Origin: Escherichia phage AV101
Sequence record: OQ973471.1
Reading direction: 5' to 3' (one strand)
DNA length: 64,000 bases
The notes beneath the pieces were generated by a model that made no database searches, was not told where the DNA came from, and saw nothing but the letters and a program-made list of their open reading frames with translations. Positions 1 to 64,000 of this stretch are shown here, one piece after another. The position numbers were made by a program, and so were the translations under genes. Numbering within the stretch: position 1 is the first letter of the stretch; each line of letters starts with the position of its first letter.

Positions 1-176
1 ATGGGCACTTGCACAGCATCTATGGACACGCCGTTGTCTTCAAGATATTTGTGAAAATCTTCTTGTTTGTCGGCATCGATTTGTGGCATAGAAGAACGCG
101 AAAGCCCGAGGTTCCCAACAGGAATCCTCAGGCCGTTAATGATGTTCAACCAGTCAATAAAAGATGTAAGGAACAT
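1..176 (-). CDS. hypothetical protein, partial (3' end beyond window edge)
   Basis: Manual minus-strand translation from ATG at 176-174 (MFLTSFIDWLNIINGLRIPVGNLG...) stays open to the window edge; GAGGTG 6 nt upstream. Confidence 0.3.
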   Translation of the reverse strand, partial: MFLTSFIDWLNIINGLRIPVGNLGLSRSSMPQIDADKQEDFHKYLEDNGVSIDAVQVP

Positions 177-208
177 GACACACCTCGGGATATAGGGTTA
201 TCCCTTAG

Positions 209-400
209 TTAGCGCATCCATCGATCCTTTCTCTCTTTCTCCTTGCGTTCGCGACGTTTCTGGTCGGATCGGAATAACCAATAGAAGAAGTTCCCACCCA
301 AGATGAAAACCACCGCGATTATTACTAGGACACCCTTCACAATTTCCCAAACCAATTCTTTATCCAAATTATACCTCGTCTTCTTCAGGTCCACCGTCAA
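209..400 (-). CDS. small membrane protein (one predicted TM helix, basic C-tail)
   Basis: 63-aa ORF with hydrophobic core VLVIIAVVFILGGNFFYWLF; start is TTG and no clear RBS, so uncertain. Confidence 0.3.
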   Translation of the reverse strand: MTVDLKKTRYNLDKELVWEIVKGVLVIIAVVFILGGNFFYWLFRSDQKRRERKEKERKDRWMR

Positions 401-656
401 TCAGGATACGAGCGGTGTCGAAAGTTTCCCCGCCCGTGTTCAGCAGCTTAGTCAGATCGTCAAGATATCGAACCGTGCCAAGATCAGATGACCGCGATAT
501 AAACTCCAGCATACCATACAACGCTGTTTGGAATCGGCTGTTATCGATATCGTTCTTTATTACCATCAGGCGCAAGATGTTCTCTGACTGAGTATGGCCA
601 ACACACGCCTTGTCTCTGATCATCTCCTTGATAGAACTTCTCTCTGATGGTGTCAT
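369..656 (-). CDS. hypothetical protein
   Basis: 95-aa ORF; ATGA start/stop overlap with the upstream gene suggests translational coupling. Confidence 0.45.
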   Translation of the reverse strand: MTPSERSSIKEMIRDKACVGHTQSENILRLMVIKNDIDNSRFQTALYGMLEFISRSSDLGTVRYLDDLTKLLNTGGETFDTARILIDGGPEEDEV

Positions 657-1027
657 AACGTACCCCCGACAGAGATCAAGAACTCTTCTTGCATGGTCTT
701 GACCGGGTGGTGGTTGCGGGTTTCGATCATGAAGCCCCAGCCGCCGTCGGCGACGTTGCCAAAGGTCTTGACGCCAAAGGACTTCGTCCCGTTGGAGCAG
801 GAATAGATGTCCAGGACGTATGGGCTACCCTGATTGTCGATCCCACGATTCACGTCGTCTGATACGCAGCGCTCAATCATCTTCCCGTTCTTATACAGAA
901 CGAGGTCTTGGCCATACGCCTTGAAAGCATAAACACCGTTGGTAGACACTCCGGTGATGACAGGAGGGGCGGAAACAGCAGCAAAGGAAGCGCCTAGCAG
1001 GGCAACAGCGAGGATTAACTTTTTCAT
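653..1027 (-). CDS. secreted/periplasmic small protein
   Basis: Internal start MKKLILAVALLGASFAAVSA is a typical signal peptide; listed ORF N-terminal extension is not protein-like. Confidence 0.5.
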   Translation of the reverse strand: MKKLILAVALLGASFAAVSAPPVITGVSTNGVYAFKAYGQDLVLYKNGKMIERCVSDDVNRGIDNQGSPYVLDIYSCSNGTKSFGVKTFGNVADGGWGFMIETRNHHPVKTMQEEFLISVGGTL

Positions 1028-1042
1028 GATATAGTCTCTTGG

Positions 1043-1086
1043 TTTCAAATGGGCGGGGTAATCATACCCCGCCGTGGGTTTATAGA
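1043..1086. repeat. intergenic hairpin element, copy 1 (TTCAAAT-GGCGGGG..CCCCGCC..TTATAG)
   Basis: GC stem GGCGGGG/CCCCGCC with conserved flanks; near-identical copies at 1601-1645 and 16356-16400. Confidence 0.55.
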
Positions 1087-1586
1087 GTAACAAGTGATAC
1101 GGTAAAAACCATCGTCCCGTCTGTTGCCATTTTTCTTGAAACTGGTATGACGCGAGGCTGGCAGAATATCCATTCTTTCTCCATGGACGCCAAGTCCAGC
1201 ATATCCATTTCTGATTCATCGCCTTTGTTCACAAATTTTTCTAGAGAACCATAGACATTAAGCCCCTCCGGGAGTCTGTTTCGATGTTTGTAACAAATGC
1301 GGGCAACAGCTTTGGTTCCGTACGATTTAGAAAATTTTTTGGCCACATGCTTCAGTTCACTGAAGCTAAGACAAGAGTCCCATGTCTGGAACATGTCGCC
1401 TCGTTCAAACATTATCTCTAAACGCGCAACGTCCTCTTTAGGCAACCCACGATAAAGTGTGGTCGTCTGTGGTTCGCGCAATTCTTGCACCAGATCGCGG
1501 ACGGCAGGGGAAACAGTACCGGGGCGCATGATGTGGGACTTATCATGGACGAGGTAAAATAAATCTTGAATTTGTTGATCGGTCAT
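1080..1586 (-). CDS. hypothetical protein
   Basis: ORF with internal start MTDQQIQDLFY; AGGAA RBS upstream. Confidence 0.5.
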   Translation of the reverse strand: MTDQQIQDLFYLVHDKSHIMRPGTVSPAVRDLVQELREPQTTTLYRGLPKEDVARLEIMFERGDMFQTWDSCLSFSELKHVAKKFSKSYGTKAVARICYKHRNRLPEGLNVYGSLEKFVNKGDESEMDMLDLASMEKEWIFCQPRVIPVSRKMATDGTMVFTVSLVTL

Positions 1587-1600
1587 GGTATAGTTCCTGC

Positions 1601-1645
1601 ATTTCAAATAGACGGGGTAATCATACCCCGCCCAAAGTTATAGAA
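1601..1645. repeat. intergenic hairpin element, copy 2
   Basis: Same stem GACGGGGTAATCATACCCCGCC and flanking TTCAAATAG / TTATAG as copy 1. Confidence 0.55.
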
Positions 1646-1885
1646 TTAACTGATGTGCTTCAGAAGAGCGAAGAGGATCGCGGCCTTGGCCTTTACCTTT
1701 CCCACGATGCCTGTCTCGACATCAACTTCTTCAGCAACCCACTCTTTTCCCTTCTTGCTGATGATAACGTCACGGCGCTGTGCGTAGACTTCTTTGGTCG
1801 CATACACACGGCGGAACCCTTTAGCGCGGAGCAATCCCCAATTGCGATCAATTTCTACTGAGGTTTCTACCATTTTGTTCTTCAT
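1646..1885 (-). CDS. hypothetical protein
   Basis: 79-aa ORF with ATG start and AAAGGTAAG upstream. Confidence 0.45.
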   Translation of the reverse strand: MKNKMVETSVEIDRNWGLLRAKGFRRVYATKEVYAQRRDVIISKKGKEWVAEEVDVETGIVGKVKAKAAILFALLKHIS

Positions 1886-1955
1886 GTTATAATCTTACCT
1901 TTCAACCCGGTGAACCCATCGTTCGCCAGTTATTGAATAATAGGACATTCCTTAG

Positions 1956-1988
1956 AGGAAGTAAACCCCTAAAAGTAAAAATCCCCAA
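1956..1988 (-). terminator. rho-independent terminator
   Basis: Hairpin TCCCCAAC-GTTT-GTTGGGGA followed on the minus strand by a T-run. Confidence 0.5.
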
Positions 1989-2007
1989 CGTTTGTTGGGG
2001 ACTTCTG

Positions 2008-2331
2008 TTATTTGCGCAGGGCAACCACGAGTTCAGAGAGTTCACCCATGGTCGGGTCATCGCCTTTACTACCTAGCCACCCGTCGTCGATTTCGACCTG
2101 AAACTCTTCTTCGAGGTCCATTACAATTTCGATAGCGTCCAGTTCATCACCGCCGAGGTCTTTCTTGGTACGGAGGCCAGCCAGCTTGTCCAGGGCGTCC
2201 TCGTTCTGAGATGCCACGTCGTCCAGCAATTTGCGCTTGTCATCGTCACGCCACAGATCCATATTCAGATTGTCGGTGGCGTACTGAGCCAGATGACGCA
2301 TGACTTCAACATATGTTGGTTTACTGCTCAT
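2008..2331 (-). CDS. acyl-carrier-protein-like protein with Glu in place of the phosphopantetheine-attachment Ser
   Basis: DLGGDELDAIEIVMDLEEEF aligns to the ACP motif [20 protein letters not shown]; acidic helix-II pattern retained; GGGAGAAG RBS. Confidence 0.6.
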   Translation of the reverse strand: MSSKPTYVEVMRHLAQYATDNLNMDLWRDDDKRKLLDDVASQNEDALDKLAGLRTKKDLGGDELDAIEIVMDLEEEFQVEIDDGWLGSKGDDPTMGELSELVVALRK

Positions 2332-2342
2332 GCTACTTCTCC

Positions 2343-2368
2343 CAAAGAAAGGCGGGTTGCCCCGCCCG
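2343..2368 (-). terminator. rho-independent terminator
   Basis: Hairpin GGCGGG-TTGC-CCCGCC followed by TTTCTTTGGG on the minus strand. Confidence 0.5.
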
Positions 2369-2373
2369 TTGGA

Positions 2374-4575
2374 TTAGATTTTGATTTCTTTCTCTGTCAG
2401 TTCGGCAGTGACCTTGTACTTCACGCCATCCACTTCAACTTCCATGGTGGACTCTTCCAGGTCGAGGTCGGTGAACCAGCCGTGGCCAGCAACGATACCA
2501 TACACCACTTTAGACAGTGTCTTGTTCAGGGCACGGACTTCGGTGATGGCCGCCTTGGCAGCAGCGTCGATCCAGTTTTCGATCAGCTGTTTCTGTAAGG
2601 CTTCAGGCACGGCAGTGATCATAGGAGACTTCACGAATGCTTCGTACTCTTTCAGAGCATTGGCGATGAACAAGTCACCAGCATTGAGTTTCTTGTTCTC
2701 GGCAATCTTCTTCTGTACCGCTGCGATAGACGGTAGAGATGAAGCGCCAGCGATCTTCACGTTCAGCTCACGGCTCATGTAGAAGTCGGTAGACTCTTTG
2801 GTCTCAGTCTTCGGTGAGAAGCCGTAATCGCGGATGCCGTAGGAGGACAGGAACTCGGCCGCCTCAGCGCCGTACTGTACTGCCAGGCCTTTGGCGTTAC
2901 CCTTACCAACCAGGGCGTCTCGATAGAACTTCAGCACCTTCTGCTTGCCTTTCAGGGCTTCCAGACGGACATTATCCGCAAAGAACTGAGCAGCACTGAT
3001 GTTCTTGACCATGGCGCGGTTGACCAGCGGTACGCTTTCCAGGTTCAGGACAAACACTTCCGGACCACCAAACACGTGGACGCCCATTTCGATCAGCTTT
3101 TGTACAACTTCGATATCAGCCTTGAACGGCAGAGTCTTCACGTTAATGATACCGTCTTTGACGATGGTGTAGTTGCGCCACTGGAAGGTGTCCAGTTCTT
3201 CAGGTAGACCAAACTTCTTCTGTGCGAATTCAGGCACAGCCACAGTACCGTGTTGAATTGTACGCACACTGATGTTCGGGCGCTCGGAGTTATAGACCAA
3301 ATCACTGATTGGCACAACACCCAGATCGTTGGTAGGTTCGAACGTCGGGTTCCACTCTTCGTGTTCTGCCAGCTTGAGAGCCAGGGCTTTACGCTCTTCT
3401 TTGGACTGAGCATTCGCGATCTGTTCTGCCAGCTTGTCTTCGGTGTCGTCGGTTTTCTGCACAGTACCGCGCCCGATACTCTTATAGGAGAACATCGGAT
3501 GCTTGGTAGCAACAGGCACACCAGCTTCAGCCAGGTACGTCAGCACATCAACGACGGTCGTCGCATCTTCAGCCGGAACCAGGTCATAGTCAATACCGTC
3601 AACACCGCGCAGCTGGTCGTCAACGATGGCCTGGGTCAGATCGTTCTTGATGTTGGAATAGTCCTGCTTGGTGAAGCAGTTGCTGTACTGTTTGATGAAG
3701 CGGACGTCGCCCGTCTTCTTCAGCGCAGCCCAAACCAGATCTGCGTCCATAGTGTGTACACCGTAGAACGCCAGCACGTATGCCGCCTGGATGTCCGTCA
3801 GGCTATCCATCTGGTCGATCATGTTAGGGTTTACAACCCACAGCTTGGTGACGCTCTCAGGGATGCTCACATAGCCGACCGGGTGAGAGTCATCGTCCTG
3901 TACTGCCAGCACGGTTGCCACACCGTTTTCGACGTAGATGGCATGGGTGTAGATGACTGGGACATCAACAACCACCTTCGGCACTGAAGACTTCAGTACG
4001 TTTTCCAGCTCGGTCTGATATTCGGTCTGGCCTTCGGCAAACACGTGAGTCGCGCCAGAGCGCTCGGACATCAGAGCCAGCAGTTCGCGGTTACAGTGCC
4101 AGCCGTATTCGATAAATGTAATGTTATCGAAAGCAAATGGCAGGGTCTCAGCAACCAGTAGAATTTCGTTGGTACGCCAGCAGTTGTCATACCCGTCAGT
4201 CATAAATGCCAGGTTGTTGACGTAGCCAGGTTTCTTCAGGTCACGCGCAGTATCCATCGCCAGTTTCAATGGCTCAACGAAACCAGTACAGCCGGATGGT
4301 TGCAGGAAACGGTCGATCAGTTTGTTCAGCTCGCTCAGGTCAGACGCAGCACTAACCTGGCGGCCAGCGAACACAGTACCAAAGTCGCCTTTGGAGGAGA
4401 AATACAGAACGCTCACAGTGTCTTCCGGCTTCACCAGGGATGGCAGGTTCTCCTTCAGGTGCTTGCGGACTTCAGGGAGCGCACGGTACATAGAGCCGGA
4501 AATGTCTACAACGATTACATGGTTGGACGGAGCAGCAGTCGCAACCGCATTCTTAAATTCTAATGATTCAATCAT
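2374..4575 (-). CDS. von Willebrand factor A (vWA) domain protein, about 733 aa
   Basis: N-terminal MIDAS-type motif VIVVDISGSMY (DxSxS) with downstream T/D positions; start taken at MIESLEF with AAGAGAA upstream; about 530 aa of unassigned C-terminal sequence. Confidence 0.6.
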   Translation of the reverse strand: MIESLEFKNAVATAAPSNHVIVVDISGSMYRALPEVRKHLKENLPSLVKPEDTVSVLYFSSKGDFGTVFAGRQVSAASDLSELNKLIDRFLQPSGCTGFVEPLKLAMDTARDLKKPGYVNNLAFMTDGYDNCWRTNEILLVAETLPFAFDNITFIEYGWHCNRELLALMSERSGATHVFAEGQTEYQTELENVLKSSVPKVVVDVPVIYTHAIYVENGVATVLAVQDDDSHPVGYVSIPESVTKLWVVNPNMIDQMDSLTDIQAAYVLAFYGVHTMDADLVWAALKKTGDVRFIKQYSNCFTKQDYSNIKNDLTQAIVDDQLRGVDGIDYDLVPAEDATTVVDVLTYLAEAGVPVATKHPMFSYKSIGRGTVQKTDDTEDKLAEQIANAQSKEERKALALKLAEHEEWNPTFEPTNDLGVVPISDLVYNSERPNISVRTIQHGTVAVPEFAQKKFGLPEELDTFQWRNYTIVKDGIINVKTLPFKADIEVVQKLIEMGVHVFGGPEVFVLNLESVPLVNRAMVKNISAAQFFADNVRLEALKGKQKVLKFYRDALVGKGNAKGLAVQYGAEAAEFLSSYGIRDYGFSPKTETKESTDFYMSRELNVKIAGASSLPSIAAVQKKIAENKKLNAGDLFIANALKEYEAFVKSPMITAVPEALQKQLIENWIDAAAKAAITEVRALNKTLSKVVYGIVAGHGWFTDLDLEESTMEVEVDGVKYKVTAELTEKEIKI

Positions 4576-4783
4576 TGTTCTCTTCGCCTTGTGCGTAAGG
4601 GTTAAGTTCAGACTCATCAGCGGCTTCGATGCGCGTCTTTACAGAGTCCAGCATATTGTTGATAAACTCACGAGACTGCTCCAGCTGAGCCAAGAGCACA
4701 TCCTTTGGAGCATAGTTCTGAATGCAAGCCGGAATACTTTCAGACGTCGCCTTCAGGTCGGTAAAACATTCTTTCAGTATCAT
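4568..4783 (-). CDS. hypothetical protein
   Basis: 71-aa ORF with ATG start, overlapping the vWA gene start by a few nt. Confidence 0.4.
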   Translation of the reverse strand: MILKECFTDLKATSESIPACIQNYAPKDVLLAQLEQSREFINNMLDSVKTRIEAADESELNPYAQGEENND

Positions 4784-4852
4784 TTGATCTCACTTAACAG
4801 AGACGACGCCCTGTTGGGATTTAATAGCGGTCTTCACAGACATCAGGTTTCC

Positions 4853-4878
4853 CTCAAAACAGGGGAGTCTCCTCCCCT
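4853..4878 (-). terminator. rho-independent terminator downstream of the NAD+ operon
   Basis: Hairpin GGGGAG-GAGA-CTCCCC then TGTTTT on the minus strand. Confidence 0.5.
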
Positions 4879-4885
4879 TCGGTTA

Positions 4886-6550
4886 TCAGATTTGTGAGGC
4901 CAGTTCTGTCACCAGAGGAGCGGCACGGACACGCGCATCTTCCAGCGTTTGGGTGTTGAAGAACTCGCCATCACGATACACCAGCTGGTGCTGGTTGTCG
5001 GCGTCTTGCACCTGATCAAAGGTGATACCGTCAACCAACACTAGTTTACCCTGAGAGTCTTTAATGACTTTAAGGAAACCACGCGCAGACTTTTTAGTCC
5101 CGCCTTTATCGGTCTTCGGCTCTTTGAAGATCTCACGGAATTCACCGTTCACTTTACCAGCCGTGGCTTTCACTGCTGTGCCAGTACTGTCACGGGTGTT
5201 CATCTGGTAGGTGTAGGAACCGATACCGAACACCACGTTGATGGAAGCGAAGTTCCGGTCAGCCAGACGGCTAAAGATCTGGTCTTCACGCGACAGGGTG
5301 ATAGAATCACCGTAGATCAGGCCGATGTGCTCATCCAACAGGAAGTGCCCAGTTTCAGTCTGGGTGCCACCAAAGATCTCCCACAGGCGCTGGATAGAGC
5401 CGACCGCTTCTGAACGGCTGATGATATTACGGTCATCTGCCATCAGAGAGTTGATCGTGCCTTCGCCTGTGATCAGGTGATAGGTGTTCGTCTCTTCGAT
5501 GTGGATGACTTCGGTGCTGCTGGACACGCCGCTGATGTTCAGCGTAGCGCGGTCTTTGAACCCCTCGATACGGTAGCCGCCGACGATGTGCACAGGGTCA
5601 CCAGAGTCAGGGCGGATCACGACTTTACCATTGCGCGCCATGATAATGTCTTTCAGGCGAGGCAGATAGTCGTCGATGACCTGCCAGTAATCCCACGCAT
5701 CAGACACGATGCTGACGATGCCATCAGGATACACGTCCTGCACCAGGCGGCGGAAGGTTTCGAATTCGCCATCCTTCGTGCCCATACACATCACGGCGTG
5801 TTCGGTAGCCGCAACAGAACCAGCAACGACATAATCTTCGTCGATGTCTGCGCCATAATACTCTTCTACGAAGTCCAGGGCAGGGTTGGTGTCGGTGCCT
5901 TTGAAGAACACCAGATGACCGGAACCGGAAGACGCGGCGTCATGCCACCCGCTCATACCACGGAAGGAGAAGTCGTGGCCTTGGTAGTCGATGAACCAAT
6001 GGTCCGGTGATACTCCCGTAGCGAGGGCAGCTTTCACCATCAGTGCCTTGTAATGCAGAGCGATGGTGGCGTTCGTCATCGGCTTCCAGATCTCAGAGCT
6101 GAACACAGTCTCCAGATAGTTGGTCAGCCAGTAGAACTCCGGCAGGGTATTGAACATCACATACACCGGAACACCATACGGACACATGGTGCCTTCAGGC
6201 AGCGCACGGACTTCGATAGGCAGGTAGCCGAGGTCATGCAGGGCTTCAATATGCTCTGTGCCGACGCGGCCTGGACCCAGGACTTTGTTCATGCGACGGG
6301 CATACTTCTTCAGCACCTTGGTCTTCGGGCGCTGGAAGAATGCTTCGTCAAACAGTTCGTGGAACCAGGTCATGAAGCCCTGGATACCCCAGACCACCAC
6401 GCCGTTCTTCGGCAGGTGAGAGTTGAAAAGTTTGTTAGAGCGCGGAGTTCCGTTGGAGAACACCAGCTCACTGCCTTCAGGGAACTGATAGATGTGCCCC
6501 GATTTGTAGAAGTCGATCGCATGGATTGGGTCTAAGTGGCGCATGCTCAT
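4886..6550 (-). CDS. nicotinamide phosphoribosyltransferase family protein (Nampt/NadV-like; possibly Namat of an NAD+ reconstitution pathway)
   Basis: 554-aa protein with strong Nampt-family resemblance across its length (MSMRHLDPIHAIDFYKSGHIYQFPEG... GHDFSFRGMSGWHDAASSGSGHLVFFKGTDT); 4-nt overlap with the upstream PRS-like gene. Confidence 0.85.
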   Translation of the reverse strand: MSMRHLDPIHAIDFYKSGHIYQFPEGSELVFSNGTPRSNKLFNSHLPKNGVVVWGIQGFMTWFHELFDEAFFQRPKTKVLKKYARRMNKVLGPGRVGTEHIEALHDLGYLPIEVRALPEGTMCPYGVPVYVMFNTLPEFYWLTNYLETVFSSEIWKPMTNATIALHYKALMVKAALATGVSPDHWFIDYQGHDFSFRGMSGWHDAASSGSGHLVFFKGTDTNPALDFVEEYYGADIDEDYVVAGSVAATEHAVMCMGTKDGEFETFRRLVQDVYPDGIVSIVSDAWDYWQVIDDYLPRLKDIIMARNGKVVIRPDSGDPVHIVGGYRIEGFKDRATLNISGVSSSTEVIHIEETNTYHLITGEGTINSLMADDRNIISRSEAVGSIQRLWEIFGGTQTETGHFLLDEHIGLIYGDSITLSREDQIFSRLADRNFASINVVFGIGSYTYQMNTRDSTGTAVKATAGKVNGEFREIFKEPKTDKGGTKKSARGFLKVIKDSQGKLVLVDGITFDQVQDADNQHQLVYRDGEFFNTQTLEDARVRAAPLVTELASQI

Positions 6551-7401
6551 TTTACACGTCCTGTATTTTCAGTTTTGAAAGGAAGCCCGTCGGCGGTGAT
6601 GTTCTCCCACCAGACAGTGTCGGCATACACAGCATCATAGATCCCGTCGAAAACAGAGAGACCTTTGCTGAAGATGCCATGGGTAACGAAGAGCGTCATG
6701 TGCTTAGGCTTGTGCTTCTGAAGCTCTTTGCCTAACTCAACGAACGTGCGCCCACCGTCGCAGATATCATCGACCACCACCAGATAGCGGTCTTTGATCA
6801 GTTCAGGGTTTGTAACACTCACCCCAATGATCTCACCAGTCTTGGTATCGCGGTTCTTATGGCCGTAGACAACAGGAACACCGTCCAACGATAGGCTGAG
6901 GGCTTCGGTCTTCTTAGTCGCGCCGCCGTCAGGAGCTACCAACACAGCGTTGTTCCCACGGATGAACCAGCCCAGATACTGACGCACGATGTAATCTTGC
7001 GGGACAACATGAACGTTGTTGATCAGAGAAGACACAACATGGCTGTGAGGATCTTTGATTACCACGCGGTCAAAGTTCATGCTATTGATGAATTCAGCCG
7101 CCCACTTCACAGACAGAGGCTCACCGAAGTCACAATGGCGGTCCTGGCGAGCATACGGGAAGTAAGGGATATACGCATGGAATGTCGTCAGACGGTCCAC
7201 GTTACTCAGACCACGAACGGCGTTTACCAGAAGCGCCAGCTCAATGAAGTCGGCTGATGATTTGATGTGAGCATCAATCACCACGTTCTGAACGTGGCCG
7301 ATAGGGATACCAGACTTTTGGATCTTGATATGTTCCTCACCACCTGGGAAGGTGAAGTGTTTGTAGAACACATCTTGGTCGTTCAATTTCAAACGAAACA
7401 T
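6547..7401 (-). CDS. ribose-phosphate pyrophosphokinase family protein (PRPP-synthetase-like; possibly ADP-ribose pyrophosphokinase Adps)
   Basis: PRPP-binding loop YLVVVDDICDGGRTF and PRS-like N-terminal half; GAGG RBS; co-oriented and overlapping with the Nampt-like gene. Confidence 0.8.
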   Translation of the reverse strand: MFRLKLNDQDVFYKHFTFPGGEEHIKIQKSGIPIGHVQNVVIDAHIKSSADFIELALLVNAVRGLSNVDRLTTFHAYIPYFPYARQDRHCDFGEPLSVKWAAEFINSMNFDRVVIKDPHSHVVSSLINNVHVVPQDYIVRQYLGWFIRGNNAVLVAPDGGATKKTEALSLSLDGVPVVYGHKNRDTKTGEIIGVSVTNPELIKDRYLVVVDDICDGGRTFVELGKELQKHKPKHMTLFVTHGIFSKGLSVFDGIYDAVYADTVWWENITADGLPFKTENTGRVK

Positions 7402-7460
7402 AATGCAGCCTCATGGTGTATTGTACAGCCGTATTATACTGTGACGCACAAATTGAAACG
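7402..7460 (-). promoter_or_regulatory. candidate sigma70-like promoter for the NAD+ operon
   Basis: On the minus strand, TTTCAA (weak -35), about 16 nt spacer, then TATAAT, about 35 nt upstream of the PRS-like ATG. Confidence 0.3.
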
Positions 7461-7509
7461 CCCAGCAAATTCACTGGACGTTATTGATATTGAAAAGGTT
7501 TTGACAAAC

Positions 7510-7743
7510 TCAGGATTTGGAGGAAGCACCCTTCCATGTCTGACGTTTGTAGTGGGAAGCCATGGCCATCGACCCGGCGTATTGCGTTTCACCCCTGACT
7601 ACCACAGCCACAACCAGCTTATGTCGCAACAGGAAGTCCAGACCTGACTTAGACGGGATATCGCCAATGCTCAGTGGACCACGATTGTACAGGGCATACA
7701 TGGTGTCAAGCGCCGCCCCGGTAAAAATAATCTCTTTAGACAT
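7510..7743 (-). CDS. hypothetical protein
   Basis: Internal ATG start MSKEIIFTGAAL; 77 aa. Confidence 0.4.
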   Translation of the reverse strand: MSKEIIFTGAALDTMYALYNRGPLSIGDIPSKSGLDFLLRHKLVVAVVVRGETQYAGSMAMASHYKRQTWKGASSKS

Positions 7744-7750
7744 GGTGGTC

Positions 7751-8056
7751 TCACTTAAACGAGTCAACGGTGGATGTAAGAATTTCGGGGGTGGGTTTGG
7801 CGTCTTGTGGTTCACGGAAACCCACCTTTGCGATGCGGTCCAAGACATTGTACACTTCGCGCGGAAGGGTGTCTACGACCGTGTCCGACATGAACACCAC
7901 GTCTTCTTGGATGGCGTTGTATTCAGCCAGTTTAGCCAGTTCTGATTCTACCAGGGACTTCAGCTTTTGCAATGGGTCGTTGCAATAGTTGAGACGGTTG
8001 CAGTTAGTGAGCGCCTGAGTTAGATTCTCAAACGCTTCTTGTATTTCCTTTGACAT
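7751..8056 (-). CDS. hypothetical protein
   Basis: Internal ATG start MSKEIQEAFENL; 101 aa, helical and acidic. Confidence 0.45.
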   Translation of the reverse strand: MSKEIQEAFENLTQALTNCNRLNYCNDPLQKLKSLVESELAKLAEYNAIQEDVVFMSDTVVDTLPREVYNVLDRIAKVGFREPQDAKPTPEILTSTVDSFK

Positions 8057-8438
8057 TGATATGTGCCTCGTATTGTTGACAGACAACAACTACTTTACGG
8101 CACATGTCGATATCGAACAAGCCAATATGACACTCACGCTTCTTTATCCCCAGCTTATGCGCCAGCCAACTGTAAGCGTCGCTCCTGCTCCTCTCTCCGC
8201 TTTTCCACAATGGGTCAAACGATCTATGGGCTTCCTGCTTAGCAGCACGGAGAGCGGCATTCGCCATCCTTCCCAGAGGTTGTCTGCCGTCGCCATGGGC
8301 ATGGCAACCGACACGGGCATCACATGGAGTGCACACCCAGAACTTCAGATTGCGGAGGTCAGGGCGATGAGGGTAGAGAACATCACCACCGACGAATTCG
8401 GCTGGGAGGCCACAGTAATCACATATAACAGGTTTCAT
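8028..8438 (-). CDS. cysteine-rich (zinc-ribbon-like) protein
   Basis: CDYCG...CTPCDARVGCHAH cysteine/histidine clusters; listed ORF start is GTG, internal ATG (MKPVICDYCG) preferred. Confidence 0.45.
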   Translation of the reverse strand: MKPVICDYCGLPAEFVGGDVLYPHRPDLRNLKFWVCTPCDARVGCHAHGDGRQPLGRMANAALRAAKQEAHRSFDPLWKSGERSRSDAYSWLAHKLGIKKRECHIGLFDIDMCRKVVVVCQQYEAHINVKGNTRSV

Positions 8439-8498
8439 ATTCTTTGTCCAAAAGAAACCCCGCACATGGCGGGGTTGCTCAGGCTGAGGTCAGACAGA

Positions 8499-8870
8499 TT
8501 ATTTCAGGAGTGCTTCCAGTTCTTCAACAGATTTGCTTTCCAGCTCTTGCTGTTTCTTACGCTGGATCAGCTCCAGGATAACCTGGTTGTTCGCCTTACG
8601 CTCTGCCGCTTCTCTGCTGTCGTCACGTTCTTTCAGCTTAACGCCGATGATGTGCTTGACAACGTCGAAGCGCAGCTGCAGTTCGGAGTCAACGTTGCTT
8701 TTGGTACCAATGAAATCTTCTTCATCGGTTTCTGCTGCTTTCACCTGACGGCTCAGACCTTTCGCCATTTCGTTCAGGGCAGTCAGGCTCAGGTCCCAGA
8801 CCTGCTCAATAGACAGCAGACCTTTGTTAGACTCGAAGCGCAGTTTCATACGGGTTGCTTTATCAAACAT
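8499..8870 (-). CDS. hypothetical protein
   Basis: 123-aa ORF, ATG start, GAGGA RBS 9 nt upstream. Confidence 0.5.
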   Translation of the reverse strand: MFDKATRMKLRFESNKGLLSIEQVWDLSLTALNEMAKGLSRQVKAAETDEEDFIGTKSNVDSELQLRFDVVKHIIGVKLKERDDSREAAERKANNQVILELIQRKKQQELESKSVEELEALLK

Positions 8871-8914
8871 TTTACTATCCTCAATGATGAATGGGTTACA
8901 ATTTCAAATCAGGT

Positions 8915-10933
8915 TTAGAACACAACTTTCACAGTGCGGTTGAACGAACCGCTCACCTTCACGAACACGTGGTTGCGTTGGGTGGTAGAGAAGCCCAGAC
9001 CGGACAGCTGCTCAGTGCTTGGCTGTACTTTAATCTTACCACCTAACATTTCAAAAACCTTGCGGTGTTTATCAAGTTCCGGCTTCAGATATTCGTTATA
9101 GAAACCACGGGTGCCGACAGGGTTAGCACAACCTTCCAGGATGAAGAACACGTGCTTGTTGCCAGTCTGCTCGCCGTCCCAATGGTTTGGTGAGTTCAGA
9201 ACCAGCTGTACCTTCTGGAAGACGGAGGTCTTGATGCCCCAGATTTCCTGAGAGCGAGCGTCGTCTTTCAGGGTAGAACGGATGTCTACCACTTGTCCAG
9301 CGCGGACATCAATCACAACAGCCAGAGTGCGATCTTTGTGCTTCAGGCCAGGATGCGAAAAACGCTTGGTCTGGCCTTTGTATTCAACTTCGATTTCGAA
9401 GCCCATATCACAGGTTTCACGCTGGCTGAAGTTAGTGACATAGAACTCGTACAGACCATCACGCAGCTTGCGTTCATCGCTGAAGAAGATGTTCTCCACC
9501 GGACGGCGGTTTGGATCAATGCCGTCCATACCGTTCATGTCGATGTCTAGAGTTGCGCCAGTTGTCGAACGACGGTTGTGATAATACACGTGGTTGTGAA
9601 GAGGATCGTTCAGGCTCAGATCCAGGTCGTCGTTGTTATGCCAAGCCAGTGACACACGGAGGAAGCTGTCGACATTGCCGCCTGCGGTCTTCACGCGCTC
9701 TTTGATGGAGTCGGCCACTTCGCCATTGTACGACCAGCTGAAGCCGTTGTTCCACTTGAACAGGTTAGGAGCGCCTGCGGTGGCCGGAGCGATCAGGGAC
9801 ATCAGGTTGCCAATGTGAGAGTTTTCGACCAGCACTTCCAGGGAATGCGCCTTTGGCAACACGTTGGTCAGGAAGTCGTCGATCGTGATCTCTTCAACCT
9901 TGTCCAGGGACTTGGTCGGAGTCTTCACTTCAGACGCCAGCTGAGCAAACGGGTCCATCTTCTTCTGAGCTGCTAGGTCGGCGAACAGAACGTTGTTGAT
10001 GGTCAGATCGTCATACACGGCATAACGGCGACCCAGTGAATCAGTCAGACCCAGCGCTTCGACTTCTTTCTGCGCGTTTTCAATCATCGACTTCGTGACC
10101 AGCGCGGTTGGGCGCTTGTAGTTCGTCGGAGCGACTTTGGCTTCAAAGGACTTCACGGCGGTTTCCAGATCCCGACCTTCATTGAGGTCTACCAGCAGAG
10201 AGCCAATCACGGTATTACGAATGCCGTGAGGGGTATGACCGTTTGCACGGTAGCCAGTGCGCCAAGCCCACAGAGCGCGTTTCTCTTCTGCAGTTTGTTC
10301 GTACAGGGTCTTGTTCACCACGAACGCCTGCACTGCCGCTTTGTGCTCTTCACCGCGATACAGAGAATTCTGGTCAATCAATTCAAGAACGATTTCAGCC
10401 GATTCCAGAGACAGTTCACGCAGGCCGCGCTCAAACACTTCAATCGCCTGGCGGATTTCACCCTTCTTAGAAGCGATGGTATCTGCCCGCAGAACATAGC
10501 TGCTCAGCAGGTCGGTGTGGAAGTGGTTGTAGGTGCGGACAATACCGTCTTTCATTTCGTGATTCGACCCAACACCAACTTTCTTGGTGTCGTTGAAGTA
10601 CACATCGACGATTGCGTGCTGCTTAACATATGCTGACAGCGCCGCAGCGACAACGTCGTATTCGTTACCCAGCTGAATGTTATCCCAGATAGAGATCACG
10701 TTCAGGTCGGAGTCGATGGTGACCACACCGCCGATATTACGGATGAATTGTTTACAGCAGGTACAGTCGTGTTCGGTACGCTCACGATAAAGCGGGTTAG
10801 TGCCAGCAGGGAAAGAAGACAGATACAGATCCCACAGAGCATCTTTATCGATGTTGGTCATGAACAGACCAGTTGCTGACATGGCCAGCACATTATTGTT
10901 TACGGCTACTGCGAAGGGCTTAAATTCTGACAT
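8915..10933 (-). CDS. large uncharacterised protein (672 aa)
   Basis: Long ORF with AGGAAG RBS; N-terminal HDCTCC cysteine cluster; no family recognised by eye. Confidence 0.6.
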   Translation of the reverse strand: MSEFKPFAVAVNNNVLAMSATGLFMTNIDKDALWDLYLSSFPAGTNPLYRERTEHDCTCCKQFIRNIGGVVTIDSDLNVISIWDNIQLGNEYDVVAAALSAYVKQHAIVDVYFNDTKKVGVGSNHEMKDGIVRTYNHFHTDLLSSYVLRADTIASKKGEIRQAIEVFERGLRELSLESAEIVLELIDQNSLYRGEEHKAAVQAFVVNKTLYEQTAEEKRALWAWRTGYRANGHTPHGIRNTVIGSLLVDLNEGRDLETAVKSFEAKVAPTNYKRPTALVTKSMIENAQKEVEALGLTDSLGRRYAVYDDLTINNVLFADLAAQKKMDPFAQLASEVKTPTKSLDKVEEITIDDFLTNVLPKAHSLEVLVENSHIGNLMSLIAPATAGAPNLFKWNNGFSWSYNGEVADSIKERVKTAGGNVDSFLRVSLAWHNNDDLDLSLNDPLHNHVYYHNRRSTTGATLDIDMNGMDGIDPNRRPVENIFFSDERKLRDGLYEFYVTNFSQRETCDMGFEIEVEYKGQTKRFSHPGLKHKDRTLAVVIDVRAGQVVDIRSTLKDDARSQEIWGIKTSVFQKVQLVLNSPNHWDGEQTGNKHVFFILEGCANPVGTRGFYNEYLKPELDKHRKVFEMLGGKIKVQPSTEQLSGLGFSTTQRNHVFVKVSGSFNRTVKVVF

Positions 10934-11052
10934 GATGTAGTCTTCCTGTTTCAGTTCAAATGTGCGCCCCGTTTGCCAGGGCGCTTCGTTTAAGTGAGGT
11001 CAATAATACGTTGAAAAAAGTTATTGAAGAATGAAGTAAAGGGAATCTTTAT

Positions 11053-11277
11053 TCAGACGATCTTACCACCGTCACAAGGCCGAGTATCACCGGAGTTGTA
11101 TGCCAGCATCCCCTGCATCAACAAACGTCTTGGCCCAGAAACTGATTTCTGTTTCCTCAACGTACTGCAGAACCGAGTAGTGCCTGGGTAAGGAGTGTAC
11201 ACGAGACGACCTTGCATACGAGCTTCCAGTAGGAATTCATCTGTGGCTTTGCGTAACTTGAATAATTTCCAGCTCAT
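11053..11277 (-). CDS. hypothetical protein (doubtful)
   Basis: 74-aa ORF with ATGA overlap to the HNH gene stop; no other support. Confidence 0.25.
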   Translation of the reverse strand: MSWKLFKLRKATDEFLLEARMQGRLVYTPYPGTTRFCSTLRKQKSVSGPRRLLMQGMLAYNSGDTRPCDGGKIV

Positions 11278-12203
11278 TTTTCACCCTTGTATCTTTTTAA
11301 CCATTTGACGCATTTTAATGGTTCCCACCCTTTATTGAAACGTTCGATAATGCTGTTTGTCGCATTAAAAGCCTTCAAATCCTTTGTTCCGTACACATGC
11401 ATGAGGGCTTCCGCTCTTTTCATCGTCTTCAAAGATTGCATAAGCAAATCAGCTTTTGACCAATACACATCATTTTCGGGGTTCCATTTCGCTTTCTCCC
11501 AAGGCAACTTCACTAACATACCTTTCTGGGCGTTTTCTTTCTGTTTGGCTCGTTGTTCCGGTGTGAAAGAATTGGTTAAGTCCTTCCCATAATTGGGATT
11601 GAGTTTCCCGAGTTTTGCTTGTCTAGAACGCTCCGAAAATTGCTTCAAATCTGTATTGGCGCGACGCCGCTCTAAAACCTGCCTTTTATATTCAGGGTCA
11701 GAAGCCATTCTTTCATGGATTTTCATCAATCCTTTGGTAATTTTCTTGACTTGCTCTGGAGTTCTCTTATATCCATATTGGGGGTTATTCTTTCCTCTCC
11801 TTCCGTACATTGGGTTGTCTTTACCCACAAACCGAGAAACCCCTTTCCATTGTAAAGATAGTTGTTCGCTGAATTTAATTCTGAAACTTTCATATAAATG
11901 AGAATTAAACCGAATCCCCGATTTATTTCTTCTTCCCCCCTTTCTCATAGCCACCACAGCATACACCATTCTCGTGTTTGGGAAAGCCAATGCCAAGCAC
12001 AAATGCACAAGATAATGTTGCCTGCCTGTTAATCGAACCAAATTGTTCTTATCTTTAAAATATTCAGGGAACATGCTCTTGGGAAGGATGTGGTGTAATT
12101 CAGTGTAGTCACCATCAGAATATTTGAAAGATTGAACCATCCTCAAATACTTCTTGATGAAATGCGGTTTACCGCCTTTAGAAACCAACAATTCATAAAA
12201 CAT
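11274..12203 (-). CDS. HNH homing endonuclease with NUMOD3-like repeats
   Basis: HNH core ELHHILPKSMFPEY...NLVRLTGRQHYLVH; repeated GKDNPMYG / GKNNPQYG / KLNPNYGKD motifs; AT-rich codon usage unlike neighbours. Confidence 0.8.
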   Translation of the reverse strand: MFYELLVSKGGKPHFIKKYLRMVQSFKYSDGDYTELHHILPKSMFPEYFKDKNNLVRLTGRQHYLVHLCLALAFPNTRMVYAVVAMRKGGRRNKSGIRFNSHLYESFRIKFSEQLSLQWKGVSRFVGKDNPMYGRRGKNNPQYGYKRTPEQVKKITKGLMKIHERMASDPEYKRQVLERRRANTDLKQFSERSRQAKLGKLNPNYGKDLTNSFTPEQRAKQKENAQKGMLVKLPWEKAKWNPENDVYWSKADLLMQSLKTMKRAEALMHVYGTKDLKAFNATNSIIERFNKGWEPLKCVKWLKRYKGEK

Positions 12204-12234
12204 AACAGGAACTCCAAAAATGAAAGTTCCTGTT
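12204..12234 (-). promoter_or_regulatory. inverted repeat spanning the RBS of the HNH endonuclease gene
   Basis: AACAGGAAC-(13 nt)-GTTCCTGTT lies immediately 5' of the ATG and includes the GGAG Shine-Dalgarno. Confidence 0.45.
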
Positions 12235-12264
12235 ATAATATACTTTGTTAACTCACAAAGTAAG

Positions 12265-13464
12265 TTACTTTTTAAATAAATTTAGCAGGTTTTTAGAACC
12301 AGATGTCGTCGCTTTAGGTTGTCCTTCCCCATCGTAACCAACCTTCCCGCGCGGTTTTTTGCCTTGGTTGACGGCTTCTACACAACGGGTATATTTCGAC
12401 AATTCACAAAAGTGGTTCTCTAATTGTTGAACATTCATACACTGATCCCAAGGCTCTTCGGCCGACCAAAATTCTTCCCTGTTATACCCAAGAGGACCAT
12501 AAACTGCGTCCTGATTATCCCGTAGCCAGAAGATGCATTCTTCGTGGGTCATACCGTCTTTGTTCAGGAACATCAGGTCGATGCCTGCGCGACAGCCTGG
12601 TCCAGCAACCGTGAAGTGGTTCTCGCTGAAAGGATATCCAGGAATGTACGTGAAATCAACCCAGATCTGATAGGCCAGGAATGGACCAAGCCCTTCGATG
12701 TCGTCATACATGCGCTGGTATACTTCCAGAGGAGTACCAAGGCGCAGCAAGTCATGGAAATAGTTTGGATACTTGTTGACGAATGCCTTCAGAGAACGGA
12801 TAACACGCATCGGCATGTATGGTTCCCATCCCTCGATGGTATATTCACCAGGATTCTCTTCGACCAGCTTTTTGGCGACCTTGTAGTCCATCTCGTCCAC
12901 AATACCCTGGCCAACGCGATACACTTTCACCATCATCCCACCGAAGCACTGCTCCTTGTGGTTGACAACCATCTCAGGGAAAGCCAGGCATTGCTTCAGG
13001 CCGCCCGTGTTGAAGGCATTGGTGAATACCTTACCACCGTCGGCCTCGAACTTCTGAAGTCGTTCGCGGGTTGCATCGAGGTTGATCTCGGCGAATTCTT
13101 TGATCGTCATCGCGCCGCCGATAGCCTGGATTGGATCCCAGAGGTTGAACATGCGGAACATCACGCAGTTGAACATCTTGTCGGCCATACCCAGAGCATC
13201 GTTGTTGACGATGTTGTTGATCAGGTTGAGAGACTGTCTGTCGTGCTCTCTCCGGACGTTACAGAATTTAACCTGGCGTAGTATGGGATTATCAGTCCAA
13301 GGAGCAGGAAGGCGCTGGACGTCCTTCTTGACGTGGATCTGATAACGATCGCGCATCCATTCGTAAGACAGGCTGGTATGGGTCGGACTGAGAACCGGTT
13401 TGGCCGACTTTATCTTTTCTTCACGGACACCGCAGTACGGGACGTCCAGGGCTTTATCTTTCAT
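12265..13464 (-). CDS. hypothetical protein (399 aa)
   Basis: ORF with AAGAGGA RBS; sits where T4 has DNA polymerase gene 43 relative to regA. Confidence 0.6.
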   Translation of the reverse strand: MKDKALDVPYCGVREEKIKSAKPVLSPTHTSLSYEWMRDRYQIHVKKDVQRLPAPWTDNPILRQVKFCNVRREHDRQSLNLINNIVNNDALGMADKMFNCVMFRMFNLWDPIQAIGGAMTIKEFAEINLDATRERLQKFEADGGKVFTNAFNTGGLKQCLAFPEMVVNHKEQCFGGMMVKVYRVGQGIVDEMDYKVAKKLVEENPGEYTIEGWEPYMPMRVIRSLKAFVNKYPNYFHDLLRLGTPLEVYQRMYDDIEGLGPFLAYQIWVDFTYIPGYPFSENHFTVAGPGCRAGIDLMFLNKDGMTHEECIFWLRDNQDAVYGPLGYNREEFWSAEEPWDQCMNVQQLENHFCELSKYTRCVEAVNQGKKPRGKVGYDGEGQPKATTSGSKNLLNLFKK

Positions 13465-13482
13465 GGTATCCTCTTAGAATAC

Positions 13483-13512
13483 GAAAACAGAGGCCATTAT
13501 AGCCTCTGTTGT
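13483..13512 (-). terminator. rho-independent terminator
   Basis: Hairpin ACAGAGGC-TATAATG-GCCTCTGT followed by TTTTCGTATT on the minus strand. Confidence 0.5.
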
Positions 13513-13532
13513 TTAGTGAATAACCGTATATC

Positions 13533-14405
13533 TTAATCGATACGGGTCAGTTGGGTGATAGATGATTGCACTGGGCTGGCCACATAGATACGGACGTTGG
13601 CTTTCCATTCACCCCAGATCAACGGCAGAGTTGGGAAGTTGTCTTCATTGAAAACAAACACGGGAATGTAGCTCTCGACTGTTTCGCCAGAGAACGCCTG
13701 AAAGCCCATCTTGGTGTATCCCATGATCTCGTCAATAAAATCGAACGGAGCGAAGGCAACACCAGCGTGTTCGTTAGAACCGAGCTGGCCTGGAATGGCC
13801 GTGCCCGTCAGAATGATTTCGGTGATCTGGCGCTTAGGCTCGGTGGTCAACATATCAGAGAAGTCAGGCTCTTTGAAGGTTGCCATGTTCTTCAGGAACT
13901 TGCCAGCCGGGTACTCTTTGCCGTCGACAGTGATGGTGTCCACCACTTTGATGCACGCCTGAGGGAATTCCCCTTCGATGCGTAGACTTTCGCGTGGGAA
14001 TCCTTTGTTATAGTAATACTCCAGCGCTGGAACAACTTCACCTTCATTGCGAACGAACTTGCTCATGTTAGAGGCATACACGCGTTGTAGGCATTCGTCA
14101 CCGTCGAAACCAGCAATATGAGCCACACCGTCGTTGACAGTGGTGATGTCGCCCTGGGCATCCATGATCTGGCGCATAATGTCTTTGATGTCGACAACAA
14201 CGGGTTCTTTCAGGACTCGCGGAGATGCAGTGAACTCAATTTTCACCTCGTGGTCGAAATACACCGCTTCCAGCAGTTCACGGGTTTCTTCCAGCACCAG
14301 TTTCGCCTGATTGCGGATCTTACCAAAGTCAGGCGATGTGACGTCGCCCTTTGCATTACCGAAAGCCAGATTCAGATTCACGTTCTTAGAAAATGTAGTT
14401 GTCAT
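13533..14405 (-). CDS. hypothetical protein (290 aa), possible MazG-like NTP pyrophosphohydrolase N-terminal region
   Basis: LVLEETRELLEAVYF resembles the EExxE..EA helix of MazG/HisE-type enzymes; weak, by eye only. Confidence 0.45.
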   Translation of the reverse strand: MTTTFSKNVNLNLAFGNAKGDVTSPDFGKIRNQAKLVLEETRELLEAVYFDHEVKIEFTASPRVLKEPVVVDIKDIMRQIMDAQGDITTVNDGVAHIAGFDGDECLQRVYASNMSKFVRNEGEVVPALEYYYNKGFPRESLRIEGEFPQACIKVVDTITVDGKEYPAGKFLKNMATFKEPDFSDMLTTEPKRQITEIILTGTAIPGQLGSNEHAGVAFAPFDFIDEIMGYTKMGFQAFSGETVESYIPVFVFNEDNFPTLPLIWGEWKANVRIYVASPVQSSITQLTRID

Positions 14406-14421
14406 GATTTAGCGACTCCAG

Positions 14422-14817
14422 TTATTCGCTTTTTGCCTTCGTAGGCCGGATGATGTATTTTGGAACCAGCTTCCATTCAGGAACCTGATCGTGTTTAACC
14501 ACTTTAATGCGAGACATATCGGCTGCTTCGGTGACCTGCTCAGGATGAATGACCTTCACCATGTTCCACTGCTCCAGCAGCTTGATGATTCGGTTCATCC
14601 TCAGGACATCTTCGCGGTTAAATCCGTTGTAATGCCCGTCCAGCATAAATAGATGCTTAAAGTGGACGATATAATACTTGCCGCACTTATGAAGAATATG
14701 GCAAGTTTGATACAGAGTATTCGGCTCTTGGCGCGTGTTTACCCCAATTCGACTCAGTGTTTCCTTGATCCCCAGGAATATACCTGGCCGATCTTGGTTC
14801 AATTGAACTTCAACCAT
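14422..14817 (-). CDS. regA: translational repressor RegA
   Basis: LYQTCHILHKCGKYYIVHFKHL and EWKLVPKYIIRP match T4 RegA (LYQSCHILQKKGLYYIVHFKEM, HEWKLVPKYTIG); GGAG RBS; sits beside the clamp-loader genes as in T4. Confidence 0.8.
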   Translation of the reverse strand: MVEVQLNQDRPGIFLGIKETLSRIGVNTRQEPNTLYQTCHILHKCGKYYIVHFKHLFMLDGHYNGFNREDVLRMNRIIKLLEQWNMVKVIHPEQVTEAADMSRIKVVKHDQVPEWKLVPKYIIRPTKAKSE

Positions 14818-14915
14818 ACAATCAACGATGCTGGCCTCATCGTTGACTGCTGAAATATTCAATATGTCTAGCGTATTACGCGCCATGACTCATTCCCCTT
14901 TTACAATAGTTTGAA

Positions 14916-15338
14916 CTACTTAGCCTTGCGCGGTTTCGCTTTGGCGTTCAGCTCAGTGCGTCTCATCTTCTCGCGTATCTCGGCCAGGACTTCCTTCGGC
15001 AAGAAACGGACGTACTCCGATGCCTTCTCCATGCTGATGTAGAAGTACTCTGAGAGTAACTTCACGTCAGGATCAATCGGACCTTTCTTAGACCATTTGT
15101 CGTAGCGTTTCCGAGCCGGAATGGTGTAAAAGGCATATGACCATTGCATCCATGGAGTGATAGCATGTAGCTTATTCATCTGTTGCGCAGCCACTAGAGT
15201 GTCTTTGCTCTGAGCTAAACCACGCCGCGTCATAAACGGGTCGAATCCTTTCAACACTTCTGGGTCATCAGACCGCAAAAGGTTTTCTTTGCTGCTGTTC
15301 AGAGCAGACAGGTAATCGAACAATCCAAGGGCGGCCAT
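14916..15338 (-). CDS. clamp loader small subunit (T4 gp62-like)
   Basis: ARKRYDKWSKK resembles the T4 gp62 GKRYGKWAK segment; immediately downstream of the gp44-like gene; internal ATG start MAALGLF with GGAAGTGA RBS. Confidence 0.55.
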   Translation of the reverse strand: MAALGLFDYLSALNSSKENLLRSDDPEVLKGFDPFMTRRGLAQSKDTLVAAQQMNKLHAITPWMQWSYAFYTIPARKRYDKWSKKGPIDPDVKLLSEYFYISMEKASEYVRFLPKEVLAEIREKMRRTELNAKAKPRKAK

Positions 15339-15342
15339 AATA

Positions 15343-16332
15343 TCACTTCCACTTGATGTTGAGCATGACATTGGTCAGGAAAAACACAGCATGCAGCCAG
15401 ACATCGCCGACTTGACGGTGTTCAATCTGAGACTGACCACATACGCATACTAGATCAGGGATAGACTCATTCTGAACCAACATTTGCTTCTCTTTATCCT
15501 GTGGTACACAGAACTGGAAGAAGCGGGAATAGAAGTCTTCAGTGATATAGTTCTGGTTGTCGGTCACCCACTGCTTCATCCCAGCCCAGTCATTATCCTT
15601 CAACATATTCACCAACATGCCCATATCGGCCGATTTTAACACAGCCAGTGCACGTTCGTCGATCTTGCCGTAAGTGGTGACGTTATCCTGTAGAACACCC
15701 ATGATGCGGCGGTTATCAGGGAAATGGCGCTTGACAATAGCAGCCAACACAGGAGGGTCATACTCAACACCTTCGCAGCGAAGGATTTCAGCACAGCGGC
15801 GCATGAACTGAAGTTTGACCTCATCAGCCTCGGTCTCATTCCAGATAAAGTCGATTTCACGGCAACGAGAGCGCAGAGGTTCGTTCACACGTTGCTTGGC
15901 GTTGGTGGTCAAGATGAATGAACAGTTCTTGGAGACCTTCTCCACAATACCCTTCAGCGACTCCTGTGCCGCCATAGACAGACGCTCTACTTCGTCGAGG
16001 ATAACGACTTTGCGGCCACCGAATACGCTCACACCAGTAGAGTACTGAATCACGCGGTCACGGATAACGTCGATGCTGTTGTCCAGGGATGCGTTGATCA
16101 TCAGTGGTTGCTTACAACCGATTTCATTACACACGGCCAGGGCGGAGGTAGTCTTGCCAGTACCAGGCTGAGGAGAGTAGAACAGCATAGACGGGATGTT
16201 GCCGTTGCCGCTGGTGATGTAGCCATGGATTTTAGCGCGGACGTCTTGAGGGATGATAATCTCGTCCAGGTTGTCAGGGCGGTACTTGTTTTCCCATGCG
16301 TACTGGTCGGAAACGATAGTGATATTAGACAT
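15343..16332 (-). CDS. clamp loader large subunit (T4 gp44-like AAA+ ATPase)
   Basis: Walker A PQPGTGKTT, clamp-loader-type N-terminus ENKYRPDNLDEIIIPQ, Walker B ILDEVERL. Confidence 0.85.
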   Translation of the reverse strand: MSNITIVSDQYAWENKYRPDNLDEIIIPQDVRAKIHGYITSGNGNIPSMLFYSPQPGTGKTTSALAVCNEIGCKQPLMINASLDNSIDVIRDRVIQYSTGVSVFGGRKVVILDEVERLSMAAQESLKGIVEKVSKNCSFILTTNAKQRVNEPLRSRCREIDFIWNETEADEVKLQFMRRCAEILRCEGVEYDPPVLAAIVKRHFPDNRRIMGVLQDNVTTYGKIDERALAVLKSADMGMLVNMLKDNDWAGMKQWVTDNQNYITEDFYSRFFQFCVPQDKEKQMLVQNESIPDLVCVCGQSQIEHRQVGDVWLHAVFFLTNVMLNIKWK

Positions 16333-16355
16333 TTTCAGCCTCGTGTAGAAGAATC

Positions 16356-16400
16356 ATTTCAAATAGGCGGGGAACGCCCCCGCCCACACATTATAGCATC
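16356..16400. repeat. intergenic hairpin element, copy 3
   Basis: TTTCAAATAG-GCGGGGAACGCCCCCGCC-...TTATAG between the gp45-like and gp44-like genes. Confidence 0.5.
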
Positions 16401-16414
16401 AGGCTGGAGATTGA

Positions 16415-17083
16415 TTACTCAATCTGTGCGCCGACGAAGTAATTGATCGTCGCGTCGGATGATTGGAAGTTCACCATTTGTAGATCAGCACATGCACGCA
16501 GAGTGTAGTTGCCTTCGATCATTTTCAGGTTGGCAACATCCAGTGGCATTACGAAGTCCGGCAGCGCGGTTTCGCCCAGCTCAACAGTGTAGTTGTTGGA
16601 GTTGTCCAGGGTAGTGGTGGTTGCAACCAGGCGAGTTTTGCCACCCTGAGCAACCAGGCGCACAGTCTTGTGTCCGAGGGTAGAACAGGCGCGGGTCAGT
16701 TCTTTCATCTTCTCTGGAGTGATGATCGCTTCAAAGTCGACAGACGGCAGTTCAATAGTATCAGCCGGGACAACCGTGAGTTCTTTAGCAGAACGCCAGA
16801 ATTGCAGCTGAGAACTTTCGCCTTTCAACAGGATGTAGTCCTGATGGAATTCGGCTTTGGCACCTTTGAAGGAAGGTAGGCGCTGGATGGCCAGAAGTTT
16901 GGTCAGGTCCAGAATCGGGAACTCAAACGGGAAGTCTTCTTCGATCTGCGCCACGGCGATCACAGTAGAAGAATCATTAATACTGCGCAGCATCTTGCCC
17001 GGTGTCAGAACGATAGATGGGTTGATGGTCTCAAAGTTGGCCAGCAACTGAAGTGTACGTTCGGAGAGAGTGATCTCTTGCAT
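16415..17083 (-). CDS. sliding clamp (T4 gp45-like)
   Basis: TLQLLANFETINPSIVLTPG and VANLKMIEGNYTL resemble T4 gp45 (TTALLKNFATINSGIMLKSG, MANMKMQPGNYKL); 222 aa. Confidence 0.7.
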   Translation of the reverse strand: MQEITLSERTLQLLANFETINPSIVLTPGKMLRSINDSSTVIAVAQIEEDFPFEFPILDLTKLLAIQRLPSFKGAKAEFHQDYILLKGESSQLQFWRSAKELTVVPADTIELPSVDFEAIITPEKMKELTRACSTLGHKTVRLVAQGGKTRLVATTTTLDNSNNYTVELGETALPDFVMPLDVANLKMIEGNYTLRACADLQMVNFQSSDATINYFVGAQIE

Positions 17084-17099
17084 TTGTATGTATCCTCAA

Positions 17100-17425
17100 A
17101 ATATAGTGGGGGTTCAAGTCATGTTTGACGCAATCTAGTATCGCTGTGTTTTGCTTATAGAACAAGTGGCAAATTGCGCTACGCGTTATTAATAAATGCC
17201 TTCGGCATTTATGGACTTTATTAAAGATAATAATCTTTATTAATCCTATTCGCTTCGCTCATAAAACAAATACTCGTTGTTCGCTAACGCTCACAACTCG
17301 TATAATACCACGCCATTGTTCAACAAGAAAGCAGTTTTTATTCAACAGCAAAAATAATTTATTTGGTCTAAACATGCACGCGAAATAATATGTATGTCAT
17401 GTTAACCAACACACGAGAGTAATAT
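17100..17425. promoter_or_regulatory. AT-rich divergent intergenic region with promoter-like elements
   Basis: TATAAT at 17301-17306, MotA-box-like TTTGCTTAT near 17150, UUCG-loop hairpin AAATGCC-TTCG-GCATTT near 17197; separates divergent transcription units. Confidence 0.3.
17274..17300. repeat. conserved 27-nt box CTCGTTGTTCGCTAACGCTCACAACTCG (second copy at 61160-61187)
   Basis: Near-identical copy in another divergent intergenic region; internal GTTGT/ACAAC inverted symmetry. Confidence 0.5.
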
Positions 17426-17797
17426 ATGAAACAGTTCGTAGGATTATACGCAGTCGGGTGTAGTAAGCCAGACGCCAACCTCACCACAGATCAATTTACC
17501 ACAGGCACCCCAGTTTATCTGACACAACTGGCGTCAGACAAGAACTTACCATCGGAGCCGCGATTTGTCCCTATGGGGTTGATGACAGGTCTGAAAGTTG
17601 GTCTGTATGTCGGTGTGGTGACGTTTGAAAATGGCGTCGAAGCGAAAGTTCTGCCATTCAAATTGGGCAGCGAAGAAATGCTGAAGGATACGATCAGTGA
17701 ACACCTGAACGCACAATGTCTGGCTTCCCTGGACAAATTGTTCGGTGTAGTAACTGATGAAGGCGAGGCCACCCCCGCCTATGTGAATCAAGATTAA
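17426..17797 (+). CDS. hypothetical protein
   Basis: 123-aa plus-strand ORF with GAGAG RBS; convergent with the helicase gene. Confidence 0.45.
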   Translation: MKQFVGLYAVGCSKPDANLTTDQFTTGTPVYLTQLASDKNLPSEPRFVPMGLMTGLKVGLYVGVVTFENGVEAKVLPFKLGSEEMLKDTISEHLNAQCLASLDKLFGVVTDEGEATPAYVNQD

Positions 17798-19302
17798 TCG
17801 TGATTACCCAGCGCCACCTTCATGAATTCCACAGGGTGGCGCTCTGCCAGGTAAAACTTGTAACGCTCGTGAGAGTGCCTAAGAGCGTGGTTCGTGCTGG
17901 CGTTGTACGATGCATCATCCACTAAGTCCCATATCCACGCGACGTCCTTAGAGGAGTGCTGACGCATCAGACGACCCAATGTCTGTATGACGCGGATATA
18001 TGACTTGCTCGGGTGTGCCAGTACAAGGTGGTGTAGCTTCTTGATCGACACTCCCTGCTGCATTGTCCCGTATGATGCCAACAGGGTGATGTCCTCTCCA
18101 TCCTCCATCGCTTTCTGTATGCGGCGGCGGTCTTCGATCTTCACTTCCCCGTTGATGACAAACACGTTGGGCTTGACTGCGCTCAGCATATCATACACGA
18201 CCATCATGTGACCATCAATACGTTCGAACATGATGGCCACGTTTCCTTTCAGATTCAGTGCCATCTTGGCGATCAGTTCGTTGCGGGACTGGTGTGTGAT
18301 AAGGTATTCTATTTCCTTGGAATAATCCCCGTCCAGACCAACAGCATCCGCCGGAGTGTGCTTCAGCTGAATCATCTTCACTTTGATGTCAGTGGCGTAC
18401 CCGAGATTGATAAGATCGCGAGCCGTGATGATCTTATGGTACGCCCCGAAGTGAGCCACCACCTGAAGCCCGGCAACTTTGGTATTCGCCAGCGTACCTG
18501 TAACCCCCAGGCGCTGGTCGGCATAGATGCAGTTGTTTAGGATGTAAGACAGTTTATCAGACTTGGAGGTGTGCACTTCGTCCACCACGACATCACCGAA
18601 CTGGTGGAACCATTCCTTCGGCTGGTCTTGAATGCCTTGCCATGTGCTGATGACGATTGGTTTGCTGATCTCCTTTGTCGCGCCCTCAAAAATCAGTTGG
18701 GTGTTAACAACGGGCTTCCAATCACTGCCATGCGCATACTCTTCGAAGTTGTCGTACAGCTGAGTGACTAGGTGGATTGACGGCACCACGATAAGCGTCT
18801 TCAGAGGACTTTCGAGAGCTTCTCTGCGCCGCCTGTAGTACCGCGCCATGACATACAGAATAAAGGACTTACCGGCACTCGTAGCCAGTTCACAGACGCA
18901 TCTGGTTTGACGCATAGCCTTGGCAATGGTGTCGTACTGGTAGTCACGAGTCTCGGCATCGATATATTCGTGATTTTCGGTGCGGATCTTTGGATGCAGA
19001 CTGTCGATGAAGTCACGGATTTCTTCATCTGGGATGTCCTGAATGTACTTCAGTGCCGGATCCAGTTCAATGGTGTATCCGTTGTTCTTACAGAACTTAA
19101 ATACCTCAAACAGCAGACCGATATCGATTAGACCAGATGACTTGGTAAATAGGCGGACAACCCCGTCCCATTTAGAGAAGGGGTTGGGAACGAAGTTCGG
19201 GTCTTCGAATTTGAAGTAGTCATTAAGTTCTTCCCTGATAGAAAGATCTGCGATACAACGCATGCGGACTTCGTTAACCTTAACAATCTGAATGTCTGCC
19301 AT
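17794..19302 (-). CDS. SF2 DNA/RNA helicase (UvsW-like)
   Basis: DEAH-type box VVDEVH and helicase C-terminal region; start set at MADIQIV, downstream of a CTAAATACCCC late-promoter-like motif and GGGAG RBS. Confidence 0.65.
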   Translation of the reverse strand: MADIQIVKVNEVRMRCIADLSIREELNDYFKFEDPNFVPNPFSKWDGVVRLFTKSSGLIDIGLLFEVFKFCKNNGYTIELDPALKYIQDIPDEEIRDFIDSLHPKIRTENHEYIDAETRDYQYDTIAKAMRQTRCVCELATSAGKSFILYVMARYYRRRREALESPLKTLIVVPSIHLVTQLYDNFEEYAHGSDWKPVVNTQLIFEGATKEISKPIVISTWQGIQDQPKEWFHQFGDVVVDEVHTSKSDKLSYILNNCIYADQRLGVTGTLANTKVAGLQVVAHFGAYHKIITARDLINLGYATDIKVKMIQLKHTPADAVGLDGDYSKEIEYLITHQSRNELIAKMALNLKGNVAIMFERIDGHMMVVYDMLSAVKPNVFVINGEVKIEDRRRIQKAMEDGEDITLLASYGTMQQGVSIKKLHHLVLAHPSKSYIRVIQTLGRLMRQHSSKDVAWIWDLVDDASYNASTNHALRHSHERYKFYLAERHPVEFMKVALGNHD

Positions 19303-19323
19303 ACAAAATCTCCCAAGGATTAT

Positions 19324-19334
19324 GGGGTATTTAG
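19324..19334 (-). promoter_or_regulatory. late-promoter-like motif CTAAATACCCC (minus strand)
   Basis: About 25 nt upstream of the helicase start; same motif recurs upstream of structural genes. Confidence 0.4.
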
Positions 19335-20077
19335 TGATCCGGCCAGACTCCATTTTGTTCTTTGTCCATGCGATGATACAGACGAACACGCTCAAACATC
19401 TTAGTCAGAATGTCATCACGGTTGAACTCAATGACGGTTGGTAGAGGGGAAGACTCGTTGGCGATCACGTTGATGAGGCGGGTGATCTTGACGCCGAACA
19501 TCTGCTGGAACATGACCGAATATAAACACAGCTGGATACTGTAATCCTCGATCATGCCCCGCGTCTTCATGGTGTTTGATGTCTTGAAGTCGATGACAGC
19601 AGGTTTACCCTCATAAACCCCGATAAGGTCTACACGACCTGCAAGACCAAGCACCTCGCTATATAATGGGATCTCCTGAGCATAGATCTTTGTCATCTTG
19701 TTCAGGTAAGGGAACAGCTGCTTGAACATGAACATGTATTCGCCAGCCGCTTCCAACACTTCTTTCATTGGGCGGTTCTTTAGATACAGTTCACACGCAA
19801 GGTGCAGCTTCTCCCCTCGGTCAGCACAGCGCATGGTCTCAAGATCAGCGGCCTCTGCGCCCAGCTTCTTCCTCCAAGACTCAAGCCATTCATGATCTCC
19901 AGTGCGTCCCAGCATAGTCGTGACGGATGTCAGTTTAACACCAGACGGTGAAACGTAATGACGACCATTCTCCGTCGTAACACACTCCAGTTCCTTATGA
20001 GGAAGTTCGTATTGCTGGAATGTGTAATGACGGTTTTCGAAGTCATTCAGCTTGCGTAGATCCTGGAGAGATGCCAT
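19331..20077 (-). CDS. PD-(D/E)XK nuclease (RecB/Cas4-like core)
   Basis: GRVDLIGVYEGKPAVIDFKTS matches the GxxD...(V/I)D(Y/F)KT nuclease motif. Confidence 0.55.
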   Translation of the reverse strand: MASLQDLRKLNDFENRHYTFQQYELPHKELECVTTENGRHYVSPSGVKLTSVTTMLGRTGDHEWLESWRKKLGAEAADLETMRCADRGEKLHLACELYLKNRPMKEVLEAAGEYMFMFKQLFPYLNKMTKIYAQEIPLYSEVLGLAGRVDLIGVYEGKPAVIDFKTSNTMKTRGMIEDYSIQLCLYSVMFQQMFGVKITRLINVIANESSPLPTVIEFNRDDILTKMFERVRLYHRMDKEQNGVWPDH

Positions 20078-20092
20078 TATGTGCGATCCTCG

Positions 20093-20545
20093 TTATACAC
20101 CATCAATATATTTTCTCCACTCAATAGCATTTTTCACTTCGTATCCCAGTTTGTTCAGGCGATCCAAACAAGTCTCTATGAACTTGACTTTTGCTTTTTG
20201 TTCTTGTAACAGAACAGACAACTCCACATAGTCATCGTCTGCTTTGACCCATGTATCTAGGTCAGACTTCAGGGGGCGAACCTTCAGGGGGCGATCTGCG
20301 TAGATGTTAGGGGGTAACTCCCCTGCATAGTAGCGGCGCAGATAGAGATCGATTTGGCGGAAGCGCCCGTTGAGAAATTCAAGATAACGTCCCTCGCGCA
20401 GATAATGCCGCTGTACAGCCATCCAAGAGCGCCCGATTTTCAGTGAGATCTGGTCAAGGTTCATGTCTTCTGGGTCCACTGTGATCAGCGGCTCCAGTTC
20501 GTTCATGATGTCCTCGGTAGCCATTGTCTGTAGTTGTTCTTTCAT
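20093..20545 (-). CDS. UvsY-like recombination mediator (tentative)
   Basis: LYLRRYYAG and YEVKNAIEWR resemble T4 UvsY segments (RLDYYSG, FAIKHIQDMR); adjacent to the UvsW-like gene as in T4. Confidence 0.4.
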   Translation of the reverse strand: MKEQLQTMATEDIMNELEPLITVDPEDMNLDQISLKIGRSWMAVQRHYLREGRYLEFLNGRFRQIDLYLRRYYAGELPPNIYADRPLKVRPLKSDLDTWVKADDDYVELSVLLQEQKAKVKFIETCLDRLNKLGYEVKNAIEWRKYIDGV

Positions 20546-20575
20546 AAAATATCCCAGCTTGTCAATGTCATAGAA

Positions 20576-21088
20576 TTATACCGCATTTCGTGGATTAGAA
20601 TCAATCGCCTTCCCACCAGATAGTGGAACCAGCTGTTGGAACTTGAAGGTCACTGTCGTCACCAGCTGAGGTACAGCCGCGTCTACGTCCACCAGTACGT
20701 TGTCCAAAGCAGTCGGGCGGGCTTCCTCCAGCACGAGAGTGAGGCCAATCGGTCGGTTGAGGTTATCCAGCAATTCAATGGTAATGTCCTTGCTGACAGG
20801 CAAATCCTTGCCGACGTTGCTGGTAATCCATTGGTGGATCTGTAACCATGATTTCCAGTCCTCGTCTATAACGAAAGTAAATACGACGGGATCATAGGTT
20901 AAACGCTCTGAAGGTATAGAAACCAACACGTCACCAGGAGACGGACCATCGATGCCTTCGGAGTACACCCCTGGTATACTGAAGTCGTGGATGTTACGGG
21001 TTAGGAGTACAAGGTCTCCGATAGTCAGACGCCACTTATCGGACGCCGCGAAATTAGGGTTTTCGTTCTTGAATTGTACGTTGGACAT
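20576..21088 (-). CDS. hypothetical protein
   Basis: Protein-like sequence begins at internal ATG MSNVQFKNEN with AAAGGTG RBS; listed N-terminal extension rejected. Confidence 0.5.
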   Translation of the reverse strand: MSNVQFKNENPNFAASDKWRLTIGDLVLLTRNIHDFSIPGVYSEGIDGPSPGDVLVSIPSERLTYDPVVFTFVIDEDWKSWLQIHQWITSNVGKDLPVSKDITIELLDNLNRPIGLTLVLEEARPTALDNVLVDVDAAVPQLVTTVTFKFQQLVPLSGGKAIDSNPRNAV

Positions 21089-21359
21089 AATAGCACCTTT
21101 GCTGTGGAGATATTTTGTGACCCTGATGCGCGGGATCAGTAGATTGTTGTTGGCATGCTCGATGCTCTTGTTTACGAGCTGTCGCATCTTTGTCACGCCA
21201 ATAATTTCTGTTTCCGAACTCTGGAACCCAGAAGTGCGCACTGTACCTGTGACGTTGTCGGCCAGCGTTCCCACTTGTAACAAGGGTATGCTGGACATCA
21301 TCGTGCAAGAGTTCCAGCCCTTCCAGAAGCTCGTACCTTTAGGTTGCTTTGATGAGAAC

Positions 21360-21767
21360 ATGAGCACCCTCAAGCCATACTGGAAGACCACAATTCCTCT
21401 CCTGCGGCATGGCGATGAAGGGAAGATTCCATACCTATCAGCAAGTATTTATTACTCTCAGAATAACAGCATCATTATCACTTTTAATCCATCATTCCAT
21501 GCCAAGCTGAAGCAACACATGGTTGGGCGACTGGATACAACATCAGATATAATCGTGACGTTCAAGATCATGAATGACTCAGATAAACCAGTACGAATCG
21601 CAACTCAGGGTGTGTTCGTTAACAACGACGCGGTTGGAAATGGGATGAGTATCTTTGAAGTTAACCCAGGGGGAACGATCTTGATCAGACTGAGTAATGT
21701 GGGTGTGAACTCCCTGCTGTTGGATGGCATCGAACCAGTGGGAGTTCTTCCGGCGCGGGAGCACTGA
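21360..21767 (+). CDS. hypothetical protein (plus strand, AT-rich)
   Basis: Only the C-terminal part of ORF 20952-21767 is protein-like, from MSTLKPYWKTT; convergent with the next minus gene. Confidence 0.4.
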   Translation: MSTLKPYWKTTIPLLRHGDEGKIPYLSASIYYSQNNSIIITFNPSFHAKLKQHMVGRLDTTSDIIVTFKIMNDSDKPVRIATQGVFVNNDAVGNGMSIFEVNPGGTILIRLSNVGVNSLLLDGIEPVGVLPAREH

Positions 21768-22496
21768 TTACTTCAGCGCGTTCTTCAGATTATCGGAACC
21801 AATGCTGTTGATGACACCTCCGGCGCAGATATCTTTCGCCCACTCTGATATCACGTTGGCAAAAGAGAAGTTAAGACACTTACCAACCATGTCTTGGATA
21901 TGGGCTAACTCTGCTGCAATACCGTTCGTGATGTCCTGAGCAATAGAGGCTACTGATGCGACAGCAGTGTCGATGGCCTGAGTAACTTCAGCAGCCAGTG
22001 CCCGAATAGCATCAAGACCAGCACTGACACCCTGAGCTACCAACTCAGCCAGCTCATTCATCTTGTTTGTGATAGTTGTGAGAACACTTTGCATGGTGTT
22101 GATCCACTGTTTGCCGAGGTTCTGAATAACCCCAAATGCATTATTGATCAGATCACAGTTGTTCGGTTCTCGACCTATAGACTTCAGGGCGGACTTATAT
22201 GACACAGATGTACCGATGCGGGAATATGCCTCGTTCACTGACTGGTAGCCATAGTTGTTCAAAGTAGTGATGCTGTCGTTGGCTGAGTTAAACATTGCTG
22301 TAGATTCGTTGAGTTTGGCTGTAGTCAACCCACCTGCCGTCAGCGCTTCCTGAATCTGCGTATTTCCGGTGTTAGCCAGTGACGCTGTAGTCGCCTTACC
22401 ACTGGTGATTAACCCCTGCGAGGCGCTGCTGAGGGACGGGAGAGGATTGGTAAAGGCGTTGCCCTGCGATAGGGCGTCATAGATCTGTGCGTTCAT
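21768..22496 (-). CDS. putative virion structural protein (Ala/Ser/Thr-rich)
   Basis: Start at MNAQIYD preceded by CCCTAAATACCCC late-promoter-like motif. Confidence 0.5.
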   Translation of the reverse strand: MNAQIYDALSQGNAFTNPLPSLSSASQGLITSGKATTASLANTGNTQIQEALTAGGLTTAKLNESTAMFNSANDSITTLNNYGYQSVNEAYSRIGTSVSYKSALKSIGREPNNCDLINNAFGVIQNLGKQWINTMQSVLTTITNKMNELAELVAQGVSAGLDAIRALAAEVTQAIDTAVASVASIAQDITNGIAAELAHIQDMVGKCLNFSFANVISEWAKDICAGGVINSIGSDNLKNALK

Positions 22497-22510
22497 AAGA
22501 AAATACCCCC

Positions 22511-22521
22511 ATGGATGATGG
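22511..22521 (-). promoter_or_regulatory. late-promoter-like motif CTAAATACCCC with flanking inverted repeat
   Basis: Motif and its complement form a palindrome around 22500-22535. Confidence 0.4.
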
Positions 22522-22541
22522 GGGTATTTAGGGATCATGGT

Positions 22542-22715
22542 AGTTTGTAAACGAAGTTGGACCAGAACTTACGAACAAACTTCTTGACATAAACCATTCG
22601 GTTGGCGTATTCCCCATCCTTCAGGTCATTGTAGGTCTCGATCCCTACCGCGCCCAAGAAGTACGCCGTGAAGATATAGCAGAACAGATTGATGACGACA
22701 AACATGATGTATCTC
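22542..22715 (-). CDS. small membrane protein (57 aa, below the ORF-track cutoff)
   Basis: Manual translation MFVVINLFCYIFTAYFLGAVGIETYNDL...; GGAG 7 nt upstream of ATG. Confidence 0.35.
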
Positions 22716-22746
22716 CGCTGTGTGTACTCAAATTATTTATGATATG

Positions 22747-23169
22747 TTACAAAAGGCGCTTGGTCTTCGGCTTACCCATTAGAGTGATATCCACAGGGAG
22801 GCCAGCTTTCTTGCAACGGTTGATCATGTCCAGGGTGCCAGTGGACGAACCATCCCACATCGCAATCGGATACACTTCCAGCTTGGTCTGCCTGACGAGA
22901 TCCAATGCCTTGTCTAACATGTCCTGATTGCGTTTGTTGCCCATCCCTTTCCCATACTTTTCATAATAGCTCGGAGGTATTGGCATAGGAGTGATATGAA
23001 CATAATTGATTTCAGCCCAATCACGGCAAATCGTGTCGACACCCGTGGCCTCACCCTCAATCAGTGTATAGACCTCACGAGGATCCAAGAGTTCGTCCAG
23101 CTTGGCGAATACCTTATCCCGCTCGGTGATTGAGCGGGAACCCGTAATGAGAACGATATACTTCTTCAT
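22747..23169 (-). CDS. SLOG-superfamily (DUF2493/YpsA-like) Rossmann-fold nucleotide-binding protein
   Basis: Paired glycine-rich motifs ITGSRS and IEGEATGVDT typical of SMF/DprA-LOG proteins; start at MKKYIVLITG. Confidence 0.5.
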   Translation of the reverse strand: MKKYIVLITGSRSITERDKVFAKLDELLDPREVYTLIEGEATGVDTICRDWAEINYVHITPMPIPPSYYEKYGKGMGNKRNQDMLDKALDLVRQTKLEVYPIAMWDGSSTGTLDMINRCKKAGLPVDITLMGKPKTKRLL

Positions 23170-23174
23170 AGAAC

Positions 23175-23519
23175 TCACAGCGCCCCAAGATTGCCGATTA
23201 CGTACAGGGAGCACAGAGGAGTGCCTGACGAACGCGGTTCGATCGTCATCCCGCTCAGGCGGATCAGTTCCAGTAAGCCGTCAGTGGTCCGATACGCGCG
23301 TGTCGAACCGTTCGGTCGATATAGCTCCAGCTCAGTTCGCCCTTCCTTTATTGCATTGCGAATGCGAGTGAACACGCTGTGGTCGCCGAACTTCTGTTTC
23401 AGAATATCCAGTTTGGTGGTCAGGCGGCGCGTTTTGCGTGGCTTGCGCTCACTCGGCTTTTCGAATTTGACGATGTGGGGGATCTCCACGGATTTGTTCA
23501 GTTTGGTGTCTGCTGCCAT
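23175..23519 (-). CDS. hypothetical basic protein
   Basis: 114-aa ORF with a Lys/Arg-rich segment; upstream hairpin. Confidence 0.45.
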   Translation of the reverse strand: MAADTKLNKSVEIPHIVKFEKPSERKPRKTRRLTTKLDILKQKFGDHSVFTRIRNAIKEGRTELELYRPNGSTRAYRTTDGLLELIRLSGMTIEPRSSGTPLCSLYVIGNLGAL

Positions 23520-23588
23520 GGTAAAGTCCTCTATTTGTAGGGGATAGGGTATGCGGTTAACATACCCTGTTCAAAGGTTTAGAACAAA

Positions 23589-23918
23589 TCACAGATCCTG
23601 ACACTGATCGCAGTATTCATCGTATGTGAAGGACTCATCACACAGGCCGTCCACGATCATAGCCGCTTTTGCTTCAGAGAAGATCGCGAGAGTGATATCA
23701 TTGTCATCCAAGTCTTGACGGATGAACGGTTCATCTTCAGGGCGATTGAAGAAGACTTCAGCAGGTTCGATATAGAACTCCGCTTCAAGATCTTTGCGGG
23801 TTTGATGGCCAGTGATTCCCATCACCCACTGGCGCATTTCAGAGATGGTTTCCAGCTGCGGGTTGCTCAGCACGTTGGTTTTGGTTGCGTCGAATGCTAC
23901 AAAGCCTTTAAAAGTCAT
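23589..23918 (-). CDS. hypothetical acidic protein
   Basis: 109-aa ORF. Confidence 0.45.
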   Translation of the reverse strand: MTFKGFVAFDATKTNVLSNPQLETISEMRQWVMGITGHQTRKDLEAEFYIEPAEVFFNRPEDEPFIRQDLDDNDITLAIFSEAKAAMIVDGLCDESFTYDEYCDQCQDL

Positions 23919-24019
23919 GATATATTTCCTTCATTTCAGAGTCAGTGTTGTGCTGCTTATGGAATGAAGTATACGGGGTTTATTGAAGAAGTAAACCCCG
24001 TATTCAACTTTTATTGAAT

Positions 24020-24256
24020 TTATTTAAAACGGTCAGGAAGGGTGTCGTGAACCTCGGCGCTCAGCACCAGAAACTTACCATCCGTCGTTGGGAAGCAATA
24101 GTCTTTCTTGATGTGACGCAAATGTTCAGCTACAGCTGCCACGCAGTCATCTGTCACGTCAGTCTTCTCACCAACCCACATGCTGGTTTTGGTGTTCAAC
24201 CTGCCCTGGAATATAGTACCAGTGAGAGGACTTGTGCCGATCTTTTTGATAATCAT
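24020..24256 (-). CDS. hypothetical protein
   Basis: 78-aa ORF. Confidence 0.4.
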   Translation of the reverse strand: MIIKKIGTSPLTGTIFQGRLNTKTSMWVGEKTDVTDDCVAAVAEHLRHIKKDYCFPTTDGKFLVLSAEVHDTLPDRFK

Positions 24257-24264
24257 GTTTGACC

Positions 24265-24708
24265 TCAGTTGTTAATGCGGAACAGTTGTGGATAACCACC
24301 TGGATGCCCTTCTCCGGTCACGAAGACCTCGTACCGGGCACCTTTAACCAAACCGGGCAAATTGCCTGAGTCGAGTAGATATCGGATTTTATCCATAGTA
24401 CCCATCCAGGACTTAGCAGGTTCAGCTTCAGCCTCTCCACGATTGAGGACGAGTTCACCTTCAGAATAATACTTCCCGCTGTCCTTCATGTAGTACAGCT
24501 TGATATGGATATACTGAGGGGATGGGACCAAACGCCAGCCGTCATCAATCAGATCCTGGCGATCATTATCCAGGGACTGGTAATCGATCTCACCAGACGC
24601 CAGACCATAGCTGCGCATGTAGCGGAACTTCTCAACACGGTCTTTCACGTCAGAGATGAAGAACTCCTTCGTGGCTGGACTGATGAAAATGTATTTCTCT
24701 TTTGACAT
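24265..24708 (-). CDS. hypothetical protein
   Basis: Start at internal ATG MSKEKYIFISPATK. Confidence 0.45.
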   Translation of the reverse strand: MSKEKYIFISPATKEFFISDVKDRVEKFRYMRSYGLASGEIDYQSLDNDRQDLIDDGWRLVPSPQYIHIKLYYMKDSGKYYSEGELVLNRGEAEAEPAKSWMGTMDKIRYLLDSGNLPGLVKGARYEVFVTGEGHPGGYPQLFRINN

Positions 24709-24725
24709 GATATAGTTCCTTCCTT

Positions 24726-25049
24726 TCAAAGAATGATGTGTTCGTCGATATCGGACTGCGTTGCAATCTCCCAGCGGACGATGTTCTCGGTTGTGATGAA
24801 ATCACGGTTCAGGTGAGAGGCTGGTACATACACCATCGTATTGACCATGAAGTAGCGCTGCTCATTGTTCCAGGAGTCAACATAAGCCTCAATAAGGCAC
24901 ACTTCGATCACTTCGCCTTTCGGATTCTTCACAGTCTTTTTCAGATACATGACACAGCCCTCGGTAGTAGACGGGGCAATAATACCTCTCACCCCGTTAT
25001 TGAAATGTTCTTTTAGTTCAAGACATATTTGATCAGTCCACAATTCCAA
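24726..25049 (-). CDS. hypothetical protein
   Basis: 107-aa ORF; start uncertain. Confidence 0.4.
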   Translation of the reverse strand: MELWTDQICLELKEHFNNGVRGIIAPSTTEGCVMYLKKTVKNPKGEVIEVCLIEAYVDSWNNEQRYFMVNTMVYVPASHLNRDFITTENIVRWEIATQSDIDEHIIL

Positions 25050-26485
25050 ATCCTGACCAGCCCGGCTTCGGTTGCTAACTGGCTTTCTGTTTTGCCTTCT
25101 ACGTCATACCCCATGCGAGCAAATGAACCTTTTCTGAAACCGAATTTGTGCTCACGCATAAATGTGCCAGGCTTGTGATATTTGTAGTCTGGCTTCTGTA
25201 CTTCCTCTTCTACGAATCCGTGGGATAGGTAAATGTTGGACAACCTGCTTGCAACACACCTATCCCCAAAGGAATAGATTTTGGTGTCGGCAAATTTTCT
25301 TCTGAAGTGTGAAAGAAGTTTACTGAATGCCCCGTGGCAATCATTAGAGGCAAATCTGACTAATTCCAGGCCATCTTTCCTTTTAGTGAATAGCATCACG
25401 GCTTGTATGACCCCACTCTTGTCAATTAACGATAAATGGTGGGTAGAAGAAACGGAACCTTGTATGTGGTGGTTGTCTAAAAACTCCCTCAAGCCGCTTA
25501 TATTCCCCCAAACGACTTTGTGTTGGCGAGCATATGACGCAGGCGTTTTAATGCCAAGTTTAGCTTTCAGAAGAGATTTGACCACTTCCTGTTTCTCAAC
25601 CCATTCATCTTCCCAGATGTGAATCAACTGGATACCCTGAGATTCACATATTTCAGTCTTTTCCAGGTGATAATGTTTCTCTTTAAAAACTTCTGAATGC
25701 CAGTACAGGCCATTAAATTCAATCGCCAATTTGTGTTCAGGGCAATAGATATCCAGTTGTTTACCGGATAATATACTGTAATCAGAAACAGTGTTTACAA
25801 CTCCCATTGAGGTGAGAAACTCGGATATTTCCTTTTCATAAGAAGATTTCTTGTTCCTGATAGAACCATTGCTGAACAACGCACGTTTTAGTATGTTCGA
25901 GTTTTTCATAGGGTTGTCAACACCATAACGTTCTTGTAACGTTGCCAACGCCTTCTCCCTCACACCAGGTAATTGTAGTGTGGAGCAGCTTCCGTATTTG
26001 GATATATTCGAAGTCTCTATGACTTTCCGACCAATCCCACCTTTACACATAGAAACCTGATAACATTCTTCAGAACAATATGTTCTGTAATCTTTATTAT
26101 TGATGTAAAAGTTGGTTTCCTTGGAACACACCGGGCATATTTTCACGGCTCTATTGTACAGCCAAGCTGTGACTTTACAAGCCAAATCTTGTAGGGTGTT
26201 GTGGGTATTGGCGAACACTAAAAGGTCTACATTGATGTGCTTCATAAGCAGTTCAGATTTGCATTTTTGGATATCCAATTTGTTGTTCTTGGTAAACATA
26301 TATTTGTAGAAAAATTGGCGATATGATTCCTCGTCAGATAATTCATTCACTGCTTCAAGGAAACCTTCCGGGAGGTTCTTTAGGGTGTTCGATGCGAAGG
26401 TCTTGCAAGCATCTGAACAAAATTTCTTATCTTTCCTGGATGCTTTGAACTGTTCATGGCAGACACTACAGATTACCTGATACAT
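25013..26485 (-). CDS. putative free-standing homing endonuclease: N-terminal zinc ribbons plus PD-(D/E)XK (Vsr/DUF559-like) nuclease core
   Basis: CSVCHEQF..CSDAC and CPVCSKE..CSEEC ribbons; QLDIYCPEHKLAIEFNGLYWHSE is a PD-(D/E)XK signature; AT-rich; own GGAGGAGAA RBS and TATACT -10-like box. Confidence 0.55.
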   Translation of the reverse strand: MYQVICSVCHEQFKASRKDKKFCSDACKTFASNTLKNLPEGFLEAVNELSDEESYRQFFYKYMFTKNNKLDIQKCKSELLMKHINVDLLVFANTHNTLQDLACKVTAWLYNRAVKICPVCSKETNFYINNKDYRTYCSEECYQVSMCKGGIGRKVIETSNISKYGSCSTLQLPGVREKALATLQERYGVDNPMKNSNILKRALFSNGSIRNKKSSYEKEISEFLTSMGVVNTVSDYSILSGKQLDIYCPEHKLAIEFNGLYWHSEVFKEKHYHLEKTEICESQGIQLIHIWEDEWVEKQEVVKSLLKAKLGIKTPASYARQHKVVWGNISGLREFLDNHHIQGSVSSTHHLSLIDKSGVIQAVMLFTKRKDGLELVRFASNDCHGAFSKLLSHFRRKFADTKIYSFGDRCVASRLSNIYLSHGFVEEEVQKPDYKYHKPGTFMREHKFGFRKGSFARMGYDVEGKTESQLATEAGLVRIWNCGLIKYVLN

Positions 26486-26534
26486 AATTATTCTCCTCCA
26501 TATGGTATCTAGTATAACCTGTTCGATAATATGA

Positions 26535-26562
26535 ACAAATAAAAACCCCGCCGAAGCGGGGT
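26535..26562 (-). terminator. rho-independent terminator (UUCG tetraloop on the minus transcript)
   Basis: AAAAACCCCGC-CGAA-GCGGGGTTT downstream of the capsid gene. Confidence 0.6.
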
Positions 26563-26589
26563 TTGTCAGGGTTAAGGACAACTGTTCTA

Positions 26590-27924
26590 TTAGAACAGGC
26601 CTTTGATCAGCCCTTTACGGAAGTACACGTTGGTGTCCTTGGCGATACCATCCGCAGTCACATAGACCTGTGGATCCTGGTTCGCTGGGATCTGAACGAA
26701 TGGGTTAGCACAAATCCCGTAGCGGGTCTTGAACGCCATACGTGGTGCGAAGGTGGTTTCACCCTGGGTGCGGTACATTTCCAGCGGCACGTATGGCGCG
26801 AAGAAGATACCAGCATCCAGTGCGGTTGCACCTTTGTATGCCAGGGTGATGTATTCTGCTACTGCATACGGGTCGATGTAGACACGCATACCGTTAGACA
26901 GCACACCAGCGAAGGTCTGGCCAGTCGGATCAATCGCCAGCTTGGTGTTTTCCTGCAGAGCCGGAGCATAATCCAGCATGCCGGACATCGCCAGAGCGGA
27001 TGCTACGTTCGGGGAGCACAGAACACGGTTGCCTTTACCACGACGGGTGTCAACACCGATGCCGTTCGCTTCAACTTCCAGCATGAAAGTCATGTACTTC
27101 CATTTTTCCAGCGCCCAACGACCGGAGATGTCAGTGGAGATGTCTACGATACCGTTGGTGCCGAATTTTTTGAAGCGTACTGCGCTGAAGTTCATGGTGC
27201 GGATAAACTCACGGTTCATCTCTGCCTGAATTTCAGTTACCATCACGTCGGACAGGATGCTGTCAACGTCTTCGCCGTGGATCGCCATCATGTCCTGGCG
27301 CAGTTCGTGGCTGTAGTCAGCGTACAGGCCGCGAGACTTCGCAGTCACGGTTGCTTTCTGAACGGTGATACCGACACGTGCCCATGGGTTGGTGGTGGTG
27401 CCCAGCAGTTCAGCGTCGGAAGTTGACATGCCTTTACCGATGGTGGTGGTAGCAGCGCCGGAACCTTCGATCTCAGTCTGGGTAAAGCCAGATGGGTCGC
27501 CAGCCTGAGCAGTGTCGTCACCAGAGTAGCCAGAATCAGCTTCCTGCATGAACAGTTCTTTACGGGAATGTTGGGTGTTGGAGCCGCCGTCTGAAATGCC
27601 CTGGCGAGCACGCAGAGCAAAGATCTGACCGTCAGGACCAGACAGCGGCTGAACGCCGAAGAAGTCCATCGCGATGTTGACCGGAGCCAGACGTTTGGCC
27701 ATGTCGATCAGGACTGGCTGCCATTTGCCCACAGAGGCGTTCACGGAGCCAGGAGCGTCGGATTCGCCCAGGTTTTTGGCGTTCCACTCAGCCTGGTTTT
27801 GCAGCAGACGGACGGCAACGTTTTCGGCAGAAAGCGGCTGGATGCTTTCAGATTCTTTCTGAAGAACTGGCAGCCACTGCTCGCGCATTTGTTCGGTAAC
27901 AAGTTTCTTAGCCATGATGGTCAT
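26590..27924 (-). CDS. major capsid protein (T4 gp23-like)
   Basis: 444 aa; by-eye resemblance to gp23-type capsid proteins; position after scaffold and protease as in T4; strong terminator downstream. Confidence 0.75.
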   Translation of the reverse strand: MTIMAKKLVTEQMREQWLPVLQKESESIQPLSAENVAVRLLQNQAEWNAKNLGESDAPGSVNASVGKWQPVLIDMAKRLAPVNIAMDFFGVQPLSGPDGQIFALRARQGISDGGSNTQHSRKELFMQEADSGYSGDDTAQAGDPSGFTQTEIEGSGAATTTIGKGMSTSDAELLGTTTNPWARVGITVQKATVTAKSRGLYADYSHELRQDMMAIHGEDVDSILSDVMVTEIQAEMNREFIRTMNFSAVRFKKFGTNGIVDISTDISGRWALEKWKYMTFMLEVEANGIGVDTRRGKGNRVLCSPNVASALAMSGMLDYAPALQENTKLAIDPTGQTFAGVLSNGMRVYIDPYAVAEYITLAYKGATALDAGIFFAPYVPLEMYRTQGETTFAPRMAFKTRYGICANPFVQIPANQDPQVYVTADGIAKDTNVYFRKGLIKGLF

Positions 27925-28006
27925 TCCTTACATTGATATTCAGTTAAGTTGAAATTACTTAGTAGTTCAAAATCAAGCCCCCTTTCGAGGGCTGTGGCTG
28001 CTAAAA

Positions 28007-28858
28007 TTAGCCGTTGATGCCGAAGCGACGATTATAGTCGGCCAACTGACGCTTGATAGATTCTTTCAGCTCTTTGTCTGTTTCATCTTCATCGTCATCT
28101 TCATCGCCTTCTTTCTTAGGCTTTTTGCCTTCGGCTTTAACATCTTTGTTGTCGTCATCGCCGTCTTTACCGCCGACTTTGTCCTGGAAGTCATCGTCAT
28201 CGTCATCGCCTTCTTTCTTCACGGACTTACCTTCTACCAGGTTGCGGAAGGTGTGTACGCGGGAAGCGAATTCGCTTTCGGTGGTGAACTGCACAGCTTC
28301 CAGCAGATTGACAACCGTTGCTTTCTTGGTGTCGACCATACCTTCACAGATACGGGCGATCACAGAGTCACGCAGAGTCGCATTCGCGGCTTCTTTGATT
28401 TGACGGTTTTCGCTTTCGGCAATCGCAGCACGTCGTTCTGCTTCGGTCAGGCGGGCAGTCAGCGCAGCGATCTGGCCGTTTTCGTCGGTGGCAAAGTTGA
28501 TACCAGCTTCTTTCAGAACACCAGTCAGGCCAGTCAGCAGATTTTCAGCCGCTTCACGTTTGATCTGAGCATCGATTGCAGGAGCGTTCTTGTTAGCCCA
28601 CTCTTCTACAACAGCATTCAGGAAGCCATCGACTTTCGTCGCGATTTCCATCAAGTGAGACTCTTTCAGCTGAGCAATCTCAGCCTGATGAGCTTCAACC
28701 AGACGCAGGCGCTCAATGTTGGCAGCGTTTTCGGTTTCTTGAATAGCGGTCAGGCGAGCGGCTTCTACTTTAGATTCCAGCAGACCAGACACTTTATCCA
28801 GGAAGTCGGTGCTGAGGCCGTTAACGCCCTCAAACAGTTTTTGCAATTCAGGTTTCAT
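28007..28858 (-). CDS. prohead scaffold protein (T4 gp22-like)
   Basis: Highly acidic, coiled-coil, poly-Asp/Glu C-terminal region; between protease and capsid genes; CTAAATAC motif upstream. Confidence 0.7.
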   Translation of the reverse strand: MKPELQKLFEGVNGLSTDFLDKVSGLLESKVEAARLTAIQETENAANIERLRLVEAHQAEIAQLKESHLMEIATKVDGFLNAVVEEWANKNAPAIDAQIKREAAENLLTGLTGVLKEAGINFATDENGQIAALTARLTEAERRAAIAESENRQIKEAANATLRDSVIARICEGMVDTKKATVVNLLEAVQFTTESEFASRVHTFRNLVEGKSVKKEGDDDDDDFQDKVGGKDGDDDNKDVKAEGKKPKKEGDEDDDEDETDKELKESIKRQLADYNRRFGING

Positions 28859-28884
28859 GATTGTTTCCTTCTGAACGATTTTCA

Positions 28885-28892
28885 GTATTTAG
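28885..28892 (-). promoter_or_regulatory. late-promoter-like motif CTAAATAC
   Basis: About 30 nt upstream of the scaffold ATG. Confidence 0.35.
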
Positions 28893-28903
28893 TGAGGCTG
28901 AAT

Positions 28904-29572
28904 TCAGCCCAGATGTTTCAATGCGATATCGAGGCGGCGCAGGAAGTCGTCTTCTAACTGAATATTGGTTTTCACCAATGAATCGACCACATGCCCCTTA
29001 ATGTCCTTAGGAACCCAAATTCCTGAAGATTCATCAAGCTGCCATTCCACAGATTCGCTCACAGCCTTTACATAACAAACTTGTCCAGAAGGACGGTCGA
29101 CTGCATCAACAGCAGTGAGCATAAAGCCGGGTTGAACGTCATCATAGCCGTTCACTGACTTGGTCTCACCAAGGCCACGTGTAGACACGGCCAGGTTGAA
29201 GTCTGCTTCAGCCAGAGCACGAATGATCTGACCTTTCGGTGTATTCAGGATCCGCGCTCGACCGATAGCGTTGGTGCCTTCCCAGCGCAAAGATTCGGTT
29301 TTGAGTGCAGCGTGTTCGATATCGGGGAAAGGATAATCCGGATGCTTGAGTTCACCGATTGCACGACGATCCTGGATATACTCTTTGTCGTATGCTTCGA
29401 CAGCAGGGATACCCACCTTTTGGAGATCGTAGTTGCGACCATTACGGTTCACCTGGTTACACATCACGAATGGACCTTCGATGTACATGGCTTTGCCGCC
29501 AGTAGCCGTGGCCGCTTCACCAATCTGAAGGTCTTTCCCTATCGCAGTGATCTCACGCAACAGTTTCATCAT
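28904..29572 (-). CDS. prohead core protease (T4 gp21-like)
   Basis: 222 aa; order portal, small core proteins, protease, scaffold, capsid matches T4. Confidence 0.65.
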   Translation of the reverse strand: MMKLLREITAIGKDLQIGEAATATGGKAMYIEGPFVMCNQVNRNGRNYDLQKVGIPAVEAYDKEYIQDRRAIGELKHPDYPFPDIEHAALKTESLRWEGTNAIGRARILNTPKGQIIRALAEADFNLAVSTRGLGETKSVNGYDDVQPGFMLTAVDAVDRPSGQVCYVKAVSESVEWQLDESSGIWVPKDIKGHVVDSLVKTNIQLEDDFLRRLDIALKHLG

Positions 29573-29579
29573 TCGCTCC

Positions 29580-29885
29580 TTAACTCAGTCCCATCATACG
29601 ACGGAACTTCATTGCTTTTTTCTTACGACGCTCGATTTTGCGCTGGTATCCCATACCCATGCGTTTCTTGGCTCGGATCGCCTTGCGGTTGCCCAGCTTG
29701 CGAGTACGGCGCTCACTGGCGACCATCACCTCACAACGGGAACCATCCGCAGACAGTTTGAAACCAGGAGCACACTGCAGACGGCGACGGCGTTTGCCTT
29801 TTGCGTTCACCTTGTCAATGACTTTCTGCTCATCCATGCGGGAAGCCAGGAAATCAGCGAACGTTGCAACTTCTTCGATTTCCAT
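29580..29885 (-). CDS. small basic prohead core protein (T4 gp68-like position)
   Basis: 101 aa, Arg/Lys-rich. Confidence 0.45.
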   Translation of the reverse strand: MEIEEVATFADFLASRMDEQKVIDKVNAKGKRRRRLQCAPGFKLSADGSRCEVMVASERRTRKLGNRKAIRAKKRMGMGYQRKIERRKKKAMKFRRMMGLS

Positions 29886-29897
29886 GATACATTCCTC

Positions 29898-30074
29898 TTA
29901 CTGGTCGTCGCCGAAAGGACCCATGTCTTGGCTCAGGGAGTTCAAGACATATTCAGTGCCCTGCTGGACCAGTTCTTGGGCGCGAGCGGACAGTTCCATT
30001 TCGCATTCAGCAGCAGCGGCATCAGTATCACCAGCGATGATTGCTTTTACCAGATCGATAGCGGCCATGTTCAT
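29898..30074 (-). CDS. small acidic prohead core protein (T4 gp67-like position)
   Basis: Start at MNMAAID with GAGGA RBS. Confidence 0.4.
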   Translation of the reverse strand: MNMAAIDLVKAIIAGDTDAAAAECEMELSARAQELVQQGTEYVLNSLSQDMGPFGDDQ

Positions 30075-30105
30075 ATCCTCTAAATGTTTTCTATACTTAG
30101 TCGAA

Positions 30106-31800
30106 TTATTCTTCACCACCAGGAGGGTTAGTCGCTGGGATGACGTTAGGTCTGAATTTCAGTGGACTGACTTCCCCGCTGCCGAAGCCGCCGGACTCAT
30201 CTGCCTGCACTTCAGGGTATTTGCCTTCTTTCTTCTCTTTCTCGATCTTCTCTTGCTGGTCTTTGATGTCTTCATCGGACATACGCAGCAAATTGCGTTG
30301 AGCAAAATCGATAGAGAAGAGAGTGCCGATATATGGTTCGATCTGACCGAGAGCCGCCATACGCTGTGACAAGATTTCGTTCTCTTGTTGTTCACGGATG
30401 AAGCTGTCAGAAGTGAATTCGAACTTGACGAACGGCTTGATCTTCTCATTCCAGTCAGCCTGATCTGTAATGCCTTTCAATATCAGCTGACGGCGCAGAA
30501 GTTCCAGGAAGATACCAGAAGAATAACGACGGCGCAGGCTCGCACAGAACTTGTTGAAGCGCAATTCTTCCTGTGTGATTTCAGCAAGATTGGAACCACC
30601 GATGTTGATGGAACCTTCCTCTTGCAAGCGGCTCTTAGGGATCATCAGAGCCTCGTAGAGCTTCTCGCGGAAGTACACCACATGATCCATTTGACCCAGT
30701 TGATCGCCACCGCCTACGTTGGAGATCTCGGTTGCGTTCTGCCCTTCGCGACGTGGTAGCCAGTAGTCCTCAGCGATACCCATCAAATGAGTGTTACCAG
30801 CCACCTTACCAGTGGTGCGATCATACGCCAGACGGTTCTTGAATTTGCCCATCATGGCTTGCATGTATTCTTCGGCCGACTTCTTACCCAGCGTACCCAC
30901 GTCGAGATAGAACGCTCGCTTCTCAGGAGCACGTGTGATCGCATAGATCACCGTTGCATCTTCAGTTGTAACAAGGTTGTTCAGGGGACGGATAGCTGGG
31001 TTCAGCAGGCTTGGTACAACCCCATTCGCCAGAGGCTCTTCACCACTGTCCAGATACACTATGCTCTCATCATCAAACACCAGCTCTTGCTGTGACGGTT
31101 GGAAGTTCTGAGACGTTCCGGACTGGCCAGTGAATTGGTTGCGGTTGTAGTTCGGGTTGTAGTAGTATTGAAGTTTTACGTCATTGATGACTTCGATACC
31201 GTCGCGCATCGCCTTTTGAACGATGTACACTGGGCGGATACAGCGTGAGTCCATCATGATGAGTTTGGCGATACCCGCTTTCTTGTTCTTCGGGTCCACT
31301 ACAACGTGGAATGCCTGACGGCCTTCAATATACCATTTGCGGATCTTCTGATACGCCGTGTTGTCAAAGTCAAGGAGATGCATGATCTCTTTGAATGCGT
31401 CAGTGATCTTCTCTTTGACTTCGTTTGTGATGCCATCTACCTTTTCCAGGTTGATGGTTACAGGAGTCTCTTCCTCTTCACAGGTGACGATGTCGTTGAC
31501 AATGATATCCACAGCCTTACGAATCTCAGGCTGCTGAGCCATAGACTGGTACTCTTCGACCAGCTGTTTGACGTTGAGCAACTCATTCTCAACACCAACG
31601 AAATTGAATGTGTTCGCGCCGCCCTGGAGGATGATGGAACCATCCTGAGAATCGTCCAGCGCAACAACAGTCGCTTTTGAAAGCAACTTCTCTTCTTGGT
31701 TCGTGACCATCTTGTCGGTATCAATCGGCGCTTCTACTTTGCCGCCTCTGCCGAACAAGCCGAAGAACCCATTTCCGAATGCACCATTACCGAATGCCAT
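30106..31800 (-). CDS. portal vertex protein (T4 gp20-like)
   Basis: 564 aa; glycine-rich N-terminus; position between tube and prohead core genes; GAGGA RBS. Confidence 0.8.
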   Translation of the reverse strand: MAFGNGAFGNGFFGLFGRGGKVEAPIDTDKMVTNQEEKLLSKATVVALDDSQDGSIILQGGANTFNFVGVENELLNVKQLVEEYQSMAQQPEIRKAVDIIVNDIVTCEEEETPVTINLEKVDGITNEVKEKITDAFKEIMHLLDFDNTAYQKIRKWYIEGRQAFHVVVDPKNKKAGIAKLIMMDSRCIRPVYIVQKAMRDGIEVINDVKLQYYYNPNYNRNQFTGQSGTSQNFQPSQQELVFDDESIVYLDSGEEPLANGVVPSLLNPAIRPLNNLVTTEDATVIYAITRAPEKRAFYLDVGTLGKKSAEEYMQAMMGKFKNRLAYDRTTGKVAGNTHLMGIAEDYWLPRREGQNATEISNVGGGDQLGQMDHVVYFREKLYEALMIPKSRLQEEGSINIGGSNLAEITQEELRFNKFCASLRRRYSSGIFLELLRRQLILKGITDQADWNEKIKPFVKFEFTSDSFIREQQENEILSQRMAALGQIEPYIGTLFSIDFAQRNLLRMSDEDIKDQQEKIEKEKKEGKYPEVQADESGGFGSGEVSPLKFRPNVIPATNPPGGEE

Positions 31801-31834
31801 GATTAAGTCCTCAACATTTTCTTGTAATTAGTGA

Positions 31835-31852
31835 GGGGGAATAAGATCCCCC
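31835..31852 (-). terminator. hairpin terminator between tube and portal genes
   Basis: GGGGGA-ATAAGAT-CCCCC. Confidence 0.4.
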
Positions 31853-31865
31853 AGCACTGAGGACA

Positions 31866-32399
31866 TTAGAGAGACTTGTCTGAGATGGCCTGGAAGTAAC
31901 GCAGGTCAACAGTGAACTGAGTATAAGAGTCCATTGCAGACATGTCCAGTTCCAGCTGACCGAGGTTCTGAGGCCAGGTGCCCTGAAGGGTCCAGGTCTT
32001 GGTGACGTTGTCATTCGCATCCAGTAGTTCCATGATTACATCACGGAAATAATCATCTGGGTTAGCAGACGCACGGTTGTTGTTGCTGCCGTTGATATAC
32101 TGCTGCCAGACTTCGAATGCGTTGTACGGGGCGTTGTCCACAACGTTGATAAACGTTACAGGCAGAGCCTCGAAGCGGCGGTCACCTGGGAATGGAAGTT
32201 CACGGCCACCCCATGGGACAAGTATTTCCCCGAGCTGGCCTGTTGGGGTATTTGTGGTAACCGCCAACAGCGAAACATCACGGATAGTATCGCTTCCAGC
32301 CACGAAGGAAGGGAAGTTAACAGTCACACGCCAACGGTGTTGGCGCTGAACGCCACCCCCGCGTGACATAGCTGCTCTGAATTCATTAACTGTAGCCAT
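31866..32399 (-). CDS. tail tube protein (T4 gp19-like)
   Basis: 177 aa; placement between sheath and portal as in T4; by-eye resemblance to gp19. Confidence 0.7.
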   Translation of the reverse strand: MATVNEFRAAMSRGGGVQRQHRWRVTVNFPSFVAGSDTIRDVSLLAVTTNTPTGQLGEILVPWGGRELPFPGDRRFEALPVTFINVVDNAPYNAFEVWQQYINGSNNNRASANPDDYFRDVIMELLDANDNVTKTWTLQGTWPQNLGQLELDMSAMDSYTQFTVDLRYFQAISDKSL

Positions 32400-32419
32400 T
32401 ATAGATTCTCCAGAAAGAG

Positions 32420-33118
32420 TTACACAATTCTAATTAGCTGCCAACCCGTCGTATTCAAACGCTCTGCGGTCGCAGTTTTCCTATGATACACAGACGGTGG
32501 TGGAACTGGAATACCCTTGTCGATGTAATCATAGAGTGCTGAATATTTAAGTCCCAACCTCTCCACATATTCACGACAGTTCCCGTGGATTTCGTGTTCT
32601 TCGCCGGAAGGAGATACCAATTTGAATCGCTTGGCATTGGAGTTCTTGGATCCGGTTCTTGCTTTGGCGAATTCAGACAGGCTCTTTGAGAAAGAACGCT
32701 TGACCCCGACCTTGCAGTGTATTATCTCTCCTGTCGACCATCTAGGGTCATCACAGTCTACGAGGCCGATACGCTCTCCGGTCGATGCATCAATAGCGCC
32801 GGTCTTGCCAGTGAATGTTGCACCATCACCGCCCCAAGTTTTGTTGTACCCTTTCTGAGTTGACATGTGGGTGCCATGCTGCTTGATCAGGATGATCTCT
32901 AATTCTTTAAGATCTTTTATGGACTTGGTCTGGGCAATCACTTGGAACGAGAATGATTCTTCACCGTGCTTGCGAATAGCTTGATGGATACCGTAGTCGG
33001 AACCATTTCGAGCGCTGTTACAATGTTCCCACCACCTATGGCTTGGGTCTCTTGTGGTGATACCGATATACGCTTTCCGATTGGCGAGATTTGCAATTTT
33101 ATAAACACTTCCGATCAT
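32420..33118 (-). CDS. GIY-YIG homing endonuclease (Seg-like)
   Basis: VYKIANLANRKAYIGITTRDPSHRWWEH plus downstream Arg/His/Glu positions; inserted between sheath and tube genes. Confidence 0.8.
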   Translation of the reverse strand: MIGSVYKIANLANRKAYIGITTRDPSHRWWEHCNSARNGSDYGIHQAIRKHGEESFSFQVIAQTKSIKDLKELEIILIKQHGTHMSTQKGYNKTWGGDGATFTGKTGAIDASTGERIGLVDCDDPRWSTGEIIHCKVGVKRSFSKSLSEFAKARTGSKNSNAKRFKLVSPSGEEHEIHGNCREYVERLGLKYSALYDYIDKGIPVPPPSVYHRKTATAERLNTTGWQLIRIV

Positions 33119-33167
33119 TTCGATGCTCTCTTAACAAAAACGATCTATTTTAACCTGTAGAGATCAT

Positions 33168-33193
33168 TGAAATGCCCTCCGAAGAGGGCATTG
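33168..33193 (-). terminator. rho-independent terminator (UUCG tetraloop)
   Basis: AATGCCCTC-CGAA-GAGGGCATT downstream of the sheath gene. Confidence 0.55.
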
Positions 33194-33201
33194 TGTCATA
33201 T

Positions 33202-35097
33202 TTAAGACGCCGCGACGATACCACCGCCAGATTCGATCTCGGAGAACTCCATGTCTGGTCGAACGGAAGCAAAATCCAAAAATATCCAATTTATTGAGTA
33301 TTCCGGCTTGAGCCAGATACCCGCGACCATGGTGTTGGCTGCGATAACATCAGCGGTGTTGTTGTCCTCGTCACACTTCACCATCCCGTCATAGATCGCG
33401 CCCATGTTGGCCAACTGGCGGATATATGGGCGGACAGCGTTGCTGAACAACCCACGAGTGAATGCATCGTTGTTCTCACCAAGGTAGTATTTGGCGATGG
33501 CTGCGATGTTCTGCTCTGCCATAATGAACAGACCACGAACGTTGATGCGGTCGAACGCAGATGGGCGGGTCAGGCCAGTCTTGTCGCCGTACAACACGAT
33601 GCCTTCGTTGGAGAAGGTGACGATGCTGTTGATCTGGTTGCGATACAGCACAGCACGCTCATCAGAAGACGCAGACCACGCCATTCGATTATAGTTGTTG
33701 TATTTACCACGGTTGTGGAACGCCGGAGATTTGTAGATACCCGCGATTTCAATGCTTCGCGCCCAAACACCTGCGGTGCCGCCACAAGCCGGAATCCAAC
33801 GCATTTTGTCGTTGTACTTGTCGTACACATACGCCCAGTTGTCATCCATGAAGAAGTAGGAGGAGTCGCGAACAAGGCTTTCACGCCAGGCCACAACATC
33901 ATCCATCTCACGGCCACGGTTTCCGACGACCGTATCGCGAAGAGGAGACACGAAGGACACTGTGTCTTTACGCTCAGTGGACAGGTCGATCAGTGCCTGC
34001 TGCTCAATCAGTTCTTCACAGAAACCGAACACTGGCTTGGCATCATACGCTTCGGCGTTGTTCAGTGCCTGGATAGCCGCAACACGGTTCCCAGTGTAAT
34101 CGTCTACACCACCTTCGAGTTCAATGACACCAGCAGCCAGGGTAGTGGCGAAGGTGTACACCCAATTTGAGGTGCCGTTGATCACGTCTTTGAAGTACGC
34201 ATTGGATCCATCAGATTTCTTAGAACCCTGAGCGGTCTGCACCAGTTCATACTTCTCGATGATCGTACCGGAAGCACCAACAGTGGTGACGGCAGCGGTA
34301 GCAGTCAGACCATTCGCGTCTGGAACAATCGCAGTCGCAGCCTGAGGACCGATTGCTTTGTGAGTGACGGTGACGGTGTTGGACTTCACGACAACAGAAG
34401 AATACACGTCAGACAGGGACGTCAGCGCGGTTCCGATCTTTGTCGCCAGAGTCGCCGGGGTGTCAGCGTCAGTGTACGCCACGGCTTCACCAGCAACAGA
34501 GATGGAACCAGCAGCGGTGGCAGTACCGGATACAGAGATACGATCAACCTGACTAACAGCGCCAGAAGAGTCGGTGATGCGACCTACTTTGTCAACGATG
34601 GCGATATGGTACTCGCCATCCTGCGGAGCATATGCGAAGTTGTTACGGAATTCCCAGGTCGGGAACAGCGCAGCGTCACAGATGTTCACAGCAATGTCGT
34701 TACCCAGAGAGCCAGCATAGCGGCCTGTCCAGGTAATAGACGCAGATGGAGACGCAGTTTCGAAGTCTAGTTTGTTGCGGATAAGGATTGCAGTCTGACC
34801 TTTGGTTACAGCGTTGCGTGCCGCCGGACCGACCACACGGGTCACCCATGCAACAGAGCTGTAAGACAGGAAGTCGGCAATCACCAAGAAGTCGGTCGCA
34901 GTTGCATCGTTTGGCTTGAAGAATTTCTTCACCAGACCAGTTTCACCACCAGTGACCAACACAGGGAGTTCTGCCTCACCCCATTGGAATTTGCCGACAG
35001 TCGCACCCTGAACAACAACGGATGGAGACGTCTGAAGCGTGGCATCACGCTCAGTCCACTGTACGGACGGCGCAACGCTGAAGCTTTGAGTTGCCAT
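33202..35097 (-). CDS. tail sheath protein (T4 gp18-like)
   Basis: 631 aa from MATQSFS (listed ORF start is TTG); GAAGGAA RBS; CTAAATAT motif upstream; position as in T4. Confidence 0.8.
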   Translation of the reverse strand: MATQSFSVAPSVQWTERDATLQTSPSVVVQGATVGKFQWGEAELPVLVTGGETGLVKKFFKPNDATATDFLVIADFLSYSSVAWVTRVVGPAARNAVTKGQTAILIRNKLDFETASPSASITWTGRYAGSLGNDIAVNICDAALFPTWEFRNNFAYAPQDGEYHIAIVDKVGRITDSSGAVSQVDRISVSGTATAAGSISVAGEAVAYTDADTPATLATKIGTALTSLSDVYSSVVVKSNTVTVTHKAIGPQAATAIVPDANGLTATAAVTTVGASGTIIEKYELVQTAQGSKKSDGSNAYFKDVINGTSNWVYTFATTLAAGVIELEGGVDDYTGNRVAAIQALNNAEAYDAKPVFGFCEELIEQQALIDLSTERKDTVSFVSPLRDTVVGNRGREMDDVVAWRESLVRDSSYFFMDDNWAYVYDKYNDKMRWIPACGGTAGVWARSIEIAGIYKSPAFHNRGKYNNYNRMAWSASSDERAVLYRNQINSIVTFSNEGIVLYGDKTGLTRPSAFDRINVRGLFIMAEQNIAAIAKYYLGENNDAFTRGLFSNAVRPYIRQLANMGAIYDGMVKCDEDNNTADVIAANTMVAGIWLKPEYSINWIFLDFASVRPDMEFSEIESGGGIVAAS

Positions 35098-35137
35098 AAT
35101 CTTATTCCTTCTCTGTAGAGTTTCGCTCAATTTGAAA

Positions 35138-35146
35138 GATATTTAG
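35138..35146 (-). promoter_or_regulatory. late-promoter-like motif CTAAATATC
   Basis: About 45 nt upstream of the sheath ATG. Confidence 0.35.
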
Positions 35147-35149
35147 TGA

Positions 35150-37369
35150 TCACCGTCTCAGCCATTCTTCCATAGACATACCAGAGCGTTCATCATAAAC
35201 CTGAATTCCACCGAACCCTGGGATGTTCTCCACAGAGTGAGGATCTGGCGTCGACATCATACCTCCAAATGGTAGCATCTGTGATTCTTCCATCGCAGAC
35301 AACCGCCCCCTCATATCAACCGAGATGCTGGAGTTGGTGAGATCACTAAACCATTCTTGTTTCACCGCCCATGCATAGAGCACAAGAGGCATTACACAGT
35401 CATCATGACAACCATCATCGGCTTCATACCTTGTTCCAGTCCATACGAATGTACTGAGTTCATCTATCGTGTCCTGGTCATCTATCACCAGCATTTCACG
35501 TTCAATCAGGGCTTTCAGGTTGGCGCAGCCGTTTGTGCGCACCTTCTTGTTGGTATTGATACCAGGTTCAGGGCGGCGACCACCGATTCTCTTGCCTGTA
35601 CCCTTGGTATCTGTTGTGGTGAAGATGATCTCGGGATATTCAATTTCCTGGTATAGAATTGTGATTACCTGACCACCCACGTCGTTGTTAGTCTCGACTA
35701 GCATCGGGCACGTTCCATACTTCTCGCCCATATCGGCGATTGTGTACGCATACATCATTGGAGGTATCGTGTTATTTCGATACTTGGCTGCGATCTTGTG
35801 AGGATAGTCTGTGATGTCGATAATGGTCAGCACAGAATAATCCCCTTCAACACCCTTGCCTGTATCTGCGATACCCATATAAATGCGCTTAGGATCGTAA
35901 TCGTGATAAATCTTGGTGAACTCGTTCGGCTCCTGATACAGCTTCGAGGTCATCTTGTCCAGACACTTGGCAGGTATCAGTGATCCCACAGAACCACGGA
36001 ACTTAATGCCAAATTCTTGATCGAAACGCGCATCACCCAGCTTCGCCCTTTGTTTGGATTCCCAGTCTGGATCTTTGGTATACGTTGGAACACGATACCA
36101 TGGGACCTCTGTGAGTTTGAAGTCGTTGTATTGTGGGTGTTCTGGGTTCGCCTTGGTGACGATGTCGTAGAACAACCCGCGCTGACCTTTCGGCGTACTG
36201 GTCAGAATACAACGTGAAGTCTCTGCAGATGCAATCGCCGGGAATGTAGACTCCCAGAATTCAAAGTCGTTTTCAATGAACGCCACTTCGTCCACATACA
36301 GGAGCGATACAGATCGACCACGGATGGAGTCGGAAGATGTCGCATAGGCGTAGATCTTTGATCCGTTTTCGAACTCTATCAGCGTGGAACCGAACTTCTC
36401 ACAACCCTGTTGGAGGAAGAATGGCAAATCCTGGTATGCCTTGCGGATACGGTCTAGGATTTCAATCGCCTGCTTCTCTTTGTTCGCCAGTACCGCGATC
36501 TCTTTGTCAGAGTGGAACATCGCATACCAGAGCAGGAACGCTGCCACGACTGTCGTGTTGTGGCTGAGGAAGCCGTTGGTGTAGTAGCGCTGATCACTAG
36601 ATTTCACCTGTAGGTCATACATGTGATGCGTCTCACCAGTCTGCCAAACCTCACGGATTTCTTCTGGACCTTCTGACGTCATGATGTATGACCCGGCATT
36701 CAGGTCTTTGGCAAATATCTCCTTCATTTCCGGAGTGAAGAACATATGTTTGTCGGCCACGTTAATTCGTCGCCCGGTAACGGTGACAATAACGAATTCC
36801 GCATATTTCTTCGTCTTATGCGCTGCGATAACCGGAACCCAGCCACTATCGGATTGCACAAAGTAACGTTTGCCGAAGCGGCTGTCCACGAACTTGTCAT
36901 GGTTGCCAATGGTATTCAGCGGCACAGCGTGGTTGACGTCCTCGAAGCGGCTGTGAAGCTCCCCTATGGTCAGGAGCAACTGCTCTTGGCTGAGAGTATC
37001 GTAAACTGTGACAAGCGTGTCACCTTTTACACATTTCCCAGACTGACGAGCCTGGACGACCGCATTGAATCGATAGTCCTGGAAGTCATGGAACAACTGC
37101 TTCTGGTAATCGTGCATGTCAAAGAGGATGAAGCCTTTATCGATGGTCGTGATCTTGTAGTAGTTGGCGGCGAAGTAATGGGCGTCCATCGCACACTCGA
37201 CGAACTCCGATTCTTGTTCGTCGGTTAGCATCAACTCCACACGAGGAGCACGCACAGACGGCTTGCGCATGAACGTTTGGTCCATACGCAGTCTGACGTC
37301 TTCTGTCTTAAACCCCGTCTTGAGTGGGGCGTATTCTACATCACGCTTCTGATACGCCATTGTCTTCAC
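35150..37369 (-). CDS. terminase large subunit (T4 gp17-like) containing a mini-intein
   Basis: Walker A QSGK/T split by the intein; nuclease domain follows; 739 aa including 159 intein residues. Confidence 0.85.
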   Translation of the reverse strand: MKTMAYQKRDVEYAPLKTGFKTEDVRLRMDQTFMRKPSVRAPRVELMLTDEQESEFVECAMDAHYFAANYYKITTIDKGFILFDMHDYQKQLFHDFQDYRFNAVVQARQSGKCVKGDTLVTVYDTLSQEQLLLTIGELHSRFEDVNHAVPLNTIGNHDKFVDSRFGKRYFVQSDSGWVPVIAAHKTKKYAEFVIVTVTGRRINVADKHMFFTPEMKEIFAKDLNAGSYIMTSEGPEEIREVWQTGETHHMYDLQVKSSDQRYYTNGFLSHNTTVVAAFLLWYAMFHSDKEIAVLANKEKQAIEILDRIRKAYQDLPFFLQQGCEKFGSTLIEFENGSKIYAYATSSDSIRGRSVSLLYVDEVAFIENDFEFWESTFPAIASAETSRCILTSTPKGQRGLFYDIVTKANPEHPQYNDFKLTEVPWYRVPTYTKDPDWESKQRAKLGDARFDQEFGIKFRGSVGSLIPAKCLDKMTSKLYQEPNEFTKIYHDYDPKRIYMGIADTGKGVEGDYSVLTIIDITDYPHKIAAKYRNNTIPPMMYAYTIADMGEKYGTCPMLVETNNDVGGQVITILYQEIEYPEIIFTTTDTKGTGKRIGGRRPEPGINTNKKVRTNGCANLKALIEREMLVIDDQDTIDELSTFVWTGTRYEADDGCHDDCVMPLVLYAWAVKQEWFSDLTNSSISVDMRGRLSAMEESQMLPFGGMMSTPDPHSVENIPGFGGIQVYDERSGMSMEEWLRR
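36557..37033 (-). other. mini-intein (159 aa) in the terminase P-loop
   Basis: Begins CVKGDTLV directly after ARQSGK; ends MYDLQV...NGFLSHN followed by Thr +1 and TTVVAAF; too short to hold a homing-endonuclease domain. Confidence 0.7.
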
Positions 37370-38054
37370 CTTCTTCCTTCGGCTGCGGCTCGGCCTGAAC
37401 GTCGATTACATCTTCTTCGGGATCAGGTCCTTTGGACGCAGCTTTCGCTGCAGCACGTTCTTCAGCACGTTTACGGGCGTCTTCGATGGTCTTCAGTAGA
37501 TCACGGGAAGACCTGGCCTGTTTACCGACGTTGACCGTGGTTGTGCCATCAGGGGACGTGGTGACCTCGACGGTTGTTTCGTCTCCAGGAGGTGGCTCTC
37601 TGTCGCCCGTGACCGCCTTGATAGTTTTCTGGTTCTCCATCAGGTCTTTGTTCAGACCGCGCATGAGTTCACCCAACTCTTTGAAGACTGTGAAAGCACG
37701 GGGTGCTTCAGTCGTCGTCGCAAGTTTGGCTGCCTGTCCCATCATGAACATCGTGGCTTCCTGCATGGCATAAGTTGTGTCACGGATGCGTTTGTAGTCG
37801 GTGGTGGCATCAGTGTCTTCGAAGTCTGGAACCTTAGATTCCTTGGGCTTCAGCTCTTCTGGGTCCAATGAAGGAGGAAACACCACAGGCTCATACCCCA
37901 CAGGCTTTTCACCCAACCACACGCCTGTATCCGGATCGTAATCCTTTCCAGCCACAGGCGAGGTCTTCTCCATGACTTCTTGAGCGACCTCATCTCGCGC
38001 TTGGATAGCGCTGAGGGTGGATAATAGGCGTTCTGACATAGCACTCATAATCAA
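37341..38054 (-). CDS. terminase small subunit (T4 gp16 position; tentative)
   Basis: 237 aa immediately upstream of and overlapping the large terminase gene; assigned by synteny. Confidence 0.45.
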   Translation of the reverse strand: MIMSAMSERLLSTLSAIQARDEVAQEVMEKTSPVAGKDYDPDTGVWLGEKPVGYEPVVFPPSLDPEELKPKESKVPDFEDTDATTDYKRIRDTTYAMQEATMFMMGQAAKLATTTEAPRAFTVFKELGELMRGLNKDLMENQKTIKAVTGDREPPPGDETTVEVTTSPDGTTTVNVGKQARSSRDLLKTIEDARKRAEERAAAKAASKGPDPEEDVIDVQAEPQPKEEGEDNGVSEA

Positions 38055-38746
38055 TCTCCAGGATGATGTACACCGTCTTTGTCAACACGGAACCATTCTG
38101 GCAGTTCCGTCCACGGTGTTTTCAAATCATTAGACATTTCGATAATTATCTCTTTGATCCCGTTAGGATCCCCGCCTCCACCGTTGTCCACCCAATAGTC
38201 ATACCCATAGATGAAGCCGCTCAGCTGGAACATGAAGGAGCAGTCGACGTGTGGTGAATCAGAAGCATCCCCTTCCCAATTATCGGACATCTGGTGGCTA
38301 ATCAGTTGGATCTTGATCTTCTGGTCTTGCTGTAGTGTATCGTTGTCCTTGATACCACAGTCTAGAGAGGGAGTGAATACCGAATAAACCTGCTCTAGCA
38401 CCTGTAACATCTCAACCAATTTCTTGGTTCGGATATTGTACTCAAAATCGATAATCAGGGGGATTCGCTGCTTCGCCCCTGCTGTTGGTGTCGATTGTCG
38501 ATTGTGGTACGTCTTCGTCACCTGTTTGTTGATCTCAAACTGACCAAAAGAGAAGGTCGCAAATGGAAGCATGTTGGATGGCACGTTCCTGTTGAGGTCA
38601 TTGCGTCTCCCGATGGCCATGTGTAATGGGACTTCCATAAGTCCACGCTCTGTGTTCACCTTCAGGTCAGACATAATGGTGGCAAACAGATTGATGTATT
38701 TCATCAATGAATCATGGTAGAAGTAATTTTCAAATGGTCTGGCCAT
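38051..38746 (-). CDS. tail completion/sheath stabiliser (T4 gp15 position)
   Basis: 231 aa; synteny gp13-gp14-gp15-gp16-gp17. Confidence 0.5.
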   Translation of the reverse strand: MARPFENYFYHDSLMKYINLFATIMSDLKVNTERGLMEVPLHMAIGRRNDLNRNVPSNMLPFATFSFGQFEINKQVTKTYHNRQSTPTAGAKQRIPLIIDFEYNIRTKKLVEMLQVLEQVYSVFTPSLDCGIKDNDTLQQDQKIKIQLISHQMSDNWEGDASDSPHVDCSFMFQLSGFIYGYDYWVDNGGGGDPNGIKEIIIEMSNDLKTPWTELPEWFRVDKDGVHHPGD

Positions 38747-38748
38747 GA

Positions 38749-39399
38749 TTATTCTCCAAAGTCGATCTTCATATTGTCTGTTGCAAGCCCCTTCTCAAGA
38801 ACATCTGCTAAAGCATTGTCGGTCTGTAGAGAAGAATCCTTGTACACGTCCGGTTCGTTCTCTTCGTCCAAGATGGACAGACGTTTGTCGATATCGTCGA
38901 TCTCCGGAACGCCCGTATCGAAGTTTTCGTTGCCGTACTGGAACAATGTGCACGGTAGAGAGAACGTATACCATTTGCCAAATTGCATGAAGTCTTCATC
39001 GTTGTTCGGGTTGTTGACCTTGAAGATCTTGTTCGCCAGTGGTAGATAGATCAGGTCACCTTCCTGAGGTTGTTGTTCAATCCCAACACCGTTGCCTATT
39101 ACCTCGGCAAATCGGCGGCGCGAGATAGAGAACGTCACTTCGTCTTGTAATTGGATACCCCCAAACTTCTCCCACATCTGGGTGTTGAAGCCCTGATAAT
39201 CCTGCATGTACGCTTCGATGTCGAACGCCTGGTCGAACCTGTGGTTAGCATCGTTGGTGATAGGAAATTTTTCAACGATGGAACGGGGTATATACTTGAT
39301 GTCTATCCCGCGCAACTCAATCATTTCCTGTACCAAATCTTCAATCAGCTTCTGTGTGCCTTGGTGATTGGTGGCGTTGAAATATTTAGAAGTGGCCAT
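38749..39399 (-). CDS. neck protein (T4 gp14 position)
   Basis: 216 aa; GAGGG RBS; CTAAATACC motif upstream. Confidence 0.5.
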   Translation of the reverse strand: MATSKYFNATNHQGTQKLIEDLVQEMIELRGIDIKYIPRSIVEKFPITNDANHRFDQAFDIEAYMQDYQGFNTQMWEKFGGIQLQDEVTFSISRRRFAEVIGNGVGIEQQPQEGDLIYLPLANKIFKVNNPNNDEDFMQFGKWYTFSLPCTLFQYGNENFDTGVPEIDDIDKRLSILDEENEPDVYKDSSLQTDNALADVLEKGLATDNMKIDFGE

Positions 39400-39420
39400 A
39401 TCGATACCCTCAATTTTGAA

Positions 39421-39429
39421 GGTATTTAG
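39421..39429 (-). promoter_or_regulatory. late-promoter-like motif CTAAATACC
   Basis: About 25 nt upstream of the gp14-like ATG. Confidence 0.35.
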
Positions 39430-39458
39430 TCGAAGTTTATTCTTTTGAGGAATAGCTC

Positions 39459-39671
39459 ATGCAAGTGGAAGACATCAAAGAAGTTCGCAGCGGTCGTCGC
39501 GTCCGAATCATCTGTGTAGACGCCAAGATTGGAGGTGGTGATTACGACATCGTCGGTCTGGTGAAAGAAGTAGATGGTACAGACTTCATTGAGTGGTGGA
39601 ACTCCAAAGACAAGACAGAAGACGGTCTGCTGCGTGGTAGTGGCAACGGAAACCTGGATTTGAAAATCTAA
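39459..39671 (+). CDS. small plus-strand protein inside the neck module
   Basis: 70-aa ORF with GAGGAA RBS 8 nt upstream; followed by its own terminator. Confidence 0.45.
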   Translation: MQVEDIKEVRSGRRVRIICVDAKIGGGDYDIVGLVKEVDGTDFIEWWNSKDKTEDGLLRGSGNGNLDLKI

Positions 39672-39700
39672 AAGAAGGGCGGGTAATCCCGCCTTTCCTT
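39672..39700 (+). terminator. rho-independent terminator
   Basis: GGCGGG-TAAT-CCCGCC followed by TTTCCTT. Confidence 0.5.
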
Positions 39701-40457
39701 ATCCCATGTAGAAGTCGATAGGGTACTGCTGACCAGTACGCAGTTCTTCCTCTAAACGCTCGATCTCCGCTTCAGCCTCACTGAACATACTATCGCCATC
39801 CAGCTCGATACCGCCAGGGAGACGGATGCCTCTTGCCTTCTTGAGCACTTCTGCCCAGCGGCGCTTAACCAACGCAGTTGCATATGCCTTCAGCCACATA
39901 TCATTCCATGCTTCTTCATTACCCTCAACCTCTGGGTCGATGTTCTGGAAGCATTTGAACGCCAACACCTCGTCCTTTATCAGGGCGAATTGTGGGTAGA
40001 GTTTGCGCTGGAATTTCTTGTAAACGAAGGTGCGCTTCACGTTCAGCACACTGGTGATGTCAGACAAACGCTGTTGCATTGAAACATAGTCGACCAAGCG
40101 GATGGAAACGAGGGCTGCCTTTGGTACCAACATGGCTTGGGCCATCTGCCATTGAGGGGTTGCCCAGTTACCGATCGATTCAATCGGAGGACCAACGATG
40201 ACTTCAACCACGTCGTCGATGTCTTTGGGGAATTCGATGTAACCGTTGGTGATAGTTTCTTCAGTCACCTGGTGAACAAAGAATGCGTCCTGACTGCCAT
40301 CACGATGATACTCCCAAAACTTCTGTAGAGCATCGTCTACAGCATCCGAAACTTGCGTTGGGTCAAGGTTGATCTGAATTACAGGTGCCCCCAATTTCTT
40401 GAGAATGTAATTCATAAATCCTTTACGATCAACAATAGAATTAACGGCCATTGCCAT
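39699..40457 (-). CDS. neck protein (T4 gp13 position)
   Basis: Start at MAMAVNSIVDR with AAGGGG RBS. Confidence 0.5.
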   Translation of the reverse strand: MAMAVNSIVDRKGFMNYILKKLGAPVIQINLDPTQVSDAVDDALQKFWEYHRDGSQDAFFVHQVTEETITNGYIEFPKDIDDVVEVIVGPPIESIGNWATPQWQMAQAMLVPKAALVSIRLVDYVSMQQRLSDITSVLNVKRTFVYKKFQRKLYPQFALIKDEVLAFKCFQNIDPEVEGNEEAWNDMWLKAYATALVKRRWAEVLKKARGIRLPGGIELDGDSMFSEAEAEIERLEEELRTGQQYPIDFYMG

Positions 40458-40779
40458 TCCCCTTGTTGCTCTGGATATCAGCGACGGTGATACGTAAAGT
40501 GCGAACGTCATCGGATAGACTGTTGCTATTGAGTTTCAACTCAGCAACGTTCTGCTTGACGTAGTTAACGTCTGTGTTTAACACAGCAATCTTCTCATTC
40601 ATATCGTTCACCTTGGTGAGGATTAGGTCGACCTTGTTGGAGTCACGCTCAACCACATCAAGGCGATTCTCAAATTTACCCATCATCCAAACAACCGAGC
40701 CAACAGAGACTATCGTCGCCGTCAGCACCCCGGTGAGGATCGCTTTCACATCGATCACAGTGTCAGTTTGGGTTGCCAT
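40441..40779 (-). CDS. membrane-anchored coiled-coil protein
   Basis: Start MATQTDTVID with AGGAGG RBS; hydrophobic helix ILTGVLTATIVSVGSVVWMM then heptad-like region. Confidence 0.5.
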   Translation of the reverse strand: MATQTDTVIDVKAILTGVLTATIVSVGSVVWMMGKFENRLDVVERDSNKVDLILTKVNDMNEKIAVLNTDVNYVKQNVAELKLNSNSLSDDVRTLRITVADIQSNKGNGNGR

Positions 40780-41011
40780 CTTGTCCTCCTGACGGGAGTT
40801 CAATCCCGAGGTGTTCCGCCATGAGTTGTACCATCGCTGTCAGTTGATCTATTTGCGCTGCCTGCGCTGCAATAGTTCTGTTCTTTTCTTCCTGATTTCG
40901 ACGAGCGTTCAGTGCTGCCAAACCGGCAGCATTGTCTGTGCAGATGATAGCCCCAGGGCAAGAGCTACTTCTCATCATCGATGCATGCCCTTGTACTTTT
41001 ACACCACGCAT
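40763..41011 (-). CDS. hypothetical protein
   Basis: 82 aa; AGAGGA RBS; downstream of a terminator hairpin. Confidence 0.45.
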   Translation of the reverse strand: MRGVKVQGHASMMRSSSCPGAIICTDNAAGLAALNARRNQEEKNRTIAAQAAQIDQLTAMVQLMAEHLGIELPSGGQDGNPN

Positions 41012-41027
41012 GATAATATCCTCTGTT

Positions 41028-41050
41028 AATGGCGGGGCAACCCCGCCTTG
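41028..41050 (-). terminator. hairpin terminator after the large structural gene
   Basis: GGCGGGG-CAA-CCCCGCC. Confidence 0.45.
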
Positions 41051-41060
41051 TTAATACTAC

Positions 41061-44000
41061 TTATGCCAGAGCAATCAAACGGAAATCTTTGAATGACGGC
41101 GGTGCTGTGCGGTTGCCTCTGACCAGCAGGCGGATCTTCAGACCAACGAAAGGATTGGTGCTGTCTACAGTCTTGTCATACTCATATTCGAAGAATGTAG
41201 AACCGTCATTGACCAGAGGGGATGTCGGTGTCACAGTTTCCCATGCCACATTATCCATCTCCTGGCCTGCGCGCAGCAGTTTAACCTGCACAGTCATTGA
41301 AGACTGAGAAGGTAGCATCGCGCCGAAGTATTGTTTCAGAGTGGTGCAAGGGTTATCGAATCCGATATCCTTGGTCACGTAGCTGAACACGTCTTCAAAC
41401 GGATCCACACCGTATGTGTTGAAGATGATAGTGAAATCATCCCCATCAATCATTGGAGCCGTGTAGACATTACTCTCGTTGCGAGTCATGGTTGCACGAA
41501 CCTGGAAGTCACCCACCTGACGATAGATACCTTCCGTCGGCAGAGACACGTCCGTATCGGATTCGAACTCAACCCAATCAGAGAATGAGTTGGAGGTTGC
41601 ATCGCGATAGCGGTATTCCAGTTTCAATACAGATCCTTCTAGGGCTGAATTGGTGACGCTTGCATAGAACATGTCTACCAAGTAGTTGCCCAGGAAAGAT
41701 GCTGCTTCACCACCAATCTGACCGTCGGAGTCGGCGTTGGAACTCAGAACGAATTTGAACGTCGTGAACGTCGCATCAGTCACAGTGTGTTGAGCGTTCA
41801 GCTGCTCAGGAGTGAAACCGCAACCACCCGTCAACCCAGACAGAGTAACACTTTCGCCCGCAGTCAGGCCATGCCCCGGAGCGTACACAGTAACAGTTGA
41901 AGAACCGTTGACACATTTCACGGTGTTCAGACCCAGAGGGCGGATCTTCGGACCGACTTTAGCATCGAAGGTCACGATGTTTGAACCAGCGGAGAAGTTA
42001 CAGCGATACACACGGAACTTCATATCGGCAGTCTGGTTTGGAGTCCAGGTCGTACCATTTGAAGATGTGAAGAACACGCCAGTGTACGGCTGTTTGGCAA
42101 TGAACTCGTTGGTCAGCAAGTTCTTCTTGCCCATCTCTGCGATGTATGCATTGTAATCTTGAGTGTTGGCCAAGAGAACAATCGCGAACTCGGTTTGCGC
42201 CTGCAGATACACAGGATAATCAAACTTGAACATCGTTGGTACAGAAGAGTCTGTGGAGACGGAAACTTCTGATGGATTCAGAGTCTTACGAGTGACGACA
42301 GTCGTCGCTGGCAGACCATTGCTCATCTCACGGATTTCCAGAGTGATCGGGATATCACGGGACTTGGTAGAGAAGAACACTTCGATGCCTTCGATGTATT
42401 CGCCGCCGATATTGGTGGCAACCATGAAGGACTGGGCGATAGGATCTTTCCACTTCGCGACTTCAACCGTCTCTGTTTTGTTTTCCGTAGACTTGGTCGC
42501 AGTGTATCCCAGGACGCGAGTGTTGACATAAGTCTTCTGGATACCCTGTTTCTTGCCGAAGGACTTATGAACCGCCTCAGCATTGGTCAGGGTATCATCA
42601 GCAGACTTGCTGTCCACAGGACTGTCAGTCAGACGGAAGACGTTGTCACCCGTGTTAAACTTGATAGTCTCGTTCTGAGGAACCGCAAACACGCCTTTGA
42701 TGTTACCGTTGGCATCGGTGTTCAGCGCACCACCCAATACACCGCCGTTTGGGGTACAGTACGCGCTCACATCACGCCCAGAGAAGAACGGATACACACG
42801 AGTGAACGGACGCAGGCCTGTGGCTTCGAAGTTGATGTTCGTTTTGCGCATGTATGGGATTACCTGCGTTTCAACGATCTGCTCACCAGTCATGGTGGTA
42901 GTCGTCCTGTCGGTGTACGTGTACGTGGTAATGTCACGGGTGGACACAGTCGTGCGGTAGCGGTAGCCCCACCATACACCACCCGCACCATGCGGTTCCC
43001 ACACACGCTCAGACACGGACACAGTACGCCATGTGCCGTACACAGAACCTTCTTTGATCGCACCACGGGTGTTGATCGTTTCGTTGATCACGCGTGGAGT
43101 AACATAGTAGTTCTCAAACCAGTAATCAGTAGTCGGGTTCAGCTTCAAGAAACCTTCCCAGTTGAACACCGCATACGGGTTCACGTTGATGGTCGTGGTT
43201 GCATAGTCCTGGCGGACAGAGATCTCACGGGTGTAGTTGCATACAACCATGCCATCCTGAACGTTGTTCCAACCGACTGGCGTCAGGTCAATCGCGTTCT
43301 GCTGAACAAACGGACGCAGGCGACCATTGTCAGTGTCGATTGAACCCACCCAGTCTGTAGACAAATCGTCGATAAGACGGAAGTCTTTGAACGGGTCTGC
43401 TGCGATACCGTTCTTGAAGCGCGGGTTGCCAGTAATTGGATCGAACACCTGTTGTGCCATCGCCGAGGATTCCAGCTGAGACAGTGAGGTGTAATATTCG
43501 ACATTGGAGATACGGGTCTCCAGTTTACCGATATCGCGCATCGTGTAGCGGCGGTTGTCGATAGTACGAATCTGAATGTCATCGATGTTGGCCGTGTAAG
43601 GTGGGATCATCAATTCGTACAGACGCATGCTGTTGTCTGGGATCGCAGGGGAAGCCAGGTTGTTGGAACTCACACCACGCGCAACGTTGAACACACCGTT
43701 GTCGGCCAGATACACAGCATCAATACGAGGCAGATAGTACTCTGCATCTAGGATGATCGCGGTGTTCGGGCGAACCATGTCCGTGTCAGACGCTCCGCTG
43801 GTGATCTTGGGACGGAAGTCCAGACTGTCGGCCAACCCATACACAGTACCAGAACTGGATGAAACATAGTTCGGGATGTCTGGGTAGTTGATGGACGAAT
43901 AGGAGTCCGCTGTGAAGAAATCACCAGAGCTGTGAGCGAAATACTGATACACCACCGTGAACGTCCCTGAAATGGCTCCAGTGGACGATATGAGGTTAGA

Positions 44001-45899
44001 AAGGTAGTATGCCGCATCGCGTTGACCGCCGTCCAGAGTGAAGTTAGAGGTGACGTCAGCGCCATTTGCGTTCTTCACGCTGATCAGCTTGTAGCCGTCG
44101 TGGTTCCCAAGTTGTGCGCTGGCCGCCGCAGTAAACGTCACAGTCTCGGTGACTTCGGTAACAGTCTTGGTCTTGATCGTCGCTGTGGTGCGGACCATCA
44201 ATGCCAACAGGTTGATAGACTGGTTGGCATACCCCGCGCCCAGGGAAATCTGCAGTGCTGAGCCAACCGGAGTACCAGCCAGGGACAGTCCCGAAGAGAT
44301 ATCAAACTGAGCTGCAGTGCCATCTGCTTTCGCTGCGGAGTACAGTGAAAACTCAGGGCTGAAGCTGTAACCCAGAGGAGCGGAGATTGAGCCTGCACCA
44401 GCAGCGTTCAACGTGATCTTGTTTGACCGCAGGACGGTGTAGTTGATGTCGATGGTGCCTGTAGGTGCTAGAGTCTTCACACCAAATACAGGCAGAGGGA
44501 AGATCAGGTCAATTGCTGAACTCTGGCTGAACTGATTGGACTCCAGTTCGCAAGAGAACATCGTTGTGCCGCTTTCTTCATAAGCGACTTTGGTCACCGT
44601 GCCCATGTCCCCAGTCACAACCAGGTCGCGCATATACAGACGGAATTCAGTACCAGAGCGCTCTGCCGAAATCAGCAGGGCGGTGGCCTGTACATCGCTG
44701 GATGCGTTCAGGAACTTGTAGCGGATTGTGCGGGAGACAACCGGAACCCCTTTGGAGTTCTTGGACACCAGATAGTTGCCAGTCGAAACAGCCACAGGGT
44801 TGTTGTTCAGGATATCAGTGTCACGGGCTTTGTCAATTATGACCAGCTCTTCGCCGAGGTTTTCGATACGACGACCACGAACGTAGGATATCCCTGGCTT
44901 CATAACCGCCACGAATTTGCTTTCGTCGCCACCTTCGGCCGGAGTGTACACGCCGCCGTTGTTGTTCTGTTTCAGATGTTCGCGCAGGTCGATCTGGTGA
45001 GTAGAGACGTTGTAGTCACCATTGGTCTCATAGGTGCGCTGAGCCATCGCGTCTTCGAGGATGTTGTACGTTGACTGGGCGACCATAGACTGAATGCGAC
45101 CGTCTTTCACCTTCGCCAGTTCAACGAAGTCGGCCACTTCTTCATCATAACCGTAGCGAGACAACACGAGGTCGACGCGCAGGCGATGCGCACCAGGGGC
45201 TTTAGAGTTCGGAGTACCCTGAGCATTGGAGAACAGACTTTCATCTTCTGCTTCGGTCACGATTGTTTCTGTAACTTTGAAGCCAATGCGGTGAGATGTA
45301 GAGTTCGATGCGTTGTCTACGATCAAAGTGGTTGGTTCAACATCCAGGAACATACCACGAACGAAATAAACACCCTTTGTCATGCGAGCGACAATCGAAC
45401 CACCAACAGTAGCGGCCACACCATAGCCGACACGGATGAAGTTATCGTTCACGTCATAGGTGTTGAAATATAGATTGTCACCAGCTTCGAAACCGTCTGA
45501 ACTACCACTCTCAGTCATCTCTAAGATAGCATACATTGTATCCGGCTCAACTGGGTAACGTTCCAGAGACAGGACGCGTGCTTTCGCATTGTTGTCCTTG
45601 CCCAGAACATAGAGTTCGGAGATACCTTCCAAATCAGTGAACTCACTACCACCAGCCAGAGTGAACTTCATGGACACAGCAGTGTTGGTGATCGTTAGGC
45701 CGCCGGGGATAACCATTGAACCGTCTTTGAACAGATGGTTGCCAAGTTTCTCCAGTTGATCCTGGAAGATGGTCTGCATCTGGTTCAGTTCACGAGTCTG
45801 AACTTTGATCGGTGCCGGACGGAATAGAATGCGCGAAAAACGCTTCTCTGGATTCCAGTCATCCCAATATGGGCGGCGGTTGAGGTTCATTTCTTGCAT
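41061..45899 (-). CDS. large virion structural protein (about 1612 aa; baseplate or tail-fibre component)
   Basis: Listed ORF start is TTG; ATG at MQEMNLN has GGAG RBS and CTAAATAT motif about 40 nt upstream; Ser/Thr/Gly/Asn-rich beta-type composition. Confidence 0.7.
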   Translation of the reverse strand: MQEMNLNRRPYWDDWNPEKRFSRILFRPAPIKVQTRELNQMQTIFQDQLEKLGNHLFKDGSMVIPGGLTITNTAVSMKFTLAGGSEFTDLEGISELYVLGKDNNAKARVLSLERYPVEPDTMYAILEMTESGSSDGFEAGDNLYFNTYDVNDNFIRVGYGVAATVGGSIVARMTKGVYFVRGMFLDVEPTTLIVDNASNSTSHRIGFKVTETIVTEAEDESLFSNAQGTPNSKAPGAHRLRVDLVLSRYGYDEEVADFVELAKVKDGRIQSMVAQSTYNILEDAMAQRTYETNGDYNVSTHQIDLREHLKQNNNGGVYTPAEGGDESKFVAVMKPGISYVRGRRIENLGEELVIIDKARDTDILNNNPVAVSTGNYLVSKNSKGVPVVSRTIRYKFLNASSDVQATALLISAERSGTEFRLYMRDLVVTGDMGTVTKVAYEESGTTMFSCELESNQFSQSSAIDLIFPLPVFGVKTLAPTGTIDINYTVLRSNKITLNAAGAGSISAPLGYSFSPEFSLYSAAKADGTAAQFDISSGLSLAGTPVGSALQISLGAGYANQSINLLALMVRTTATIKTKTVTEVTETVTFTAAASAQLGNHDGYKLISVKNANGADVTSNFTLDGGQRDAAYYLSNLISSTGAISGTFTVVYQYFAHSSGDFFTADSYSSINYPDIPNYVSSSSGTVYGLADSLDFRPKITSGASDTDMVRPNTAIILDAEYYLPRIDAVYLADNGVFNVARGVSSNNLASPAIPDNSMRLYELMIPPYTANIDDIQIRTIDNRRYTMRDIGKLETRISNVEYYTSLSQLESSAMAQQVFDPITGNPRFKNGIAADPFKDFRLIDDLSTDWVGSIDTDNGRLRPFVQQNAIDLTPVGWNNVQDGMVVCNYTREISVRQDYATTTINVNPYAVFNWEGFLKLNPTTDYWFENYYVTPRVINETINTRGAIKEGSVYGTWRTVSVSERVWEPHGAGGVWWGYRYRTTVSTRDITTYTYTDRTTTTMTGEQIVETQVIPYMRKTNINFEATGLRPFTRVYPFFSGRDVSAYCTPNGGVLGGALNTDANGNIKGVFAVPQNETIKFNTGDNVFRLTDSPVDSKSADDTLTNAEAVHKSFGKKQGIQKTYVNTRVLGYTATKSTENKTETVEVAKWKDPIAQSFMVATNIGGEYIEGIEVFFSTKSRDIPITLEIREMSNGLPATTVVTRKTLNPSEVSVSTDSSVPTMFKFDYPVYLQAQTEFAIVLLANTQDYNAYIAEMGKKNLLTNEFIAKQPYTGVFFTSSNGTTWTPNQTADMKFRVYRCNFSAGSNIVTFDAKVGPKIRPLGLNTVKCVNGSSTVTVYAPGHGLTAGESVTLSGLTGGCGFTPEQLNAQHTVTDATFTTFKFVLSSNADSDGQIGGEAASFLGNYLVDMFYASVTNSALEGSVLKLEYRYRDATSNSFSDWVEFESDTDVSLPTEGIYRQVGDFQVRATMTRNESNVYTAPMIDGDDFTIIFNTYGVDPFEDVFSYVTKDIGFDNPCTTLKQYFGAMLPSQSSMTVQVKLLRAGQEMDNVAWETVTPTSPLVNDGSTFFEYEYDKTVDSTNPFVGLKIRLLVRGNRTAPPSFKDFRLIALA

Positions 45900-45931
45900 T
45901 TTGATGCTCCATCGATAGGTGCCATTATAGA

Positions 45932-45940
45932 GATATTTAG
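45932..45940 (-). promoter_or_regulatory. late-promoter-like motif CTAAATATC
   Basis: Upstream of the 1612-aa gene. Confidence 0.35.
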
Positions 45941-46469
45941 TATACAACCAACCGAGGAATAGAAAGAAATAAGCCCGAAGGGGCTTTGATTATCTTTCTG
46001 TGGTGGCCTCAGCAGAAGCCGTACATCAATTATTTGCCATCGTTCAGGTCTCCCAGGTACACTCGGACGCCGTTGATACCTGACGCCGAAGAAATCAGAA
46101 TTTTCAGAGTACTATCGACGTACACCGCCCAACTGGATGTTACCAGACAACGCATAAGTTGGCATATTGACCTCAACGTTCTTTAGTCTATTGCCTATGT
46201 CATTGTTTGAATCTAGGAGTTCTACCAGAGTCTCTTCCATTTTCTCCCTTTCCCTCGATTCACGGGTTTTGGTTTTCGAAAATGTTTCTCAGTCTCTCTT
46301 CGAGTCTGGCTAGAGTTACGTTATCTGGTTCATTTCCCATAGGGATTTTCTCAGGTTAGTTAAGTCGGAATTGACTGAAACAGTCTACCTAATGACTTGT
46401 TTGTGGTACAACAAAACCCCCTCCCCTCATGGGCTTCGAAGATTAAATACTTTTTCTAATGATAAAAAT

Positions 46470-46496
46470 AACCCCGCCGAAGCGGGGTTTTTGTTA
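46470..46496 (-). terminator. rho-independent terminator (UUCG tetraloop)
   Basis: AACCCCGC-CGAA-GCGGGGTTTTT. Confidence 0.6.
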
Positions 46497-46497
46497 G

Positions 46498-48699
46498 TTA
46501 CTGGATAACAATACTACACTCCATATCTGAAACAACACCCGCATTGCTGTATGTTGTAATAGTCCATGATGTTGTTGATGTTTTATTAACAACAACATAC
46601 CGTCCAGTACCAGGTGAAGAAAAAGTGTAGCCCGCGCGTGACATATCAGTAGGGAAGTTGATGACCCAAATACCAACGGATGATTTAGTCGCGGTACAAC
46701 CAGCAGCAAGAGCAAGCGCACCAGAAGAGTTGATATTAACTACGCACGGTGAACTTACCAGCTTAACCACACCAGAGTCGAGAGTATATGTATCGTAAAC
46801 TGTGCCGATGCGGTTCATCCCAAGATATGTCACCGCAGAAGAAGCCAATCCCGCCCGGTTACGTAGCACGACAGACACCCCAAGACCTGAGCAGTTAGTA
46901 ACTTGCTGGTCAGAAACCATACCGGAAGTGGAACTGTATTGTTCAAGAACTGCGTCAACCGTGTTTGATCCGTTGTAGCAATTGAACGTTACATTTTCCA
47001 ATCTGTTTCTGCGCACGCTTTTCCCAAAATCAGACCTAACATTACATATACGGTTATATTGCCCAGGGGTATTAATGGTGACCATACCTCCACTGATAAC
47101 GTTATCTAAGCAGTCTGTTAAAGAAATTTGATGGTCAAAAAATCCATATGCGCTCTTGAAGTCGCCGTTGTTCTGCATGAATATCTGAACGTTTTCGATT
47201 CGGTTATTGCTGCACCCCTGTAAAGCCACCACGTGGTCGTTACCGTTAAATGCTCCATTGGAAATACTGGTAAACTTACCGCCGATGATTTTGCAGTTGG
47301 TGCAGCCTCTAGAGAATTTAATATTATTATTACCGCCTACGGCGCCATCAACACTCCCCAAAACGGATGAATTCATAACGCCCTCACAATCTATGAATTT
47401 AAAATCCGTGGTCGGGAACCCAGTGCCATCTGCGGATGTAGCATGGTAGTTTATTAGTAGCCCGTTTTCTGCGTACCCTTCAGATACATATCCACCTTTA
47501 ACACCTAGAACCTCCATATTCCCCCCGGCTTTAGGCTGCCCAATGAAGCGAGGAAATGTAATCTCGGGATATAGTGCACCAATTAATACAAAATTACCGT
47601 GGTTTGGACCCTTGAATCCTGTGTTATCAAATGTGCAACTATTGGATCTTACACCTACTCGACGAGAAGAATCTGATGCGCCATAGGCTGTATTACCCAT
47701 ACGTAGAGGGGTTACTTCTGTGGATAGCGTGGTAAAGTAAATACCAGAGACTTCGGTATAATTTCCTGTTAACTCCACTGCACCTTTTGTTTGGTCGAAA
47801 GATGACCCGACCAATGTTATTATACCACCGCGACCTATCAATCTACGGTTATCAAGATCACTGATAACATTACTTGATAAAGTCACATTAATGTCAATAT
47901 AAACTGTTTTATAGTGAGTAATCAGTACATATAGCAAAGAGCTTACATCGTCACCCTCAGCAGCCCATGCTGATATAAAAGTATCAACGTCATCCTCTAT
48001 TTTTTCAAGGTAAACAATTGTAGAGTCAATTGTCATGGTTTGATCACTTATTGACCCTATAACTCCAGATACTTCTGGCTTAATTCTGTAGATACCAGAA
48101 TCAGTATTAACAAATGACGTACCAACTGGAACTGTACCTCCAACCTGTGCAACTGATGAGATATCTAATGGGTAAACGTTACCGCCAATAACTTTATTTC
48201 TCATATCATTAACGTCACATCGAAGTGAAGCATCCCCAACACTAATCCACGCTCCTAAACCTTCTCCACCCGTTGACCCTGGAGTTGTGTCAGCAGGAAC
48301 TACTTTAGGCAGTACACCATCCCATCGGTACTTACCATCAGTAAATACAACCAGTTCATTCTTAGTATTAACTGTTACGCCCGTAGAAAATGATCCAGGT
48401 AGGGTTACATACTCTTCGCGGGTAACAGCTAGTGCACCCAAGTCCACATTACCAGCAGAGTGAACTAATACCCCAGTAGGACTAAGGCTTACAGCAGTAA
48501 CCCCTGAACCAATGTCAGCAGGTAGGGAATAAGCCCGTTGTGACACTTTGTCATAGATGACTTTATAACCGCTTAGTACAGCACCCACCGAGAAGTAAAC
48601 AACCTCGGATTGTTTAACCCCAAAGTGTCGGGCCACTGCTTGTTTATTGGTTAAGATTCCGGTTGAACCTTTACCACCTTGTGAGAACATTTCGTTCAT
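46498..48699 (-). CDS. tailspike protein (733 aa) with shared N-terminal module
   Basis: N-terminus (GVKQSEVVYFSVGAVLSGYKVIYDK...GKYRWDG) also found in the 648-aa and 1102-aa proteins; Gly/Asn/Thr/Ser-rich C-terminal body. Confidence 0.8.
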   Translation of the reverse strand: MNEMFSQGGKGSTGILTNKQAVARHFGVKQSEVVYFSVGAVLSGYKVIYDKVSQRAYSLPADIGSGVTAVSLSPTGVLVHSAGNVDLGALAVTREEYVTLPGSFSTGVTVNTKNELVVFTDGKYRWDGVLPKVVPADTTPGSTGGEGLGAWISVGDASLRCDVNDMRNKVIGGNVYPLDISSVAQVGGTVPVGTSFVNTDSGIYRIKPEVSGVIGSISDQTMTIDSTIVYLEKIEDDVDTFISAWAAEGDDVSSLLYVLITHYKTVYIDINVTLSSNVISDLDNRRLIGRGGIITLVGSSFDQTKGAVELTGNYTEVSGIYFTTLSTEVTPLRMGNTAYGASDSSRRVGVRSNSCTFDNTGFKGPNHGNFVLIGALYPEITFPRFIGQPKAGGNMEVLGVKGGYVSEGYAENGLLINYHATSADGTGFPTTDFKFIDCEGVMNSSVLGSVDGAVGGNNNIKFSRGCTNCKIIGGKFTSISNGAFNGNDHVVALQGCSNNRIENVQIFMQNNGDFKSAYGFFDHQISLTDCLDNVISGGMVTINTPGQYNRICNVRSDFGKSVRRNRLENVTFNCYNGSNTVDAVLEQYSSTSGMVSDQQVTNCSGLGVSVVLRNRAGLASSAVTYLGMNRIGTVYDTYTLDSGVVKLVSSPCVVNINSSGALALAAGCTATKSSVGIWVINFPTDMSRAGYTFSSPGTGRYVVVNKTSTTSWTITTYSNAGVVSDMECSIVIQ

Positions 48700-48719
48700 A
48701 TAAACCTCTTTGTTTTTCT

Positions 48720-48746
48720 AGTAAACCCCTCCGAAGAGGGGATTGT
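48720..48746 (-). terminator. hairpin terminator (UUCG tetraloop)
   Basis: CCCCTC-CGAA-GAGGGG. Confidence 0.5.
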
Positions 48747-51050
48747 TTAATTACTAATCTTACCACGTATGGATAGCTCAAGAGCGCCAGTTGATACACC
48801 TGCTGCGTTAATTTGGGTTCTTGAACCATTTGCCGTTTTATAAAAGAATTCTATAGAGCTGCCGTTCAAAACAGCTATTACCCCAATGTTGCTTTGGTTG
48901 ATGTTCCCAAAGCAGGAATTCTGGCTTGGTTCTGATGTAGGCCCAAAATAGCACTTAAGTCCACGAGGCAGAGTAACGGATAACGAACCCGAAGGGCTGG
49001 AAATTGCCGTCACATTAATAAGTAAAGAAATGTCTATGTGTTCACCGTCTCTGCGTAAACTATATGTGCCGGAAGAAGTTATTCCTACGCCATTGAATGA
49101 TATGCTTCCTGTAAGATTGCTTAAATTACCAGCGATATACTCAGGGAGCCTAACAAGGTTAGTAAACAATGTATCTTGATGACCAGAGTCGTATGATGCT
49201 CTTTCAACAATTAACTTAGATGGATTTATTACATCTGCAATTTCAATCTCATTTCTGGCAGACTCTCCTTTAAAATACACCAAAGCCATGTTTGTGTTTA
49301 CGTCTTCCGGATGGATCAACGCATTCCCCGCTATTATCTTATTACGCCAACCCTCTATGTAAAACCCTACACCACCGTTTGATCTACTTGAGCCAAGTGA
49401 ACTGTTAATTTTTGTCACAGTGTCTGCGTAAGGTCTAATGAAAGTTGAAGCGCTACCAGAAATGAGAAACGGTATTTTACACTGCATATTAGGGTATTTT
49501 TGGGATGAATCGGTTGAAGTTACAGGATAACCCCACGGGTGAGGGTTGATAAAAACTGTACCACTACCTTTTACATCGTGAATTCCGATACCGTAAGCGA
49601 CGGTTACTACATCTTTGAACGTTGAATCGGTTACATTAGAACGGAAACCGATCTTCTCTGAATCCTCCCATGCGTGAATCCATGATAAACATTTGTCGAT
49701 TACTATTTCGTAACCTTTCCCAGAAACCCCTCCAACGTCAACCCCACCGTTAAGAAAGCCGAAAGTTTGTAGATTGCGTATATACACATTAGCTATGTCG
49801 GTAATTACTACTCCTTTCGAAGCAATATGCTGGTCAGTGTAGCCGGAAGGCTCTCTGTTCGCGGTGTATGTTAAGGTTAGTCCCGTAACAGAGGCAGACT
49901 TAGCATTATTAAACACTCCATTTTCTGTAGTAATAATATAAGCAGCGTTCTCTGTGTTACTTTGCGCAGTGGTAAAAGTGTAATTCCCGGAAGGGGAAGC
50001 TATGATTCTACCTGTGCATAAAACATTCAAACCATCATAGTGTATGACACTTGAAGATATATTGTAGTCATTGGCAAGCAACACGCTCTTATTATTTGAA
50101 CGAGCATATGCGTATGCCTCATTTATCATAACGGCCCAGTCAGTTTCCCCTGGATGATTTTCATAGAACTGTTCTGGAGTTACGAATCGGAAAGAGTCTT
50201 TTAACTTAACAAGAGATTCTTCAACAGTGTCACCGGAGCTAGTATGAATCATACTTGACCCAGTATTGGCAGCAAGTTCACTCTTCAACTTGGCAGCCGA
50301 ATCAGGCACTTCAACTAGAGGGACTGTAATAGGACCAGGATTATAGGTTAACTGCCCATTGGATACGGAGCCAATATAGACATTGGACGGTAACGACGGC
50401 AAGCCATAAGACTTCTGTTCATTAACAGAGTAAACAACCTTCTTACCATTGAGGGACTGAGTAGTATCAGTGCTGAGAATTACTTCAGAGTCTTTTACAT
50501 TAGCTGCACGAGCGATTTCTTGAATACTTCGGTCAAACAACGGACTGATATTCGGTTGTTTAACAGACATTTCAGCGACTACCCAAACGCCTGCAGTCAG
50601 CGCGGTTTGTAAAGACACTTTCCCTGTCGTGCTGTTATAGGAATATTCAATTTCGGGTGTTTTGTACTCACCACCGATATAAAGAGATTGGACTCCATAA
50701 GATGTGTAATCAGGAGTGAACTCGGTTTCACCTCCTATAGCCTGGAACTTATAGATTCGAATCCCGGTTTTATAATCTTCTGGAGACAGAATCTTATCAA
50801 ACAGACAGAACACAACATCACCTTTGGACAATGCGCGTCCGAGATTCAACGTATTTCCATCGATTTCAAAGTTGTCTAACGGAACTTGCATACCACCGTT
50901 GATTGTGACTATACCAGTGACAGGGTAGAAAGGGAGGGAGATAAACTTCTCTCCGCCCGTTGCTGTGTAAGTGTATGGAATCTGGTGCGGAGCTGTTACG
51001 ACCGCTCCAAAGATGCTCTCGACGTTTCTGGTCATTTGAAGATACCCCAT
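48747..51050 (-). CDS. tailspike protein (767 aa)
   Basis: Contains the VKDSEV linker-type segment shared with the 1102-aa protein; beta-rich body. Confidence 0.75.
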   Translation of the reverse strand: MGYLQMTRNVESIFGAVVTAPHQIPYTYTATGGEKFISLPFYPVTGIVTINGGMQVPLDNFEIDGNTLNLGRALSKGDVVFCLFDKILSPEDYKTGIRIYKFQAIGGETEFTPDYTSYGVQSLYIGGEYKTPEIEYSYNSTTGKVSLQTALTAGVWVVAEMSVKQPNISPLFDRSIQEIARAANVKDSEVILSTDTTQSLNGKKVVYSVNEQKSYGLPSLPSNVYIGSVSNGQLTYNPGPITVPLVEVPDSAAKLKSELAANTGSSMIHTSSGDTVEESLVKLKDSFRFVTPEQFYENHPGETDWAVMINEAYAYARSNNKSVLLANDYNISSSVIHYDGLNVLCTGRIIASPSGNYTFTTAQSNTENAAYIITTENGVFNNAKSASVTGLTLTYTANREPSGYTDQHIASKGVVITDIANVYIRNLQTFGFLNGGVDVGGVSGKGYEIVIDKCLSWIHAWEDSEKIGFRSNVTDSTFKDVVTVAYGIGIHDVKGSGTVFINPHPWGYPVTSTDSSQKYPNMQCKIPFLISGSASTFIRPYADTVTKINSSLGSSRSNGGVGFYIEGWRNKIIAGNALIHPEDVNTNMALVYFKGESARNEIEIADVINPSKLIVERASYDSGHQDTLFTNLVRLPEYIAGNLSNLTGSISFNGVGITSSGTYSLRRDGEHIDISLLINVTAISSPSGSLSVTLPRGLKCYFGPTSEPSQNSCFGNINQSNIGVIAVLNGSSIEFFYKTANGSRTQINAAGVSTGALELSIRGKISN

Positions 51051-51140
51051 AGAGGATTTGCCAATATGGGGTATTTAGTCTGAACTAATAAATTTATGAA
51101 CAAAGGTATAACAAGAACCGCCGAAGAGGGGGTTTGATTT
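51036..51140. repeat. about 100-bp duplicated upstream cassette, copy A
   Basis: Near-identical to 53518-53632; includes CTAAATACCCC (as GGGGTATTTAG), an ATACCCCAT/ATGGGGTAT inverted repeat and a terminator hairpin. Confidence 0.7.
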
Positions 51141-51330
51141 TACTCTCCAAAATCACGATCCTGTCTTCCCTTGCCTGATTATCAAACAGAGTCTTCAATC
51201 GTTCCTCCAGTCTGAATAGGAACAGTTCACCTGATTCATTCATAATATTACCGTAATTGTACCCCAATGAGGCCGTATCATAGGATGGCTCTTAGATAAT
51301 GCTTAGTATGATGGGATACATCCATACATA

Positions 51331-51546
51331 GTGTCTGGCACTATATCTATAGCAGGAACTCTTAGCTATAGCATATACCTTACACATCAGACGGTAATGT
51401 TCTCCGTTGTTAATATATTTTCAGCCATTTCAACTAAAGAAATGATGACAACATATGCATTACTTACAACCGCATTAATTTCGGCTGTGATAACAATGAT
51501 CGTATCGATACTTCTGTACAACAAAGTTGAGAAAAAGTTCATATAA
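51331..51546 (+). pseudogene. C-terminal remnant of an acyltransferase-3 family (O-acetyltransferase-like) membrane protein
   Basis: LSYSIYLTHQTVMF resembles the AT3-family SYSIYLWH motif, followed by a hydrophobic helix; AT-rich; no ATG start (GTG in frame); plus strand within the minus-strand tailspike cluster. Confidence 0.4.
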
Positions 51547-51551
51547 TAACA

Positions 51552-51575
51552 AGGCCCATTATCGGGCCTTTTGTT
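51552..51575 (+). terminator. rho-independent terminator
   Basis: GGCCC-ATTATC-GGGCC followed by TTTTGTTTAT. Confidence 0.5.
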
Positions 51576-53521
51576 TATAGCTGGCAAGTAAAGCTCAAGT
51601 CTATTGATGCATGACCTGTTATCAGATCTGTTATCTGAACATCTTCAGGAGATCCACTTCTGAAGATCTTTCTAAAAAATATTTTACCTCCAGTAATATA
51701 CCCAATAACTTCAATTAGGTTGGTGTCAGCGCGTATAGTATTATTCAATATTGTGAATATTGAGCCAGTGCAATCACCCTTGAATGAGCTTAGGTAAGGG
51801 GGAAGAGATATTGAAAACGCACCGGATCCAACGTTGCTTGTTATGTTGCATTCAATAGTTAACCTTCCTGATACGCTGCGCTGAGTCAATTCATGCCTAT
51901 ATACTTGTGAAGTATATGCGCAAGGTGCGTTTATGGTTGGGTTGAATCCAGTGGACTGAGGGAAAACGTAGAAGCTTTGTAAGTTACCACCAGATACAGT
52001 ATTATTGATTGGCGTTGCTGAACCAGAAAACACATACACACCACCATCTTCGATACCTGAAACATCAGAACTAACAGGTTCTCTAATGCTATTATCCGTT
52101 CCACTAATGTAGAATACCTTCCCATACTTAGGACCATCATTTTCATGAAAAAGGACTCTTGGGCACACCAAGTTGTTATTGAAACCAGATATTACATATC
52201 CGATCCCACCATTAGCTATACTTGCTGGCTGTGTTTTGTCAAGCTTATGTGGCGTGTCAGAATAATAATTAATAACGTTATTTGAACTACCACCAAGCTT
52301 TAAACCAATTAACATCACGCGTGTTGTTCTAATTCCATCTAACCCCCAGACGTGTGTGTTAACTATGTCATTTGCTCCGCTTGTAACTTCCATGCCGACA
52401 GGATATCCAACTACCGTTGTATTGATATACATACTATCAGAAGTACGGTGTAATATCCCACTAACGCCAGATGTTCCAAGCTGGTCTTCCGGTGCTACAA
52501 CTACTGTATTATTGAATTTCCACTCATAACCCTTTTCAATATTAATACCTCCATTTAGCATATTGAAAATTCTTGCGTTATTTATCACTGGTCCAACACC
52601 ATCAGTACCATAGATTCCAACAGCCGATATTGACGATTCTGGCTCAATATAAAGATTGTCAATAAGGACTCTATTTCCTGTTTGTATAGCTGTTATACCA
52701 TCATTATAAGGTGATCTCCATTTATCATCTTTTACTTCTATAACAACTGTATCAGTAAAATTCTTGGGTACGATAGACCCTATATTATGCATTCTTGCTC
52801 CACTATTTAAAACAAGACGCGATGTTATGCATGTTTTACCAATAAACAATACGGTTCTTTTATTTGTTGCTGACCAATCTAAAGCTTGCTGATTAGGAAT
52901 GGTATCATCATCAATACCATTACATTTAGCGCCAAATGATCGGTTTGTAATGCAATCAGTCAATACATCTTCAACAATTCTTGTTGAAAAACCTGTTGGC
53001 CCAAATCCTATTAATCCTGCCCCTGTTGGCTTAGCGAGGTCAGATCTTAGCGCCGCATCACCAACACTAACCCACGCACCAACAGCAATACCTCCAGCAG
53101 TTTCAGGGGTTGAACCAGCTGGCACTACTTTGGGAAGCTCCCCATCCCAGCGATACTTCCCCGTTGTATAGGTAAGTAATTCATTTTTAACATTAAGGGT
53201 AGCACCTGTATCGAAAGATCCTGGTAAGGTTACGTATTCTTCGCGGCTTACTGCTAATTCCCCAAGATCAACAGAACCCGCTGAATGAGTGAGGATAGCT
53301 CTTTTATCCAGACTTATCGCAGTCGTTCCTGAAACAATACCTGAAGGAAGAGAATAAGCCCGTTGGGTAGACTCATTATAAATTACTTTAAATCCACTGA
53401 GATCAATACCAGCAGTGAAATAAATGACTTCGTCTTCTTTGACACCGAAATTTCGAGCGATAGATTGTTTGTTAACTTCTATAGAAGTGGAGCCGCGTGG
53501 TTGATTGAATTGAGAAATCAT
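51575..53521 (-). CDS. tailspike protein (648 aa) with shared N-terminal module
   Basis: N-terminus MISQFNQPRGSTSIEVNKQSIARNFGVKEDEVIYF... parallels the 733-aa protein. Confidence 0.8.
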   Translation of the reverse strand: MISQFNQPRGSTSIEVNKQSIARNFGVKEDEVIYFTAGIDLSGFKVIYNESTQRAYSLPSGIVSGTTAISLDKRAILTHSAGSVDLGELAVSREEYVTLPGSFDTGATLNVKNELLTYTTGKYRWDGELPKVVPAGSTPETAGGIAVGAWVSVGDAALRSDLAKPTGAGLIGFGPTGFSTRIVEDVLTDCITNRSFGAKCNGIDDDTIPNQQALDWSATNKRTVLFIGKTCITSRLVLNSGARMHNIGSIVPKNFTDTVVIEVKDDKWRSPYNDGITAIQTGNRVLIDNLYIEPESSISAVGIYGTDGVGPVINNARIFNMLNGGINIEKGYEWKFNNTVVVAPEDQLGTSGVSGILHRTSDSMYINTTVVGYPVGMEVTSGANDIVNTHVWGLDGIRTTRVMLIGLKLGGSSNNVINYYSDTPHKLDKTQPASIANGGIGYVISGFNNNLVCPRVLFHENDGPKYGKVFYISGTDNSIREPVSSDVSGIEDGGVYVFSGSATPINNTVSGGNLQSFYVFPQSTGFNPTINAPCAYTSQVYRHELTQRSVSGRLTIECNITSNVGSGAFSISLPPYLSSFKGDCTGSIFTILNNTIRADTNLIEVIGYITGGKIFFRKIFRSGSPEDVQITDLITGHASIDLSFTCQL

Positions 53522-53632
53522 GATAATACCCCATAAAGGATGACCAATATGGGGTATTTAGTCTGAACTAATCAAATTTATGAACAAAGGTATAATAAGA
53601 ACCCCGCCAAAGCGGGGTTTGACACTCCTATT
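53518..53632. repeat. about 100-bp duplicated upstream cassette, copy B
   Basis: See copy A. Confidence 0.7.
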
Positions 53633-53799
53633 CCAGACACATTTCAAAATATATACCAACATCACCCCACCCATCATAAACAGACGACCCCGATATTCTT
53701 GATATCATCTATGACAACCTGAGAGAGCCAACAGCATTATCAATTAGGGTAATGCAAACAGTAAACTCTATATAAAAAGTATTATTAATAAGTAAAACT

Positions 53800-53822
53800 A
53801 ACCCCGCCGAAGCGGGGTTTTT
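53800..53822 (-). terminator. rho-independent terminator (UUCG tetraloop)
   Basis: AACCCCGC-CGAA-GCGGGGTTTTT immediately downstream of the 1102-aa gene. Confidence 0.6.
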
Positions 53823-53824
53823 AC

Positions 53825-56800
53825 TTATATTACTGACGTCACAGTTCCAGATATAGACGCTTTTACACTTGAAGTTGGATTTGGTCTAACTTGAACAGTA
53901 CCCCTGTTACCAGATGCTCCGATAAACACATCATATCCGGTTGAAGCATTAAAGTCAGAGAACAGACTTACAGGAGCATTATTTTGCGCAACTAGTGTAG
54001 CTGATGATGTCCCATATCGCTTCAATATACCAGGTGTAGTAGCAGAAGAATTACCATCCCTTCTGCATACAATATCCAAGTCAAACGTGTAACCATCAAA
54101 CCCGTACTGTGCAGTATCCTGGAAGAACTTCATTACTTCAGTGGTTGAGCCCCCAGCCGGAGCAACATGGTTGAAACCGGAGAAGGTCATACGAGTAAAT
54201 CGGTTATCTTGTACAACAGTATCAAATGTCTTTTCAATCTTAAGACTACTAAGCCCATATACACCGTTTAAGATAATGGGGTTTTGTACTCGGGCGTTCA
54301 TGCGAATATCTAGCGCAGGGGCACTGTATAAATCTATACGTTCGCCCACAGCCCCAGAACGATCGGTAATGTTAACAGCAATAGAAAAAGTGGTATCGTT
54401 TCCTTCAATTTTGATGGAAGAGCGTTTATCCGCATTAATTGAAATGGCAGGGGATGTCTCAGCTGTTGACATTCCAATAATCGTTAACGCTCGCACATAC
54501 TTAGTGATATATATCTTTGCTTCTTCACTATAGTTACCTGCCAAATATGTTGCCTGGCTGTCACCAATTCTTACCTCACCTGTTTCAATTGTACTTGAAA
54601 TTACTGACGTACCAATAATGGGAACTTCAACCTTAGTCCCAGATTGAAACTCAGAAGTCATTGCACGGTCAAGTGTCAACACATTCCCAGAGATTGCTGT
54701 TATACGCCGTGTTTCTACACCTCCAGTAGAATTAGTGAAAGCAATCTCAAACCAAGTATCGAATCCAGCTGCGTCAGCAACAGTAACAGTAGTATCCCCA
54801 ATATTTGCTGCTGAGCTAAGTGTCGTACTCATTCCTTCAATAGAAACCGTACACTGTCCCGTACTACCACCAATATAGCCCATCAACTTTATCGAGTTAT
54901 TTCGGACGCGAACACCATACTTAGTTCTGGTGGAGCCATTTGTTGTTCCTTGCGAATGACCATGCCAATTAATAACCAGATGTAAAAGATCATAATTACT
55001 GATGCGGTGGTTAATTGATTTATTTCTAATGGTTGTATAGGGCGCTGTGTAAATAGCTCTCCCAGCTGCTGATGATCCTTTTTCCTCTACTCCACCATTA
55101 ACCGTGAAACCCTCAATGGTTTGATGCCAGTGTAGTCGATCTCGATTCCTATCTCGTGGGTCAATACCAACGTGGTGTAGCGAAATATCTGAATCTGCTG
55201 ACATAAGAATAGTTGCGTCATTGCCAGCACCAGAGAAGGTGAACCCACGACGGTCAACATCAAGAGTCACTTGGTTGGTACTAAAAGTACCAGATGGAAA
55301 ACTGAGCTTTCTAATAACTGCATTAGCTCGTGCTACACGGTTAGCCTCATCTATAGCAGCAGAGTTAGCAACAGGGTCAGTTCCACCAAAACCAAACTCT
55401 TCATAACCCATATTACGGTGTAATATTAGGTTAGCAAATAAACCATTTGCAAGGGTTATAGCATATGTGCTGCTATCTTTCGTAGCACTGACTCGCCATT
55501 TCGATATTGTTTTAATACCATATTCGTTAGCTGCTGTTTCAACTAGCATTCCCTCTACTAATGGAATATTCTCACCCGATGGTAGGGTTCCTGTCACAAG
55601 TTCGCTAACCGTTTTAAAATTAATTGTAATATTCTTATTCACCCATTTCTTAATGGAGTGGACACCTACACTAATCCATAAACCACTACCAATACCTCCA
55701 GTTGTTGCTGGAGTAGAGTCAGCGGGGACTTCTTTAGGCAATGCACCATCCCAACGGTATTTACCATCTGTAAAGACAACTAACTCATTCTTGGTATTAA
55801 CAGTTACACCTGTATCGAATGAACCAGGTAAGGTCACGTACTCCTCACGAGATACAGCTAATGCGCCCAGATCAACACTACCAGCAGAATGCACAAGTAC
55901 AGCCGAAGAACTAAGGCTGACTGCCGTGGTTCCAGTCGGTAGCTCTGGAATAAAATATGATCTCTGTGTTACTTTATCATAGATAACTTTATACCCACTT
56001 AACACAGCACCAACACTAAAATAAACGACCTCTGTATCTTTAACATTGGTTACACGAGCCACTTCCCGCAAAGTATAATCAATTTGATTATAGATGTTTG
56101 GTGTTCCATTGATAATTACAACAACTTCATCCTCTGGTTCCAGTTCTTGCGCAAGAGTGATTTTACTGGTTAATGGATCGAATGTGAACCCCAGATTTTT
56201 ATACTGGCGACTTCCGTTTATATCAATGGCCGGAACATCATCAACAACGACGTCCAACGTGATTTCGGTTTCACCACCAATCGCTGAACCCCCATTATAG
56301 ACCCAGGTAATCGTAGAAGAACCAGAACCACCGCCAGTGCCCAACTGAACCGGAGTATATTCTATTACCTGCAATTCAGTGCTGGCGGGCAAAGAAGGAC
56401 TGAAAGTGATTACATTCCCATCTAGTGAATATTTGGATTCCACAAGACGTTTTCCGTCAGCATATACGTCCACGATTATTGGTGGAGTATTGAGAGCGAC
56501 AGAACTTGTTTCAGACGCCAAAATTTGTGTAAATATTTCACGACTGTAGACACGACCTTGGCCAAGACCGACGCCGGATGTAATAATCCAACCTTGTTCA
56601 GGTCCAGACCAAGTGAACGTTGCTGATACGTTATCAGTTGTTATAGCCATGTCTTCAGTGGAGCCATACAAATTATTTCCAGAAGGAGACACGGTCAATG
56701 GGTAAGTGGCAAATTTCCCATAAGCATCACAAATAGTAACAGAATCCCCAATACGCGTAGGGGAAGGGAGAACCACTGTAGATGCCCCTGTGGTATTATT

Positions 56801-57133
56801 AATGAGATAGCCTCGCCCTTCAGTGAGCGTTGCCGTAGAGGCATGCGGAAGGACTTCCCAGCGGATGCCACCGCCACCCAGCGGCAACCATCCACCATTT
56901 TCATAGAAACCCTCAAATTCGTCGGAGTCGGCATTGTAGCGAACGGAAGACGGGAGTCCTGCGCTGGCATTACCCTCGGGTAAAGTCAGGACAGCATCTG
57001 GTCCATGCTCAATCGTACCCGTGTTGAGGACACCAGCCAAAGTAGACTGCTCTTCAGCCGCCAGACCGAGAGGGAAAACAGGCTGTGTTGGTTTATTAGC
57101 CATTTCAAATACCCCTAAATGTGTTCGTTTCAT
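53825..57133 (-). CDS. tailspike protein (about 1100 aa) with extended N-terminal region and internal shared module
   Basis: Internal VKDTEVVYFSVGAVLSGYKVIYDK...GKYRWDG module; true start may be MANKPTQ at 57103. Confidence 0.8.
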   Translation of the reverse strand: MKRTHLGVFEMANKPTQPVFPLGLAAEEQSTLAGVLNTGTIEHGPDAVLTLPEGNASAGLPSSVRYNADSDEFEGFYENGGWLPLGGGGIRWEVLPHASTATLTEGRGYLINNTTGASTVVLPSPTRIGDSVTICDAYGKFATYPLTVSPSGNNLYGSTEDMAITTDNVSATFTWSGPEQGWIITSGVGLGQGRVYSREIFTQILASETSSVALNTPPIIVDVYADGKRLVESKYSLDGNVITFSPSLPASTELQVIEYTPVQLGTGGGSGSSTITWVYNGGSAIGGETEITLDVVVDDVPAIDINGSRQYKNLGFTFDPLTSKITLAQELEPEDEVVVIINGTPNIYNQIDYTLREVARVTNVKDTEVVYFSVGAVLSGYKVIYDKVTQRSYFIPELPTGTTAVSLSSSAVLVHSAGSVDLGALAVSREEYVTLPGSFDTGVTVNTKNELVVFTDGKYRWDGALPKEVPADSTPATTGGIGSGLWISVGVHSIKKWVNKNITINFKTVSELVTGTLPSGENIPLVEGMLVETAANEYGIKTISKWRVSATKDSSTYAITLANGLFANLILHRNMGYEEFGFGGTDPVANSAAIDEANRVARANAVIRKLSFPSGTFSTNQVTLDVDRRGFTFSGAGNDATILMSADSDISLHHVGIDPRDRNRDRLHWHQTIEGFTVNGGVEEKGSSAAGRAIYTAPYTTIRNKSINHRISNYDLLHLVINWHGHSQGTTNGSTRTKYGVRVRNNSIKLMGYIGGSTGQCTVSIEGMSTTLSSAANIGDTTVTVADAAGFDTWFEIAFTNSTGGVETRRITAISGNVLTLDRAMTSEFQSGTKVEVPIIGTSVISSTIETGEVRIGDSQATYLAGNYSEEAKIYITKYVRALTIIGMSTAETSPAISINADKRSSIKIEGNDTTFSIAVNITDRSGAVGERIDLYSAPALDIRMNARVQNPIILNGVYGLSSLKIEKTFDTVVQDNRFTRMTFSGFNHVAPAGGSTTEVMKFFQDTAQYGFDGYTFDLDIVCRRDGNSSATTPGILKRYGTSSATLVAQNNAPVSLFSDFNASTGYDVFIGASGNRGTVQVRPNPTSSVKASISGTVTSVI

Positions 57134-57147
57134 CTAGGGGTATTTAG
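57105..57147 (-). promoter_or_regulatory. late-promoter-like motif within an inverted repeat
   Basis: AAATACCCCTA...TAGGGGTATTT palindrome spanning the 5' end of the 1102-aa gene. Confidence 0.4.
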
Positions 57148-57155
57148 TTTTCACT

Positions 57156-58367
57156 TTAGAAAGAAGCGACTAAATTGTAGTCAACGGAGCAAGCAGTCGT
57201 CGTGTTCGCATTTGTTATCGTCAAACGAAGTTTTGAAGACACTACAGAACCCGCGAATGTCACCGTACCGGAAGTGGACTTCTGTACCAACAGTTCAGAC
57301 TTGATAGTCCCGTCACGGGTGATCGTCACGCGGTACGTATCCACGACGTTGCCTGTACCCCATTGTGCACTGATCAACACCTGGCAAAGGTTCACCAAAT
57401 CGAAGTCGGGCAACGCAGAGTTCCCAGAAGCAGAGACAGTGATACCGCTTGGGTTGGTCTTCCCGATCTTCACACGGGCAGCAATGTCGGCGTCCAGGCT
57501 TGTCATTTTGGCGTTGTAGGTCGATGTGTTGACCTTTCCAGACAACGTGGTATTGATCGTGCCAATATCACTCTGAATGCCGCTGATGGAACTGTCCAAC
57601 GCCGCCATCTTCGTGTTATACGTACTGACGTTCACTTTGTTGTTCGTCAGATCCAGTATACTGGTGTCTAGGCTAGACATCTTGGAGTTGTAAGTCGACG
57701 TGTTGACCTTCGCAGCCAGAGTGGTGTTGACAGTGTTGAACTGAGACTGGATATCCAACATATCGGCATCGTAATCAACAACCTTCAGATAAGCGTTGAA
57801 ACGCGTATCATTGAAGATAGAAGTCACAAACGCAGATGTGTCGTACTTGACAGTGTCGGTTCCACTCACCAGTAACATGGTAGTTGGCACACCAGTACCA
57901 GAGTAAGTGGCCAGATTTGTGCCATCGAAAGTGAGTTTGTTGTAGCCGCCAGGTAACAACTCTATTTTCAGACCAGAGTTAACCCCGGCAGTGTCTTCGC
58001 TCACGCCGTGCTTGCGCAGCATAGACAGATTGACGCCATCAGTGGAATCAACTGGCTCATCTGCGATGGTAAGTTTCTTCCCCGTAGGGATACTGACACC
58101 AGCATTGGCTCGGATTTCTGCGGCAAAAGTCTTCCGCCCGTTGATAGTTTGTTCACCACCGTCGGTGCGGATCACTTTGTTTTCCAGTGTGTCGTAGATA
58201 TTATCCACAGAACGCTTCAGCTCATACGTCAGATGAGCTGAAGGAGGGAACAACGGATCATCAACAGCGAAATCGTTGACAACATCAGTCTTGCTTATTT
58301 TATCGTCAACAGAAGAAAGGATTGCATCAATCTGCTGACCTGTGTATTGACTCAGAAAATCGGCCAT
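57156..58367 (-). CDS. tail fibre/fibritin-like protein with tandem repeats
   Basis: Three tandem repeats of about 24 aa (VNTSTYNSKMSSLD, VNVSTYNTKMAALD, VNTSTYNAKMTSLD). Confidence 0.6.
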   Translation of the reverse strand: MADFLSQYTGQQIDAILSSVDDKISKTDVVNDFAVDDPLFPPSAHLTYELKRSVDNIYDTLENKVIRTDGGEQTINGRKTFAAEIRANAGVSIPTGKKLTIADEPVDSTDGVNLSMLRKHGVSEDTAGVNSGLKIELLPGGYNKLTFDGTNLATYSGTGVPTTMLLVSGTDTVKYDTSAFVTSIFNDTRFNAYLKVVDYDADMLDIQSQFNTVNTTLAAKVNTSTYNSKMSSLDTSILDLTNNKVNVSTYNTKMAALDSSISGIQSDIGTINTTLSGKVNTSTYNAKMTSLDADIAARVKIGKTNPSGITVSASGNSALPDFDLVNLCQVLISAQWGTGNVVDTYRVTITRDGTIKSELLVQKSTSGTVTFAGSVVSSKLRLTITNANTTTACSVDYNLVASF

Positions 58368-58369
58368 TT

Positions 58370-59224
58370 TTAACTCCTTGAACTTTCTAGGAATACAGTA
58401 AACCCAGCAGGATGGAAATGCTGACGGAAGACGCGATCAAACACACCTTCAAAATCAGATACGTTGCCAGGAACTCTTATCACATACGTGAATTCATCAT
58501 AGTAGTAATCGTCACGCATTCCTGTCGCGCCGTCACATTCAAAGTTGTCGTCCAGGCCACCAATTTCTTCCTTGGGATAATACACACTCACTGGGCAACC
58601 AAAGTAAATCCAGAAGAACAATTCAATCGCTTTCTTCGTCCCGCGAATGCGATAAATGTGTTTAAGTAACTTCAACCAGCGTACATGGTCCAGTGTCCGG
58701 CGTTCAGTTCCCTCGACATACACAGAGAGCGTGTCTCCGTCTGAAGTCACCAAACTGTCCGAACCAACTGGCACAAACTTCCCGAACTCCAGGAAGGACT
58801 TATCAACCGTTCTCTGGAATCCAAAATCAGCATACCAATCGTCGATGCGTTCGTTCTTGTCTTCCATTGAGATTAATGGCCGACCGTCCACGTCCAGCAA
58901 ATCTTCGAAGTCTAGCGCCATCATGTTCTCAAACGTGCGCGTCAGGAACTTGTCTTCCAAGAAGTCTTTGGCCTCAGTACCTGGCGTCTTGCGCTTCTTG
59001 ATGTCAATCAACTGCTCAATAGGAGACTGATCCGTATTTGGGTTCACCCAACCATCAGTGTCTGCCAGATACGCCAAGATCTCCTCTTCGGTGAATCCCT
59101 GCTGGCGATACAACCAGTTGAAGAACGTATCCATAAACTCGATGAATACTGGGAATTCATTCTGGTAGAACAATGGGGTTTCATATTTCACCCCATTGTG
59201 TCCGTTATTAAGATCTTTGGACAT
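58370..59224 (-). CDS. putative baseplate protein
   Basis: 284 aa between the baseplate-wedge-like and fibre genes; overlaps the upstream gene end. Confidence 0.45.
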   Translation of the reverse strand: MSKDLNNGHNGVKYETPLFYQNEFPVFIEFMDTFFNWLYRQQGFTEEEILAYLADTDGWVNPNTDQSPIEQLIDIKKRKTPGTEAKDFLEDKFLTRTFENMMALDFEDLLDVDGRPLISMEDKNERIDDWYADFGFQRTVDKSFLEFGKFVPVGSDSLVTSDGDTLSVYVEGTERRTLDHVRWLKLLKHIYRIRGTKKAIELFFWIYFGCPVSVYYPKEEIGGLDDNFECDGATGMRDDYYYDEFTYVIRVPGNVSDFEGVFDRVFRQHFHPAGFTVFLESSRS

Positions 59225-60986
59225 AACGCACCTCCGGCTCCACAGTTACAGCACCGATGCGGAGCACCTGATTCTGTGTGGCCTGAATGTTCTGGTCAAG
59301 ACCGTCTGGAGACACAATTATTGTCACACCCTCAGTGTTGTAGTTGGATACTATGATACGCTGGAGTTCAACAACGCCATTCACATAATCAACCGTCCCA
59401 ACAGCTTGTACCAGATATTCCTTGGTCGTGTCTGTTGCACTCACCTTGTACATATTCAGGACACCACTGACGTCGCGCATGTAGTAAGTGAAGTCGACCT
59501 CGGCCGGAAGCGGCTTAAACCCACTGATAAGCACAGAACCAGATGCAATCGAGCGCCCATAATCGAACGTGAAGCTGTCCAGTACCCCATAGTCTGGCTT
59601 GAAATGGCGCTTATACTTCACAGAAGTGATGTTTGACACTATCGATCTGTCCATGTCGGTGATTGCCGACTGTAACTGCTCTTTATCGAACAGTTCGTCG
59701 AATCCTTCTAGATTCCCCAAACCCCAGTTGACAACACCGTTCTTCACGACTGTCTTCAACTGCTCTTCGGTATAGGACGTGGAAGTCGGATCCCAGAACA
59801 CGCGGGTGGTGACATCAACATAAGTCAGTTCAGCGTCGACAATCTTGGGTGTGATCGTGCCCACATTGTACTTGTCTAACGTCGCCACGATATCTGCCTT
59901 CTCAGCGTCCGAGAGCGACTCACCAACAGAAGGTATCACAGCAATGTAAACGTATCCGGAGTCGGGCGGAGAGAGCGTGTCGCCGCCATATGCTTTGGCG
60001 CGGGAGACGTTGGAGAACAGACGCTCGGTCAACACAGCATAATCGACTTCGGCTACCGCCGCACCCTCAGTCTGATAAGCCAGCGGAGCAAGGCGCTTGA
60101 TGTCCTCAATGCTCTCTGGGTCCGCACCACCGGAAGAACGTTCTGACACCAGCTCAACATCTACAAGGTTGAATCCCCCGATGGAAGACGCGGAGGACAA
60201 GGCAGTGATGTCATTGCCGTCTGCACCAGCTGTCTCCAGATACTGGAGGTACACGACGTTCCCGTCTTCTACTCGCTTACAGATATACCCATCACCGAAT
60301 TCGAACGTGTACATCCCGTCCAACCCCAGCTCAACGAAGTAGAGTTGCGCATACTGGCTCAAATCGAACGGGCTGACGTATCGTGAGAAGGTAGACCGCA
60401 CGTCAGATGTCTCAGATTCCTGCACCTGCACCACCATATGGTCGATGTCCACGGAAGAAGATGGGATCACATAGGTAGAGATCGCGCTACCTTCCACATC
60501 ATAGGACTTGTACAGCCAGTTACCCTGTATGAGTTTGATGTTCTCGAACTTGTAAGAGCCGTCTACAAGAGAGGCGCTCACAGGTTGGTCAACCGTGAAG
60601 TTATAGGATTTGCCATCCTTCACCCCAATGAACATCGCGCGGCGATCCATTATAATCGTGTCCGGAGCCGTGCTGGCGTCATATGGAGTGACTGTGACGT
60701 TTGCGTACAGGTACGCCGCCTGGTAGTTGTGAGGGGTGTACGACAAGAACCCAGCCGCAAGACCGACATTAGAACGCTGTTGAGCAGAGTGAAGATGGCT
60801 TTCGCCATTCAGCATGTTCTGCATGAACCCGATAGAGTTGGCATCCGAGGCCAAGATACGCACGATTGCACTGAGACCAGAACCTTCAAAGTCATAATCC
60901 TTGAAAGTTGGATCAGCTTTCATGCGCTTCTTGATAAGATACTCGAAAGCCCTGACATCGAGTGAAGGGACTGTTTGCGTGGCCAT
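59208..60986 (-). CDS. baseplate wedge protein (T4 gp6-like, tentative)
   Basis: About 592 aa from MATQTVPS (GGAG RBS); CTAAATATC motif upstream; identity is a by-eye impression. Confidence 0.5.
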   Translation of the reverse strand: MATQTVPSLDVRAFEYLIKKRMKADPTFKDYDFEGSGLSAIVRILASDANSIGFMQNMLNGESHLHSAQQRSNVGLAAGFLSYTPHNYQAAYLYANVTVTPYDASTAPDTIIMDRRAMFIGVKDGKSYNFTVDQPVSASLVDGSYKFENIKLIQGNWLYKSYDVEGSAISTYVIPSSSVDIDHMVVQVQESETSDVRSTFSRYVSPFDLSQYAQLYFVELGLDGMYTFEFGDGYICKRVEDGNVVYLQYLETAGADGNDITALSSASSIGGFNLVDVELVSERSSGGADPESIEDIKRLAPLAYQTEGAAVAEVDYAVLTERLFSNVSRAKAYGGDTLSPPDSGYVYIAVIPSVGESLSDAEKADIVATLDKYNVGTITPKIVDAELTYVDVTTRVFWDPTSTSYTEEQLKTVVKNGVVNWGLGNLEGFDELFDKEQLQSAITDMDRSIVSNITSVKYKRHFKPDYGVLDSFTFDYGRSIASGSVLISGFKPLPAEVDFTYYMRDVSGVLNMYKVSATDTTKEYLVQAVGTVDYVNGVVELQRIIVSNYNTEGVTIIVSPDGLDQNIQATQNQVLRIGAVTVEPEVRYVQRS

Positions 60987-61023
60987 GATAATCTCCATCA
61001 CCTGAGTTTGAATATGGTGTTGA

Positions 61024-61032
61024 AGATATTTA
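61024..61032 (-). promoter_or_regulatory. late-promoter-like motif CTAAATATC
   Basis: About 40 nt upstream of the gp6-like ATG. Confidence 0.35.
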
Positions 61033-61159
61033 GCCAACGGGAATCAAAACGCTCGCGCGCGTTTAATTTATTCGAATATAACTCGCGAGGGGGCTGACGC
61101 CCTCGCTCGTAACACCGCCCTGTGCGGGCAGCACCATTCCACAGCCATGGAGGCTGCTT

Positions 61160-61187
61160 CTCGTTGTTCGTTAACACTCACAACTCG
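61160..61187. repeat. conserved 27-nt box, second copy
   Basis: CTCGTTGTTCGTTAACACTCACAACTCG, near-identical to 17274-17300. Confidence 0.5.
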
Positions 61188-61351
61188 AAGGGCACTGCGT
61201 TAGGATACAGTTTCTTGATGTTGTAGAAAAGTAGTTTTTACCTATTAATAATCACTGTCATTATTTTATTGGTCATTCCTGTGTTTATATTCAATAAACA
61301 TACTCCCAATATAATAACGGAGACATTTAATCAATCCAGTGAGGCTCCGGA

Positions 61352-61921
61352 ATGCACATTAACACAGCAATCATGAAACACATTATTCCTTTGTTAGCAA
61401 AATACGAAGGGGAACGCGCCACGAATATCCCTTTTGAAACAATCACCGATGAAGTAAAACGCCTGACAGGTAAAAGTATCAATTTCCGTCGCGTTATTGA
61501 ATCTGCGTTAGAGTTGGCCCGTTCTGATTTACGAAATCCAACATTTTCATTTAACATTGACATAACTTCTTCACTTCGACAAGAATTGGAAGAATCATCA
61601 CAAGCACGGCGCGATCGCTTCCGTCATTTATATGTTCGTAACGAATTCTCTGAAGGTCGTGTTGGTATGAAACTGGAGTCTATTCGTTCTGACATTTGCT
61701 TCACTGTCAACTACGTTTTAGAGCCAGAGAGCCAGCGCATTTATTTTGGCGCGATTATCGGTTTCTATGGGAACTCCATTAATGGTTGGGCAGAACGTGT
61801 TGGATTAAAAGAAACTCAGAACACTCATTCCACACCTTCTACCCATTATATGACGCATGAAGCTGCTGGTGAATATGTTTACCTTCTGCGTCGTGTTGTG
61901 AAGTTAGAAGTGTTAAAATAA
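61352..61921 (+). CDS. hypothetical protein
   Basis: 189-aa plus-strand ORF with GAGG RBS; divergent from the late cluster. Confidence 0.5.
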   Translation: MHINTAIMKHIIPLLAKYEGERATNIPFETITDEVKRLTGKSINFRRVIESALELARSDLRNPTFSFNIDITSSLRQELEESSQARRDRFRHLYVRNEFSEGRVGMKLESIRSDICFTVNYVLEPESQRIYFGAIIGFYGNSINGWAERVGLKETQNTHSTPSTHYMTHEAAGEYVYLLRRVVKLEVLK

Positions 61922-61978
61922 CGCTTTATTCAATAAATAATTACAGTAAAGTTATTTGCATGGAAGGGAGGGAACACT

Positions 61979-62125
61979 ATGTTTTACATGATGTTACTCC
62001 TCATCCTCCTGATCGGGATTACCTTTACTCTCCTGGGTCTACCCGATCAGTCCGGTAAACAGACGCCCACTTCGGCGCATCCGGTTTTGAGTTCAGGTTC
62101 GTCCGCACTGCTGTGGGCAGTGTAG
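61979..62125 (+). CDS. small hydrophobic peptide (48 aa, below the ORF-track cutoff)
   Basis: Manual translation MFYMMLLLILLIGITFTLLGLPDQSGKQT...; GGAAGGGAGGG upstream. Confidence 0.4.
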   Translation: MFYMMLLLILLIGITFTLLGLPDQSGKQTPTSAHPVLSSGSSALLWAV

Positions 62126-62636
62126 CTCAAAGAGGAGAGGACTTTTCAAATTAGTTGGGCTGTAGTATAGTAAATTTTATGGTGTAAAGAGTCGGGCGAC
62201 TAGCGGTGTAAAGGTTGAGGCCAAGCACAGTCCTAGGACGAGGACTCCGGCTCCATAAGTCAATATCCACCTTGCATGGTGTCAGTGGACGCACTTGACC
62301 GTCGGAGAACGAAACTCCCTGTTGTAGCGTGATTAGCTCAGAAATAGAGAGCACCCCGTTGGCAAGTCGACACCAACACAAGGGGAGGTCGGGGGCGCTA
62401 ATCTCCATCACGCCGACAACATTATGAGTCTTCCATAGAGGGTTCATAATGTTGCGTCAAAGGGCAACAAGGTTCCTGTTGGTCGAATTAACTTGATTCA
62501 TAGTTCCTACTGATCTTCCCGGATTCGAAGGAGCACCAACAGGCGAGACCGGATGCGTAAGTTCCGGCAAAATGTTGGTGGGTGTGACATAGTCCGCGAA
62601 TGGAAATGTCCAACAAACAACAACAAAGAGGTAGTT
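62126..62636 (+). ncRNA. candidate structured RNA or long structured leader
   Basis: About 510 nt with no credible ORF; perfect 11-bp hairpin CAACATTATGA/TCATAATGTTG (62414-62457) and CCTGTTGG/CCAACAGG pairing. Confidence 0.25.
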
Positions 62637-62885
62637 ATGATCAATTTAGAGAATTTACAGAAGCAACTGGGTTGGGATGGGGTTTCATGCACTCTGGTGA
62701 AATCTGAAGACTCAACCAAGGTAGAAATCTCAGGACGGAAGCGTGCCATCGCTCTGGTGGACAAGAAGTTTGAGAACTACGATGCCCTGTATAATTTCTC
62801 GGCCTCGTGTCAGGCTGTTTGGGTTGAGTCTGTGGAAGTTAATTCAGACAACACCATCAAAGCAGTCATGGGCTGGCTGAAGTAG
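62637..62885 (+). CDS. hypothetical protein
   Basis: Start at MINLENLQ with AAGAGG RBS. Confidence 0.5.
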   Translation: MINLENLQKQLGWDGVSCTLVKSEDSTKVEISGRKRAIALVDKKFENYDALYNFSASCQAVWVESVEVNSDNTIKAVMGWLK

Positions 62886-62889
62886 ATTA

Positions 62890-63763
62890 ATAGTGCGGTG
62901 GTCTTGAGTACACCGCAACTTAATTTAAGGTTTTGTCAATAACGGGTTACAAAGTATAGTTAACCTACTGAACGAAAAGCTGTTTGGGCATTAGACAAAC
63001 ACTTCGATGTGAACCCAGGACATGGCGTCTTGTGCTCAAATAGGTTTTCGTTTTCGTTGTGCGTGACTTTGCGGGTTTTTAGAAACTGACCAAGCAAATA
63101 ACTGCTAATGATTCCGAAGTTCTGATGGCGGCGTAACAGCCTATAAGTCAGTGAGGTCTTCCGATTCCTCATCACCAAATTCGGCGCACTAAAATAGACG
63201 GGAGGGTGTGATTAATAATCTCCCGTCGACAATGCCGTTATATCTGACTGCCCAAAGGGGATAAGCTCCTGAGTAAGCAGAGGTGGGTTGCCTAAGTCAG
63301 ATGGGATGTAAGGTCAGCGCTGGCCGAGCATTTGGGTTCGACTCCCTAAAACGGCACCACATCTTTGAGGATATTCTCACGAGTATCTTGAAAGATGTGA
63401 GCGAAGTCTTGCCATCAGCCCTGATCCCTGGCAGGTGAAGGGCACACAAATCGAAGTGCCTTGACAATTTATCTTAAACCCAAAGGTTGATCTACAAATT
63501 GGACGGCCAATCCGGTGGACGATAACAGCATATTGGGCTATACTGTTGAGTCAGGGCACTTCGATTTGTGAACTTGAGAGAGCATTGGGTGAAATAGACC
63601 ATGCCTTGCAGATTGCGATGCCTACACATTCCGGACACTGGTGGGCACCAAGAAGAACTCAGTAGCAGACGAGCCATCAGGGTTAGCTACCCGGCGCGGC
63701 GAGGACTGGGAGGCCGAACTAAGGGGAAACCCGAGACAGGCGTAGTATTCTCAAGTTCACAAA
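62890..63763 (+). ncRNA. candidate structured RNA locus
   Basis: About 870 nt without credible ORFs; 16-nt and 12-nt exact long-range complements; tRNA-like 3' end at 63332-63359. Confidence 0.25.
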
Positions 63764-63973
63764 ATGAAGAGCATTAAAGAACTCGCAAAGGACCTGAAAT
63801 TGGTATCCCTGGCTTGTACCACTGAGTGTTCTTCATCTTTGGGTGATTCTATGTTGCCGGGCTATCAACCCATGCTTGCTGGAGCAACCAGCGGCTCTGA
63901 ATCAACCAGCCAGTCTCGTTTGGTCCGAGCGTTAGAGGACAAGTTGCTTCTACATGGAAGCTGCGAGTTGTAA
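63764..63973 (+). CDS. hypothetical protein (doubtful)
   Basis: 69-aa ORF with ATG start but no recognisable RBS. Confidence 0.2.
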   Translation: MKSIKELAKDLKLVSLACTTECSSSLGDSMLPGYQPMLAGATSGSESTSQSRLVRALEDKLLLHGSCEL

Positions 63974-64000
63974 CATTTGGTTGCAACTTTGATGGCTCTG

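Follow-up and report, generated by a model that had tools for sequence, protein, structure and literature searches.

A conserved tRNA-like RNA with no anticodon loop lies beside a tmRNA-like tag unit in an RNA operon of Ackermannviridae phages

Results

An array of structured RNA modules

The window analysed here is a stretch of 64,000 nt from Escherichia phage AV101 (OQ973471.1), a Vi01-like member of the Ackermannviridae. It contains an array of structured RNA modules that is free of protein genes and apparently driven by a promoter. A promoter-like site is followed by a stem-closed hairpin, a tmRNA-like tag unit, a tRNA-like RNA that we call module M and further modules; in relatives, the array then runs into tRNA-Met, tRNA-Asn, tRNA-Tyr and tRNA-Leu. 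The features are as follows:

62933-62960, + strand: sigma-70-type promoter-like site (TTGTCA, 16 nt, TATAGT; 10 of 12 consensus positions)
62980-63043, + strand: stem-closed hairpin module U (13-nt strands 62980-62992 and 63031-63043, enclosing 38 nt)
63044-63227, + strand: tmRNA-like tag unit (PK1-like region, tag, stop hairpin, PK2 and PK3)
63080-63082, + strand: in-frame TAG of the tag unit, followed by an A-rich spacer
63104-63106, + strand: resume codon GCT
63104-63133, + strand: tag ANDSEVLMAA, ten codons (GCT AAT GAT TCC GAA GTT CTG ATG GCG GCG)
63134-63136, + strand: tag stop codon TAA, inside the loop of a small hairpin
63151-63156/63167-63172 and 63161-63164/63181-63184, + strand: PK2
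63197-63204/63220-63227 and 63185-63189/63206-63210, + strand: PK3
63228-63233, + strand: linker GACAAT between the tag unit and M
63234-63359, + strand: module M, an anticodon-less tRNA-like RNA of 126 nt
63234-63239/63350-63355, + strand: acceptor stem of M, with an A-A mismatch at 63240/63349
63241-63249/63295-63303, + strand: arm 1 of M, with two small apical hairpins
63304-63309/63328-63333 and 63312-63316/63321-63325, + strand: arm 2 of M, capped by GCGC
63332-63348, + strand: T arm of M, followed by discriminator A63356 and CCA 63357-63359
63360-63397, + strand: hairpin CATCTTTGAGGATA/TATCTTGAAAGATG, abutting the CCA of M with a gap of 0 nt
63764-63836, + strand: stem-closed module (ATGAAGAGCATT ... 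AGTGTTCTTCAT)

The hexamers of the promoter-like site are identical in all seven aligned Ackermannviridae, and the site would be expected to drive the whole RNA operon. In 7/7 phages, module U is paired at 12-13 of its 13 positions, with compensatory variants (GGGCATT/TGTGCTC, GGGCACC/GGTGCTC and GAGTCCT/AGGACTC). Relatives break or insert exactly at the GACAAT linker, where a cassette junction falls at about 63231/63232. The CATCTTTGAGGATA/TATCTTGAAAGATG stem encloses a larger module containing a T loop in relatives, and the module at 63764-63836 is homologous to the GAGCATT...AGTGCTC modules found 3' of the tag unit in HK633/T1-like phages. The ORF at 63764-63973, which overlaps this module, is probably spurious; a protein-coding reading of the ORFs overlapping the RNA locus found no support, as none of them matches a PHROG or Pfam family. 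A remodelled element clearly derived from tRNA-Val lies 900 nt upstream of M.

Module M folds as a tRNA-like RNA

An earlier sequence-only reading had noticed that positions 63332-63359 resemble a T arm, an acceptor 3' strand, a discriminator and a CCA, and the sequence is exactly as it described: TTGGG (63332-63336), the loop TTCGACT (63337-63343) and CCCTA (63344-63348) are followed by AAACGGC (63349-63355), A63356 and CCA (63357-63359), which is the geometry of a tRNA 3' half (T stem, 7 nt, discriminator, CCA). The T stem has five positions with one U-U mismatch, and the 7-nt T loop is the canonical UUCGACU. GCCGTT at 63234-63239, which that reading considered too distant for a standard tRNA, proved to be the true 5' acceptor strand, and the two strands close a four-way junction composed of the 6-bp acceptor stem with its A-A mismatch, a long arm 1 with an elaborated 45-nt tip, arm 2 with its tetraloop, and the T arm. 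M thus has the acceptor, T stem and loop, discriminator and CCA of a tRNA top half in tRNA geometry. At 126 nt it is outside the normal tRNA size (about 70-90 nt), and the failure of any anticodon arm to fold was likewise borne out, since both inner arms close in hairpins and neither has a 7-nt anticodon loop. Arm 1 also contains a three-codon frame (GCT CCT GAG TAA) that varies little, with TAA or TAG as its stop in three variants.

The fold of M is supported by comparison between phages. The RNAalifold consensus has 38 pairs, five of them compensatory. Across six distinct sequences 97.4% of cells are paired and five pairs have changed on both sides, all five in a single sequence, that of Shigella phage MK-13, the other copies being nearly identical; none of 500 shuffles reached this, and controls in which the partners were slid by 1-3 columns gave 34-50% pairing and at most one two-sided change. 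Among these changes, the acceptor pair GCCGTT/AACGGC has become GCCGCT/AGCGGC in MK-13, with a G-U intermediate in KP6F1. Our own covariance model scores M at 153.5 bits. The single-sequence fold of M is no better than those of shuffled sequences (z = -1.4). The T-loop consensus GGTTCGANTCC is, on its own, not beyond chance: with at most one mismatch it occurs five times in the 64 kb against 4.0 expected, the only exact match being the T loop of M.

A 134-nt stretch containing M is present in 198 Ackermannviridae records, in 185 of them at 95-99% identity, its flanks being about 80-90% and neighbouring segments 74-88% identical, below M itself. Since the copies outside MK-13 are nearly identical, recent horizontal transfer may explain part of this similarity. 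Judged by these comparisons, M is under selection. It occurs in Vi01, KP6F1, EP75, Se_EM4, SeF3a and MK-13; EspM4VN and Det7 lack it, and in them the CATCT stem follows immediately on the PK3 hairpin. M is therefore a present-or-absent cassette at one fixed junction, just 3' of the tag unit, and the cassette carries both acceptor strands. About half of the Ackermannviridae that bear the tag unit are without M, which is thus dispensable. The CCA is kept in 14/14 other copies, where the discriminator is T as against A in the window; U73 is combined with G1-C72 and C2-G71 in most copies. Of M, phage fGh-Ecl02 carries the 3' half alone, and the 5' sequence nearby is a poor partner for it; the local GCCGTT is missing there and the GCTGTTT found upstream of M (62979-62985 in the window) is present. 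The M model weakly matches (18-20 bits) a 66-nt tRNA-like sequence, UCCGGTG...CGCCGGAACCA, in two contigs (L204 and L209), which aligns as M minus arm 1. Two N4-like contigs (L168 and L242) show the layout of the window again in unrelated sequence: a tag unit, a gap of 6-8 nt and then a long tRNA-like RNA that lacks an anticodon and has ACCA at its end. A scan of viral contigs with the generic pattern GGGTTCGACTCCCNNNNNNGGCNCCA returned ordinary tRNAs.

Standard tools gave no call. ARAGORN found 0 tRNA or tmRNA genes in the window, and Rfam had no family match there at gathering thresholds. On M, RF00005 gave no match even at E-values up to 10, nor did a group I intron or any other Rfam family, the only hit in E-value mode being the T arm of tmRNA over 13 nt (10.5 bits). 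The same finders and Rfam returned nothing usable on relatives of the window. The sequence-only reading had made its proposal depend in part on a call by such tools, a demand that asks too much of a mimic without an anticodon and is outweighed by the comparative evidence: the conservation in 198 records, the paired fold and the compensatory acceptor change argue that the flagged feature is real. Two of the options offered by that reading, a tRNA-like structure and a part of a larger RNA element, both hold: the motif and GCCGTT close a conserved 126-nt tRNA-like module, which is itself one unit of a long structured-RNA operon.

A tmRNA-like tag unit precedes module M

A tag domain of tmRNA type, with a resume codon, a degron-type tag of ten codons ending in Ala-Ala, a stop codon in a hairpin loop and pseudoknots, lies at 63044-63227 and not in M. 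In this unit, 88.9% of cells are paired and covariation is 0.205 against 0.103 in shuffled alignments (0/500). The tag peptide is conserved through synonymous codon changes, and because selection acts at the peptide level the tag is very probably translated; the unit itself lacks both a start codon and a tRNA-like domain. Of 5426 complete E. coli genomes, 350 (about 6%) carry it, and it is spread over at least five unrelated groups of phages and mobile elements of enterobacteria: Ackermannviridae, Drexlerviridae, N4-like Schitoviridae, lambdoid prophages and plasmids of ~95-115 kb. In the T1-like and SSU5-like elements, a promoter lies about 10-30 nt before the unit. No adjoining NCCA-ended tRNA-like RNA accompanies it in ESP2949-1, in two contigs (L153/L238) or in the SSU5-like plasmid. 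In the HK633/T1-like RNAs, the 'ACCA' after the GCCGGAGATCAG...CCGG hairpin is a doubtful CCA end, as it varies (CATCA, CGCCA) and overlaps a recurrent CACAAC leader motif.

No genome record inspected annotates the tag unit as an RNA gene. ARAGORN called no tmRNA in any of 77 loci, and the unit matches the Rfam model tmRNA_permuted (RF04321) weakly, at 21 bits (E = 0.1) against a gathering score of 47. In the literature searched, we found none of six tag peptides, nor any enterobacterial phage tmRNA-like RNA. The tag unit does not figure in the lists of phages given in papers on tmRNA (PMC4131195; PMC11915505, which names only DS6A), and a 2024 review of the Ackermannviridae makes no mention of tRNA.

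Discussion

Our analysis identifies M as a gene where the genome records inspected show nothing or only short hypothetical proteins. Without an anticodon, M is unable to decode. We think it probable that M is a tRNA mimic complete in itself, which undergoes maturation by tRNA-processing enzymes and acts through its tRNA-like top half. M would display what tRNA-maturation enzymes read, namely stacked acceptor and T helices followed by an unpaired discriminator and CCA, from which we infer a cut by RNase P 5' of G63234 and 3' trimming that halts at CCA63359. Processing of this kind would free a stable 126-nt RNA and would at the same time fix where the tag RNA terminates and where the following module starts. 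The mature RNA may draw off, as a decoy or sponge, a factor with affinity for the acceptor, elbow or CCA ends of tRNAs; alternatively, it may be the acceptor that partners the tag unit beside it.

The last of these roles could be extended to a split or '5'-open' phage tmRNA, in which M is the acceptor piece and the tag unit the coding piece, charged M entering stalled ribosomes and ANDSEVLMAA being added. We consider this unlikely. It would account for a tag that is under peptide-level selection in a unit with neither start codon nor tRNA-like domain, and for the NCCA-ended T-arm RNA directly 3' of the unit both in Ackermannviridae and in N4-like contigs, where its sequence is unrelated; two-piece tmRNAs do exist (PMC11915505). 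The known ones, from alpha- and beta-proteobacteria and cyanobacteria (RF04321), place the acceptor piece first, whereas here the coding part comes first and the acceptor part second, and their pieces share the acceptor stem and P2, whereas M holds both acceptor strands and so is not joined to the unit in this way. M also has no G3-U70, and we found no conserved complementarity between it and the tag unit: an 8-nt match, TTTGGGCA/TGCCCAAA, is lost in EP75-type phages, and RNAduplex of M against the upstream RNA gave long meaningless duplexes. Further against a split tmRNA, the unit occurs without M in about half of the Ackermannviridae that bear it and without an adjoining NCCA-ended RNA in the other elements listed above. 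A more ambitious form of this proposal, to which we also give little credence, is that M and the tag unit are two halves of a new viral trans-translation system, a non-alanine mimic sending stalled ribosomes to a separate mRNA-like RNA from which the degron ANDSEVLMAA is added; more broadly, host ribosome rescue would be hijacked or re-programmed by the TLD-less tag RNAs that hundreds of phages, prophages and phage-plasmids of enterobacteria carry.

It is also improbable that M is mere 'punctuation', a tRNA-shaped signal for RNase P and 3' nucleases that frees the tag RNA and the neighbouring modules and does nothing else. That M sits precisely at the boundary of two modules (6 nt before, 0 nt after), that the operon continues into tRNAs and that the cassette is dispensable would all suit such a signal. 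Processing would not call for the inner arms, yet these covary and match the acceptor and T arm in conservation; phages without M have no tRNA-like element at that junction and manage, and an ordinary tRNA would do as punctuation.

Less probable still is that the flagged motif forms the 3' terminus of a one-piece phage tmRNA of conventional type, 381 nt long (62979-63359), with GCTGTTT at 62979-62985 pairing with AAACGGC at 63349-63355. The two strands are complementary over seven bases, one U-G pair included, they enclose a genuine tmRNA-type tag with pseudoknots, the total length is that of a tmRNA, and fGh-Ecl02 retains GCTGTTT in the absence of the local GCCGTT. A 5' end at 62979 was rejected in view of the local helix, the cassette pattern and the closeness of the promoter to the tag unit in other phages. 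GCTGTTT is the outer part of the 13-bp helix of module U, formed with 63031-63043 and compensatorily kept in 7/7 phages, and is thereby taken from pairing with AAACGGC of M; it is invariant even in phages without M, the 3'-strand change of MK-13 is compensated in the local GCCGTT strand, and the cassette brings both acceptor strands with it. In the T1-like and SSU5-like elements, the short gap between promoter and tag unit leaves no space for a 5' acceptor strand. The alanine determinant G3-U70 is absent with either strand, position 3:70 being C-G with the local and U-G with the distal one, and the ends are not paired around the tag in the manner of RF00023. ARAGORN found 0 tmRNAs in the 77 loci and the Rfam tmRNA models score far under threshold. 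A P2-like helix, GGCATT 62987-62992/AATGCC 63231-63236, is not kept in EP75/Se_EM4-type phages. A brute-force search for 5'/3' acceptor complementarity over the 77 loci returned noisy matches.

Lastly, a decaying tRNA pseudogene (an option of the sequence-only reading), an intron-split tRNA gene or a chance match is extremely unlikely: despite the absence of a tRNA call, the mismatches in the acceptor and T stems and the tRNA-Val-derived element upstream, M is 95-99% identical across 185 genomes, outdoes its flanks in conservation and keeps its helices by compensatory changes, no group I intron or other Rfam family matches it even at E-values up to 10, and deleting either arm restores no anticodon loop. 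We thus reject one-piece tmRNA, decayed tRNA and chance as the identity of M.

The tag unit next to this probable mimic has every hallmark of a tmRNA message domain and no tRNA-like domain, and neither ARAGORN nor Rfam detects it. Should the tag be in use, phages would manipulate ribosome rescue or protein tagging in an undescribed way, and the neighbouring tRNA mimics would be obvious candidates for the route by which the unit reaches the ribosome.

Parallels to parts of this locus are found in several known systems. MALAT1 mascRNA is a tRNA-shaped element within a longer non-coding transcript that is recognised by RNase P and defines the end of the upstream RNA; it is eukaryotic and a cloverleaf of normal size, and its sequence is unrelated to M. 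GOLLD and ROOL are large, ornate, protein-free RNA loci of phages and prophages, typically beside tRNA genes; the locus described here differs in being an array of short stem-closed modules rather than one large fold, and it matches no Rfam family at gathering thresholds.

Like M, the tRNA-like domain of tmRNA has an acceptor stem, a T arm, a CCA and no anticodon, and M adjoins a tmRNA-type tag with pseudoknots. M differs from this domain in having C3-G70 instead of G3-U70 and two elaborate inner arms in place of the open D loop and helix P2. The tmRNA of mycobacteriophage DS6A is little beyond a TLD, and molecules of this type act as inhibitors of the host's tmRNA (PMC4131195, PMC11915505).

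M also belongs with a kind of conserved non-decoding RNA that has been known from phage T4 for fifty years and whose function was never assigned: RNAC (species 1, 139 nt) and RNAD (species 2, 119 nt) still have unassigned roles (PMC3014915, PMC9697503). Like them, M is a non-decoding phage RNA of ~120-140 nt within a tRNA gene cluster and has tRNA-like terminal helices. RNAC has a canonical T arm (CCGGG TTCGAAT CCCGG), after which come 7 nt that can pair with its own 5' end, together with long inner arms and no anticodon loop; RNAD ends ...AACGGCGCACCA, and the 10-mer CCTGAGTAAG is common to it and M. These likenesses do not extend to significant sequence similarity, the local alignments of M with RNAC and RNAD being reached by 26/500 and 48/500 shuffles (trimmed global z = 2.05); on the T4 locus, the M model matched neither rnaC nor rnaD, its only match being a tRNA-Thr at 17 bits. 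The best T4 likeness of all, between the tag unit and the 3' end of RNAD, was reached by 6/500 shuffles and is not significant, and homology of M or of the tag unit to the T4 RNAs was rejected on these grounds. In T4, no tag unit lies beside RNAC and RNAD, and RNAC encodes no CCA. The loci have one further neighbour in common, a homing-endonuclease gene, which is segB in T4 and an HNH gene in some Ackermannviridae.

A conserved tRNA-like RNA without an anticodon

Our analysis showed that the tRNA-like bases at 63332-63359 are the 3' end of a discrete RNA module of 126 nt (63234-63359), here called M. These bases are exactly as the sequence-only reading gave them: a T arm with one U-U mismatch (TTGGG 63332-63336, TTCGACT 63337-63343, CCCTA 63344-63348), read directly from the sequence, is followed by AAACGGC (63349-63355), A (63356) and CCA (63357-63359). 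Taken alone, the T-loop consensus is within chance expectation (5 matches with one mismatch in the 64-kb window, against 4.0 expected), and its sole exact match in the 64 kb is the element itself. ARAGORN, to which the sequence-only reading had looked for a tRNA-like call, returned no tRNA or tmRNA in the whole window; Rfam gave no match at gathering thresholds and, in permissive mode, matched only the T arm here, to the tmRNA model (13 nt, 10.5 bits). The ORFs overlapping M had no PHROG or Pfam match.

A search with M alone recovered 198 records, of which 185 matched at 95-99% identity, clearly above the level of its flanks. Its consensus fold is a four-way junction.

Consensus structure of M
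Acceptor stem, 6 bp plus an A-A mismatch
Arm 1, 9-bp stem with two small apical hairpins
Arm 2, 6 + 5 bp with a GCGC cap
T arm, the fourth arm

This fold pairs 97.4% of cells. Five of its pairs have changed on both sides, all of them in phage MK-13; none of 500 shuffles reached this covariation, and no more than one such pair remained when the partners were slid. As a single sequence, M has an unremarkable fold energy. The distant GCCGTT (63234-63239), which had been noted as complementary to the 3' strand, is a real partner, since the acceptor stem shows a compensatory change from GCCGTT/AACGGC to GCCGCT/AGCGGC, with a G-U intermediate in KP6F1. CCA is present in all 14 other fetched copies, which carry T as the discriminator where the window has A. 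Neither inner arm has an anticodon loop, in agreement with the earlier failure to fold an anticodon arm, and M is therefore unable to decode. Selection maintains M as a self-contained RNA that carries the acceptor, T arm and CCA half of a tRNA but lacks an anticodon. The original observation is confirmed, and its interpretation was essentially right.

Organization and mosaicism of the locus

The region 62900-63450 matches about 400 phage records, nearly all Ackermannviridae (Vi01-like: Kuttervirus, Taipeivirus, Agtrevirus); the matches listed are mostly unannotated, the remainder being labelled only as hypothetical proteins or HNH endonuclease. In relatives the region runs on into tRNA-Met, Asn, Tyr and Leu genes, which places the element at the head of the phage tRNA region, cut here by the window end at 64000. 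From the promoter, the order is as follows.

Features of the locus
62933-62960, promoter-like site, both hexamers unchanged in relatives
62980-63043, hairpin U, directly 3' of the promoter, with a 13-bp covarying closing stem
63044-63227, tmRNA-like tag unit, with resume codon at 63104 and stop codon at 63134-63136
6-nt linker
63234-63359, M
Hairpin 3' of M, expanded in relatives to a T-loop-containing module
Further structured segments
63764-63836, stem-closed module of the GAGCATT...AGTGCTC type

The last module type follows the tag unit in the lambdoid phage HK633, N4-like IME11 and T1-like phages, its stem shows compensatory changes between the window and HK633/IME11, and in one contig (L161) a T arm closes its body at precisely the position it would have in a tRNA. 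The locus thus consists of arrayed stem-closed modules, which are often derived from tRNAs, and M sits in this tRNA operon as a cassette with another RNA module on either side. Segment-by-segment comparison of relatives revealed a sharp mosaic junction at 63231/63232: Vi01, KP6F1, EP75, Se_EM4, SeF3a and MK-13 carry M, some with an extra cassette just 5' of it, and EspM4VN and Det7 lack M, the preceding hairpin there joining directly the CATCT stem that begins at 63360 in the window. Cassettes of 92-161 nt were also seen at the 63231 junction in other relatives, and the locus as a whole is a hotspot for insertion and mosaicism.

A tmRNA-like tag unit beside M

More surprising is what lies beside M: a tag RNA of tmRNA-like type that is widespread and lacks a tRNA-like domain. 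Rfam in permissive mode gave a weak tmRNA_permuted match at 62986-63136, and the frame GCT AAT GAT TCC GAA GTT CTG ATG GCG GCG TAA encodes ANDSEVLMAA and a stop; a TAG lies upstream in the same frame, and a start codon is absent. The E. coli ssrA tag is ANDENYALAA. The segment ~63050-63219 matches unrelated phages at 70-82%, namely Drexlerviridae such as ESP2949-1, IME11 and HK633, and a pattern scan of viral contigs recovered 77 tag-bearing loci, in none of which ARAGORN called a tmRNA. All 23 distinct tag sequences have ten codons and are separated from the TAG by seven in-frame codons. Judging from these sequences, the tag is under peptide-level selection as an ssrA-like degron, since its invariant residues show synonymous codon variation: Ala1 (GCA/GCT), Asn2 (AAC/AAT), Leu7 (CTG/TTG) and Ala10 (four GCN codons).

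An alignment of 34 units places the stop codon within the loop of a small hairpin and pairs 88.9% of cells overall, with a covariation score of 0.205 against 0.103 for shuffled alignments (0/500 reaching it) and at most 0.078 for slid controls. Both stems of pseudoknot PK2 are 98-100% paired, with five compensatory pairs, and those of pseudoknot PK3 100% and 87.5%, with four; 5' of the resume codon, a PK1-like pseudoknot is plausible but has weaker support. In T1-like contigs and an SSU5-like E. coli plasmid the promoter lies only ~10-30 nt upstream of the unit. The unit has homologues in Drexlerviridae, N4-like, lambdoid and SSU5-like elements. Of 5426 complete E. coli genomes, 350 carry it, at 141 places on chromosomes and 219 on plasmids; among the E. 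coli matches listed, almost none had a feature annotated under the match. Six of the tag peptides had no occurrence in the literature searched. The only viruses for which the 2014 tmRNA census lists ssrA are mycobacteriophages and Bacillus phage G (PMC4131195), and the 2025 tmRNA database paper has no mention of a form from enterobacterial phages (PMC11915505).

In N4-like contigs, other anticodon-less tRNA-like RNAs ending in ACCA lie 6-8 nt after the tag unit (137 nt in contig L168; 124 nt in L242) and fold as three- or four-way junctions, the 124-137-nt forms being four-way. A 66-nt form of these RNAs (TCCGGTG...TCTGGTTCGAGTCCAGACGCCGGAACCA) occurs in L204, L209, IME11 (L005) and L242, and the M covariance model matches it weakly, aligned as M minus arm 1. 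Several such anticodon-less genes with ACCA ends, all uncalled, were seen just 3' of the tag units of L168, L180, L242, L204, L209 and L005.

Possible roles of M

RNase P and 3' trimming would release M as a 126-nt RNA, the same processing would define the ends of the neighbouring modules, and the released M would act via its tRNA-like half. M could serve the tag unit as its acceptor partner, the two forming a split tmRNA-like system. The appeal of this role is that the tag seems to be translated while showing no obvious route into the ribosome. Against it, half of the phages carrying the tag unit are without M, M lacks the alanine determinant, and no helix is common to the two RNAs. M could also be a decoy or sponge for a factor recognising tRNA acceptors, elbows or CCA ends, such as SmpB, EF-Tu, a synthetase or a defence enzyme of the host that targets tRNAs; TLD-only tmRNA is known as an inhibitor of trans-translation (PMC4131195). 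Lastly, M may be mere processing punctuation.

A one-piece tmRNA-like RNA of 381 nt ending at the same CCA, closed by GCTGTTT (62979-62985), which is complementary to AAACGGC, fails on several counts: CTGTTT together with the seven bases after it forms a local helix with 63031-63043 (12-13 of 13 positions paired in each of the seven phages, with compensatory variants), GCTGTTT is invariant with or without M, covariation with the 3' end is seen in the local strand GCCGTT, and position 3:70 is never G-U. The long-range pairing fits fGh-Ecl02 alone; this phage carries just the 3' half of M, located after HK633-type modules, and looks like a recombinant.

Comparison with known systems

M fails the defining tests of a tRNA (no anticodon arm, no model match), of a one-piece tmRNA and of a permuted tmRNA; it would function as their tRNA-like half does while belonging to none of these classes. 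Its closest analogues are the phage T4 stable RNAs RNAC and RNAD (139 and 119 nt), encoded in the tRNA cluster beside segB, and M is a new, unannotated member of this class of phage tRNA mimics, which is poorly understood. In RNAC a canonical T arm is combined with a closing helix that resembles an acceptor stem; RNAD (L252, 3054-3172, minus strand) shares the 10-mer CCTGAGTAAG with arm 1 of M and a similar 3' end (...AACGGC..ACCA), although sequence similarity of the two RNAs to M is not significant. The RNAD 3' end CATCACAGCAGAAACGGCGCACCA resembles CATCACCAAATTCGGCGCACTAA of the tag unit at a level reached by 6 of 500 shuffles; with the shared 10-mer, this is a weak hint that the T4 RNAs may be related to modules of this locus. 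In Salmonella phage SeF3a (L002, 1677-2192) and phage SP1, an HNH homing-endonuclease gene lies within the 5' part of the tag-unit region, inserted between the window equivalents of ~63043 and 63052, an arrangement that recalls segB in the T4 tRNA cluster.

Other elements near the locus

A second anticodon-less tRNA-like element, clearly tRNA-Val-like, lies at 62328-62415 (+), with acceptor GCGTGAT and D arm TAGCTCAG...GAGAGCA, a hairpin in place of the anticodon loop, a degenerate T loop and no CCA; its Rfam tRNA score is 24.3 bits, below the threshold of 29, and the surrounding 61925-62580 is 94-97% conserved in relatives. The 'putative tRNA-Ala' annotated in EP75 (L001, 2436-2502), just upstream of the operon promoter, was called by neither ARAGORN nor Rfam; it has the look of a further tRNA-like remnant, ending in ...GGTTCGATTCCGCACCCTCGCCA with no clear CCA. 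Just upstream of the window's RNA-operon promoter, ~62581-62926 (~345 nt) has no counterpart in any relative at megablast level, its flanks being only ~22 nt apart in phage A221; ORF 62553-62885 (110 aa), mostly within it, had no Pfam or PHROG match. The 69-aa ORF 63764-63973, which carries a hypothetical-protein annotation in some relatives, overlaps the stem-closed module and is probably not a gene. In its inner 7 bp, the stem of hairpin U is similar to the acceptor-like GAGCATT/AGTGCTC stems that modules of other phages have. A long inverted repeat, GGGCACACAAATCGAAGTGCC / GGCACTTCGATTTGTG at 63440-63460 and 63555-63570, encloses ~95 nt with a second promoter-like site (63516-63544), is conserved in fGh-Ecl02 and is probably another stem-closed module.
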